A stretch of DNA of 64,000 nucleotides. It comes from Paramecium tetraurelia. Its lineage: Eukaryota. A model generated the notes under the pieces. That model saw nothing but the letters and a program-made list of their open reading frames with translations, did not search any database and was not told where the DNA came from. Location: NCBI GenBank assembly GCA_000165425.1, contig CT868027.1, positions 124,001 through 188,000 of the forward strand. The letters run 5' to 3'. A program made the position numbers and the translations under genes. This document shows positions 1-64,000 of the stretch, in pieces; position 1 is the stretch's first letter; each line of letters starts with the position of its first letter.

Positions 1-960
1 ATTCGTAAACCAAGAGAAATATGTGAGATAACCAAAAATCTCATTCTGCCTTATAATGATACAGATTGGACTCCTCTCAAAAAGCATTTCATAAAATAAT
101 AGCCATATGAAATTGGAGATTAAAAATGCTTAATTATGGACAATCTATTATATAATATTGCTTTTGCCTGTGGAAATCAAACCCAAAACATTCTTACCCA
201 TTTTATCAATGAAATAAGTAAATAAAGACCTAGACGATCCTAAGAATCAAAGGTTTTTTATGATTTCATTGTTAAAAGCTTAAAGGAAATTAAAAAAAGA
301 AGATAAAGATATTTATAAATGTTCAAAAGAAGAAATCGATCCAATAATCTCAAAATATGATCCTCGAAAGTTTTATAATTGCAATGTATAATCTCTATTC
401 GATTCTATTATTGATTTATCAGTTGTTCCTGACAGCAATCTAAAATTGTTTAATAACCAATAACAAAGAGTTTAAAATATTCCAGAGTTTAATATTGAAG
501 ATGTAATACATTTAATAACTTCAAGATAGCTAAGATTATTAGTGAGACCTTGCTTTAAGAAGGTATCATTTAATAACTGAACGGTTTTTTCCAAATGTTG
601 TCCTAAATGAATTTTACAATTGAGTAAGCATTTGAAGCATATGAACAATTAAAATAAAGAAATCTGACCAATAAGTAATTCTCAGAGATTGTGGAAGGCA
701 AGTGCTAAGATCCTGAAATATCAAAACTAGCCTCTAAATTATAGACCTTTTCCTCCTTACAAGCTTTAAGTGATTTATCCATTGTAGGAAGTTTCAGGAA
801 GGAAGGATCAGGCAAATTTATTGAGATTGGCAATCAGAAATTGTTTTATTAATATACAATAATCGATTGTGATTTAAAGCCACTCAATAAAATTACTGAT
901 TACATGTCAACCATAGATGAATTAATCAAATTGAGAGATTATTACAATTCTCTTAAATGA
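1..960 (+). CDS. Hypothetical protein, 3' part (5'-truncated by window)
   Basis: Open under code 6 (IRKPREICEITKNLILPY... to ...DELIKLRDYYNSLK), ending TGA 958-960. Internal frame changes need small introns that I did not fully resolve. No recognisable domain. Confidence 0.55.
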
Positions 961-976
961 AATATTTTATATAAAA

Positions 977-1960
977 ATGAATAAATTATTACCAGCCATA
1001 GTGTCTGACATTGATGGAGTTTTGATAAGGGGGAAATCAACAATTCCAAATTCAGACATTGTCGTTTAGGAACTATTGAATTGTCATTACACAAATGGAG
1101 AAAAGCATAATATTCGGATTCCCTTTTACTTATTGACAAATGGAGGAGGATGCACAGAATTGGAGAAGGCCAATTCTCTGAACAGGATCATGGGTTCCAA
1201 TTTTGATAGGCATCATATCTTTCTGAATTATACTCCTCTAAGACCAATAATGAATGAATATTAGAATAAGCTAATACTACTCTGTGGAGCAGGCCACCTA
1301 ACAGAAATAGCCAAGGATTGCGATTTAAGATATTTTTACACAATTGATGAATATTCGGCTTTGTTTGATTAAGTTGAATTTAAATAATATGATGATGGGG
1401 TAATCAGATAATACGAAACTGATATTAAGTAAAGAAACATGGAATAGATGAAAAATCAGTAGATCGAGGCAGTGTTTATAGTGTTTGATCCGATAAAGTG
1501 GGAGGAGAGCATTTAGACAATATGTAAATTGGTTAAAGAGAAGAAGGATTTACCTATTTATGTTGTGAATAACGATGTAACTTATGCAGACAATTTTAAA
1601 TTACCTAGATTGGCATTTGGAACATTCACTAATGCCCTCATTTCTATTCTAAAAAAAGAATATAATATAAATCCAAATATCATTTATTATGGAAAACCAT
1701 CGCTTAATACATACAAATATGTATAAGAATATATACATGAGAAACATGATAATATTGGTAACATATATATGATTGGTGATAACCCTGCTAGTGATATAAG
1801 GGGAGCAAATCTAATTGGATGGCCATCAGTATTGGTGAGGAGTGGTGTGTTCAGAGGAAGGGATAATGATCCACAAGATCCTGGGAAATATGTGGTGACA
1901 GATTTAATGGATGCGTACAATAAGATATTGCAATTGGAAGGCTTAAAAGTTGTTTAATGA
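977..1960 (+). CDS. HAD-superfamily subfamily IIA hydrolase (CECR5/HDHD5-like), 327 aa, intronless
   Basis: Motif I SDIDGVL, LLTNGGG, YYGKPS and motif IV MIGDNPASDIRGAN lie in one frame from ATG 977 to TGA 1958-1960. Confidence 0.92.
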
Positions 1961-1984
1961 TGTTTTAACTATATAAATTTAAAA

Positions 1985-3655
1985 ATGGGTGCTAATTCTT
2001 CTTAGGGTGAGAAATTCGTGTAAGAGTTCTAAAGACAATGTGTGAAAGTAAGAGAGTTGAAAGACTTGCGCTTTGGGGACGTGTAGATCTATCGAACACA
2101 GTAGAATTCGTACATTATGGTCAAGAGCATCTGGTGCAATAATTCAGCAGAATATGATGCATCAATCAGTAATATCCAATTGATTAATATAGGTAATTGT
2201 GAGAAGCGATCTAAACTTCAACATTAGAATCTAGTCAAACTCTTAGGGTATCATTCAAATTCACAAAACTAATGGTGTGGAGATTTTTCAAAAATAACAG
2301 TATATTTGGAATTCTTTGATTACACTCTAGAAAAGTCTATTGATACAAGGAGACAGACCAATCAATACTTTACAGAAGCTGAACTATGGAAAATGCTATT
2401 CACTATTGCAAAATTAGGAATCTATCTTGAAGAATAAAACAAAGTTCTTGGAGATATCAGACCTTGCAACATTTAATTGTCAGATGATTTGAAGATGGCA
2501 GTAAGAATTATCTTTAATTCTTTATAGGAATTAGGCATTTTGAAACCAGATCAAACAGGTTATTAAAGACAAATAAATAACCTAGAAGTAGCATACTTAA
2601 GTCCAGAACAGTTGTATTCACTCAACAATCCTTCAATTACTGCTAAATCAGATGTCTATTCTTTGGGAGTTACCATGTTAGAATGTTCAACTCTAATGAG
2701 TGGAAAGAATCTTTATAAATCTAATAGAATTGACAACCAACTACTTTAACAATTACTGGAAACGGTCAAATAACTTGGATATTCAAACCCATGGTACAGA
2801 ATGGTGAGAGAATTATTAAAAGAATAGCCCGATGAAAGACCTTCCTATTAAGATATTTATGTAAATTCAATATTAATAATTAGGATGCCCTCAAATAATT
2901 CGAAGTTTAAATCCTTAATTTGTAGCCTTTTTCCCTTATATATCAATAACCACCTATACAATAATAATCTGTATCACCATATAGGCCATAATATTAATAA
3001 TATTCATAGTCCTTACCACCTCAACATCAATAACCATAAACCCAAAATTCAGTTCCAATTCAATATTAATAATAATTCCAATAATAGTAACCATAATAAT
3101 AATAATAATAATAAATAACTATAATAATAATAATATGTTTAACTCATATAATTGCAATTTTTAAATANNNNNNNNNNNNNNNNNNNNNNNNNNNNNNNNN
3201 NNNNNNNNNNNNNNNNNNNNNNNNNNNNNNNNNNNNNNNNNNNNNNNNNNNNNNNNNNNNNNNNNNNNNNNNNNNNNNNNNNNNNNNNNNNNNNNNNNNN
3301 NNNNNNNNNNNNNNNNNCTTAGTAAATGGATTTACCATTAATAACCTTTGCCATAACAATTATTACCTCCATAACAATCTTACATGTATATAAATAATAA
3401 TAACCTTATTTAAATGAATTAGCAAATGCTTAATCAAATTATTTTGTTTAATAACCAGTTCATCATTTACCTTAGCAAATAGAATAGTCTCCATACCATA
3501 CACTATAGTCTCCATAAAATATGACATCAACAATGTATTATCAGGAGGAAGAATAGGATGATGGATTAAATGAGATTGACAGAAAGATCTAACAAGCATT
3601 AAAAATGACTAGGGATACTGAAATGAGAAATAAATAAACACCGAATTACTATTGA
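1985..3655 (+). CDS. N-myristoylated protein-kinase-like (pseudokinase) with Gln/Pro-rich tail
   Basis: Starts MGANSS. Kinase-fold remnants LGDIRPCNI, YLSPEQL and KSDVYSLGVTMLEC; no GxGxxG, HRD or DFG. Q/P/Y-rich tail runs into the N gap and a compatible frame ends ...QTPNYY-TGA at 3655; joining across the gap is inferred. Confidence 0.75.
2925..3140 (+). repeat. Gln-rich low-complexity coding tract (TAA/CAA triplets)
   Basis: Runs such as ataataataataataata at about 3093-3135 read as poly-Q under code 6. Confidence 0.7.
3168..3317. other. Assembly gap (150 N)
   Basis: Run of N adjacent to the poly-TAA tract. Confidence 0.99.
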
Positions 3656-4270
3656 CATAATTATTACAATATGATAAATCCTTAGTTATATAAATATGAT
3701 TTACTCGCTCAAATTTCTAATTTCTCAAGTTTATTTTAAATCGTAATTATATTTAATAAATAAAATGTTTATATAGTGAGAATTGCAGACTTAATATTGG
3801 TTTTTATAAATATTGTGTAACTATGTGAAAATACAAAGGAATGATTAGGTTTTGTGATGTTTTCTGTGCAAAGAGTTATAATTACATGATGTGAACTTAG
3901 ATGAATAGAGAATGAAATCATATAAAAATGAAGAAAAAGTCATGAGGTGTTGGGATAATATTTAAAACATTTATTGGCATCGATCAATTTTATCTATGAG
4001 GTGCTTAATGTAGTGAAATATTAAAAAAAATTCATTATTTTCAAACATATTCATTAAATTTATTTATAATTATTTCCATTATTGAGTGATTTGAGAACTC
4101 TAATGGTTTGTGTAGACAAGAAACAATCATATTTAAGATTGGATGAAGGGCTGAAAATATTATTTTTATAAATTTTATTGATCTAATGAACGCTTGCGTC
4201 ATAATGAAGGATAATACCTCATTCTTAATAACATACATTTGACTCTATGGTTCAGAAAAATAAATATATT

Positions 4271-5500
4271 ATGAGCTATTCTACCACAGATGAGAGATTG
4301 ATGGATTCACCCAAAAGAACGGAAAGCACTGAGATCTAATCTGACAGTTAAATGTTTAAGAAGGGATTTAATCCGTCATTCCTGGGAATTTAATAAACAT
4401 CGAAAGTCACTGTACTTAATCTAGCTATTTTTAGGTGTCTAGGAGATATCTCGATACTAAAACTCATGGAGTTCAATTATATTATTAAGAATTTACTCCT
4501 TAGATTGTGGATGCTCAAGTAATTATAGTCCATGGATTTGGTGAACATTCAGGAAATTATCAATAAGTAAATTCAAATTTTATTCGTTCTAGTTGACAGA
4601 TTCTTTTCTGTTCAATAATTTTAAAGTTTACCTCTATGACCAAAGAGGATTCGGTTATTCTGGAGGCATAAGAGGGTAGGCGACAGTTGAATAAATGCAC
4701 ATGGATTTAGACACCGTTTTACAATTGGTAGATAGATCAGTTCCTTTATTTATATTTTGTCATGCTCTTGGGGCTTCGATGGTGATCAGTTTCTGTTTAA
4801 TGAATCCTTCATTTCAATTTTAGGGACTCATTTGTAGTAATGCTCAATTACGAGTCCCAGCCAAATATGGAAAATTTAAGATGCTCACTCTCAAGCTCAT
4901 GACAAAACTATGTCCTGATCTCTAAGTCAACACATACCACAATTTATCATATGCCTCAAAAAATAATCATCACATCAAAAAACTTGCAACTGATCACCTC
5001 ATGCATCCTTATATGAGCATCCAATTTGCATACAATGTACTTCTATTTCAGCAATTCATCTTGCCCAATGCAACGAAATTCAGAATCCCCATATTGTTAT
5101 TGCATGGAAAGGAGGATAAGGTTGCATCTCACTTAGATTCCCTTGACTTCTACAGGATCATCTAATCCAAGGAGAAAACACTCAAAATATTTGACTAGGG
5201 ATTCCATGAGTTGCACAATGATTCTGAATGGCCTAAGATGAAAATACTCATCACCCAATGGTGTACGAAAATGTTAAGCAAAGATATCAAAATGTCATTT
5301 ATGAGGGAACACAAATTTGGAGTGGTTGTTAAACAATACAGAAGCAAAATTAGAATCATTTTGACAATTCTTCTAATTTTATTCAGAAAGTAATTGATTT
5401 TATAAATTCTATTAGAAAATATGTTTGTTTAAAAACAAGTACTAAACTTAGCATCATAATCTTCATAGAGTTACTTCTTAGAGTGTTCATTCCTAATTGA
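4271..5500 (+). CDS. Monoglyceride-lipase/lysophospholipase-like alpha/beta hydrolase, nucleophile Ser replaced by Ala
   Basis: IVHGFGEHSGNY, YDQRGFGYSGG, nucleophile elbow CHALG, LLHGKEDKV and FHELHND. Introns 4412-4434 and 4567-4592 plus one near 5390. TGA 5498-5500. Confidence 0.85.
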
Positions 5501-5541
5501 ATATTTGTAAATTTTTATATATATACTAATTAATATATATA

Positions 5542-6901
5542 ATGAAAAATAACAGATAAAATTTTATCGATTTGATCATCCATCTTCTCGATTTGGAAGA
5601 ACAAATAGAAAACACCAAGATCCACATGACTTCAAATGAATACTTCACTCTCTACAGAGCTTTCCAAATAATTGACGAACACAACACAAATTAAATAACC
5701 CCAGAAGCAATTTCAAAATTAATTTCTAAACCTGCAGAATAATGCACCCTACTTATTGAGTATTACTCTGAATTCAAGGATAACAAGTTATCCTTTGCTA
5801 ACTTCATGAATTTGTGTTTGCCAAGAAGTAAACCCCAATTAAGAGCACAATTGACATAAAAGCTCTAGAAAACGATAGGTTCACCTGAGGAGTAAGAACT
5901 AATAAAGGAACACTTATCTATTCTGATAGCAAATGAAATCCATTTCTTGCAGTAGATTAAGAAATATCCGATTGAAATAGAGGGGTTGTTAGGGTACCCA
6001 TTCAAACAGAAAGATCTAAATTAATTAGTAAGTGATTTTGGATATAAAATAAATACAGAAGCAATTTGGAAGAGATTGGATTTCGATTAGAATGGGGTTG
6101 TCACATATGAGGATATGAAGAAATTGTTTAGGGAGTGTGAATAAGGTATGAATGAAAATGAAGAGGCAAAGGATAAATCAAGAAATAAGAATACAAAATT
6201 GGGGTGGATAAACAATAAAGTATGTCCGTATCATTCGTATACAAAATAATTTAGAAAGAGTATTCAAAATTTCTATGAATTTGAGAAATAAAAAAGTATA
6301 TTGAGGTAATGAATAACAAATAGCAAATAGATAAAATGAATGGAAATAGATAAGAAGTTTTTTATATTTGATAAAGGAACACAGTTAGATCTATTTGTAG
6401 ATAGATCAATTGTTGGAGAAATTAAATAAATATGATACTTTGAGATTGTTTGAATTGTTAAGCATCAACGATAGATTGGAATTCCAATATTTATAAAAAA
6501 AGATATAGGAAATTGTGGGATAGGAGTTTTTATTGGATTATTCGGATGTAGAATAATTGATGAACTTTTTTGGAGGACATAGTTATGAAGAATTCAAACA
6601 CTCGTTAGAATGCAGTAGGGTATTGGAGAGAAAGCAACCCATCAATATGAATGTTTTGAAGATGCTATTCATAAAATTGATATTGTTATTGTAATTAAGT
6701 AGATATTTGAAATAATAATACAAAAAGAAGGCTTTGATATAGAACAAGGACTTGTTGAATGAATTCGGGGAGTTTTCTTAGTCAAATATTTTGTTGATGG
6801 CAAGAAAGGCCAAGGTGGAATTAAGCTTGGAAGAAGTGAATGGGTTTTTTAAAGGTCAGGAGGTTTTGGAAGTTAGGAATGTTATGAGTTTTTTGAAATG
6901 A
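5542..6901 (+). CDS. EF-hand-containing protein
   Basis: AFQIIDEHNTNQIT and RLDFDQNGVVTYEDM EF-hand loops. A 25-nt intron (6306-6330) removes an in-frame TGA. Ends TGA 6899-6901. Confidence 0.75.
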
Positions 6902-6919
6902 TTTATAATATATAAAATT

Positions 6920-8193
6920 ATGGAAGAAATTGTGACTGGAGAAGATGATGTCGAGCCGTAGTTTGCATTTATTACACACACCCGAACAACTCAATACCGT
7001 ATTTCAGTGATGAAGAATCGAATCGAGATCGCTTCTATTAATAGCCTAGATTAAATTTAAGTTGTATTAAGCATAGATTAAACGATCCATTGGCTGTACG
7101 ATGAAGGTCAAGAAATAGCTTTTGGATTCAGATAGGGATACTTCATTAATTATTATTATGGAGAGAGGAGTGAATTGTCTCAATTTCGAAAATTGATTGG
7201 GTGTAAAATTTCATTTGGAACTTTTAAACAAGATTATTTGGTGGGCGACTTATTGGGAAAAGGCACATTTTCAGAAGTATAAGTTCTACTATGACCAGGT
7301 GACAAAGGTGACCTGTTTAAGGGATGGCAAAGAGTATGCTTTAAAGAAAATCAAATTGCGTAACGAGGCTCATTTAAAGAATATTGAAATTGAAGTTGCT
7401 ATCTTAAATAAGCTAAATCATCAAGGCATCATCAAATTACACGACGTCTACAGGTTAAATGATGAAACCTATGGGTTAATTACTGAATTAGTCATTGGAT
7501 AATCGCTAGATTCAATTATCAACAAGCAAAAGGTTAGTATTTAGGTTAAATATTAGTAAAAAAAGAGCAAACTTGAAGAGAGAGACATTTAAATGATACT
7601 TAAATAAACTCTTGAAATCGTTGATTATTTGCATTAGAATAATATAATCCATAGAGATATCAAACCATAACATATGATTTTATGTTAAAATAAAACGATT
7701 AAAATACTAGATTTTGGTTTAAGTTCTAATGAGAGTCAAATGTCTTGCAATTGTGGTACTCCTGGGTATTTACCACCTGAATCATTTCGAGAACAATCGT
7801 TATACACATCCAAAGGGGATATATTCAGTTTGGGAGTTGTTTTTTATAAGTTATTGAATAGAGGAGTCAGTTGTTTCGATGCAAACACACTCGAATCAGT
7901 AATGAGTAAAAATAGGCGTTGCACCATTGAGTACCAAATCAATGGATACTCATCTTAGGCTCTGGTACATTTTTGAAATGAATTCTAAGCATTTGCTCAA
8001 ATAAATGCTTCAAAAAGATCCAGTCATGAGAATCAATTCACACGATGCACTGAATCATACTTATTTCACTGTCCCCAGGGAATCCCAGAATCTAAAGGAA
8101 GATAAAGGGAATATTTATGTTTACTAAGCTCATCCCAGGCCATCCCATTTATCAAGGACAAGTAGCGGTGAGTTAGAGAAAACTTCAAAATGA
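6920..8193 (+). CDS. Ser/Thr protein kinase (CAMK-like)
   Basis: LLGKGTFSE, YALKKI, HRDIKPQH, DFGLS, CGTPGYLPPE and DIFSLG; three small introns; TGA 8191-8193. Confidence 0.9.
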
Positions 8194-8255
8194 TTGTAAA
8201 TTTTTATAAAATATATGTTCATGATATATCTTTTCTTCGATTTCTTTAGGTTCTA

Positions 8256-8370
8256 TTCCTTTTGGTCTTCTGGGGAACTGCGTATCGGATTGCAGAGTTA
8301 TTTTGAATCCATGGAATTTGATTGAGAATAACTCTGCAATGGGGTTGGATGTTTATAGTATAACCCAATT
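8256..8370. ncRNA. Candidate structured RNA or hairpin array in an intergenic spacer
   Basis: Perfect 14-bp inverted repeat 8289-8302/8327-8340, extendable to about 21 bp, flanked by two smaller hairpins. Family not recognised. Confidence 0.3.
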
Positions 8371-8484
8371 GTTATATTAAAGATAAAATTAAACAACAAA
8401 TTTAAGAAGACAATTTACAAAATACTAAATTTGTAATTATAATAATCGAGCATTTATCAATTGAAAATCATAATTATTTTTATA

Positions 8485-9457
8485 ATGTTAACATACACAG
8501 TCATGATAGACGAGTATCAGACTATTGATGATAAAGTTTACTATTAGATCAACATTAATTGTTTAGAAGGACATAGGAAGATTTCCAAACGATATTCTGA
8601 CTTGAAAGCATTGAATGATAAAATAATAGAAAAAAATTCTAACTTTAAACTTCATTTAAATTTGCCTTAATTTCCAGGCCGAAAGATTTTTGGAAGAACC
8701 AAAAATTCTGTTGCAGGAATTAAATAGAGAGTATTTTATCAATTCTATATAGGGAAAAGAATTATAGAAATATTTGGAAGAGGTTTTGAACATTAAATAA
8801 TTGCAATCATTTTAATCAATTAAAGAATTATTGCCTCATCAACAATTATATTAAGAAACTCTTTAGTTAACTCGTAGTGGTGAATATGATAAAGAAGTTT
8901 GTTGGCTATAAATGGATGAATTAAAGCGATCTTTTTTAGAGAGACAAGAAAATAAAACGCCAAAAAACAATAAGTCTAAAAGCAAGTCTAGCTTCAATAC
9001 TACTGGATATGTGCAGAGATATCATTTTAGTATTGATGATTATGAAATTCAGTAAGATGTAGTTTTATATACAATAACATTGACAGATGCCAAAAAGACA
9101 ACAAATTATTAATTTACGTCAAGATATAGTGACTTAAGGGAATACCATAAACTGCTTAAAAAAGAAAATCTAAAAGTTGTGTTACCTGATTATCCAAAAA
9201 GAAAGATCATCTCTCAAACAAATGAGAATCCACTTTTCATATAAGAAAGATTGGAACAACTTTAAAAATATCTAAATGACATATTTGCAATAAAGGAGTT
9301 AGTGTAGAGTGAGCCTTTGCAATACTTTATCACGAGAATCAAATTGGAAGGTAAACCCATTCGTGTAGGCCCAGTTCAACAAAAACAGTAAATTTGTACT
9401 AGTTCAGTCTTATATGAGAGTCAAGAGAACTTGCCTGAAAGAAAAAGCTCGTTTTGA
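8485..9457 (+). CDS. Tandem PX (phox homology) domain protein
   Basis: Two PX signatures: KRYSDLKALN...LPQFPGRKIF...ELQKYL and SRYSDLREYH...LPDYPKRKI...RLEQLQKYLN. One intron at about 8731-8752; TGA 9455-9457. Confidence 0.85.
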
Positions 9458-9536
9458 AATTGACTAAATATTAAATGTTTATTGCTTTTTCTTATAATTT
9501 AATTTTATAAATATTATTTTACATAAATCACACGGA

Positions 9537-9713
9537 ATGGGATGTATATGTTAAAAAGAAACCAAACAATAAGAGATTAAACAATATGACCAAAAACTGC
9601 AGCAAATTGTAACAGTTCCAGTCTTGTATGATCCAAAAACTAATCCAATAATGAAAAGGAGATTGCAATAAGATGCCCAATCAGAATAAAATAGAACACC
9701 AACAAGATTTTGA
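9537..9713 (+). CDS. 58-aa small protein with MGCxC N-terminus (predicted myristoylated/palmitoylated)
   Basis: MGCICQKETKQQEIKQYDQKLQQIVTVPVLYDPKTNPIMKRRLQQDAQSEQNRTPTRF-TGA, AT-rich flanks, fills the spacer between two genes. Confidence 0.65.
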
Positions 9714-9743
9714 ATTAAATATGATGTACTAGAAATAATTATT

Positions 9744-10558
9744 TCAAACTCTTAATTTTTACTTTACCAAATCCCATAATCTTGGATAATCTTTCTTTCC
9801 TCTCTTAACTTCTAAATCAATAACTACACCCATGGCTCTGTATCTATCTAATAAAGGATAGGTCTTCTCCTCATACTCCTTCATTCTTTGTTCAATGACC
9901 TAATCATTAATTCAATGAATTACTTCTTTCTTATCATCATCTCTAACCACCAATTTACCACCACATGCATCACAGATGCCTTCCTTTTTTGGATTTAATG
10001 GCTCCATAACATAGCCATCTCTGTTGATATCGCAAATGTTGAAAGCTGTGCCACAACCCACACATGTACGACGACTTACATATTGTTTTTAAATAGTACG
10101 CAGCTAATTTCTCAAGCAAAATATCAGCTCTTAGAGTTACGTTTACAACAACGTTTGTTGGTAAAATTTTTTCATACAAATCCAATTGTCTCAAAGTTCT
10201 TGGGAATCCATCTAAAATTACTCCCTTTGCAGACTCCGGCTCCTTTAACTTTTCCTACAAAATATTCATCACAATCTCATCTGACACAAGACCACCCTTT
10301 GCAACAATATCCTTTATTGTGGCAATTAATTTTGGATCAAATGATTTGGATGTATTCCCTTTCAAAATCTTACGAATTTCATCCCCTGTCGAAATGTGAT
10401 TAAACTTAGTATCGTTAATCAATAACTTTGCAAATGTTCCTTTACCAACCTAAAATCATATTAGTTAACTTTATTACTCCTGGGGCACCGAATAAAACAA
10501 GGAATTATTATCCAGGTTTAGCAATACTAGCTGCATATCTTATTATGAGATTTTTCAT
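9744..10558 (-). CDS. ADK: Adenylate kinase with Cys4 zinc lid (probably organellar)
   Basis: P-loop FGAPGVGKGT (split by an intron), HISTGDEIR, ILDGFPRT, lid RRTCVGC...CDACGGKLVVRDDD; three small introns. Confidence 0.93.
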
Positions 10559-10578
10559 ATCCAATATATATTTATTTA

Positions 10579-10860
10579 ATGAAATAATCACTCTTACCTT
10601 AACGTATGAAATTAAAAACGAAATCCAAAAGCCAAAAGAAAAGCTTTCCTTCCTCTTAAAATTAGAAGTCGATATTCTATTGTTAACTAAAAATATAAAA
10701 ATACACTCATTTTTTTATATAGATTGTTTATAATCAATAAGCTTCAAAACTAATTACTTTTATTTTCTCTTATCCTACTTAATCAGCTGAGATGTTTTCT
10801 CCATTTAGCGTGAATTCTGCTTATAATTTATTTCTTACATTTCTGCTAAATTTAGATTGA
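10579..10860 (+). CDS. Possible 93-aa hypothetical protein
   Basis: ATG-to-TGA ORF under code 6 (MKQSLLPQRMKLKTKSKSQK...). No motif; could be spurious because only one stop codon exists. Confidence 0.25.
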
Positions 10861-11408
10861 AGATGTTAAGTGTCTGTCATTAAAATAAATATTCCATTAA
10901 GTTATCTCTATAATATTTCAGTCTCAATATGATATTTTAATATTTATGTATTTATAAAAAGTGTGAAGTTATATTAGGGAGATGTTCACAAGTAGATCTA
11001 TGAAATTATATTAATATTCGTTTTATTTCAACTAATACATAGGTTCTGATGATCCAGCAACCTTCATTTATCTTATTTAAAGTAGCATAGTTCTAAAAGA
11101 ATGATAAAATGTAATATAAAGATTATACTAAATAATGCATTATGAAAGAAATTGATAAAAATAATATTTTCTATATTCAGATTATTTTTCAACCTACCTC
11201 ATTCAGACAATAATACTATAATATTAATTATTTGAAGAACTACATAAAATTAATATCAAATCTTCATAATTTAAGTTCTTCATTTTTAAATTGATTAAAT
11301 TTAAATTAACTTAAAATCAATAAATAAAGTCACCTGAAATTAATTAGATAATTAAATATCAAATAGATGAGAGATTATTTTATACTAAAATTAAATATAT
11401 AATTTTAT

Positions 11409-12777
11409 TCAATAAATATCAACTCCATCATAGAATAACGACCTTGCTATTTTTTTATGGTATTTATGAATATTTTTTCTTAACTCCTTTAGTATTTCAT
11501 CTTCTAGAAAATCACCTAGTTTTGATTTAATTAAATTGTTAGGATTTTAGATACTAATTTAACTCTTGACAATAAACTCATCTAAAATGTTGAGCCCTTA
11601 CCTGTAAAATTTACATTCTTCAATCTTTTAGAGCGGGATAAAATTCTTGTAAAAGTTTTTTATAACTACTTAACTTTAATAAATAATGTCTTCTATTATA
11701 TTTTGATAAGATGAATTTAAAATTTAAATGATATTGTCTTTATCATTATAACGAGTTGATAATTAAGGAAATAAGGATTTATGTATGGACTATTCATATT
11801 TAAATATAGTATTTTGTAATTCTGTAAAATCAAACTAATTTGATAAATTAGAATTATTTCCAATTTATTTTATATCATTTAATGCTTCTGTAATCTCTAA
11901 GACATAAAAGAGGTAATCTTCAAAATAACTTTTAGTCTTAAGCTATACAAATAATTCATAAAACCATTTATCAATATTTAGTTCTCTTGCTAAATCTTTT
12001 ATTGAAAGCTCTGTACAATTAGTGTCATTTATGAATTATTTCTCGCTCTTTATCGCCCAATTTAAAAGGATATTTCTCAAAAGAACTCCATTAGATTTTC
12101 CAAATTAGCCTTCAAACTCATTCTCACTTAGTTTTGTATTTTTCAAAAATTTTTCAATTAACTTTGGATTATATGATCCATCTCTTTGCTACTCCTCTCC
12201 AATTTATTTTAACATTTGATTCAATTTTGAAATGAGTTGCTCACCATTTCTCTCAAAATCGAGATCTATCATTTTTAATTAATCATCTAATTAAAGTAAT
12301 TATGAGATGACTTTTTTAGTGCATTGAAAGTCAGGGGAATCATAAATCCCTTTATCTGTAGACAATTTACTGAACATGGAAAAAAAGGCTTTAAATTCTA
12401 TCTAATTGTTGTATTTAGATGATAAAGGTTTAGAGACCCAAATCCATGTATTTTGGCAATTTATTTAATTATGCGATATCTTTGATTTTTGCAACTTTAT
12501 AAGTGCTTCCAAAATTTTAATTGATATTAGTATTATTTGACTATTACTTATTGCCAAGATGTTCTTTTCCTATATTAAATATTTCTGTTATTACTTTAAA
12601 ATATAGTAGGTCCTTCAAGTTTATGTATTCATTTGATGGAAACGAATAAGTGACTATATTTTAGAGATAATAAATGCAAACAATTTCATCATTTAATTCT
12701 TCAATAAGTTACAAGTGCTCCTCATTAATATCTTTAGAATTGTGAAAGTGATATTAAGTTAATGCAAGGCTTTCCAT
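11409..12777 (-). CDS. Hypothetical protein with highly degenerate kinase-like segment
   Basis: MESLALTQYH... to ...FYDGVDIY-TGA. KILEALIKLQKSKISHNQINCQNTWI resembles the kinase alphaE/catalytic-loop region without catalytic residues. Confidence 0.55.
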
Positions 12778-12904
12778 AGCAAATTTTATTGAAATTATTC
12801 AAATCAGCAGAAATGAATTTCTATTAATGTAGAAAATTATGAAAATGGATAAGAAACAGAAAGAATTAAAAAATAATGAAAAATTACATTATATTGAATT
12901 AGAG

Positions 12905-15621
12905 TCATGAAAAGCAGTCAAGAAATACATCACTTTCTTCATTAGGTTCCTAATGTTACGATAATTGTTATAGTTACCTCCTAGAATACATAAATATTTC
13001 TTTCGCTTATATATTGATAATTTTTGCTTATAATTTCATGTACAAAATATTACTCATCCTAATATAATGAATTAATATTACATCATCATTTCCTACCCAC
13101 TCTTATCCTCTCCACACATAAACCTGCAAGACTTATTTATTAATTTCTTTTATTAAGATGCATAACTGAGATTGATCCAGATCCTCTAAATCGAACATCA
13201 ATAGATAATCATCTGAATTTGGATAAATGTAAAATGCCTTCTTTTCAACATGAACCTCCTCGACCCTGTCTGAACTATATAATTAAATATTGGATTCTTT
13301 TTCTTTATTAAATTCATTCTCATCAACTTCTTCATACCATTGATCCCATTCTCTTATTTTTTAGCAAATCACCCCAGGTTTACCAACTATTCCCCATAAA
13401 CCCCAAAACATTTCAGATTCATTTTCAGCTTCCATCAATATGGGTTGTATATTGGGGGCCTTTTCAAATTGCTTCAAAAATTTAGTATAATCAAGGGCAT
13501 ATTGGATGAATCTAATTTAAAAAAAAGAATTACTTTTCTGTCTTATTACATTCAGGTCCAATCCACAAATACAAATCATGTTCTGAAAGCACTAAAAAGA
13601 CTCCTCGACTATCAAATGTTCTCAACACCTTGCCAGAATACAATTAATCCATAAGCATTCTGCATGCAATACTTTATGGTCCACTAACTCCTCTGCCAAC
13701 TGCGAATACTCTTGGAGCAATAGGTATACTATCATATGAGGCTTGTAATCTCTTTTGAAATAGCAACAATTAAACTGTAAATCCCATATTAGGCGATGCT
13801 ACTCCTCTATTTTTCTTAATAATATCGAATGCTTGAGAATAAGTAATTTATTAGGAAATGATTAAATAAGCTATACACAGGGATACAGATCTTGATACTC
13901 CCTAAACACAATGAATCAACACTTTTCCATTATTTTTTTTCGCATTTTCAATGATGGAAATAACTTCATAAAATAAGCATTCTATATTTTCTGTCTTTGA
14001 ATCCTTCAGATAATAAGTTTGATAAAAGAAATCATCAGGATACTTATTTTTACATACATCTCCAGCACAATTGACTACATGAGTGACTCCAATTTATTTC
14101 AATACCTCTTTATTGTAAGCAATTTGTTCCCCTCCAACATAAAGAAAATTAGGAATTACAGATGAGCATTGTTCTGCAAAATGTTAAATTTTTAATTTTT
14201 TCCTATCTGTATCTCTGATATCGAAATTGAATCCATTTGAATCCTCTTCTTCAATATCTTAATATGTGGTATCATCTCGTTATAATTTCAGACTTGCTAA
14301 TGGCAATTTCATAGGTTTTATTTTTTCATTGTCATTGCACTCAACTCCCTCTACTAATGGAACTCCTATACTGACTTCTTGAGAATGAGTCTTGCAATTT
14401 AAATCTAGTTTAGGAATGTTTATTGCAGGAACTTTGCTTTTTATTTATGCAGGTAAATTAAATTAAAATGTATTATTGTTTGCTATTGGTTATTGTTATG
14501 GGCTAGTATCTTCATATCTATTGTTTTCTCTAGAACGACTAGAAATTGGTTTTGAACTTTCCTTTGAAATTGATGGAGACCCTTCATTGGAGATCTCATG
14601 TATTTTGTTGTTAATTTCATTTGAGTTTCTTCTTGGTAAGGCTAATTCTTTGAATGCATCTCTTGGTTAGGCATCTCTACTAGTCAAAGATTCTCTGAGA
14701 TTCAATTTAGGTTTTTGAATAACTTTGTTGTTGTTAGAATTTTAAATTTGTTCATCATTTAAATCAACATGAATAAATTATGATGCGTATGCCTATGTAT
14801 TTTATTTTTTAGCTAGAAAATCTGCCAATTTAGAGAACTCCTTCCTCTTTTCAGGGACTGGAAACAGAAAATTAAACAAATACACAGTTTCTCTTACTTA
14901 ATTTTCAGTTTCGATATTAGTAGTAGAGGATGTTTAGGCACTGCTTTGTAATGTCAAAATTGATCCTTTAGACAACTTTTTATTTTTAATTATGCCACCA
15001 CTAAAGAGTATTTCAAGTAAGGGATCTCTTCCTCTATTTAACAAGTTTTCTAATTCAAAAGCATTGGATAAGGCTGATGCTTTAATTAAGGGATTGGCTG
15101 CTTTGCCATTCCATACAAAAATCATATACTCGTAAATATTTGACGTTGAGGGGTTTTACTATCTTTGAGGGAGCAAAAAGGATTCTAGATGGCTTTCTGA
15201 TGCTGCTACTGGTTCCTCCAATCCTCTGGGAGTTAGGTTGGAGTAAGATTCAACGACGCCCCACATTTGATGAGGGAAGTTAGTGAATTGATTGTACTCT
15301 ATGTTAATTAAACAATGTTATACCTTCTTAGGCCTTTTTGTACACCAACAATACAAGATAGCATTCAGTTGACAGAAAATTAAAACCGCTAGTTTAGATG
15401 GTGCTTAAATTAATTGGTTCAGATTTAACTTTCTTTAAGGGGTGCTTGTCCTCTTAAAATTTCCAAATCTGATAATTTTGAAATTTATATACTTTTAAGT
15501 GTTAGGTTATACTTTCAGGAATGTTACTATCGAATTTAATCTTCTCCAATAATTTCGTATTGAGTTCTAAAATGTCCTCCAAATTTGAAACATGCTTGTC
15601 TATACTCAATTTGGATCCCAT
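12905..15621 (-). CDS. Dual-specificity (MAP kinase) phosphatase with gelsolin/villin-like repeats (plant MKP1-like architecture)
   Basis: MGSKLS start; gelsolin-like IFVWNGKAA; active site LIHCVQGVSRSVSLCIAYL (Q encoded by TAG); ASPNMGF; FDSRGVFLV...LYLWIG; FYVWRG...EEPNEESDVFLDCFS-TGA. Confidence 0.88.
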
Positions 15622-15753
15622 AATTTATATAAATAATTAATATTATATTTTAGAATAATATTTTCAAATATCATCCACGGATAATCTCACAGTAGATTCC
15701 CTCTATAAAAATATATTCAATTATTTTATTTAACTAAATAAATTTTAATTTTT

Positions 15754-16818
15754 ATGGATTAACAAAATTATACAATAGTTGGAGTGATGTCAGGAACATC
15801 ACTTGATGGAATAGATTTAGCATTAATTCAATTTGAAAACATGAATCAACAATGGCATTATAAAATTTTGAGTGCTCAAACTTACTTATACGAATAGTCT
15901 TGGATTGATCTACTTAAAAATGCTCATACCTTACAATAAGGTGAAATAGAAAGTTTTAATCTAAATTATACTCATCATTTAGCATAAAAAATTAATAAAT
16001 TCACTTCTCAATTTTAAGATGTCAAAATAGATGCCATATGTTCTCATGGACATACAATCATACATAAACCAAAAGAAGGAATTACAATACAAATAGGTAA
16101 CCTACCAATATTAAGCCAACTTGTTAAGACAACAGTTGTGTGTGATTTCAGAGTTTAAGATGTTAAATTAGGGGGAAATGGAGCACCTTTGGTACCACTT
16201 GGAGACAGAATTCTGTTTCATGAATATCATTATCGCATTAATTTAGGTGGATTCTCAAATATCTCATATGAAAGAGAAAATGTTACTCTTGCATATGATA
16301 TTTGTCCCGTAAACACTGTTCTGAATAGGCTAGCCTTTCCAAAAAACTATGATGAAAATGGGGATATCTCAAAAAGTGGAAATGTTAATCCAAATTTATT
16401 AGATCAATTAAATAATTTAGAGTATTATAAACTTTCACACCCAAAAAGTCTAGGAGTTGAATGGGTTTACGATTGTATTTTACCTTTACTTGATTCATCT
16501 AATCTGTCTTAATAAGATAAACTTTGCACATTTTGTGAACACATTGCTTATTAAATTGGGAAATCAATAGAGAAGAAGGATGAAAAGGTTCTATTCACAG
16601 GAGGTGGTGTATAAAATAAATACTTAATGGAGAGAATTCATCATTATGTCAAAAATGTTTAAATTTTAGATTAATAAGCATCTGATTTTAAAGAGGCCTT
16701 AATTTTTGGATTGCTTGGAGTGCTTAAATTAAGAAATGAAATTAATGTGTTGAGTAGTGTAACAGGAGCAAGTCATGATCACTCTAGTGGATATATTTAT
16801 AAATATTAAGAAAATTGA
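15754..16818 (+). CDS. anmK: Anhydro-N-acetylmuramic acid kinase (AnmK/levoglucosan kinase family), bacterial-type, 354 aa, intronless
   Basis: [93 protein letters not shown] and SVTGA in one frame. Confidence 0.95.
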
Positions 16819-16861
16819 ACTTAGGAGTAATTTGATTATAATTAAATATATATTTTAATAG

Positions 16862-18131
16862 TCAGAAACATTTACTCTTAAAAGGGTTTTTAATGTTTGG
16901 GAAGCATAATTATTTTACTTTATTTTCTATTGGATGAGGGATGACACAAAACTTACTGAAAAATTAATGTTTGAGACATAAAGAGGCTGAAGGTCGATAC
17001 TTCTTATGTCCAATCATCAAAAGTAAGAGTTATCTTTATTCTAAGTCCAATATCTTCGAAGATACTTTGATTTAGTTTAGTTGATTCAATAAAATTAAAT
17101 GATTCTTATCTTAATATTCTGGATACAGTTTCTGTCCAGATAATAAAGAATGAAATATGCTTCCTAAACTATAAATATCAACTAGTTCATCATAGTCTTC
17201 TTGATTTAAAATCTCAGGAGCCATGTATCCAGGTGTACCACATCTTACTTAAGTTTAGTAACCAATTTCTACAGCTAAGCCAAAATCAATTATTTTTATA
17301 GATTTTATATCATTTTAATTTTCCAAAACGATATTATCTAATTTTAAATCTCTATGAATGACTCCCAATTTATGTAAGTGTTTTACACCTTTTAGGAGTC
17401 TCTTCATGATGTACTTGATCTCTTCTATTTCTAAGGCTTTGTCTCTTTCTACTAGATAATTATATAAAAGTTCCACCTCTACAGTACTTCATAACAAAGA
17501 TTATTTCATTGGAATCTTTGTAAACTTCATCAATTTCGAGAATACTTTGGTATTTTTATTGATTTAATTCGAAAACAATGTTTAATTCCTGCTGGACCTT
17601 TGACTGAAATAGTTCATATAATATACTTAATCATTAATTTTGACAAATTTAACTAATCTTAGTTCTCCTGTTTCTGTTTGAACGTATTTGGAAATCTATT
17701 TAGCTAATATCATTACTTAGACATCTTCTTTTTACATAAAAGAACTTTTAAATTGATAATAATTATTAAAGTCTGTGTACAATACACTCCCATCGAGTAA
17801 TTACTTTAATTATATCAGTTTTTCTGCATCGGCCAAATAAGTTATCGACTTTTAAGCCATAGAAAAATTGCATTAATATGAAACTTTAAACCCTTTGAGG
17901 ATATTCTCACTAAATTATATATTATGTAATATACTTATATATCCAACTTATTGTTGTCAAATGAGATCGAAGCTGAATTTCTCTGCTCCTTTGCTCCAAT
18001 CCTACATCAATGTTGGACTGATCTTAGTTTTCATTGCTTATCATCAATTTTCTTTTGTACAAGAATAATTTTCTTGGCATATTGTTTTTTGCATTGCTTA
18101 CATCACAGGTAAATATGATATCTTTGTTCAT
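16862..18131 (-). CDS. Ser/Thr protein kinase (CAMK-like) with degenerate N-lobe
   Basis: MKYCRGG, HRDLKLDNI, IIDFGLA, CGTPGYMAPE and DIYSLG; no clear GxGxxG; TGA at 16862-16864. Confidence 0.85.
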
Positions 18132-19251
18132 TCTGATTTAAAAATATAAATTATAAGAATCAAGAAAACAATAATCGAATATATAAATCCAAATTAAATC
18201 TTTAAGAATGTGAATAATGAGTAAAGAATATCGATCTATTGAAATTTGGCTAAATGATTGTATTTTTGATAGGGATGAAGCAATTAAGAGTTAGTGTAAC
18301 TTGAATATTATTGATAACTATAAATTGTTTTAAATTTCAATATTTTTGACTAGGGGACGAAATTTAAGTGAATTAAATGGAGGTTGATTACAAATATGCT
18401 CAGAAGTTCAAGTAATCAAAAATCCATAAAAGAGTGACATATTAATTAAAAAATAAAGTTTAATTGTTTTACATAAACAAACAAAAAAGATTAATTATAA
18501 TTTGCATTTATAATAATGTTATAACACTATATTTTGAATTTTCACTTACTAATTTAAACACTTTTGGTGTCTTTTAAAAAGTAATTTTTTTAGTCGTTTA
18601 TCGTTTTATTTAAGACTGCAGGAGAAAATCTTAATTAAACTATTTTTAGCAGAATTTGTCCTGAGGATATTTGATTTCACTTTTTGTATTAAATTTATTG
18701 ATACATACAGTTCCAGGAACAAACGAAATAATGATCATTATTATTAATAAGTGAAAGTGATTTCCATAACATTTTTATAGTATTATCTAGGATTTTGTAT
18801 ATTTTGATCTTTTTAAATTATAATGAAGAAATATAAAAATTTTTAATTAATTACAATTATCCTAGAATGTCCTTATATTGTCATAATTTTACTATTTTTC
18901 ATTGACAACTAGTTGCTCCTATTATTCAAAGTATTTCGCATTAGAAATTTTTAGTCATAAGTTCTATTTATTGATACATTTATCTAGATATCTTCCTATT
19001 TTATTCTCCATGTATTGAAATACTCAAGCTTTATAACAATGATTTTCTTTAAGCATTCAAATAATATAAACTAATTAATAAATAACAGTATTTATATTAT
19101 ATTTATATAAATTATCATCCAAAAGAAGAAAATTTAAATAAACTATATAATTATCAGAAACAATGTTTAAGGCTCTAAATTACATTTAAAACTTAATAGC
19201 AATTCTAAAATTATATGAAAACAAAAAAACAATTTTTAACGAATTAATCAC

Positions 19252-20137
19252 TCATTTTTAATCTACTTTTTTTGCTATAGAAATGATCTCCTGCCTTATA
19301 GATTTATTATAAATTTTAGGATATCTAGTATTGGTGCTGATATCTGAAGGGTTTGAATTTTAGTGAAATAATTTGTTGTAAACACTATCTTATATGGCTT
19401 TTCTGATTGAAATTGATGGGATGGGTTCATGAGTTGATTTGATTGTGCATCTGAAATCTTTGGGATTGAGCTCATCTTTTTCAAATTTCCTAGAGAAATC
19501 GCCTAAAGCTTCAAAGCCTTCGATGTAGACATCGGTAAAATATTGGGGTTCTGTAGGTTTTGGATAAACAGTAGTGAGAAATCCTCTTTCAGTTTTCCAT
19601 TTGTCTTTGGAATGTGTTTTCCATTGCGGGAAATAGACCATAGTCATATCTTTGGCAGTGTCGTCTATTATACTTTTATTATATTAATTTGCTTGGTTGG
19701 CTTGATCTTTTCTCAATTTGGGCCTGTTTTCATAGGACCATTAGGGTCCTTCCAACGATTGGACTCTTTCTCTTAATTTAATTTTGGGGCCTTCAGCATA
19801 TAATTCTCTAGGCAAATGGGATTGTGAGAAATCTTCAACAATGTATTGGATTCTTTGGTCGTTGGTGAGAAACCTATTTAGTATGAGGAGTAAAACTTGG
19901 ATAGAGTGATGGGTTTGTTGGTTTCTCTTGGTATTTTGGAGGTGGGGTAAAGTCCATTGAGGAGGCCTTGTATATAGAGGGGGGAGACATACAATTAGCG
20001 AATGCGGGATCAAGAGATTGAATAAAGTGTTGTCGACGATCGTTGAAAGAGTTGTTGAGTGCGGCATTTGATTTTTTCGATGTTTTTGGGTTTGAGAGAG
20101 AGGCAGTTCTTTTCTTTTGTTGGAAGTAATTATTCAT
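19252..20137 (-). CDS. Hypothetical protein
   Basis: MNNYFQQKKRTASLSNPK... to ...SIAKKVDQK-TGA. Joins the track ORFs 19874-20137 and 19390-19647; length implies at least one intron. Confidence 0.7.
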
Positions 20138-20152
20138 GAAAATAAAATAAAA

Positions 20153-22804
20153 ATGGCATACGAAAATTGTGTAGTTTGCGGGAAAAGATAAGATGGTTTA
20201 TATAAGTTGGTGCCTCATTTTAGATCAAGTCATCCTAGCAAATACATTCATAAGATGTGTCTGCTTTTATTTCGCTCCGATTGGAATCATCGAGTTGCTG
20301 CGAATGAGGAATTGTATTACAATGACTACAGAAGACATTGTTCGATATGTGATAAACGAAGTAAGTAACAGGTGGTTAGATGTGCACACAGGTATACACT
20401 TTAATTATGAAATGCAGTTCTTGTAGAAATAGATTTCATTTGGACTGCTTAAATAATCCTGTAATCTAAGTAAACTCGAATTCGAGGAATCATTATCCAA
20501 AGCTAGATGTTTATTGTCCTGAACATTCTTTCGATTTAATTAGACCCAACAATTTGGACAAGTGCGTAGAATCCATTTTCAATGACCATCTATTAAGTTA
20601 AGAATAAGAACCTGGCTAAATTTAGAAGAGCAAACACAAAAAAAAGCATAAGAAGAAGCATTCTCGATCTAGGTCCAGATCTCATAAGAAATCACGCAGA
20701 CGATCCAGTAGCCAATGTCGATTTAGTGACAGTCGAAGTTCGAAATCATCAAAATCGCAACCCAAAAATCCTCCTCTCCCAGAAAAAGTCGGTTTATTGA
20801 TTATCCCTGAAAGCAAGATTACTGACTGTATGATAAGAGAAGTCAAAAATCTCACCTAAGCTCCTATTTTGGAAAAAGAGGAATCCTACATTGAACCTTT
20901 GCCAATCCCTCAACCTCCCCCTTAGCCAATAATTGGATAGAAGGAGGTTGAAAAATAAATAATTTATCCCCAAACTCAAAGGCCTTTTGTTGAGGATCCT
21001 GAGTTCCCCTACACTGAGAGAGAAAACAAGAGGGATCAGTCCATTTTGAAGTGGTGGGACAAAATAGAGGAAATTTACTTTAAAGGAGAAGAAAAACTAC
21101 CATACACTAAGATCGAAGAATTCAAGAACCCCTTTGAATGGTCTAATCAAGGACTGGACGAGGAATTGCTCAATTATGCTGATCAGACTAATATTGGTAT
21201 TCACTCTCATACTTATTATTATTATTAGAACCAATCATACAGTTGAGATTTCAATGTAGAGGAAGCATTAATGTTTTAATTAGATCTTCAAAAGCTCAGT
21301 ATTAGTACACTAATTGTAAAAATCTTTTAGTTTCATTCGATATAGTTTTACCGAGCATGTAGGCAAAGCAACACCCAAAGGATTGTTGAGGACCAACATA
21401 CAATTGTATAGATATTTATAAGAAACAGTTGACATTCCTACATATTCTGATAAGGAAATAGTTGGCAAAGATCTAATTTATTTAGAAGGTTGCGAATTAT
21501 CTAAGTAGGAATATTAGGATTGTTTTGAATTAGAATAACAAATTAAAGAAGTTAATTCTAAATTGGAATCTCAATTAGACATTGAAAGTGATGCAATCCA
21601 ACAATTTGATATTGTCTATCATATCTTGAATAAAGAGCTCACCTCTCTTGTCTAACTAAACAATCAATCCAGAGAGTAAATCAATATCCAAATCAACGAC
21701 CAAAATTTCAAAATACTAAACACTCAATAGCAACTACTGATGGACTTATTAAAGTGGTCTTAAATAGTCAAAGCCTTCATCAATGGATACAAAGACAAAA
21801 ATGAAGATGTGTTAAATTCCTTTTATCCTTGCCAATTAACATTGACATCACAATCCTCCCAAAAAGCTTAGTAAAAGAAGAAGAAAATCCACTCCAAAGA
21901 AAATACTCAACCTTTAGACACAGACTGCAAAATCTGTTTTGATTATCATTATACAGATATCAACCCGGTTATCTACTGCGGAAAGTGTTCAACATCATTT
22001 CATAAGAATTGCTATGGTTTGACTGGACCCCTTGATGAAGATGATGTTATTTGTGAAGCATGTAGCTATGAATCCTCAAAGTTGTATTAATTCAGAAGAG
22101 GTATATCCATTAGATTTATAAGGTGCTGCAAAATGTGGAATATGCAAAAAATTAGGATTGCCCTAAAAGTACATGAGAAACCACTTTTACCATGTTTCTT
22201 GTTTGCTTTTAACTAATTAAGTCATTTTATCAGACGGTGCCTATGCTGTAAGGTATAGGAAGAACGATATTAAACAATCTTGCAAAGATAATGAATAGAG
22301 TACACCTTAATGTGCTGTTTGCGGAGATTCTAAAGGTTAAATTGTCAATTGAATTTCAGGATTCCGTTTTTTGTGTTCTGGAGGGGAAACCATACCGTGT
22401 AAGCATGCCTTTCATCCCATCTGTGCTTATCTTCATGGCTTGACCATTGACATCGAAAGTGAAGATCTTGAACAGTGTTGCAAAGAACTACGGTTTGCTC
22501 AATTAAATGTGCATATCAAATGTGTCTTACATTGTAATAAAACTTTGTAAGAACTAGTATAGTAAACTTACTACAGGTATTAATTAGTCATCATATTTTA
22601 TAGGAGATTTGCACTGAATTATGAGCAGACTGCCAAATGTGGAGGGGAAGACGTATTCAAAGAGGAATTCAAGAAATCTAAAGGCTATAGGTAAGAATTT
22701 TAAGAAAACTCTTAAGATATCTCTCGCTAAAGTTACCCATTTCAAGAAATGACAATTTATAATAATTTATTAATTAAAATGGTACACCAACCCAACAGAT
22801 GTGA
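20153..22804 (+). CDS. Multi-zinc-finger chromatin reader: N-terminal ePHD plus C-terminal PHD-ePHD (PZP-like, AF10/BRPF/JADE type)
   Basis: CVVC...HKMC...CSIC...RCAH...FHLDC at the N-terminus; CKIC...YCGKCSTSFHKNCYG...CEAC; CGIC...YHVSC...CAVC...CKHAFHPICAY...CVLH. Several small introns; TGA 22802-22804. Confidence 0.85.
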
Positions 22805-23036
22805 GTAGTATTTTCATTTTATAATATTAAATATTGGATGAAGAAAGCTATAAACTATTCTTTTTTAAACGCAATCTAAGCTCTACTCTTTACCAATATT
22901 TAATATTTCAATTATTGTCAGAGTTTTGCGAGCAAAATATTTTATTTATTATCGACCACATGTCAAGCTAATAGGCTCCTAAATTTTTATAAATACCAAT
23001 CAACTTATAATATAATCATAATTTAATAATTGATAA

Positions 23037-23324
23037 ATGGGTGGGATGATATAAAAATTTAAGAATTTATATGCTAGACCTAATGAAGACTTACCAACAA
23101 AAGATGATCCAAAATTTCATAAGACAATCGAAAATTAGAATATGCATGATAAATAATTAGAGAGCCTTCAATCCCTAGAATTCAAAGAAATAGACAAACT
23201 AAAAAGAAATTTCTCCAATACTGCTGTAAGAATGATTTAAATGATGCAAGGGAAATAACATGACACTTAACCATATTAAACTCAAAAACTATAGATCAGA
23301 AAAACTATATCAGAGCTCAACTGA
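23037..23324 (+). CDS. Small hypothetical protein (about 95 aa, MG start)
   Basis: MGGMIQKFKNLYARPNED...TISELN-TGA. A possible 25-nt intron at about 23226 would change the C-terminus. Confidence 0.5.
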
Positions 23325-23400
23325 ATTAGAAAATAATTTATTTAATAAGACTTAAAGCTTATAATATAGAATAATTGATTGTAATATTATATTAAAATTA

Positions 23401-25340
23401 TCACTTAATTAATTTATTATTAACCCATCTTCCTTCTACAATCTTTTGATTCTTTGTATGAAATAGGCCAAATCCATTTATATAATCTTTCAAAAATTGA
23501 CCGCAAAACTTTTCCCCATTAGACAAGTAAAGTGTTCCTTACCCTTCTTTGTTATCGTCATTAAATTCTCCTTCATATTTGGTCCAAAAACTACATTAAA
23601 ATATAGATTTACTCTTCAATATGATCGAAATCTTGATAATTGAATGGCTCATTCAACTGAGATGCCATTTCATTATACAATACTCCATAACCTTAAAATT
23701 TATCTTGATTCCACGATCCTTTATAAGCAGGATTACCATTTGAATAATAAAGAGTACCTATAAAATTTTAATAAATTAAGATACCATAGCCGTGCATATG
23801 ATTAAACTGCCAGTTTCCATCATAATATCCTCCATCTTTATAATAAAAGATCCCTTGTCCATGTCTCATCCCATTGAATTTATAACCATTATATTTAGAA
23901 CCATCTTGGTACTATTCATTTACGAAGATTTCTCCTTAAGAGGAAAATCCAGAGATATGAGGTTATGGTTGTTGTTGGGGAAGATCAAAAGGGATTGAAA
24001 ATTGTTATTAGGATTCTTTCACATTAATATTGCTAAGCTTTAACTAAAAGTTTTTATTAACATGTTGATCAGTGTGATCTTGTAATGGTAAATTTGATGA
24101 TCTATTAGTGAAATTGTCATCATTCTCAGTATTGTCTATATTTTCATCGATTTTTGATGGTTTCGAAATTTATTAAGAGTAAATGACCTATTAAACAAAG
24201 TCAGAATTGTCAGGTTGGTTAGGCTGAACCACATCCTCCTGCATTCTACTGGCCATAGTAGAATTCGTATTTGATTGTTCAGTAATAATTTCTCTTAGAG
24301 ACGGCTTCTTAGCATTTGTATTAGATTTCGAACTTTTGATTTATTTCATGATTGGAACAGTTTACTATTAATTTTGTACAATGGATTGATGTTGTGAATG
24401 TTATGAGATGGAACATTATTATTAATCTAATGGATTAAATGATCTAAGCTAATATTTAAAATTAGTAATTGATGCTTATTCCTAATATTTTTAGTCTAAT
24501 AATTTAGACAAGACCACAAAATCAGGTCTTTATGTTTCTTAGATTGATAACATAGATTGGATGACCTCAAATAATTAGGGTTACACAAGAGTGTTTAATT
24601 GATGTAATTTGGTTAGTAGTACCTCTTCAACTAAATACAATTATTTGTAGCAATCAACAATTGGGGTTTTTAGAATACACTATAACATGCACATTCCAAG
24701 TGTGAATACATCACTCTTGTAAGGGTTATGTTGGGGTTGAAATTCCTTTTATCTTAGAGCCATAGTTTGTTAAGGTGATAGAAATAGATCATTGAGTTTA
24801 TTATTTTAGAAGAGCTGTTAAAAGTTCGTGGATTACTCATAAAGAGAAGGATCACATATTTTAGGAGGTAAGTATAAGGTTTTTGATGAGATATGTTCAT
24901 GCGAAATGGATTTATTTTATAAGTCTTCTAGTGCTCTAACATATCCAAACAAAACCGCCCAATAATCTTGGGATGACAACTAAGTTGCAGATAATTGGGA
25001 ATTTGGATGCTCAATCAAAACATAGATTTTAAAAAATTGGCTACAAACTTATTGATCTTGGGTAGTGTAGATGTCAAGAATTTTGAGAATGTATTGATTT
25101 TGAATTAATTATTGCTTATTTTCGAATTATTTTTTATTTTTCTTAAAAAGAGTCTCATCAGTGTAGGTGTACTCTTTCAAAATAAGTTTGACTTTAGGAT
25201 TTGATTTATTGACTAGGACTGTACAATCTCCAAATTCTAAATTGATTGATTGAATTACATTCATCTCTTGTTTTGGTTGGTTGATATTCAGAATACAATT
25301 AGGCGAGCTTAGTGGATTCTTAGCTATTATTATTTCCCAT
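23401..25340 (-). CDS. N-myristoylated pseudokinase with C-terminal MORN repeats
   Basis: MGNNNS start; FGDC N-lobe like the 1985 gene; FLSPQQ and YKSDVFTLG; MORN repeats GMRHGQGIFYYKDGGYYDGNWQFNHMHGYG, YKGSWNQDKFQGYG and YEGEFNDDNKEGQG. Confidence 0.85.
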
Positions 25341-25818
25341 TCAAAATTAACGAATATTTAATAATAATGATTACAATTCTGAAGAATATTTTATAATATA
25401 TGTTGTACTTTTGGGTTTTAGTACAACTGCATCCCTATTCATATGTTTAGATCAAGAATATAATTAACAATATCCATCATATGTTATCTCTCTTTTAACT
25501 CATTTGTCCCTAATTCCATTTGTTGATGATAGACAAAGGATGTTGCTTTCAATATTTAAAAACTTATCTCCTCAATGTATTATTGCTTTGGTTTGGATTT
25601 ACTTAATACTGAAAACTGCAATAATAGTGTCCATGATGTTTCTAGCATTATAAAGAATTTTAATGAATATGTAGAAAGGTTACTTACAATTTCTTATTGG
25701 ATTAAGCGAAATATTTGGTAATACTTTTTGGATATCTGTGTTTAAGAGACACTATCAAGATTGTAATATTAAATGAAGTACTTACATTTATAGTAATAAT
25801 GAATATTATTTATAATTA

Positions 25819-26232
25819 ATGAGATCACTTTCTTAGGCTTGTATCACTGAAAATTCAGAGAACATTGAAAAGTTCATCTTCAAACAAAAGAAATTAGTCA
25901 CCTTGAGGTCAGACTCACCTACTCTATCCAAAAGACTTAGTCAATAGCCAATTCTCGTATAATCTGATTCACCTCTTAAAAAACATAAAACTTGCAGTAG
26001 TGAAATTCCCTTGAGTAATGGGAAAATGTTCTTGAAGGATGGCAAGATCCTGTTCTTGAAGTAAAAGCTGCCTAAATTGGAGTTACCATAAACAAAATGT
26101 AAATTTGACCCAAAAGTTGAGATCCTCAAATGGATACAAACAAATAAGAGCATTTCTCCACTAAAGAAAAGAGTTGCCTTTAGGGCTATTAAAGAATCTA
26201 ATGGCTAAAACAGGAAATCATTAATCTTTTGA
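25819..26232 (+). CDS. Hypothetical basic protein, 137 aa
   Basis: MRSLSQACITENSE...RKSLIF-TGA, uninterrupted ORF with coding-like composition. Confidence 0.65.
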
Positions 26233-26499
26233 TTATCATTTATCAATTAATTAACTACAGAATTAGAATATTTAACAGTTCCCTTGACATTCGATATTGT
26301 ATTATGTATTGTCCAATAAAGATAAAACAATAATCATCAAAAATCATGTCAAATATACAAGTTAGAAATTGTCATTAATAATAAACATTATAATCTATAG
26401 TGAAACCTCTTAGTTTTATATGGCAATAGTATGAGTCTTCTCATTTGATATATTAAATAAATTGTTAACATATTTTTAATCAAATATTTATATTATTTA

Positions 26500-27638
26500 A
26501 TGGATTATTACAAGATTTTAGAAATTAATCGTGATGCTTCAGCTTCAGAAGTTGCCAAAGCCTACAATAAGCTTTCTTTAAAATGGCATCCAAAGTTGAG
26601 TAAGTTAGATCACAATACTACTTATCATCATTTTTGCTTAATTTCAGAAGCCTACGAAGTATTATCTGATCGTAATGATATTTAATAACCAAATTAGCTA
26701 TCAAAAGGACATTCTATGATAAGTATGGAGAAGAGAAGTTGAAAGAAGGATTCTTTGCAAATGGAAGTAAATAAGTTATTGATTTCATTAGACCTCAAGG
26801 GCGGTTACAGTTTTGCAGGCAATCCTTTTGAAATATTTGAAAAGTTTTTTGGGACATCCAATCCATTTGCTCAACTAATAGGTAACTATGAACCCTCATT
26901 CATTTAGATACCAATGGATCAGAAAATCACGGCACTCTCTTTAGTCATGCATTTGGAGGATAGAATTTTCCAGGAATTCCAGGACCTCAAGATCTTGAGA
27001 TCTAAGTAGAGTGTACCCTACATGAATTGTATAATGGTTGTGCAAAAACAGTCTCATATTAGAGATAAGTGCTGAATAAAGATGGAATCACAACTCGTTA
27101 AATTATGGAAACTAAGTATTCATTTCAGACTGACATCTATTAGAGAAATTAAAATTGATCGTGGAATTGAAACTGGGTAGAAGATAGTCTACAAAGAATT
27201 AGGTAATGAAGCGGCTGGATTTAAGTCATCTGATTTGATTTTCTTAATCAAAGAAACTGCGCATCCAACTTTTAAGAGAAAAGGGAATGACCTATTGTAT
27301 ATTGCAAAAATTAATTTGGCCAATGCAATAGCTGCAGATCCGATACAGATAATAACATTGGACAATAGAAAATTGCAGGTGCCAGTTGATTAAATCATTA
27401 GGTATTGTAATTTATTATAATTCATAGTCCCAAGTATGTGAAGATGATTGAAAGTGAAGGAATGCCTGTCTTTTAATAGGATGAAGTGAAAGTATCAATT
27501 TTGATTCATTTTTAGGATTTCGGTAAACCATAAACATTTGGAAATTTGTACATTAGATTTGATATCCAATTCCCAGAAGATCTAACAGAAAGTTAAAAAA
27601 ATAGAATCAAAAATATTTTATTAGAAGGTTAATAATGA
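26500..27638 (+). CDS. Type II DnaJ/Hsp40 (DNAJB13/RSP16-like), HPD motif changed to HPK
   Basis: MDYYKILEI...KWHPK...ISEAYEVLSD, NPFEIFEKFFGTSNPF, CTLHELYNGCAK, HPTFKRKGNDL, EGMP and GNLYIRFDIQFPE; about six small introns. Confidence 0.9.
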
Positions 27639-27850
27639 TTAATATTAATTATCATCATTATCATTATTTAATTACTCTCTACTTTTTTTATTAATTTTAA
27701 TTATATAGATATATATAGATTGATCAATAATTTACTAAATATTCTTAGATCTTCTTATATTTTATTCATCATTATATATAATTTTAATAAAATAATATTT
27801 TAACTTTAAGAATATGAATTCACAAATAATAATTAAAGATATATAACATC

Positions 27851-30800
27851 TCAATACTCGTCAATAGTATCTTTTGTGTCCAGTTAAACCATATATCTGA
27901 CCTTCACTTTGGTCTCATCATAGACTATGTATTCATTGTGCTAAAGTTAAAAGCGAACTGGATTTCCTTCCTTATCCTTCTTCTTAGGTTATGGATAGTC
28001 AATGCATTATCCAACAGGCACCTTACATCCATTTGACAAAATCACTGACTAGTTGTAATCAGGTCCTCGTCTTCCACATCCTTTGACAGACTAGTATTAT
28101 TCTAAAATTATTATCTGATAAAATTACTGTCTAGATTGGTAATGTATTCAGGATTATATTGATTCAAAGTTTTTCCTACAGCCACTTCGCATAATAACAT
28201 GTATCTGTATCTTTGAATTTCATCTTGCTCATCTTTCTTAGCATTATTTGATCTGTCGTAATATCCATTTTATTAGAAAAGTCCATTATATGTGTTGTAA
28301 TAGAGAGACCAATCCTCAGTATAACCAAATGACTTTTAGAACATATCTGCAAAGTAGATACCTTTTCCAAACATAGTTCCGGTATTAAAAGCCCATGGAG
28401 GTGCCACTAAATATATAGACAATAATCAATACCTCTAAGTCCTTAAGCCAGAATACCCATGAAATTTGATATTTTAGAACCATGCCATAAGAGCATTCTG
28501 TTATGTTGTTTATTGTGCTCAAATCTTTCAGCTTCTCCTCTTCTCTCAACTGCAAAGATATTGGACACCTTTGCTTGTTGGGATTAATTGATATATTAGA
28601 CTATCAATTTGAATTCAGGATGCTCTTTTGGTAGAGTAACTACTCTAACATTGAGAGCATTGAAACAATAAGTTAATGGATTAATTGTCTATTTCACAAG
28701 ATGAGCACCCAATAGGATTTTAGAAGTGATTTCAAAGTTAAGTAAGGTTTCAATTAACAACAACTTTTGATTTATTGCTTCAACTGAATCCAATGGAGGG
28801 AAGAGGTTCTGTTTTTAATTCTGTTACTGGAATGAATTCATAAAATCTGCTTGATTTATCACAAATTTCATTAAATATGTTTTGTATCTTCTTAATATCA
28901 AGATCTCCAGTTTATCTGAGTTTTTGTAGATCTTCCACACAATCTGTTAATTCATTCAAAATAGCCTTAGCTGCTTCCAATTGCTTTCTATCTAGTCTTT
29001 CAATAGGCATAGAATCCAAATCAATATGGAATTACTATAAATCCTTGTTGTACAATTTAACTTAGACAAATTGCAACATGAACCTTCTGATTGCTTTTTC
29101 TAAATTGCATTGTTAATAAGGACTCTTCTTGCTAAAATCGAATGGATTAAGTAAGGTCTTGTAATTTTTAACATTCTTGAAATTAATCAATTAATATTTT
29201 CCTGGCTTTTTCTCAAAAGGCTCTTCTCCTGATGAAACCTTCTTCCAATCATTCCCTCCAGTCTTAGAATGGAATATCTTATTGAACTCCTTAATAGCCT
29301 CTTCTGCATTTTCAAAAGGTGTCAATTGATGCTATCCACCTGTACCAATTCTTCCCCATCTTGTGAAGAGTATAAACACATTTCTGTTTATTTCATGTAA
29401 GAGTTGCATCTTATAGAAGACATTCTCCGAATAGATGCCATTTCCAATATCCACTTTAGTCATCTATAACGAATATGGACCAGATTCTTTGTCTATCCAC
29501 ACTTCAACCTTCCCAGATGAAGTAGCTCGACTATCCACTATTTTTCTTGTGTCTTATTTTGAATCATCCAATTATTCACCATTTTAATCCAAGAATTTCT
29601 AAGCATCTGCCTCAACATCAATCTCTTCCTCTACCCATTATGCTTGAGAAATAACACTGGTTGGGAGTCTAGGCTGCTTTTACTTCTTGCCTTCTTTAGC
29701 ATTCAATTTCTTAAGAACTTCAGCCATGGTTCCTGAATCTTGATCATTAGCATAATCCAAAGGAGTTCTACCAAGTTTATCAGCTTGATTGATATCAAAT
29801 TACTTTGACAATATTTACAACATCTCAATGTTTTCATATGATCCAAATTCAAGTGGCTATACCACATAATGAATAGGCGTTCTATTCTACGAATCTTGAG
29901 CGTGAAGAGCAACCTTAAACTAAGGATGATTCAATATATAGTTGACCAACTTCAAGGAATTTATTTTAATAGCTAACATTAATGATGTTTCTCCGTTCTC
30001 AGTCTTTTCATTGATATCACAACCAGCATCTGTAAATTTATTGAGGATTATCACATCCTCCAAATGATATTCCTAGATCAAGTACAAAATTGGAGTTATT
30101 TAATAATCCTTTCCTTTAACCTTAAATTTCACATTTAAATTGGTTTTCTTATCCTTCCAGTGTTATAACTCTACATCAGATACCAAGGCTTTGTACTTTT
30201 CTTACAATCTAATAGAAAATGGAGTGTTCTAATCATTGTTGTAACAATTTGGATCACTATCTGATTACAACAAATATTAAATCATTCCAAAAAAGTCATT
30301 TTGAGCAGCATAATGTAATGGAGTATTATTCTAGTCATCCTTAGCATTTCTATCTACTTGTCTGCTTGCTAATTCATCAGCAATCATTAAAGAGATCTCA
30401 TCTGTACACTACCTACCCTTTATTGAGAAAATATGGAAAAGGTTTTATTTATTTTTGTTTTACTTCTATACAATTTCATCATCTTTCACTTTCATCAATA
30501 AAGTACGAACTAGTTTGAATTGCTCCTCCATTATTGCATCTTCAATTGCCCTTTGTAAATCATAGCCATCTGAAATCAATAAGTATGCCAATCCTTACCA
30601 ACCCTATTTGATGGCTAATTTAAAATAAGAATAAGTTCCTACTGGGAATTTGGTTGATTGCAATAAATAAACTTTGACTCGTTTTTAAGTTTTGCCTTAT
30701 TGATGATTTCCATAATATGGTCTTGCTGCAACTGCAGCCATCCTTTTAATTGGAGCCTTTCCTCCATATGACTTTCTGGCAGTCTATTTGGTTCTAGCAC

Positions 30801-33800
30801 CTCCATATAGTCCATTATCATCTTCCTCTTCTCCTTAGCCTTAGTCTTCGTTTTCTTCTTCTTCTTCATCACTCGCAAATTCGTCTTCCTATTCTATTGC
30901 CTCTCCCCTTTCAATTCTCTCCTTAATCTTCTTCCTTTCCTCCCTTCTAATCTTCTCATAATCAACAACAGTTGCGTATCTATTGACATCTGCCTTATTA
31001 TCTATAAGCATGGTGCAGAAATTAGAGTGACCACATAAGAATGCCAAAGCCAGTGGAGTGTTGCCATATTTATCAGGTACATCAATGGGAGCCTTCATTT
31101 TAATCATGTATCTTCCTGAGATTACACTTCCTCTCATGGCGGCATAATGAAGAGGAGATCTTTAATGGATATCCACAGTATCAACTGAACAATGTTTATC
31201 AGCTAATACAGATGACACTGTTTCAAATGGATCAATCTCTCTAAAATCATTATCATAAGTCATTTTTGTGAATGCATAGAAGAGGGGAGTTCTCTTGTAG
31301 ATGTCTAAGGCATTAGTGTTTGCTCCATTCTTAATTAACAAATGTTCCATCTCAAAACTGGCATCTGCTTCAGAATTAGATGAATTGATAGCATGATGTA
31401 AGGCAGTCCTTTTAGACTTATCAGGGAAATTGGGATCAGCCTTAAATTTAGTTAAAAATATCCCCACAACTTTAACATTACCTTACCTTACCCAATTTTA
31501 TATTGGGACTACATCTTCCTCATTCAAATTGTTAACACTGCCTCCATTTGAGATTAGAATATCCAAGATTCCATCTAGGGTATAATTGTATCTACAAGCT
31601 ATCTAACTTGTTGGAGTATTTAATTCTTCATCCTTTACAGTGACATCAATCTTACTAATTACATACTCTAAAAATGTTTAACTGTTTTCGTTTTCTCTAC
31701 CACAAACTTGATTCATATTGCATGAATTTGCAAAAAGATGAATGGGATAAATATTTTATTAGGCAGCTTCAGTGAAGGATAATGCCTTGATTTTATTGAT
31801 TTCTTGGATGAATGAAACACTATGATAAGACTTGAAAATAAAATGAGCTATAGTATAACCTCCCTCATCAATATAAGGATGATCTGTATTCTCTTATTGG
31901 TCCTCTTTTTATTCTCTAAATTACTTTCTCTTTATGATTGATGAATTAGAGTCTGCTCCTAAATTAATGAGCAATTGATATAGCTTAATTACTACCTCTT
32001 ATAGAGCCAAACATTCTTGTTTAGACTCATTGACCAAAACATCAACTTAATCTTACTTTAAAAAGACTATAACTGGCTTATTTTTATAATAAAATGTTTT
32101 AGTGTGGTATTAATCCTTAACTTTTACAGCATTTGCTTGAGGTTTAGAAAAAATATTAGTGGATCCAAGTAATCCATTTCTTGTTTTTTAAGGATGATGA
32201 TCATCTTCATCAGAATAATCTTAATTTTCATCTTCATCTTCATCCTCAATTTCATCTTCATTTTCTTCTTCATCTTCATTACTCTCTTCTACTTGGCTTT
32301 CTTCAACTTCTAGTTCATCTTTATCACTTCCTTCTTCATTTTCATCTTCTTCTCCTCCTTCACCTTCTTCATCTTCATCTTCTTCATTTTCTTCTTCATC
32401 CTGAAGATTTTTCTTCCCATCTTTCTAATCATTATTTTTCAACTTCTTTTCTTGATTTATCTTCTCCTCCTCTTCTACTAATATCTTTTGTTTCTCTTCG
32501 AATAATTTCTATAATAAAACCGATACTTTTTTTTCATAAATTTTTGAATATTATTATTCTGCTGTGCTTGTAAATTCAGAAAATAGATAAAGTATTGGAT
32601 TCCATCCATTTTCATCATATTAATTGACAAAGGTTGGATCCACAGTCTTAATGATATTCTATAAAATAGAAAATCCCTTTTCACTTTAGAATAATCTACA
32701 TTCAATTAACTTATGCAAGATGTTTCTATCTTTTTTATCAACATAGTTAACAGAAGGAGTAGACAATTTCAATAGTAATTCAGACACTTTGAAATTCTAA
32801 CTAATTAATGATTGAATGAATGGAGTTTATCCATTATTATCTTAGACATTAACATCTGAACCTGCATTAATTAAGAGTTCAATCATCTCGTGAACTAACT
32901 CCTCATACTTATTTTTGATAACTCTTCTTTCTGCTTTGCTCATTTCATTCCATTTAGGATAAAATTACTTGGCTTCTTTTCTTGACAATAATACTGCATA
33001 ATGCAAAGGAGTCTTCTCTTATAAGTCTGCAATCTTGACATCAGCATTCTTCTCCAAAATCAAATATTTCATGTACTCAAATGAATCCACTGTAAACTTA
33101 CTCAAACTTGAAGAAATCAAAGTTCTGCCTTCATCATCTTTACAATTGACATCAGTTGTTGGATAACTCAATAACTTCTTAACAATTCCCAAATGATTCT
33201 TCTATAGAGCCACAGACAACGGAGTCAATTTCCAAGAATTTGGTAAATTTTAATCAGCTCCAGCCTTCATTAGTTCTTCTATACATTCTGGAAAACCATA
33301 AGCTGCTGCATAATGAAGAGGAGTATTCTTAGAACTGTCTGGCTAATCATATTCGGCTCCATGATAAAGTAATAAAGAAAGAATCTTTACATTTCCATTA
33401 CGTGCAGCCAAAACACAAGAAGTTCTTCCATATTTATCCTTGGCCAAAACTTTTGCTCCCTATTCAATTAAATACTTAGCTAATTCATAATGGCCATATG
33501 CACATGCAATATTTAATGGAGTCATTCTATTTTATCCTGTCAAATTAATTTTTGCTCCATTTTTTAACAAAACCTTTACAGTCTCCAAATGTCCTCCCAA
33601 ACATGCGGCATGAATTGCTGCATTTCCATCTCTATTTTTTCCATCTATATTATTAGAAGCCAATAATTCGACATTATGTGTTCTACCATATTATGCTGCC
33701 AATATCAATGGGGTGCTCTTATTTCGATCTCCCTCTCTAACATCTATACTATTATCCATTAAAAACTTAAGACAAGCTGAAGTTTATGCGACAGCAGCAT

Positions 33801-35616
33801 AATGGACAGGTTTCCTATGAAAATCATCTAAAATATTATATTCCTATGAAATTTCTAACAATTTCTATAGGCATGCATGATTTGGATTAATAGCTGCACA
33901 ATGGATTGGAGTAACTAAATAAGTTCCACCTGATTTCTTTGTGGCTGAGGGTTTCTTAATATTACCAATGCGACTGGCACTTGTGTAATTCAAAACATCA
34001 ACATGAACTTAATTAAACCCATACATATGTCCTTTATCCATTGCCATTTGAACCAAATAACCAGCTGTCTTCCAATTTCCACTTCTGACTGCTAATGCAA
34101 TTTGATCATAATATTGATGTTCCTCTCCCAATTAGGCAATCATTAACCCAAAGAATTCAGGATTAGTTTCGATTTTCAATAATCTCTCAATTTAATCCTC
34201 TGTTAAAGTATCTTCCTGATCCAAATCATAAACAAAAGCATTATTTCCTTCTCTTCCTCCTCTGCCTAAGGCCACCTTTCTCGTTCTGGAACCATAAGCA
34301 TATTAATCATTATATCCTGTTTATATTTCCTTGAGAGAACATCTAGGAGTAGTTCCCAATTTGACTTTTTCCATTGCCTTTAGAAACTTAAGCAACATAG
34401 CTTTATCTTATCTTTTAAAAATGAGTTCAATAGCATTGGCATCATTTTCAGGAGCCCATCTCTAAAAGAGATTACTAATTTTTAATGAATGAGCAAAAAT
34501 ATCATCTAATAATTTAATATTACCTGTTTGAGCAGCTCTAATCAACTCCTTATTATTCATCATGATGCTTGAATGATCAACGAATTTTGAGGATGTTCCT
34601 TCTAATTGTTCACTAGTTTACCTAATTTCTCTGTAATTGGGATTAGCTTTGCCTCTCATGAATTTTTTTGGTTGAGCAGGTTACGATTTAGATTTCTTAG
34701 CACCTGCTTTCCCTTTCTTTTTCTTTTCTTCAACTGATTGAGATTGAACTTCATTTTCTTCAAACTCTTCTTCAGATTCATCAGACTCTTCCTTTTTCTA
34801 TGCTCTACCTCTCTTGATTTATTTTTTCTAAACTGGAGGTACTTCAGGTTGAGCTTTCTTACCGGATGGAGCTTATCTAGTAGCTCTTTTCTTTTTTTAT
34901 TCTTATTCACTTTCCTCATCAGAACTCTATTCACTTTCTTACTATTTTACTTACTTTGTTGGTTTTTTATTAGTTTTCACAACCTTTTGTGCTTGCTTTT
35001 TTGTTGTTACTTACTTTTTGGGTGGTTATTCCTCAGATGATTCTTCTTCCTCAGCACTGTCTTCAGATTCAACCTTTTTTTTTGTAATTTTTTGGACTTC
35101 CTTTTTTTGAGTCTGTTCTTTTACTGCTTATTTTGTTCCTTTCTTTATTGTTTATTTTTTGGGGGGTTCCTCTTCTTCACTTTCGCTTTCAGAACTTACC
35201 TGTTTCTTTTACTACTTGGTATTGGCGGGAATTTGTTTAACGCTCTTTGCAATATCTTACAATGTATCCTATTGGAATACAAAAGATGTAACAGTTGATT
35301 TACTTCTTGGATTTGGTTTTGTGGATTTTACTTCAACATCTTCCACAATTTTACTAAAAAATAATATCTTTTCTTACGTTCTTTCCTTAACGGATAATAG
35401 TGCTTCTTATGACTCTTTGTAGACTACTTTGCCGTCCTTTTGCTTCTCCTGCTACTCCAGTCTTACTACTTTTAATTAGGATTTGTGGTCATTAGTTTTT
35501 AAATCTTCCACTACTTTGTAAAAGACTGGCTTGCCTTTTTCACTTTGTCCTAGGATCTGGTCCTTTTTGAATTGATATGCATAGTTAGGTTCTGTCTTTT
35601 ATCCACGAGTCTTCAT
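27851..35616 (-). CDS. Very large poly(ADP-ribose) polymerase: K/E-rich N-terminus, many ankyrin repeats, WGR, PARP regulatory and catalytic domains
   Basis: Ankyrin motifs ([26 protein letters not shown]); FTRWGRIGT at about 29350; LLWHGS at about 28480; [26 protein letters not shown] at about 27930. The H-Y-E triad is intact. Confidence 0.93.
32185..32480 (-). repeat. Acidic (E/D) low-complexity tract inside the PARP
   Basis: Dense TTC/ATC repeats on + read as GAA/GAT (poly E/D) on the minus strand. Confidence 0.8.
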
Positions 35617-35715
35617 TTAAGTTTATTATTAAATTAAATTAAAAATCTGATGGATTTTTGATTAAATTTTATATGGGGTATCTAAATTATTATAAATAAA
35701 TTAATAATTAAATTC

Positions 35716-36781
35716 TCAATTAATTTTCTCCAAACTTATACATTCTATTTAACTTCTCAATTCTTTAACATCCTCTTAAATGTTATCGAAAGTAGGATGG
35801 TGATTTGCATACTCAAAATTGATGGGACTGTATTCATTCAAAATTCTTCTCTAATGGAAAGGTGAAATATCTAAAGAATGAATTCCATCAAATTATTTTG
35901 AATCGAAAGAATCCAAGCCTTATATCAAATTAATAGATGGCTGAATTCTATTTGAAGGAGTACGATTCTAAATATTAATAAATGATTCGTTTTTTAAAGA
36001 ATCGTTTTTTGTATTGTCATGCTCTTCCTTTATTGATTAAATAGTCTCCAAAGGCTGATAAATCTATATCGGAGGAGGAACGTGAGGTTATTCAGAAATA
36101 GAAGACTCTTGATCATTGTCCTCGTCATCCGATTTTTCCTCCAACATACTCACTCTCTTTATATATGAATAAAATCTATTCTTCACTTAATTTTCCTATT
36201 TAATTTTAAATACTTCTTACTGGTCTTCTGTCTAACATCTTAGCAATTTCACTCCACTTTGGCCCGTAAATTCTATACTACTCCAATATTATTTTATCCT
36301 CTTGCGCTGTGAATTTTTATCGATTAATCTCTGGGTCCAAATTATTTAAAAATCTCTCTCTTATTTATTTGCTAGAACGTCCTTCCATGAACCCTTCGAT
36401 TAGCTTCCAATTTCGACCATATTACTAAACAAGTTCAAATACTTTTTTGTCCTCCTCATCCGACCATTGTTTACGCAATTTAGTCTAAAATTCTATAACC
36501 ATCCAAACTACCTTATTGGGATTGATCCTCTTCCATCTCTATTGACATTAACTTAAATTTCTCCCAGGAATTTCTTCAGAAATCTACCGCCAATTTCCAT
36601 TATATTTTCTATGCAATTCAATAAGCAAGGAGTCCTCATTAGCTTTCCAAAACTTCCCATACCTCTTCTCTGATGAACTAGAATCAGAGTCCTTGTTCTG
36701 CTTCCTAATAGACTTATTGATAGATGGCGATCTCTATTAGAACCAAAATAATTACTTTGAGTTTCCTCTCTAGCTACTCAT
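35716..36781 (-). CDS. Three-repeat Myb (R1R2R3) transcription factor
   Basis: FWKANEDSLL...GNWRQIS...PGRNLSQCQQRW; QWSDEED...GRNWK...GRSSKQIRERF; FTAQED...GPKWSEIA...KNRFYS; two introns. Confidence 0.92.
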
Positions 36782-36859
36782 ATTTTTAATTAATTTAATC
36801 ACTGCTCAACATTGATATTTGAATTAAATCTTTAAGTGTAAACTATAATTATAAAAATG

Positions 36860-37777
36860 TCATCAAAAATTAAATCAAATAATTTATCTAAACTCTGGAA
36901 GGGTTAACAACCGATTGTGTTATTTCTATGGCTTTTTAAGGGGTTTAAGATACATCTACACATTAGCTTTTATTTTCCTTGGAGATGGAGCCAAAGTGGT
37001 AGTCATTGTGGCTGGTGTTCTTGGAGTCAATACTTTCTAAAAGTCATTAGGGAGAAAGGGAATCGAACGATATTTATCAAAAATTTTTCGATGATTGGAA
37101 AATTTTCTCCTTTAATCAACTACAATCTGTTGCTGTTTAATTAAGAAGGAGTCGAAAAAGCTAGACTTGCATTTGGCCTGATTTGAACAAGTTTATGGAG
37201 CAATATCTTCCAGATGCTCGAACGAATTTATAATAAAATCATTATTAGGTTCACCACCCTCCTCTATTTGGATACTCTTCATATTCATATATTATGGATA
37301 TAACTTTTCGTGTTGTTTCTTTTGAGTTCTTTAAAACTTATTTGCCAGAGCTTCTTGCTCCTTTATTTATTAAATTATAAAAACACCCTCCTTCATTGAA
37401 TCCCTTTGAAAGATTGTTCCCTTCCCACATAATGAACAATCACAACTCTTCCTCTGCTGTTTTTCTTTGACTTCAATGAGTTTTTAAGATTATTTAGCAT
37501 TGGTCGCCAATGAACCCCTTTTCTACGGAGATTATTCCCTTGTTTGAAGATCCTCATTGGTTTCTTTTCGAGATGGATGGACGTTTTTGGGTTAAGTTTC
37601 AAATCTGTACAAGAATCTTTGATTATGAGGCAAACTGAAGCTTCGTTTAACCCTCGGAGCATGAACATTTCTCAATAACACGTTCTTCATTTATGCTTAT
37701 TTCTTTCTCTCGAGTCGCTCTGTCAAAGGTTGAAAGTGAACTTATAAATATGGTTTTCTTTATTTAATATTTTGCAT
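36860..37777 (-). CDS. Hypothetical protein with CxCxxCG motif (3' end approximate)
   Basis: MQNIKQRKPYLQVHF... with RKSCDCSLCGKG. Splicing and stop codon not fully resolved. Confidence 0.5.
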
Positions 37778-37789
37778 AATTTTATTTAA

Positions 37790-38404
37790 TCATTTATACA
37801 AATGACCACTCTAATGCAACTCATGAAGTGTTTTCAATAGATTCTCAACAAAATTAACTTATATCTCCTTCGGAATAGTACGAAATGCAGGAAAATGAAC
37901 AAATAAGCAAGCTGATTTTGGGCAACCGTGACTTTTTAATAAAGAACAATAATAAATGAAGTTACAAATATATCTCCCTGGATCTGTAGATTCTTCAACA
38001 GGAAATTTATTTCCTAATTTCTCCGCTAACAATTCAGTATTTAATTTAGTTTGTCTGCAATGATCTTTTTCGCAATCCTTCTCGATGCATTCATTATGAG
38101 CTAGGTATCCTTTCATATCAGGAATTCCAAAATCCTTTAAATTGTAACCACATTGTTCTATGTTAAATACCTATGATCCATCATAAACTCCAAAATGAAT
38201 ATTCAAAGTATGATCAGGCAGATTATTCACATATTATTCACAAGCCACTGTAGAAACTTCTAATACTTCAGAACGAATGATGTTATATTTTGTTTTAAAT
38301 TCCTCCGTAAACTCAGACACAATAACACTTGTAGGATTAGTAACTACATTCCCAAATTTCCCAAAAGCACTTATTGTTATTTGTAATTTATTGTTATTAT
38401 CCAT
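37790..38404 (-). CDS. Pyroglutamyl-peptidase I (peptidase C15), 204 aa, intronless
   Basis: SAFGKFGNVVTNPT, IHFGV, IEQCGYN (Glu), STDPGRYICNFIYY (Cys) and LFVHFP (His). Confidence 0.92.
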
Positions 38405-39163
38405 TATTAATTAATTTTTTTATGATTAATTAAATATATATATTCCTAACTTAAGAAATTATTTGAGATAAAACTACATAGAGTTTTAAATTGTTAGAGA
38501 TTACATTTTAATAATTATTAATTTGGAGGTATCAGAAATTTAAAGTTCGTAAAGAGCGCAACTTTGACACTTCTTTGTAGAAGTATGTATATCATTCAAT
38601 TAAAATTTAGTAGAGAAGATTTTTGACTTAACTTCTTTATTTTTATTAGAATATAAATTAATCTTATTATATTTTAAAATTGATATAACATAATTCCTGG
38701 TTATTATAAGAGTATTAACTTAATTAGATTAATTGTAATATAGATGGAATAATGAGAAATTCTAAAATATCTGATGTATAGTTGTTAGATTATTCTTCTT
38801 CAATAATTTAGATGAATTTAAACACATTGTTATTTTAATATCTATTTAAGCTAAATTGATTGAGTTAAAATTATTTGTATCATTTTTGGTTATTCATGAA
38901 TAATAAATATTTTTAAGATTTATTACTTTTTATAGAAGAAAAGCTATTAAACTAATTAATCGATTAGAATAATATAAATTAATCTTTTCTTTATTCAAAT
39001 GCTATTGTAATTTAATAATTATTTTCCTTAGTAAATTCTGGGTTATTTATAAAATTTGACTAAACTGGATGTAAATTGATAGACTCTGAATTCATATTTC
39101 TTATAGATATCAATAACTAACTTATATAAAAGATTTAAATTAATCATATGTTTAAAATGAAAA

Positions 39164-40472
39164 TCATTATTACTCTGCCCATCTTGATGAATCTAATTCG
39201 TCAAATTTAACTAATAATTCAGGCTGGTCAACCTAGTCACTTTCAATTTAATCATGAGCATCTTGGATGTTGAGAAATAATGATTGGATCTACTTAGGCG
39301 CTTAATCAATTTTTTTAATATTTCCAAAATGATTTACTCCATCATTGGCATCATTTTCAGATGCTCCCCAAATATTTGTAATAGTTTTTTTTTAAGCATA
39401 TTTAATTGGTTATTAATGGCTATTTAAACTTGGTTTCTTTTTTATCTTATCTAATCTTTTAGGTAATGGTAAATAACTAAGTTTTTCTTCATCTTCTTTT
39501 TAGAGTATTTAATCATACATGGATAATTAAATTATTTGTTCATTTTATTCCCCTTTGAAAATAATTTAGCTGGTTTCTTATTCTAAAAAATCCATATTTA
39601 CTGCTTTTAATTCTATATTTTTCTCAATGATAAGTTTGTTATTCTCTATCTTTTGATGATCTGAAGAGGATTCTTTTTCTTGGATCTCTATTTAGTTCTA
39701 TTCTTGAGAAAGATTTTAAGAATTTATGCAATATTCTTAATTTTTTAATTCGTCTAGTTGTAGATTGGAACCTTAGTTACCTGATTACTAAGGTTATGTG
39801 ATATCTTCATTATTAGGGGTTTGTGCTAGTTGCTTGTCTTCTTTCGATTAATATATGGGTTTATCAAGATCTTTAGTTTCTGGATAGGATTGTTCTTTCT
39901 TTAATTTCAATTCTTGAGATGAGAATTAGGTGTTTTTTAAGTCTGCGAGATTGATGGCAAAAAGGTTGGAATAATAGGGGGTTCTTTGTCTTTACAGAAT
40001 ACTTTTTCCATTTGATCTGTATCGAATTGCTTCGAAATAGTTTAGCCAGAGCATGTAAATTTCATTTGATTATGCCACTAAAACAATGTATTTGTCGGTC
40101 AAATAAATCGTAAATCCAAAGGCTTCTTTCCACTCAACTCCTTAATTGGAGAGAGCATAATGTGGTTTATCAGAAACAGACTGTACTTCCTAAAATGAAT
40201 AGCAAAGATACTTCAAAGGGGATATAGGTGATATCATTAAGAGAGTATCGTTCTTTGTTGGAATAGTAGAGTGTAATTTCAAGGAGATTTAGAGTAAAGT
40301 AGCGTTTATTGTAATCTTAAAATATTCTTGAAAGGCCTGGAAGTGGTTTCATCTTTTTAAACCAATCTGATATTTGAGGCTTAAGAGTTTAAGTGTATCG
40401 TTGATCAATAATAAACTTGGAATGCACTAAGTCCCTCTGAGTTCTTTCCAAATATTTTATTTTTTTAGACAT
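39164..40472 (-). CDS. PH-domain protein with low-complexity tail
   Basis: DWFKKMK...NKRYFTL...LYYS...FGFTIY...LVAQSNEIYMLWLNYF follows the PH pattern; one intron; ends WAEQQ-TGA. Confidence 0.75.
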
Positions 40473-40566
40473 TCTTAATTAAGTAATATAGTTATTTAGA
40501 TAAATTACACTTATGAACAAATTATTTCTGATGCTTTTGATTATTAATTGTAATATTAATTTTATT

Positions 40567-41928
40567 ATGAAGATCTATAAATCATTTGCATTTGATCAAA
40601 ACATTCCCTAGACCGATTACGAGAAGTACATCAACCCTGACGACCTGTTGAATGAGAGCTTCGAGGAATTGAAGGGAGAGTTCAAAAATTACAGAACCAA
40701 GAAAGGAAGAGACATAATCAAACAAGAGATGGAAATGAGAAAGTAACTGCAAATGAAGAGTATCACAATAAATTTATAGTAGGGAAAAAAAATTAATCTG
40801 GGTTAGTGGTCTAACAAAAAAAGCATGAGGATTAGGATAATCAAAAAGACATGTTAGGAAACATTGGATTGTTGATTCGGTAGTAAGAGAGGAAGTGCAA
40901 ATAAATTAAAAAGGAAGTGCAGTCGCGTACATAATTGAATATAGACATGCAGCAAACTTTGGTTAGGACTATACAACGATGAAACAGAAAATCCAGTAAT
41001 TTATTTATGGGGACAATTTAGGAAGACTGATGTGACAAAATAACCAATATTCAGTTAAGAAGACTTTGCTAAGTTGATTCAAAGGGAAGATGAGGATGAA
41101 TTGATTTAAACATAAACAAGGACCATGCATAAACCTAGAGAGTATTAATATTCTTGATAACATTAGGGGTTTCAAGTCTCGATTCATTGAGAAGTAAATT
41201 CCAATGTATAAGAATATGGAGCAGTCCTCTGAAATCGATTCAAAAAAGTAAATGGACAGCAAAATATTGACTAAATCAAATAAGACGATTAAACAGTATA
41301 ATACCTAATCAGAATTCACATAGATTTGGTCTTTAGTAATCTCGAGAGTCCCCTACCAACGCGATGTTTGAAGGCGAGGCTAAACGCATATCGAAATCAT
41401 ATCTCTATAAGACTTGGCTTAAAGGAGAAGAGGCATAAAATAAGAAGTTCAAGAAGCCAAGGAGGACTGAGTCTTATCATAAGGCAGCTGCTTAAAGGGA
41501 AGAGATAAAGAGTTAATTGAAGGAAAGAGCCTAAGTGGCATTCAAACGTTATGAAAGTATGGGGAAGAGTATTACATTTATTAAAATCTTAAGCATGGGA
41601 AAAGTTCGGAGTATTTTCATAGGACATTTTGGATTTCAGAATGCAGACTTTAAAAGAGGCTAAAATCTAAAGATTGTATTAAATTAAAAATAATCAAGAT
41701 TACTTGAGTAATAAGAACATGATCTTAAGAAGGTCGAATCTAATGAGTAATTAATTTATGTATTTTAAAAGACAGAGAGACCCGGACATGCTCACTCGAT
41801 TAGTGAAAGTGATCACTAAACCTAATTCAGATAACAAAGAAGAAGTCAAAACTAACTTTGAGTATCATGAACAAAGACTTAAGGATATGAGAACGAGGAC
41901 TAGATAAATTTAGAGAGCTGGATTTTGA
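40567..41928 (+). CDS. Hypothetical protein
   Basis: MKIYKSFAFDQNIP... to ...IQRAGF-TGA, long code-6 ORF; no domain recognised. Confidence 0.65.
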
Positions 41929-41948
41929 ATAATTATATTTATAAATTA

Positions 41949-42140
41949 ATGCTATAAAGATAAAAACATGAACTCAAGGAATAATTTCAGGATAGAAAGA
42001 GGATTTATGAAGTAGTCTACAAAAAGAATGCTGACAGAGCAATCGTATTGAGCAATGTTTATGTTAATATCAAATACATGGGGAACAAATATTCAAAAGA
42101 ATTAGAGGATGAGTTGAATTAATATATAGCATTGTTATGA
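41949..42140 (+). CDS. 63-aa stand-alone XRN2-binding domain (XTBD)-like micro-protein
   Basis: MLQRQKHELKEQFQDRKRIYEVVYKKNADRAIVLSNVYVNIKYMGNKYSKELEDELNQYIALL matches the XTBD pattern E...F..R..(F/I)...LS....N...(L/M)G..Y....l by eye. Confidence 0.7.
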
Positions 42141-42182
42141 AAATTTGAGATATAAATTAAATCTTTTTTTTTAAAAAGTATT

Positions 42183-42768
42183 ATGATCATCTAGGTGGGT
42201 CACCTTAATGGAGAGGTGAAAACATACAACTTAGCAGATTAGAGTACTGCAGCTGAATTAATGAATGTTTTGAACTCTGAATTGGCATGTCAAGTTCAAT
42301 TGGTTTAATCTGGAGAATTAGTCAATGCATCCTCAATTTTGGCAGGTGAAAGAATCTATTATGTCACCGTTGATGCAGAAGGAGGTAAGAAAAAGAAGAA
42401 AAAGAAGAAGAATTTTGCCAAGCCCAAAAAGAAGAAGCACCGACACCGAAAAGTTAAGTTGGCTACCCTCAAATTATACAACGTCGACAATAAGGGTGTT
42501 GTCCAAAGATCTCACAAATAATGTCCTCAATGTCCATAAGGTGTTTACATGGCCAAACACTTTGACAGACATTATTGTGGTACTTGCCACCAAACCTTCA
42601 GAATGGACGAAGCTACAGTAAGATTAATAACTATTTTTTAAGATTAAAGCCAACTTAGAAGCAATCAAAAAATAATAAGCTCTCAAAGCTGCTTAAGCCG
42701 CCGCTGCTGCCCCAGCTGGTGGTGCTGCCGATAAAGCTGCTGGAGGAAAAAAAGGAAAGAAGAAGTGA
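42183..42768 (+). CDS. RPS27A: 40S ribosomal protein eS31 (S27a) fused to a divergent ubiquitin-like domain
   Basis: GG-KKKKKKKNFAKPKKKKHRHRKVKLATLKLY, zinc ribbon CPQC...YMAKHFDRHYCGTC; intron 42618-42642; Ala/Lys-rich tail. Confidence 0.95.
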
Positions 42769-43591
42769 AATATATATTATCTAGTATATTAATACACAAT
42801 TTATCAAATAATAAAATCTCAAAGGTTTTCATCCTTATTCTCTTATTTTTTGTATAATTAAGCTAAAAATAATTTCAATTTCTTCAAAGAGTTCAATGGA
42901 TTATAGTATTAATTTATTTCATTTAAATATTATCTTTTCTTTTTTCATACTTACAGCTTGACTCTTAGCATTTTGAACCTATAAAATAATTAATCAATAA
43001 CCATAATCAGTTCCTATCATATGAAAATTCTAAGAAGTAATATCTACTATTTTACTAATGTAAATAATTTATTTATAAGAGAACTATAAACTATACAATT
43101 ACATGATGAACCTTCTACTTATAGATAATACTCTTAGATTTTTGAAACTCTGATTCTATCTTGATATTTTAAGAAAATGGATTTTGATAAATAACAAATT
43201 AATAAAAATATTAGACTTGTATTCTTCATTCAATATCCTTCTGAATTACTATACCTATTTTGTCTTCAATAACTCAGATAATAATTTTGGACTAGTACTT
43301 TTTAGATCAAAAGTTGCAACTACAATATTCTTTAGTTTTATAATTAACAATCTAACTAAGCTAGGTTTCAATTGATTTTCTTTAAAATATAGCTTGGTAT
43401 ATAATTTTCTAAATTATCTGAATAATATACGCCTAAAAACAAGATTGGCATAAATTATTAACTTCTAAAGAGTTGAGGGATACCAATAATATGACATCAT
43501 TTTCTAAAAAAATGATGTAAGATACTCTTAAAAAATAAAGGAATGGAGATTTGCTTAATATTATGTAATACATGATTATAATTTTAATATT

Positions 43592-44577
43592 ATGAATTTA
43601 ATCAATTAATGTTAATAATCTAATATTTCATGCATATGTTATTCAATTTTAGTTGGATATGCTACTATAATTACACTAATAGCCTTTAAAGCTATAAACA
43701 GAATGATTTAGTCTTCAACTAGTATTCAAGAATTAACTCCGATGATATTATGCATTGTGTAATCTCTCTTACATATTATTCAATATGCTGTGACTGAAAA
43801 TAATACCATACAAATAATTACACTCTATTTTTAAATCCTTATTTTCACATCGATTTCCTTTTTATTTGCAAAATTGTGCTTTTAAGTGAAGACTGGGACA
43901 CTTATTTTGAGAAGCTTTAAATTGTTTAAAATTCTACAATTTATTTTTTATGGAATAATTTTGGTATTTTAAGTATTTGCCTTAATATTGTCAAACAAGG
44001 ACTCATGTGATAAGTATAGAAACTTCTTAATAACATAGATATTATTATCTTAGTATAATTCTAATTATTGTTTAACAGATATCCTCTACAATCATTACAG
44101 CATATTTTGGAATTAATTTACTCAAAAAACTCCAAAGAGTAAGCTAATACATACAATTTAAAACCATGAATCCGAAAGCGTATTCATTTAATAAATCTTA
44201 GTGTTTATGATTCATATGTAAAAATGTCCTTGTGTAATCCAAGCGCTACAATCATTGAACCAAGAGAATTGATTTAGACAAACAAGTAAATTAAAATTGT
44301 CCTATGGCTAATGTTAACAACCATTATATTATATATATCCTTCATTTTAATCGCTATACTAGTATTCAAAAAAGTGACTTGTGAGCATTCAATTGATAAG
44401 AATAATTACAACATCTTAGTCGTAGTCTATGGAATCATTTAAATGACTCCATGTCTAGTGATTCCTTATGCATTTGGATTTATTCCACAAGTATCGGCTC
44501 AAGGTTAAGATTACGATGATTCCATCATAATTTTAGACAACTCATAGGCAAAATCAAAAGATTCTATTCAAATTTGA
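43592..44577 (+). CDS. Multi-pass (about 7 TM) membrane protein, GPCR-like topology
   Basis: Successive hydrophobic helices (YSILVGYATIITLIAF, MILCIVQSLLHII, IITLYFQILIFTSISFLF, ...), long third loop, PCLVIPYAFGF; one intron near 44014. Confidence 0.65.
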
Positions 44578-45000
44578 ATTTCATATATGGTGTAACTAAG
44601 ATAATTATATATCAATTGATTCAGTATTGAAATTATTATAAAACAAACAAAAATGAATAGTTATAAAAATAACTAATTCTAAGATCATTAAATATATATT
44701 TTAGATCTCAAGTATTTTTCTTGTGTTAAGAATTTATTCATATTAAAAATATAGCTAGTTCTCCTGGAAGTTAAAATTTAATTTCTAAATAATGCTATCT
44801 ACTATATTTATATTCTTTTATTTCAATGTAGTAGATCCAAATATATCTGCTATATCATAAATCCTTTTTATTTTTAGTTTCTGAAAATAGAGTATTCTAT
44901 TGTGCAGATATTCACTTTTAATACATCAAATTTTAGTTTAAATTTTAATTTAACTTTTGATCATTGATAAAATTAATTGAATCCTTAAATAAATGACAAA

Positions 45001-46855
45001 ATGCAAAATTTTGGTTAGAGATATACAAATAAGTTTGAGAAAAAAAAAAATTAAAGAATTAATTAAAAATTATAAAATTAATGAATAAAAACATTTGTAT
45101 CAAATTACATCCAGTCAACTTACATTCGAATGCTAAGTTTATTACTTTAAATCGAATATATAGTTGAAAAATTCATAGGTAATTTATTTTTATCACCAAT
45201 GATATTTTTTATCTAGATTTTAGAGAAATAACTCAATTAAGAATTCTTATAAGTTAAAAAGTTGATATCAATATCTTCTATTAATGTACAAAACTTATTC
45301 ATAATAATATTCTACTATTGTATAATTTTTAATAATTTAATAATTATTTGAAAATTCTAGTTCGAAAAAGATGAATTAGAAAAGCTTTTTAACTTGGTTC
45401 TAATTATTATTAAAAAGTGATTAACCTATTGTATTGGACTAATCTAATTGGCTTGGTTTTGTTAGTGATGTGCTGGATGTAATCTGCAGCTTTTTAATGA
45501 ATAAAAATGATTCTAAAGGTGACATATTTTAAAGACAACAAATTTAATCTATAATCGAGTTACTCTAAAAGTTGATTTCTATTCTAAAAAATTTCAATGA
45601 AAATAGCATAAATGAATTGTTGAAGTTTATATTTTTAGTATTTCTAACTAAATATTTAATAGGTATCTAAGGAAATTCCAGAACTTGAATAATTAAATGT
45701 TGAAATGGATGAAGAGGATTAATATTAGATGTTTCAAGAATTGAATCTAACAGATAATGAAATTATATAGTTAAATTTTTCTAAATATGAACTTCTTTAA
45801 ATAGTTGAACATGTTGAAGAAAAGTATAAATAGACTAAAGAATAATTGGAGTAAATCTTACCATAGTTTGAAAAAGCTTAGGAGAGCCTTAAATTATCAA
45901 TAATTGCAAAGGAGGAAGAAAATAAAATGCTGAATAAATGTAAATGTTTTTAATTATTTTAGAAATTGAAGAATTAGTTGCAGAAATTGATCGATTAAGT
46001 ATCATCAATACTGACTAATAAACTATTCTAAATTAAATTAGTGAATAACATCAATGCAATCCAGATCATAGTTAATTGTTGCAGTATTTACAAAGGTAAA
46101 TATCAATTATATAATTTAGGCAACATAGCGTTATATAGGAATAGGAACATGAATTAGAAGAATTGCGTAAGATCTTTGCTAAAAAACAATTAAATAATAT
46201 CTTTTAAGACAAAGAAAATTATACTAATGTTTAAACATTAGAAAGCAGAATATTTATTTATTCAGAAAAATTAAAAGAATTAAATTAATTGGTTCAAACA
46301 CTACAAAAAGATTTGGTCAAATTAGAAATTTAAAAATCTTTAGTTGAGAAGAAATTAGAAGAAACAACCTAACAAAAAGATTCAGAAATACAAAAACTTA
46401 AATTAGAAATTGATGACATCTAATTACAGAACCAAAAACTATAATCTGAAATAAATACAAGATCTAAAGTTCTTTCGATTGATTCCTAATCATCTTAACA
46501 TTTATTGGCTTAGGAACTTTAAGAGAGTCATGTAAAGATTCAGAATTATGAAAAGAATACTGATGGAATGTAAACAAATGCAGCATATCTATCATAAATT
46601 GAAGAACACTTTTTAGCCGAAAAGGAACAGTATCATTAAATAATATATAATTTGATGGCTGATTAAAAAAAATAGGAAAAACTGTATAATGATTTGCAGA
46701 AAGAAAATAATTAAATTTAGCAAAATTATCAACATTTGTTAAAAATAAAATATGAAACAGGAAACCTGACTCCTAAAATTAAGAAATTAGAACTCTAAAA
46801 TGAATTACTTAAAAAAATAGTGGATGGGTTTATTTAGACAAATAGTTAATCTTGA
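45001..46855 (+). CDS. Long coiled-coil Q/E/K-rich protein (5' end uncertain)
   Basis: Heptad-rich open frames ending ...QTNSQS-TGA at 46855. The 5' frame breaks at the A11 run 45040-45050. Confidence 0.5.
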
Positions 46856-47103
46856 ATTATATATAAAATAAATATGTTTTTAATTTTATTAAAAATAAAA
46901 ATTGTTCTAAATTTCTACATTTACTGTTAATTAGCTATTATTACTATCAGAGCAAAGTTCTTGTCTAAAATGAAAATATAATATTATCAAATTTAACATA
47001 CAAATTCTTAAGTAACAACAACGAAATTTAGAGAGCAACTATTATTAATAATTTTTAACCGCTTTTATTCTAAAGCTAGAAGATTAAGATTAAAATCATT
47101 AAT

Positions 47104-48186
47104 ATGATTTAATAATTTAAAATAAAAGGAACTAAATCAACCTATATAATCTATGATAAGATCCTGGGTAAAGGGGCTTATGGCATCGTATTATTAGCAA
47201 AAACCCTAAATTCTGGAAAGTAGTTTGATGCTAAAATTGTAAAATATTGTTTTTTCATAATTTTAAGATAAACAAAAAGTCGCTCAGTCCAACTGACATA
47301 GTAAATTTGAGGAATGAGATCAATATATAATCCAAATTGTCTCATGCCAATATTGTTTCAATGGTAGATGCTTGTGAAGATAATGATTACTTATACATGC
47401 TGCTTGAGTACTGTAACGGAGGATGCTTATTTACAAATATGCAATTAAACGGTCCATTAAACGAAGAAAAAGCCTACAAATACTTTGTTTAAATAGTATA
47501 AGCTGTACAATATTTGCATTCAAATAAAATTCTTCATCGAGATATTAAAGTGTCTTATTTTCTTTACGTTAGTTATCTAATTTACTTTTAGACAAAGAAG
47601 ACTAGATCAAATTGGCTGACTTTACATGGAGTACTTCTCTTTCTTTAGGATATTCGTCCCCTTAAATATGTGGAACAACAGAAGAGATGCCACCTGAAGT
47701 TATTAAAAAAGGATTCTAAAATTAAAAACTAGACATTTGGAGTTTAGGAATAGTTCTCTATGTATTTAGTTTATTAACATTATAGGAAAAGCTTCATAAT
47801 GATCTCCCTAAAAATGGATAATTTTTTCTCAAGCAGGGAATTAGTGAGGAATGCAAATAATTAATGAAGTAGATGTTAGAAGTGGATATGGCAAAAAGAC
47901 CTTCAGCTGAAGAAATACTTTCCAGTCCATGGATTCAAAAGTTCCAAAGAAATAACAGACTGATCATCAATACTTGCAGAAGTTATTCTGGATTCAAAGA
48001 CAAAATGGGATCTCCAAATAAATTGTTTAAATAGGTTCTCCAATGGCTTCTCCTTTGAGAACTGCTTTTGGGTCACCTTTTGGATCACCTTTAAATTCTC
48101 CACTGCGAAAAGGCAAAATCGAAAAAAAGCAAGGATCAAATGATCCAGAGGAAAAATACAGATTTAGTAATTAAAAACTTTACTGA
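47104..48186 (+). CDS. Aurora-like Ser/Thr kinase (DFG changed to DFT), frameshift in the C-terminal tail
   Basis: ILGKGAYGIV, LEYCNGG, HRDIK|LSN, LADFTWS, CGTTEEMPPE and DIWSLG. The kinase frame stops at TGA 48056-48058; an SP-rich tail in the -1 frame runs to TGA 48184-48186. Confidence 0.8.
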
Positions 48187-49156
48187 TTTTTACCTTTAAT
48201 ATCTTTCTATACATATAAATCTGTAACATAATAATTAGTATTATCTTTAATAATACTAAATTAATTTAAATTCTACATTTATTTTGGTAATAAAGTGATT
48301 CCTAGATTATGTTAATAGTTTTTATTTATTATCTTTTTCAATTTACCAATATTCTATAGGTGTTATAGCAAAATATGATGCTACTAATATTATTCAGAAT
48401 TTAATTTTCCTATATTCAGCGTAAGATACTGGTTTACAGGATTTCTGATTACTTTTTCAATTGGAATATATAATTGCTTACCTGCTCTGCTTGTCATTTA
48501 CATTACATAAAATTTAAGAGTTAATATATCACATTGTCAAAGTTGGATTGAATTTTCTCTATTTAAAAGAATCGCAACTAAATAAGTAGCAAATATTTTG
48601 AGCAAATAAATAAGAATAAATTTATTCTCATCGTAGAGCAACACATTGATTTTATAAAAATATAAGTAGGTTTGTTATATAAATTAATAATAAATACAAT
48701 AAGCGAAACTAACCTTTACCTTTCAAATGTGAATGTAAAATGAGAACTGTTTAAATAACAATATTAGTCCAAAGCTGACTCATATATATTAAAGATAAAG
48801 AATATTTTATCTAAATTTAAAAAGAAATTCTTAGATCATTTGAAAAAGCTATATAGATTTGGATAATCGTAGTAATCAAGCAAATACATTACAGAAATAA
48901 TTTGTTACTAGTTTTGTGTTGTGAAATAAAAAAAATAAAAATGCTGGATTAGTTTAAAATTAGTGTGAGATGAATAGAAGACTGAATGATTTATATAGAT
49001 AATTTGAAGAATGTTGCTTAAATTGGTTATAAATATTTGATTAAATTCTCAAGTAATGAAGAAATGTTATATAATATCTTTGAAAAGACGTGAATGGAAA
49101 TATGTTTAATTTAATTTTGATAATCATTAATTAGATTAAATTATTGTGAATAAACA

Positions 49157-50070
49157 ATGTAAATGGGGAACAAAGTTTTTGTTTTTACATAACAAGATTT
49201 CTAAAAATGTTTTGTTGTCAATTTAAACCCTCCCCTAGGCTAAGGACATGATGCAAGAGTCTATTTGGCTATGCATAAGAAGACAGGTGAAATGTTTGCT
49301 TTAAAAGTACTAACAAATCTGTCGCAAGATCATATCATAAATCTCTAGGTTTTTTTACATTTTATTTAGCGAACGAAATACAAATACTTAAGCGCATTGA
49401 TAATCCAGGAACAGTTTTACTGAAGGGACATTCTGAGGATTATACTTGTGTTCTTTTGGAGTACATGCCTAATGAGACATTTTTAAAGATCCTAAAAAAG
49501 GGACCTTTTCCATTTCCTTTAGCAAAGACTTTGTCTGGCTACCTAATTAAGGTATTGGGAACCCTTCATACTGATGGGATTGCTCATTGCGACATAAAAC
49601 CGGAGAACATTTTGATTGCTGCTGACTATAATCTAAAACTGTGTGATTTTGGATTTGCCAGAGTCTCAAATTAAAATTTAAGACCTGCTGGTGGTACTCC
49701 AGGATACACTGCACCTGAATTGTATGTGAATGAGACAATTAATTTTTTTAAATGTGACATCTTTGCGTTGGGAGTAGTATTGTTTATAATAGCGATGGGA
49801 TTCCCTCCATTTTAAACGAATGATCCAAATTCAAGAGATGGGTGGTGGGCGTTAATCTATAATAAATAATATGAATTATTCTGGAGCAAATGCGAAGGTT
49901 TTAGATAACAACAATTTCCTAAAGAATTTAAGACGATGATTATGTCTATGTTGGAGATTGATCCCGATAAGAGGATATCTTTAGACAAGTTGCTGGAACA
50001 TGAATTCCTTGTGGATGGAGCAACTGAGGAGGAAGTATTAATGGAGATACAGAAGAGGGTGAAGGAATGA
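49157..50070 (+). CDS. Ser/Thr protein kinase (CAMK-like) with an apparent 1-nt frameshift near 49340
   Basis: [45 protein letters not shown] and DIFALG; TGA 50068-50070. Confidence 0.85.
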
Positions 50071-50343
50071 AAAATGAGAATAGAGATTAGCAAAATATTA
50101 TAAAATCATTTATTTAAAAAAATGTTTCGTATCTACAAACCATTCCTATATTCGATTCCAATTTTGGATTCAGTATTTTATATATAATAAGAATTACCTC
50201 TCATCTTTTAGAGGGAACTTAAAAATCCAAGGCCGAAGTGGAGGAGCATTTCCGCCCTTGATGTGATTATTCAATATCTTACGATAATTCAATGGATAAG
50301 TGCATCATAAAGCTAAACACTTTATTATTTATTTATTATATAT

Positions 50344-50556
50344 ATGCAAAGGCTTCTCAAACCAATAACCATATCTTAACCAATTCTACAAAGAATAGAG
50401 AACACGAGATCAGATTGCTCTTCTGATGAAGACCTTAGTTTTATTGAAACTCTAAGAGCTGAAGCTCAAAATCCCATGATAAAGAACTTCTAGGGAATGG
50501 AGTGCCTTGTGGATGACACAAAAGATATAGAAGAATTCCTTAATTCTCTTGATTGA
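50344..50556 (+). CDS. 70-aa acidic hypothetical protein
   Basis: MQRLLKPITISQPILQRIENTRSDCSSDEDLSF...IEEFLNSLD-TGA, AT-rich leader. Confidence 0.55.
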
Positions 50557-51210
50557 AACCAATGAAAACAAGGGAATACCCACTTGGGGGCATGAACCTT
50601 GTTTTCGACTGATTATAATCATAAAAACTTTTAATCAAAAACATTCTTCAAAATCTTTGCTAAACCCTCATGTTGCCTAGTTCTTTAAAGCCATGTCCAA
50701 GTATGGGCCAAAAATAACCTTTAATCATATACAATACAGATAAGCCAAGCATAGTGAATATGAAAGGCATTAGTAATATTTACATCATTCTAATGTTCGA
50801 ATTCAAACAATAAAAACATTTATTCCTTATATCCACACGATTCTTAATTGTGAACTAAGATAGGTTTTGTAAGTTCTCCTTTTGTTATCACAAATGGATA
50901 TATATTGAAAATTAAGCATACGTTTTTTGATCTTTTATATGAATAATTAAAAGATGATAATCTATATTTAATTACATCCCTTGTTGTAAGGGATTCACGA
51001 GAGGTCATAATTATACTAACACAATATTATTAAATAACTTAATCTTAATGTGTATAATTCCTAAAGAATTCTTAACTATTGCATTTTTTATAATTAAAAT
51101 TAACCTTTTGAAATAATATTGTTAAGTCCTTCAAGATAACTAAAATTATATGCTTCATGTTAATTTATAAACAATTTGAAATTATTTAGATGTATAATAA
51201 AAAATGAATC

Positions 51211-52125
51211 TCAGTCTGAATAATCATCATCCACCAAGGATAAGGTCTAGGTTTGAATTTCCTACTTAATATTTATCTCATCTTATTCTTCTTCTTTGGA
51301 TACGCCAACCTTCTCTCCATCCTTTTCACAACAGACCTACTTTTTGACAAACTTTGGTTTAACAAACTACTATTGCACTTATTTTGGCTATTATTGAATC
51401 ACAACTTATTTTAGATGTTAAGTAACACTATGCATTGTCTTATCTCTAAATGTGAAATACAATTATACTCTTTATCATCGACATCGGACACTCTCTTAAC
51501 TTTGAATTAATCTTTGAATTCTTTTTATTTTTCCCATTCTTCTTGAAGTTCAAGAGCATCTAAATCGTAAAAGAGTTATTTAAGCAACATGTCAGGAGTG
51601 AATTAAGTTTGTCTTCTGTTGAGTTGATGAGTGTCATCGATGGCATCTAAGATGTCCATTTCTTTCTTGGAGTCATGAGTCTTGTTTTCTAAGAATTTCA
51701 TGGAATCCCCTTGTTCTTCATTGGCTCTCATTTATTTAAGAACCTCTTCAGCTGCTTTTGCATCTCTATACGGATCGTAATTTCTGGTTCCTCCTCCTTC
51801 AACTATGTAATCATGATTTCGAGGATCAGTTTTAAAAGTAATTTCAGCATAGCAATATCTAATGGATGGATTGAATTGATTACGTGCATTTAAAGTAGAA
51901 TCGATGAATGAGAATACCCAGATAGTTTTCAGTCCAAACAGTCTCCTTCCTCATATTAAATTTGGTTCCGATGTAGAGATAATTACCACAATGGTTGCAT
52001 TTCACAGTCATTGGAAGCATATTTCTGACATTGTCTTATTTTCCTTTTGGACGATGATTGTTTGGCAATAACTTGGGATCAAAATCAGGCGGATAATATT
52101 TAACTAAAACTTTTCTTTCTGCCAT
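51211..52125 (-). CDS. YJU2: Splicing factor YJU2/CWC16 (CCDC94)
   Basis: MAERKVLVKYYPPDFDP, RNMLPMTVKCNHCGNYLYIGTKFN, YLGILIHRFYFKC and ITFKTDPRNHDY. Confidence 0.93.
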
Positions 52126-52143
52126 TAAATAATAATAATATTT

Positions 52144-53425
52144 ATGATGGAGATCTAAAAAATTACCAAGTCAATATAAAGTGATTCGACCTTACATAAG
52201 TCGAATTAGAATAAAATTATCAACTCATCTAAGTAGAACAACGAAGAAGGACAAAAAGACTTTTTAAAATTATAAGCTATTCTTGAATCGAAAACAAAAA
52301 TTGATAAAACCCAGAAATCTAATCCATCTCAGAAACCGAAGTCATAAGGCATCCCAGAATTAAAAGTAAAAGATCCAATTAAGAATAATCCAAATAATAG
52401 TGTGATTACCAAGAAGCATGATGAATAGAAAAAGCAAACAAAGGAGCTTGTAGTTAAGCAGAAAGAAGGGGAAAAACACCATGTCAAATAAGAAATAGGT
52501 AAATTCGATAAAGTTTAGAAGCAAATTAAAACCAATCCTTCAACTTCTGCGCAACAAGCACCTAAACAGAAGGAAGTGAAGGACAATTCTTATTAGCCAT
52601 TAAAAATACATAAGCCTATGATCAAAGATAAAGTAGTTTAAAAAGATGATGACGAAGCTAAAGTTCAATAGAATGAGATCATTATATAAAAGAAAAATAA
52701 CCAAAACAATGATAAGCAAGTTTCTATAAAGAAGGATAACTTGGATGAAACAAAAAAACCATAGCCTGTACTTGTAGCAAATTAGCAATCATAGAAATAA
52801 TAAATTAAGAAAGATCTTGGAGAGGAAAAGCTCATGTAGTTACTATTAAGTTCATCCAACAAAAACACTAAGAAGAGTAAAAATAAGGAGAAGGAAAAGC
52901 AAGAGCAAATAAAATCAAAGGAATCCAAAGGTCAAAATCCATAATTCAATTCATCTATCAATAGGGATAAAATCAAAGAATTATAGAGCTAGAAATCAAA
53001 GCCTTTTTCAATTAAACCCTAAATCAAAGACCTAAGCATTTAAAAATTAAGCCAATAAAAGAATTACATTAATGATGATTATGATTTAGATGATTCGTTT
53101 ATTAATGATTCAGAGAGCGTAGATGTAGAGATCGATCCAAAAGAAGTTGTCACTGAATTAAAGAAGTTGCAGAGGTATTTCTTAAGTTTATAAGAGTAGA
53201 AAAAAGGAAGGTAGAAAGCAGGGCGATCTAGATGATGACATTGAAGAGGCTGGTTTTGATGTCATGTTGAAGGAGGAAAAGAAGTCTAGAGTATTGGGGA
53301 TTATAGATGACTACAGAGAAGAGAAGTATATAAAGAAAGAAATTAAAAAAGAAAAACAACAGAAGAAGAAGTTAATGGAGATGAAAAATAAATAGGAAAA
53401 TAAAAAAGAAGAAGATGCGTAGTGA
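52144..53425 (+). CDS. SPT2: SPT2-like histone chaperone (K/Q-rich N-terminus, C-terminal SPT2 domain)
   Basis: DDYDLDDSFIND...DDDIEEAGFDVMLKEEKKSRVLGIIDDYREE matches the SPT2 C-terminal pattern. Confidence 0.7.
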
Positions 53426-53508
53426 ATTTAAACTATATTTTAATGATATAAATAACACATTAATAGACTACTGATTTTTAAGCAATGATAAATATAATAA
53501 AAAATTGT

Positions 53509-55465
53509 TCATTTAGTTATTGCTTTAATGATATCCATTACAAATTCAGGTTTTCTACTTTCAACTTTAGGAGATCCAAATATATCATCGTCATCTCTTT
53601 CTTCAAATGACATGACATAAACATGAGTCTGATTTCTAGAGAGATGAATGAATAGAATTATTACTATTAATTGAAGATCATGTTTCCCTTGTGTCCTCCA
53701 ATAATCCACAATTCATTTCCACTTCCCATGGTATCAGCAGCACAATAACATCTTGGAATGGGGATGGTACCATGTATTTTAGGTTTAGTCCTGAGATTTA
53801 TTAATTAACAATATTACCAACCCAAGGTCTCAGGATTGAAATGATAGAGATCTCCGAGAATATCACTTGAATGTTCGCCTCTTCCTCCATAGATGAACAA
53901 GTGTCCACCTAAAGCACTTCCCAGATGGCCATGTCTTGGAGAAGGCGGTTCTCCCTTCATAACAGGAGTTAAATTAGCCCAACTGGCTTCTTTGGAGAAA
54001 TCCAGAACCCACAAATCATTGAAATTAGGAGTGTAATGTCCTTCAGGAAGCGACTGACCTCCGAAAATGTACAATTTGTCTTTGATTTAAGTGGCTGAAT
54101 GGGCAGATCTTGGAGGAGGTTTGAGTGCATGTTCATCTAGATCATAACTATGTTTAGATTGGAATAAATACTGAGTCCACATCATGGTGGTTAGGTCTAG
54201 ACAATAGATGTCATTGTAAGTCTTCTGCACTTCAAGATCATGGCTGCAGTAGTATCCGCCAAAGTAAATTAAGGATTGGTAGTTGGAAAGCAGAGTCAAA
54301 GAGGCTTTTTCCCTGGGAGACGGAAGCTGCCCCTTGGGTTTGCTTTAGATCCAAGTTTTTGAAGTAGTGTTGTAGACATAATAATCATCAAAGACCTTGT
54401 CTGAATTCAGTCCGCCATAGTAGATTATTTTATTCCCATATTTAATTGCACTAGATAAGTATTTAAAAGCTACTTATGGAATGCTCTTGGATCAGGAATG
54501 GGTCCTTTGGTATCCTCGACGACTCTGAGTTCTTTGGTTCTGGGATTGAGGATGTGTAGGTCATTTTTAAAGTTATGGCCTGTGCCTCGACCACCGAAAA
54601 TGTAGAATTCATTTCCGATGCCAGTCATTGTTAAGCCATGAATTCGTTCATACTTCTTTTGGATTTGATATTGGGTGAAATACACGTTATCGTAATTTTG
54701 GGGATGGTAATGTAGCTGTTTTCGATTCACGTGAAGAATGTTATTTTTAGATTGATAATTGTTATCCACAGTGGGCAAAGTCTCATCATAGACATATTAT
54801 CCTGCAATGAGAAATTTGTATTGATATGAACCAGGAGCCAGATGCAAATATGCGTAATTGATGTACTTCTTTGCAAAGCCTAAGAATTTCCTATTCAATT
54901 TAATGGGTTGCTTCCATTCATCCCAAGAGCCCATCACAAACATCTCATTCCAGTCCAAATAAGTGCGTACTTTTACTTTCATCAAGTCTTGCTAAGATTC
55001 ATAAGAGTCTCTTTACTTTATAGTTTTATCTAAATTGAACATCTTCATCTGTGTTTGGCTCTTGATCATCAGAACTATCCACTTGAATCAATTTTCTTGG
55101 GACGACTTCCAACTAGGTTAATAGTGGTTTCTTAGTACCCAATTATTATAAGTCCCGAAATTATTGTAAATTACATCTGCATTGGGATCATGTTTCCAAA
55201 GGCCATCAACATTGAACTTATATTAATGGTAACCTGGAGGTAAAGGGGGATTGATTTCGGCTTGTAAGAAACTAGAATAGCATAAAAGAGAGTACTAAGG
55301 AGGCTGCTTAGATTTCACCATTGGGTATCCTACTTGGAAGTGACTCCATGACCCATATAGGGTAACGAGATTGCCTTCGTATTTCCATTCAATCACAGCT
55401 GAGTTTACTGCGCATTCCTGGTCTTCGTGACGATTGCCACATTGTTTGCAATAATTTGATAGCAT
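53509..55465 (-). CDS. Two AMPK-beta-type glycogen-binding (CBM48) domains plus Kelch repeats
   Basis: EWKYEGNLVTLYGSWS...PPGYHQYKFNVDGLWKHDP...GTYNN; MFVMGSWDEW...APGSYQYKFLIAG; Kelch YIFGG, IYFGG, PSPRHGH and LFIYGG. Confidence 0.88.
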
Positions 55466-55789
55466 ATTAAATTATTGCTAAGGTATTTAATTGTACTCAC
55501 TAAAATAATAGGCAAATGATTTTTTGTTTATGTATTATTAAATTTATCGAACTGTTATTTATTCTGAAAGTGAGATTATTTTAAATATGGATATATATGT
55601 AGTAATTCTATTGTGCTCTTTGGCATGCAATTAATTTTAATGATATCAATAATAATATTGATTAATATAAATAATCGAGGATTATCAGAAATAATTAGAA
55701 TGAATATTTAATTTGAATTGAGTATAATAGCGCGTATTTATTTATCCTAAAAAAGAAAGCGAGGGCATATTTGAAATTCAATAAATAAA

Positions 55790-56530
55790 ATGGATAAGAA
55801 GTTTATAATTGTATCCCTGGAAGGAAATGTGGGTGCAGGCAAATCAACCTTATTTGAGATTTTGAGACAAGAATTCCCGAAGGCAATTTTCCTCATGGAG
55901 CCCTTGGAATAGTGGCAGAACGTGCATGGTAACCCCAACCTAAATATCTTGGAGAAGTACTACTCAGACATTCAACGTTGGGGTTTCACTTTTTAAATTT
56001 ATGCTTACCAATCCAGATTAATGGCTTGGGACAAATAATTAAGAGCAGTAGTCAAAGAGCAAAAATTGTAACAGATAGACAATCAATTTTCATCTCCATC
56101 AACCAACGCTGATGATGAACCCATCCTCGTATTTACTGAGAGAAGCATTGAGAGTGCAAGGGAATTGTTTTTCAAATTGTGTTATAATGATGGAACAATC
56201 AACGAACTTGAATATCACATATACGAAGAGTTTTATGAGTGGCTCATGGAACACTACAAGTAATATTTGGTGGATTGTGTCATTTATGTTAACACTCCTC
56301 CTGAAACATGTTTGGAACGTTTGACTCGCAGAGGCAGACAAGAAGAAGCATGTGTCCCACTCGATTACTTGAAGAAGTTACATTAACGACATGAGGATTG
56401 GCTTTCTGATAATACTAATAAATTCAAAATCATAAATATCGATGCTACCAAAAACTACGTTAAGGATTTGGATATCAAAGAAGCTGTTCGCAGACAATTA
56501 ATTGATGAAATATCCACTTTGATTGATTGA
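55790..56530 (+). CDS. Deoxynucleoside kinase (dCK/dGK family), 246 aa, intronless
   Basis: LEGNVGAGKST, EPLEQW, RWGFTFQ, FTERSI, CLERLTRRGRQEE and YLKKLHQRHEDWL. Confidence 0.93.
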
Positions 56531-56575
56531 TAAGTATACTAATTATCAAACATTTTTTTATTTAAATTTTTTTAC

Positions 56576-58886
56576 ATGAAGAAAATTATTTCAGAGAACT
56601 TATCTCCTGAAGAGGCAAAAACTCTCTGGAAATATCTTGATGATGCTTGCTATCTGATCGCTGAACATCAAAGTATAAAATACTAGATTGAGATTTCTAG
56701 CTAAACAACTCTCCTTTGCTGAATTGTATCAGCATGCTTACAAGTTGATACTTAATAAGTTCGGAGATTTCGCCTATTCTTAGTTGCAAATCTCCATTCA
56801 TAACGTTGTGGATAAACTCATCTCGCCCCTAAATATTAGCAATGATGATTAATTATTGTATGATTTTGTATAGGCCTTTGAAGAAGTCCAGCATTTTAGT
56901 AAATTATTGGCAGGCATTCTACTTTACATGGTATATTTCCTTTTATCTATCAATAGGAAAAATCCTATATTCTCTAGAAATCTCTCAAGACTATAAAAAC
57001 TATTTGCAATGAAAGTTTTAAAATTAAGTGCTTTGAGAAGGACCAAAATCTAGCTAATAAACTACTCAATTGTTTCCTTAGTCAAATACGCAACGATAGA
57101 AATTCTCAATTCATTGAACATTTTAAATTGAAAAAAGCATTATAAATACTAGTAACAATTTTCATTCACTTTAGATTGATCTCAATCAAGAACAACAGAT
57201 CAAAAACAAGGAATACAATTACACGATTGATTATAGAATCAATGACGACTTCTACAAACACTTTCTAGAACGCAAACTAATTTAAGATTCTAGGAGCTAT
57301 TTTAAAGAAGAGAGTTAATCAAATCTTAATAAAATGACTATTGAAGAATACATACTTTTTGTTGAGAAAAGATATTTAGATGAAGTAGATAGAGTTCAAC
57401 ATTATATACCTAAAATTTCACATCAAAAAGTTTTGGATTGCTTTATCAAAATTTATATCACCTCCAATGCACAACACATCTCGTAAGGACTTTATGATTT
57501 TATTGAAAATGAAAAAACTGCCATTATCATTATAATATTTCAATTATTTGTCAAAAGCGAGGAATTCGATTTATTTGTAAAAACATTTTCTTAGATTATC
57601 ATTGATGATTTACAAATATTGAATTAGAATGCAAACACTTTACAAGGATTCATTAAATTATATGAGAAGATATTCTCCTTATATGATAAAATTGCTCAAT
57701 ATGGGAACAATGAGCATCAATATAAATTTCATAAAGCCATTAAAAGTATTTCATTTATTAATAATATTAGATGCTTTTGAGTAAGTCATTAATAAAGACA
57801 ATTTTATAATGATGGAATTGAATATATACTTTGATTTCTTAATGAAAAAGGAGACTTTGAGAGATGAAGAGAAAAAGCTACAAATTGATAAGGGGTTTCT
57901 CATTTTCAAATTAGTTTAATCAAAAGATGAATTCGAATAAATTTATAGGAAACACCTATGTGTTAGATTATTAGACTAAACTTATAGTTCTTTGGAAGTC
58001 GAAAAAGATTTACTGAAGAAGCTGAGATTAGAATGTGGATCAGTCTTGACTCACAAAATGGAAACCATGTTCAGCGATTTGGAAAGAAGTAGTGAGGATA
58101 GTTAAAAGTTTAGACAGAAATTGTCATAAAATTAAAGAGATTCCATTGATTTAGACATTCTAGTTCTTACGTCTGAATAATGGCCAATTACTGACTCTTA
58201 ACCAATTATAATTCACACAGAGTTGTTGTTATGGCAATAATAATTCACTCAATATTATTAGAGCAAGAATTCAAAGAGAAAATTGTCATTTAACTATGGA
58301 TTAGGCTCAGTGTCTCTTAAAGCTACTTTTGATTAAAATAGTAAAAAAGATTTTGTATGTTCTGTCTTTCAAGCAACCATTTTAATGCACTTCAATAAAT
58401 AACGTGTCTATAAGGTGGATGAATTGATAAAATTAACAAACTCAGACAAAGAAATAATGTAATATGAATTGGAAAATCTTTTATAGTTTAAATTATTAAT
58501 TTAGAATGAAGAAGAGAATTCATTACAACTAAATTAGAAATTCCAAAATCGTAGTTATAAAATTAAAGTTCAACCAAAAAAGCAATAATCGATGGCTTTA
58601 TGTTCCAAATAAAAAGTTAAATGTTAGGAACTCTAATTAGATTCAAAAGAAATTGCATTAGATAGAAGAGTGTATTTGGAATCATTATTGATTGTATTCA
58701 GAGTTCTCAACGACAAAAAAACAATTGGATCACAAAGATTTATTTAAATATATTGACAAAGATGCTAAGACCAGACACTTTCCAGTTGAAATTCCTTTTT
58801 TTAAGGAATGCATAGAAAATTTGATTCAAAAAGAATATTTAATAAGACAAGAAGGTTAATTAGATACTTATATCTATAAAGCATGA
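56576..58886 (+). CDS. Cullin (CUL3-like N-terminus), frameshifted at the neddylation site
   Basis: SFAELYQHAYKLILNKFG, KDEFEQIYRKHLCVRLL, KLRLECG...KMETMFSDL, VLTSEQWP, CIENLIQKEYLIR and YIYKA-TGA; four small introns. Confidence 0.88.
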
Positions 58887-59110
58887 TAAACATTATAAGA
58901 TTATTATAAAATTTCTTTAAAATTTATAAAGCTAATAATATTTTTAATAATCTCTTCTTATTAATATTTAAATAGATTGTTATAAATATTCAATTCACTT
59001 TGTGATTCTTGTTTTAATTTATAGAAGCTAAATATTCTTAAATAATTAGTGAACCATATGTAGATTTGATTAATAAGTAAATAAATATTTATATATACAT
59101 ATAAGTTGTT

Positions 59111-59841
59111 TCATTATATGTTACAAGCTATGTATTCATCTGATTTCCTTGCCTTGTTCTTTTCAAAATTATGTTAGCATTCCTTAAAGATTGATTCAAA
59201 TTCCTTGCAATTGCTTTTACAAATAATTTTGGAAACTTGAGTGGTTTAAGTTAATTCATTTTTTTCTACATTAAAACTCGAATTTTTAGTCTTAAATTTT
59301 TGAACTTTCTCATTCTTCTTCTCAGGAGAACTAAATTTGGATTAAGGTATGCTGTTATTTAGAACCAACATAGAATCTTATAGCTACCACTTGTCTTTAT
59401 TAGGAGTCTCAATATTCTATAAATTGCTTGCATAACTAAATTTAGATTAAGATTTCAGATCCATTTATGCTGGCTACTAAGTTTTTTAACCAAAATCGGC
59501 TGAAATATTACATGCGGCATCCTTATTCAACTATTAAGATTCAGCGAATGAAAAAGTTCTTTTTTTTGATATTTATTTTATTGTTGATTAAAGTTCTTCG
59601 TTTTTTAGAGATTAAACACAAGAACTAAAGATGTTTGAGTATTTATTTTCGGTTACGCTTTAAAAATATTCAAGTGGTACAATATTATAGATTGGGTTCT
59701 AACTAATGTAAATGCTAAATAATAATACAATTATGTATTATCGTAAGCCTCTAATGACTGATGAGTATCAATCCTTAGAGCATCATTGAATAGTGTATTT
59801 GATTCTTTTAAGTTGCAAACATATTCCTCAATTTTTAGCAT
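59111..59841 (-). CDS. Hypothetical protein
   Basis: MLKIEEYVCNLK... to ...EYIACNIQ-TGA; an intron is needed but not resolved. Confidence 0.5.
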
Positions 59842-59930
59842 TTATCAGTTAAAAAAAAAATCGATTATATTCAAATAGATGTTTAGATTTTATATTTATT
59901 ATAATATATATAAATACATATCCAACATCA

Positions 59931-60719
59931 ATGACATCTATAAAAGCAGTCCTGATTATTAGAGTAAATGACCATCAATTGCTCTTCTCCAAGTCATATA
60001 ATAAAAAGAACGTATATTATAATTTCAAATTATTTAGATTGATTAAGATTATCAAATAATTTTAGAACATATGTCATAAATAAATCCAAGAGCAGAGGAA
60101 AGAGTTACTCTAAAAACTGCTAATGGTGTCTGGCGTTACAAACTTGATGAGAACAAAATTGCTTATGCGTGTATACAAATGTATTTACATTAGTACTTGC
60201 TACAGAGAGTTATCCTGATAGATAAATAAATGCTATGATAAGAGTAAGATATTCTAATCAATTTAAGGAAATAGAAAAAGAATTAAAAAAAATGCCTGAC
60301 TATGTAGATGCCTTACCTAATGATGTTGAAAAATATGCTAAAATATGGATGAAATAATTACATGAAAAATATGATAATTTGGCAGGAGTCGATAAAGTAA
60401 TACATTTACCCTACTTGTTAAGGTTTATGCTGCATAATAAAAAGTTGAGGAGGTTTAAATTGTTATGGAGGATAACATTCACAAAATGATAGATCATGGT
60501 TAATAACTGGAGGTATATTTTTTGCAAAATTACTCATAGAATTTAGATGAAAAAGCAGAAAATCTCAAAAATTAATCGAAACAGTTCCAACAATAATCTC
60601 ATGAACTTGCTAAAATCATGTATTGGAGGAACATGAAACTAAAGATTCTTATAGGCCTTATTGTGTTAGCCGTACTGCTTTATATTATTGTCCCATTAGC
60701 TATAAATGCTTCAAATTGA
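59931..60719 (+). CDS. Longin-domain synaptobrevin (R-SNARE, VAMP7-like) with His at the zero layer
   Basis: Longin N-terminus; SNARE motif KVEEVQIVMEDNIHKMIDHGQQLE|NLDEKAENL...F; YWRNMKLK plus a C-terminal TM helix; several small introns. Confidence 0.9.
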
Positions 60720-61261
60720 AAAGTCATTTTGTATCAAATATAATATTTAGAGATCTTCTATTTGCCTTATTAAACAATATTCTATTTTATAAATTAGTAA
60801 ATAGTATGACAAGAATATCACATCTTAATTAGGTTTATAGAATTAAATGTGATTTAAGGAATAGAAGTATAATATAAAATTAAAACACATAATTAAAATT
60901 TCATTTTTTTTTGGATTCATAAATAAATCAGAGAACCTTCTATTCCAGATATCTTTTTAAACTTATTTTCCTTTTATTATTATTCATTTTTTGTTTTGTA
61001 TTACTTTTAGGTCTTCTTCTGAATTATTATTATCTAACAATTCTTTACTCAATTCTCCAAAGTATCTCTTTTATCGTTAATAAGAACCTTATAAGGTTTA
61101 GTAAAATGCCCTTCTCTATATTATTCTAGCTTTATTGTTTTTTTAATGTTTTTCAACTATCCTCCTATTCTCAATATATTACAGATTCAACTTTTTAGAG
61201 AAGATTATTCAATCCACCACAAGATCACATACTTTATTTATATAAATTATTAGTTTGAGTA

Positions 61262-61699
61262 TCAAATATCATCATCTTCGTACATTTCATCGTAAAGTCC
61301 ATCATACGAATTCACTCCTGGCATTAATCGAGATTAGATCTCTTTTTCTCTGTACTTCTTTGACTTTGAAGCATTCTCAGGTCCTGTCATTCTGCTTAAG
61401 TAATACATGACTTTAGTTGTAATTTCTATTTTCTTCTCTTTTTCTGATTCCTTTGAGAAAGTTTATTAATGAGACCCACTTGAATCTTAATGTTACAATG
61501 ATGGTAGCCTAATTCTAATTTTAGGTCTCAGTTATTCAATCAAATTGTCTTCTGATTTATCTCTTGCTGAATAGGGTTTCCATGAAGTAGCCTTGTATTT
61601 TGTGGGTACTCTGTAGATGTTTGCAAATTGATATTCTTTTTTTGGAATTGTTCGAGAGTATTAAGGAGAATTCAAAACACTTTATAATATAGGGTTCAT
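61262..61699 (-). CDS. Hypothetical protein, 145 aa
   Basis: MNPILQSVLNSPQYSRTIPKKEYQFANIYRVP...YDEMYEDDDI-TGA, uninterrupted. Confidence 0.65.
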
Positions 61700-61731
61700 T
61701 TTTATAACTTAATACTATTATACACAAAAAA

Positions 61732-62911
61732 TCAAACCTGGGGCTTTTTCTTTTAAATCTTTTTTTAAACATTTTACACTCTCGCATTCTAATTAAATTG
61801 CTTAGGTTTCCTATTAACCAACTACTTTTTGATCTATTTGGCAATAGGAACTCTATTAGGTTTCTCAACTTAAGTCTATTCTTATTCTTGATCTGCTTGT
61901 CTCCTCTACACTACACTTACACAAAAGCACGTCAATCTCTAATTTGTTCTAATGACATAAATGGGTTTTAATTTATTCTTGAGATCAATATCATCAAATT
62001 ATTCATTGGCATATAATAAGCAATCCCAAATTTTGATGTCGCCATCAGATGAAATAGATGCCAAATATGTTTAATCGTTCAAATCAAACAATTACAACTA
62101 CTTGATTCTTTTCTAATGAGCCATAAATTTAACTATGATCTTGCTTTATAATTAAGTGTCGACTGTCAATTTTATCATATACACCATTCCATTTGCATCT
62201 TGAATAAATCAATTAAGTACCTGAAAGAATGAGTGAGTCCTGATTTAAAATTGAATCCGTTATCTAGGCTGTAAAATCTATAGTGTGGGCTACCTTATTG
62301 GTCTCACAATCAACTATATAGCATTTTCTGTCTGATTGAAATAATAAATATTGGATTTCTTCTTCCTTTGAAATGAAATGAATCTTATCAATATCTAAGG
62401 TTTTAGAAACAAGTACTAAAATGAAATTTCTTCAATGCAATTCTTTTTAAATTCATCAAATTATAGAGATGCAATTTCTGATCTTTGGTTGCACAAGCTA
62501 AGATCTTTCCTGATTCATGAATAGCTATGCATATAACAGGACTTCCACATTGGAATGTATTAAGTATAGCCCATTATTTATTTCTCCATAAATTTACTTT
62601 TCCATCTTCAGCCGCTGTGAATAGAAAATTAGTGTGGCCTGCAATCTAAGTTATCGTTCCATTATGCTGCTCTAATAAGGTGACTTCAACTCTCCTTCTG
62701 ACATCATACACCTTGATCAACTCCTCAGAACCTCCGATGAACAAATAGCGTCCATTCTGATAGGTTGTTTTGATTAAAGACTCAAATAATAAAGTAAATG
62801 TACTGTGGAGGCTGGAAATGAGTAGAGAGTATTATTCGATGAAAATTAATCATCTAAAGAGAAACCTAAAAGTTTGCCATCATATGTCCCCACATTAATA
62901 TTAATTTCCAT
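61732..62911 (-). CDS. WD40 protein, MAK11/PAK1IP1-like (60S biogenesis)
   Basis: NVGTYDGKLLG, YLFIGGSEELIKVYD, HNGTIT, TAAEDGKVNLW, AIHESGKILA...LYNLM, and a K-rich tail. Confidence 0.8.
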
Positions 62912-63443
62912 TTTAAATTAATTAATAAATAGAATACAGATTATTTATTCATAATTTATATCTTTTACTATAAGAAGCGAATTTTAGATCTCTAATAAAA
63001 ATAGAGAATCTGAGGATTTACCAAAAAAATAGTTCTACCCTAGAAAACCTATATGAAACCATAGGTGCATAATCACTAAACTAGTTTCCTATTTAAAGTT
63101 AATAAATTTCACAATAGTCAATCCAAATTTTAAGGTTTTATCAACCAATCTTCTATCTTTTAACTTATTTACATTAATATCTTCTTTGATTTCCTATCAA
63201 CTCTAATAAAGTATAGAATTATTTTAATTCTCTCTTTCTGGAATACTTTACTTATCAAAATATGCTGGTATTTCTATTAAATTAAGTATCCTCTATTATT
63301 TTATAATAATTAGTTCTAGATGTATTTGCTTCTTAACCCCATTATGACTATAATGAAAATAGTTAGTTATTTTCTTATAAATATTTGTATATATATAACG
63401 AACACATTCAAATTAATAAAATAAATTTAAATAATTAGTATTG

Positions 63444-64000
63444 ATGGACACTAGATAGTCAGAGCACTCTAGAGGCAAGTCTTAGACTTAAATCAAAATG
63501 CGTAACCCATTCGAACTTCTTATAAGTAATGTTACTTTCAATATATAGAAATAATCAGATTACCAAATGTTTGCAATAAATGTGGACATATTACTAGAAT
63601 GAAAGAAATATCAGATATTCTCGAATAATTTGACACAATGACATCTTAATAAATTGATACTATTAATGAAAAACTAATTCAAAAATCGAACTAAATTTTA
63701 GCTGCGCGTCAACAATTAGTTAAAGACACAAAAAATGAGCTCTAATAATCATTGCAATAACTAATTTAAGTGAGATAGAGTATGGGCTCATCTTTTAATT
63801 TTGAAGACAAAGAAAAGTGTTTAGAGCGTGTTTGTGAGGTAATAATCAATAATACTATTTTTAGGACATATTATGCAATGTCCAAAGAATAGATTGAAAT
63901 ATAGAATTCTCTTTCTGAGCTAAATTCAATAATTTAAGAATAATATCAAAAATTTCATCAATTTCCAAATGAAATCACTGAGATGAACAAATTAGAATAT
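63444..64000 (+). CDS. Hypothetical protein, 5' part (CxxC plus coiled coil), truncated by window
   Basis: ATG 63444, a 23-nt intron near 63526, then RLPNVCNKCGH... open to the window end. Confidence 0.5.

What the first reader, a model, noticed from the sequence alone, without database searches (positions are those of the whole stretch)
15754..16818. Bacterial peptidoglycan-recycling kinase AnmK domesticated in a ciliate genome
Seen: a full-length, intronless 354-aa ORF with all AnmK motifs (SGTSLDG, SHGHT, DFR..D...GG.GAPLVP, NLGG.SN, TGGG..N, KEA..F, VTGA). It sits between two intron-bearing ciliate genes, and about 14 of its Gln codons are TAA/TAG, including the one in DFRVQD, so it cannot be bacterial contamination. 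Established: AnmK converts 1,6-anhydro-MurNAc from cell-wall turnover to MurNAc-6-P, and fungal levoglucosan kinase is a homologue. Inference: the variants [15 protein letters not shown] and PKSLGVEW resemble Bacteroidetes/Flavobacterium AnmK as I recall them. That suggests horizontal transfer from prey and a eukaryotic pathway that salvages amino sugars from digested bacterial walls. This is the best candidate here for an undescribed system.
Basis: partly seen in the sequence, partly recalled or inferred. Interest (0 to 1): 0.85.

Follow-up and report, generated by a model that had tools for sequence, protein, structure and literature searches.

The report
Flavobacterium cell-wall sugar kinase in Paramecium
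Paramecium tetraurelia carries an intact, transcribed gene for a bacterial cell-wall-recycling kinase (AnmK) that came from a Flavobacterium-like bacterium; it is a clean case of gene transfer, but what the enzyme does in the ciliate is still untested.

Summary
Window 15754-16818 (+) is a 354-codon intronless ORF under the ciliate code, with 13 TAA and 1 TAG read as Gln. It matches Pfam AnmK (E 1e-61) and passes the curated cut-off of NCBIfam AnmK model NF007144.

The window is Paramecium tetraurelia. The gene lies between a spliced phosphatase gene and a protein-kinase gene. RNA contigs cover the whole ORF. P. octaurelia, P. primaurelia and P. pentaurelia keep it next to the same neighbour.

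After Paramecium, the best hits are Flavobacterium AnmKs at 53-57% identity. Trees place it with Flavobacteriaceae (100/99). Whether it sits inside or beside that group is unresolved (AU p 0.36). It was not found in the P. sonneborni, P. bursaria, Tetrahymena or Blepharisma proteins in the database, so transfer within the aurelia lineage is likely.

Catalytic and substrate-binding residues are kept, and substitutions among the Paramecium species avoid conserved sites.

The proposed salvage pathway is not shown, because MurQ and other partner enzymes could not be searched here. The idea is not new: UniProt already names these proteins AnmK, and a 2026 paper reports anmK, murQ and NamZ transfers into anaerobic ciliates.

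Verdict: real, and a new member of a known kind.

The parts
15754..16818 (+). AnmK coding sequence: 354 codons plus TGA, no intron, 13 TAA and 1 TAG read as Gln
   Evidence: Translation. PF03702. NF007144 above its cut-off. RNA contig without gaps.
15743..16864 (+). Stretch covered by one 1122-nt RNA contig of run X17, with 0 differences and 0 gaps. This is the whole ORF plus 11 nt upstream and 46 nt downstream.
   Evidence: table 8, record 6. Run X19 covers 15757-16878 in two contigs; run X20 covers two fragments.
15624..15753 (.). 130-bp AT-rich spacer between the divergent start codons of the phosphatase gene (ATG at 15623-15621, minus strand) and AnmK
   Evidence: Sequence. The N-terminus MGSK of P0311 matches it. 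15606-15753 is 17% G+C.
16819..16861 (.). 43-bp spacer between the convergent stop codons of AnmK and the kinase gene
13494..15623 (-). Upstream neighbour: dual-specificity phosphatase + gelsolin-repeat gene (public P. tetraurelia protein P0311, 864 aa), with a 22-nt intron at 13533-13512
   Evidence: Pfam DSPc 2.6e-30 and Gelsolin 4.1e-09. Intron left out in runs X17, X19 and X20 and kept in X9. Intron sequence. 100% identity to P0311.
16862..17956 (-). Downstream neighbour: protein-kinase gene, with an unresolved frame break near 17489
   Evidence: Pkinase 2e-38 for 16865-17488. Frame analysis.

Best explanation
This is a nuclear Paramecium tetraurelia gene for anhydro-N-acetylmuramic acid kinase. 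One gene was acquired from a bacterium of, or next to, the Flavobacterium lineage, probably within the P. aurelia complex. It has since been fully adapted to the host: it has its own short flanks, no intron, and host codon usage that includes TAA/TAG for Gln.

Shown: the bacterial ancestry, residence in the genome, transcription, and conservation in four species with enzyme-like constraint.

Inferred: the protein has no N-terminal extension relative to its bacterial relatives, so it is probably cytosolic. There it would use ATP and water to open the 1,6-anhydro ring of anhMurNAc and produce MurNAc-6-phosphate. The substrate would be the glycan-chain ends and turnover fragments of ingested or intracellular bacteria.

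For this to feed the cell, an etherase (MurQ-like), trimming enzymes and an export step from the food vacuole are also needed. None of these has been located.
For: Family: PF03702 at 1.2e-61. NF007144 equivalog at 475.9 bits against a cut-off of 436; a Flavobacterium AnmK hits the same model at 516 bits. Solved AnmKs match at 2.8e-31 and 6.4e-28.

Residues: I mapped the P. aeruginosa residues listed in the text and supplementary Table S2 of PMC10570956 through the alignments. The Paramecium equivalents are D18 (Asp14), T101 (Thr97), R133 (Arg129), L146/V147 (Leu142/Val143), D182 (general base Asp182), N187 (Asn187), Y199 (Phe202), G284 (Gly292) and E314 (Glu326). All of these except Y199 are identical in all 4 Paramecium proteins (P. 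pentaurelia has F at 199) and, Y199 again aside, in 75 of 75 Flavobacteriaceae homologues.

Constraint: 74 of 76 columns invariant in the 75 bacteria, and 123 of 132 columns at 90% or more, are unchanged. The 53 sites that vary among the four Paramecium proteins lie in columns that also vary in bacteria (mean entropy 2.23 against 1.12 bits, Mann-Whitney p 4e-11).

Residence in the genome: there are 14 in-frame TAA/TAG codons. TAA at Q135 and Q267 aligns with Gln in 68 of 75 and 72 of 75 bacteria. TAA/TAG make up 0.58 of Gln codons, against 0.53-0.75 in six host ORFs, and GC3 is 0.17. A DNA contig of run X9 runs from 15526 to beyond 18000. 19 runs hold at least half of the 4.6-kb stretch's sampled words; after leaving out possible-source samples, these come from 10 studies.

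Transcription: contigs of runs X17, X19 and X20 lack the neighbour's 22-nt intron that DNA run X9 keeps, so they derive from RNA. X17 covers 15743-16864 in one contig without gaps.

Origin: after P. octaurelia (95%), the other 119 of the 120 listed hits are 53-57% identical, and every one that carries a name is Flavobacterium or Flavobacteriaceae. In a 101-genome sample of the genus, 77 genomes match at E 4e-102 or better, the best at 422 bits and 56% identity. In a 301-genome sample of the family, the best is 401 bits. The trees give SH-aLRT 99 (118 rows) and UFBoot/SH-aLRT 100/99 (66 rows) for Paramecium lying with Flavobacteriaceae.

Distribution: the phosphatase neighbour used as a control finds P. 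sonneborni (2 copies), P. bursaria, Tetrahymena and Blepharisma proteins in the same database. The AnmK query finds only P. tetraurelia, P. octaurelia, P. primaurelia and P. pentaurelia. In those last three species AnmK shares a contig with one phosphatase copy and has an adjacent or near-adjacent accession number.

Donor pathway: 5 of the 5 nearest Flavobacterium genomes encode MurQ above its cut-off, on contigs other than the AnmK contig.
Against: No activity data exist for this protein. To my recollection, none exist for any member of the Flavobacteriaceae subfamily either.

The conserved residues do not separate AnmK from levoglucosan kinase, which also has the DFR Arg, SHGQT and KEA.

Three positions depart from the Flavobacteriaceae pattern in all four Paramecium proteins: C161R and R178T (each 75 of 75 in the bacteria) and Y/F287Q in the GGGxxN motif (73 of 75 aromatic). 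These positions do vary in 33 more distant Bacteroidota-type rows.

The partner enzyme MurQ, the trimming enzymes and a transporter were not searched for in Paramecium, because no genome is held. Without MurQ the product is a dead end.

1,6-anhydroMurNAc is, from general knowledge, a minor part of peptidoglycan, and lysozyme digestion does not create it.

Placement inside Flavobacteriaceae is not secured. The branch uniting Paramecium with the genus sample has only 93, 86 or 81/94 support. An AU test does not reject Paramecium lying outside all 47 sampled rows of that side (p 0.356).

Absence from P. sonneborni and P. bursaria rests on annotated proteins only.
Confidence: 0.6

Rival explanations
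1. The kinase is kept and active, but its job in Paramecium is not nutrition. It would clear or report anhydromuropeptide fragments shed into the cytoplasm by intracellular bacteria (the endosymbionts common in P. aurelia species) or leaking from food vacuoles. This resembles the use insects make of acquired peptidoglycan genes to manage symbionts.
For: The protein has no N-terminal extension relative to bacterial AnmKs; the alignment starts at residue 1-4. It is therefore probably cytosolic, where prey wall fragments are not expected but endosymbiont turnover products are. anhMurNAc is made by bacterial lytic transglycosylases during growth (general knowledge), so it marks live, growing bacteria. 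P. bursaria regulates a horizontally acquired NamZ within a glycan-sensing network (bioRxiv 10.1101/2024.09.14.613017, passages read). Aphid and mealybug examples were seen only as search listings and abstracts.
Against: Nothing in the window links the gene to symbiosis. The runs that were laid are coded, so the strains' symbiont status is unknown. There is no localisation or expression contrast.
Confidence: 0.15
2. The enzyme has shifted substrate since transfer to another 1,6-anhydro sugar, for example levoglucosan or an anhydro-amino sugar lacking the lactyl group. That would explain how it can be useful without a MurQ partner.
For: Levoglucosan kinase is a homologue (E 1.7e-22) and shares the same catalytic motifs. 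Three positions that are invariant or nearly so in Flavobacteriaceae are replaced in all four Paramecium species: C161R, R178T (four residues before the general base) and Y/F287Q. The Paramecium stem branch is long, 0.5-0.9 changes per site.
Against: Arg133, which corresponds to the Arg that pairs with the lactyl carboxylate in P. aeruginosa AnmK, and Thr101, which corresponds to the acetyl contact, are kept. The protein scores above the curated AnmK equivalog cut-off. It lacks the extra ~90 residues of the solved levoglucosan kinases (354 aa against 447 aa). The three changed positions also vary among other Bacteroidota-type AnmKs.
Confidence: 0.15
3. The gene is a transcribed but functionless passenger on its way to decay.
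For: It is a single gene with no known partner. It was not found in the annotated proteins of P. sonneborni or P. bursaria.
Against: The 354-codon frame is intact in four species that differ at 53 of 354 sites, and those differences avoid conserved columns (p 4e-11). 74 of 76 invariant columns are kept. RNA contigs cover the full length.
Confidence: 0.05
4. Bacterial contamination or an assembly chimera; or an old, vertically inherited eukaryotic gene.
For: The closest relatives are bacterial and the gene is intronless.
Against: 14 in-frame TAA/TAG codons would be stops in a bacterium. GC3 and Gln codon usage are host-like. One DNA contig joins the gene to both neighbours. The gene holds the same position in three other species. 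No other eukaryote appears among the 120 best hits, although the control neighbour finds P. bursaria, Tetrahymena and Blepharisma in the same database.
Confidence: 0.02

Closest known systems
AnmK of Flavobacterium / Flavobacteriaceae (NCBIfam NF007144, PRK09585.2-3)
   Same: Same length class (352-362 aa) and 53-57% identity. The protein scores above the model's curated cut-off. It shares subfamily signatures: GGF(S/A)N(I/V)S, A(F/Y)DI(C/S)PVN, PKSLGxE(F/W), and Asn at the position of P. aeruginosa Asp191.
   Different: It is encoded in a ciliate nucleus with TAA/TAG Gln codons. It carries C161R, R178T and Y/F287Q, and sits on a long stem branch. The bacterial relatives sit in genomes that also encode MurQ (5 of 5 tested); a partner in Paramecium is unknown.
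Biochemically and structurally studied AnmK of Pseudomonas aeruginosa (PDB 3QBW, 4MO4/5, 8BRE, 8CPB; EC 2.7.1.170) and the Shewanella structure 3CQY
   Same: Equivalents of the general base Asp182, the metal ligands Asp14 and Glu326, Arg129, Thr97, Leu142/Val143, Asn187, Gly292 and the adenine-stacking aromatic Phe202 are all present.
   Different: Identity is only around 30%. Asp191, Asp205 and Arg238 of the Pseudomonas enzyme are Asn, Asn and Val here. Asn at the Asp191 position (75 of 75) and a hydrophobic residue at the Arg238 position are shared with the Flavobacteriaceae subfamily. The Asp205 position varies there (K in 38 of 75).
Levoglucosan kinase (PDB 4YH5, 4ZXZ, 5TKR; the yeast source is recalled, not taken from a call)
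   Same: Homologous fold and the same catalytic motifs. It is the known eukaryotic use of this family.
   Different: It scores lower (83.7 against 112.6 bits) and is 447 aa long with insertions. Paramecium's nearest relatives, and the clade it falls in, are Bacteroidota AnmKs; no levoglucosan kinase row was included in those trees.
Laterally acquired anmK, murQ, NamZ, pbp4b and nagB-PIGL of anaerobic (APM) ciliates such as Metopus (PMC13198582, 2026; passages and one supplementary legend read)
   Same: Bacterial amino-sugar and peptidoglycan genes, anmK among them, have entered ciliate genomes. The paper interprets them as a route to degrade bacterial walls.
   Different: Those are different ciliate classes. 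The donors proposed for anmK there are environmental or CPR-like clades, not Flavobacteriaceae, so this looks like a separate acquisition. The main text and the one supplementary file held as text (figure legends only) do not mention a Paramecium anmK. The tree figures themselves could not be read.
Horizontally acquired NamZ-like and TtsA-like lysozymes of Paramecium bursaria (bioRxiv 10.1101/2024.09.14.613017; passages read)
   Same: Same genus, with bacterial wall-glycan enzymes gained by transfer and recoded with ciliate stop-codon usage.
   Different: Those are glycoside hydrolases, not a kinase, in a different species. The terms AnmK, MurQ, muramic and aurelia do not occur in that text. 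No AnmK of this type from P. bursaria is among the hits.

Membership tests
AnmK (PF03702; NCBIfam NF007144; EC 2.7.1.170) | Full-length match to the family profile above the curated threshold | tested here: met
   PF03702 at 209.3 bits against a cut-off of 24, covering residues 8-349 of 354. NF007144 equivalog at 475.9 bits against a cut-off of 436, covering residues 1-350.
AnmK (PF03702; NCBIfam NF007144; EC 2.7.1.170) | General base Asp (P. aeruginosa Asp182) that activates the water attacking C1 | tested here: met
   D182 in AYDICPVN aligns with Asp182 (its role is from PMC10570956). It is D in 4 of 4 Paramecium proteins and 75 of 75 Flavobacteriaceae.
AnmK (PF03702; NCBIfam NF007144; EC 2.7.1.170) | ATP/Mg site of the sugar-kinase/actin-like fold: Asp14, Glu326, the Gly292 loop, Asn187 and the adenine-stacking aromatic | tested here: met
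   D18, E314, G283-G285, N187 and Y199 are present. The residue list comes from the supplement of PMC10570956. The aromatic that follows the glycines (GGGA-F/Y-N) is Gln287 here.
AnmK (PF03702; NCBIfam NF007144; EC 2.7.1.170) | Contacts to the N-acetyl and lactyl groups of anhMurNAc (Thr97, Arg129, backbone of Leu142/Val143) | tested here: inconclusive
   T101, R133, L146 and V147 are conserved. However, levoglucosan kinase keeps the same Thr and Arg, so these residues do not prove specificity for anhMurNAc.
AnmK (PF03702; NCBIfam NF007144; EC 2.7.1.170) | Catalyses anhMurNAc + ATP + H2O -> MurNAc-6-P + ADP | not testable with these tools
   This needs an enzyme assay.
AnmK-MurQ peptidoglycan-recycling / salvage pathway | A MurNAc-6-P etherase (MurQ) and upstream trimming enzymes in the same organism | not tested
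   No genome is held for the window. No such gene was seen among the window ORFs that were translated or scanned. In the nearest Flavobacterium genomes MurQ is present in 5 of 5.
Levoglucosan kinase | Closer kinship to the characterised levoglucosan kinases than to bacterial AnmK | tested here: not met
   83.7 bits to levoglucosan kinase against 112.6 bits to AnmK, and 354 aa against 447 aa. All of the top 120 hits that carry a name are Paramecium or Flavobacterium/Flavobacteriaceae.
Bacterium-to-eukaryote horizontal transfer | Nested among sequences of one bacterial group, absent from sister eukaryotes, and physically integrated in the host genome | tested here: met
   Paramecium groups with Flavobacteriaceae at SH-aLRT 99 and 100/99. 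Strict nesting is not secured (AU p 0.356). It was not found in the P. sonneborni, P. bursaria, Tetrahymena or Blepharisma proteins that the control query does find. Integration is shown.

The most novel reading that the evidence does not exclude
A subgroup of the P. aurelia complex gained a Flavobacterium AnmK after its last whole-genome duplication. The gene is single-copy, lies beside only one of two near-identical phosphatase paralogues, and was not found in P. sonneborni. In this reading the cell uses it in the cytosol as the entry point of a eukaryotic route that consumes or reads out 1,6-anhydromuropeptides, which are the chemical signature of bacterial lytic transglycosylases. The remaining steps would come from separately acquired or recruited host enzymes. 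That would be a eukaryote metabolising a peptidoglycan fragment class otherwise handled only by bacteria, in a model organism where RNAi by feeding makes the idea directly testable.
Probability: 0.2. Interest if true: 0.65.

Novelty: new member of a known kind. Interest (0 to 1): 0.4.

Why it matters
This is an unusually clean and apparently young bacterium-to-ciliate transfer. One gene sits between ordinary host genes, is fully recoded to the ciliate code, is transcribed, and is under enzyme-like constraint in four sibling species.

Paramecium tetraurelia is a laboratory model with RNAi by feeding and defined bacterial food. That makes it possible to ask experimentally whether a phagotroph can use or sense the anhydro-sugar ends of its prey's cell wall.

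It also adds an independent case, with a different donor and a different ciliate class, to the recent report of anmK and murQ transfers into anaerobic ciliates. This suggests that ciliates repeatedly recruit peptidoglycan-recycling enzymes.

The limits are that the gene is already auto-annotated in public databases, the concept is in print, and the rest of the pathway is unknown.

Tried and rejected
- **Own-genome search:** not possible, because no genome is held. MurQ, NagZ, AmpD/AmiD, NamZ, NagA and NagB in Paramecium therefore remain untested.
- **Earlier findings of this scan:** nothing for this genome or sequence, and one unrelated bacterial note.
- **Pfam scan of all 140 ORFs in one call:** I then scanned 8 and 9 selected ORFs. 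The other ORFs were only read by eye from the printout, up to about 49.3 kb.
- **Genome-contig scan with the single protein:** gave only 5 loci.
- **Metagenome-contig scan:** gave 2 loci, both bacterial-like at 46-47% identity. No further Paramecium-like DNA was obtained, so dN/dS could not be computed.
- **Names for 10 outgroup clusters:** only 1 of 10 carried a name.
- **Taxon labels:** genome handles carry none. 'Genus' and 'family' therefore mean only 'sampled as the genus or family of G001', whose record title says Flavobacterium.
- **Careful tree under the mixture model:** not finished after 707 s. I replaced it with a careful LG+G4 tree whose bootstrap had not fully settled (correlation 0.980). 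The 66 rows were picked by hand from the 118.
- **Tree of the 12 phosphatase paralogues:** unresolved, so it cannot say which P. sonneborni copy corresponds to the AnmK-linked one.
- **Gene neighbourhood of AnmK in one Flavobacterium MAG:** acyl-CoA dehydrogenase, a dehydrogenase and NhaA, so it gives no functional hint.
- **Intron search in the kinase gene:** no credible intron.
- **Parts of the stretch without RNA cover** (for example 15094-15709 in runs X17, X19 and X20) and contig depths: not used as evidence.
- **Not done:** structure prediction, complex prediction, the protein atlas and the third homology search were not used. A MurQ query would have been swamped by bacterial hits.
Full report
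**Observation.** Under the ciliate code, window 15754-16818 (+) reads as 354 residues ending in TGA. The reverse strand is closed. Open frames are cheap here because TGA is the only stop: the window has 140 stop-to-stop ORFs of 150 aa or more. The weight therefore rests on the profile matches. PF03702 (AnmK) matches at E 1.2e-61 over residues 8-349. NCBIfam NF007144, an AnmK equivalog, scores 475.9 bits against a curated cut-off of 436; the other 13 AnmK sub-models fall below their cut-offs. Solved AnmKs match at 2.8e-31 (3CQY) and 6.4e-28 (8BRE), and levoglucosan kinases at 1.7e-22.

**Where it sits.** The neighbouring phosphatase protein is 100% identical to a public Paramecium tetraurelia macronuclear protein of 864 aa, so the window is P. 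tetraurelia.
- Upstream, on the minus strand, is that gene (DSPc 2.6e-30 and a gelsolin repeat). Its ATG is at 15623-15621, which leaves a 130-bp spacer to the AnmK ATG; 15606-15753 is 17% G+C.
- Downstream, 43 bp after the AnmK stop, a protein-kinase gene ends on the minus strand.
- Other ORFs that were scanned are ordinary eukaryotic genes: a PHD finger, Kelch repeats, a cullin and a deoxynucleoside kinase.
- No second bacterial-looking gene was seen in what I scanned, or in what I read by eye from the printout.

**Not contamination, and expressed.**
- The ORF has 29% G+C and a GC3 of 0.17.
- 14 of its 24 Gln codons are TAA/TAG (0.58). Six host ORFs show 0.53-0.75.
- Two of the TAA codons (Q135, Q267) align with columns that are Gln in 68 and 72 of 75 Flavobacteriaceae homologues. 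This is what C-to-T drift after entry into a TAA=Gln host would produce.
- 19 public runs hold at least half of the sampled words of the 4.6-kb stretch 13400-18000. After leaving out samples flagged as possible sources, they come from 10 studies.
- Four runs were laid. Contigs of X17, X19 and X20 leave out 22 nt at 13512, which is the GT..AG intron 13533-13512 of the phosphatase gene. DNA run X9 keeps those 22 nt. The three runs are therefore RNA-derived.
- X17 holds one 1122-nt contig over 15743-16864 with no difference and no gap. X19 covers 15757-16878 in two contigs, and X20 covers two fragments. The gene is therefore transcribed and intronless.
- An X9 contig of 3796 nt runs from 15526, inside the first exon of the phosphatase gene, through AnmK and beyond 18000.

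**Origin.** In the 5.8-billion-protein search the best hit is P. octaurelia at 95%. The other 119 listed hits are 53-57% identical, and every one that carries a name is Flavobacterium or Flavobacteriaceae. The 90% cluster holds the window's own protein plus P. octaurelia, P. primaurelia and P. pentaurelia, and UniRef already calls these AnmK.

I sampled unnamed species genomes around a Flavobacterium MAG (L001/G001).
- In the genus sample of 101 genomes, 77 match at E 4e-102 or better (47-56% identity, best 422 bits). One more has the gene split over two contigs. 20 have only a distant AnmK type (31-36% identity). One has a 22-residue fragment, and 2 have none.
- In the family sample, 290 of 301 genomes match, the best at 401 bits.

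The trees gave the following.
- FastTree on 274 rows (4 of 278 dropped for length) puts the four Paramecium rows (support 100) next to the 121 top hits in a clade of 125 (support 96).
- IQ-TREE quick under LG+C20+F+G4 on 118 rows gives an 86-row clade (SH-aLRT 99) that holds all 41 genus rows, the 30 best family rows and Paramecium. Within it is a 55-row clade (93) with 40 of the 41 genus rows, the 5 named rows, 6 unnamed rows and Paramecium.
- A hand-picked 66-row subset gives 99 and 86 in the quick tree. In a careful LG+G4 tree it gives 100/99 for Paramecium plus Flavobacteriaceae against the other Bacteroidota-type rows, and 81/94 for Paramecium plus the genus sample against the other family rows. 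The bootstrap had not fully settled.
- In the 66-row trees Paramecium pairs with two long unnamed metagenomic rows (83; 81/82). This may be long-branch attraction.
- An AU test does not reject a tree in which all 47 Flavobacteriaceae-side bacteria exclude Paramecium (p 0.356).

So the donor lineage is Flavobacteriaceae or its immediate sister, most like Flavobacterium. The exact position is open.

**When it was acquired.** As a control, the phosphatase neighbour was searched in the same database.
- It finds two copies at 90% identity or more in each of P. octaurelia, P. primaurelia, P. pentaurelia and P. sonneborni.
- It finds one copy in P. tetraurelia, and an older paralogue cluster at 82%.
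- It also finds P. bursaria (73%), Tetrahymena, Blepharisma and others.

The AnmK query found none of P. sonneborni, P. bursaria, Tetrahymena or Blepharisma among its 120 best hits. In P. octaurelia, P. primaurelia and P. pentaurelia, AnmK lies on the same contig as one phosphatase copy, with an adjacent or near-adjacent accession number. AnmK is thus single-copy, linked to one of two recent paralogous regions, and seen only in one subgroup of the aurelia complex.

The simplest reading is a gain after the last genome duplication and after the split from P. sonneborni. An earlier gain followed by losses is not excluded. The phosphatase tree is too flat to help, and absence is judged from annotated proteins only. 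A scan of metagenome contigs gave only bacterial relatives.

**Is it still an enzyme?** The P. aeruginosa residues come from the text and supplementary Table S2 of PMC10570956. I mapped them through the alignments.
- The Paramecium equivalents are D18, T101, R133, L146/V147, D182 (general base), N187, Y199, G284 and E314.
- Apart from Y199 (Y or F, in Paramecium as in the bacteria), these are identical in all four Paramecium proteins and in 75 of 75 Flavobacteriaceae rows.
- 74 of 76 columns invariant in those bacteria, and 123 of 132 columns at 90% or more, are unchanged.
- The 53 sites that vary among the four Paramecium proteins fall in columns that also vary in bacteria (entropy 2.23 against 1.12 bits, p 4e-11).

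Three departures are shared by all four species:
- C161R and R178T, each 75 of 75 in the family.
- Q287, encoded by TAA, where 73 of 75 bacteria have Tyr or Phe in the GGGxxN motif. That codon is one step from TAT/TAC and would have been a stop in the donor.

These three positions do vary among 33 more distant rows, so they do not argue strongly for loss or change of function.

The conserved contacts do not tell AnmK from levoglucosan kinase, which keeps the same Arg, Thr and Glu. The assignment to anhMurNAc therefore rests on the equivalog score and on the clade.

**Mechanism.**
- Shown: a bacterial AnmK gene is integrated, transcribed and conserved.
- Inferred: it is cytosolic, because it has no N-terminal extension relative to bacterial starts. 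There it would convert anhMurNAc to MurNAc-6-P.
- In the five nearest Flavobacterium genomes MurQ is present, on contigs other than the AnmK contig, so a single transfer event would not have brought it along.
- Whether Paramecium has an etherase, the enzymes that free anhMurNAc from muropeptides, and a way out of the food vacuole could not be examined.
- From general knowledge, anhMurNAc is a minor component made by bacterial lytic transglycosylases, not by lysozyme. This tempers the nutritional reading and keeps a clearing or sensing role, or a shifted substrate, as live rivals.

**What is known.** Full-text searches found no paper that describes a Paramecium AnmK.
- The searches were: Paramecium with the enzyme name, with the MurQ name, anmK with ciliate, Paramecium with NamZ, and a broader HGT query.
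- The HGT table of the Pseudocohnilembus genome paper does not contain the terms 'anhydro' or 'muramic'.
- PMC13198582 (2026; passages and a supplementary legend read) lists anmK, murQ, NamZ and others as lateral acquisitions of anaerobic ciliates. It proposes a complete peptidoglycan-degrading route, with environmental or CPR-like donors for anmK.
- A 2024 preprint shows acquired NamZ- and TtsA-like lysozymes in P. bursaria.

The present gene is therefore a further, apparently independent instance of a known kind, in a better experimental model.

**Verdict.** Horizontal origin and domestication are supported. The salvage pathway is untested, and novelty is modest.

Noticed in passing
window 16648 and 16725 (inside the AnmK ORF): DNA run X9 has contigs whose matching part begins at these places and is preceded by unrelated AT-rich letters. 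No such loose ends appear in the three RNA runs (table 7). They could be germline reads that carry internal eliminated sequences, a partial second copy, or an assembly-graph artefact.
   Followed up: no
window 16862-17956, minus strand: The protein-kinase gene changes frame near 17489, between ...KYCRGG and ELLYNYLVER.... No GT..AG intron of 18-40 nt restores a sensible kinase sequence. It may be a frameshifted pseudogene.
   Followed up: partly
genomes G306, G307, G313, G317, G320, G330, G178, G333 and 12 others of the genus sample: 20 of 101 genomes sampled from the genus of G001, mostly 3.5-5.9 Mb, carry only a distant AnmK type (31-36% identity to the query, open frames of 395-431 aa, or 337 aa in G391) instead of the NF007144 type found in 78 others (one of them split over two contigs). 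Each genome has one type or the other.
   Followed up: no
window 3168-3317: A run of 150 N, an assembly gap, lies inside a Gln/Asn-rich stretch of a long ORF (1961-3652, +) whose N-terminal part looks like a protein kinase.
   Followed up: no
window 55775-56527 (+): An uninterrupted 251-aa ORF matches the deoxynucleoside kinase family (PF01712, 1.7e-49). Its origin was not examined.
   Followed up: no
protein P0138 (884 aa, unnamed): This unnamed (presumably bacterial) protein carries the AnmK domain as its C-terminal part (residues 528-883, 47% identity to the query). It is a fused form of the kinase.
   Followed up: no
window 28783-35715, minus strand: A single 2311-codon open frame contains many ankyrin-like repeats and acidic or lysine-rich linkers. 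Judged by eye, a poly(ADP-ribose)-polymerase-like ORF follows at 28167-28955 (printout). It was not scanned against Pfam.
   Followed up: no
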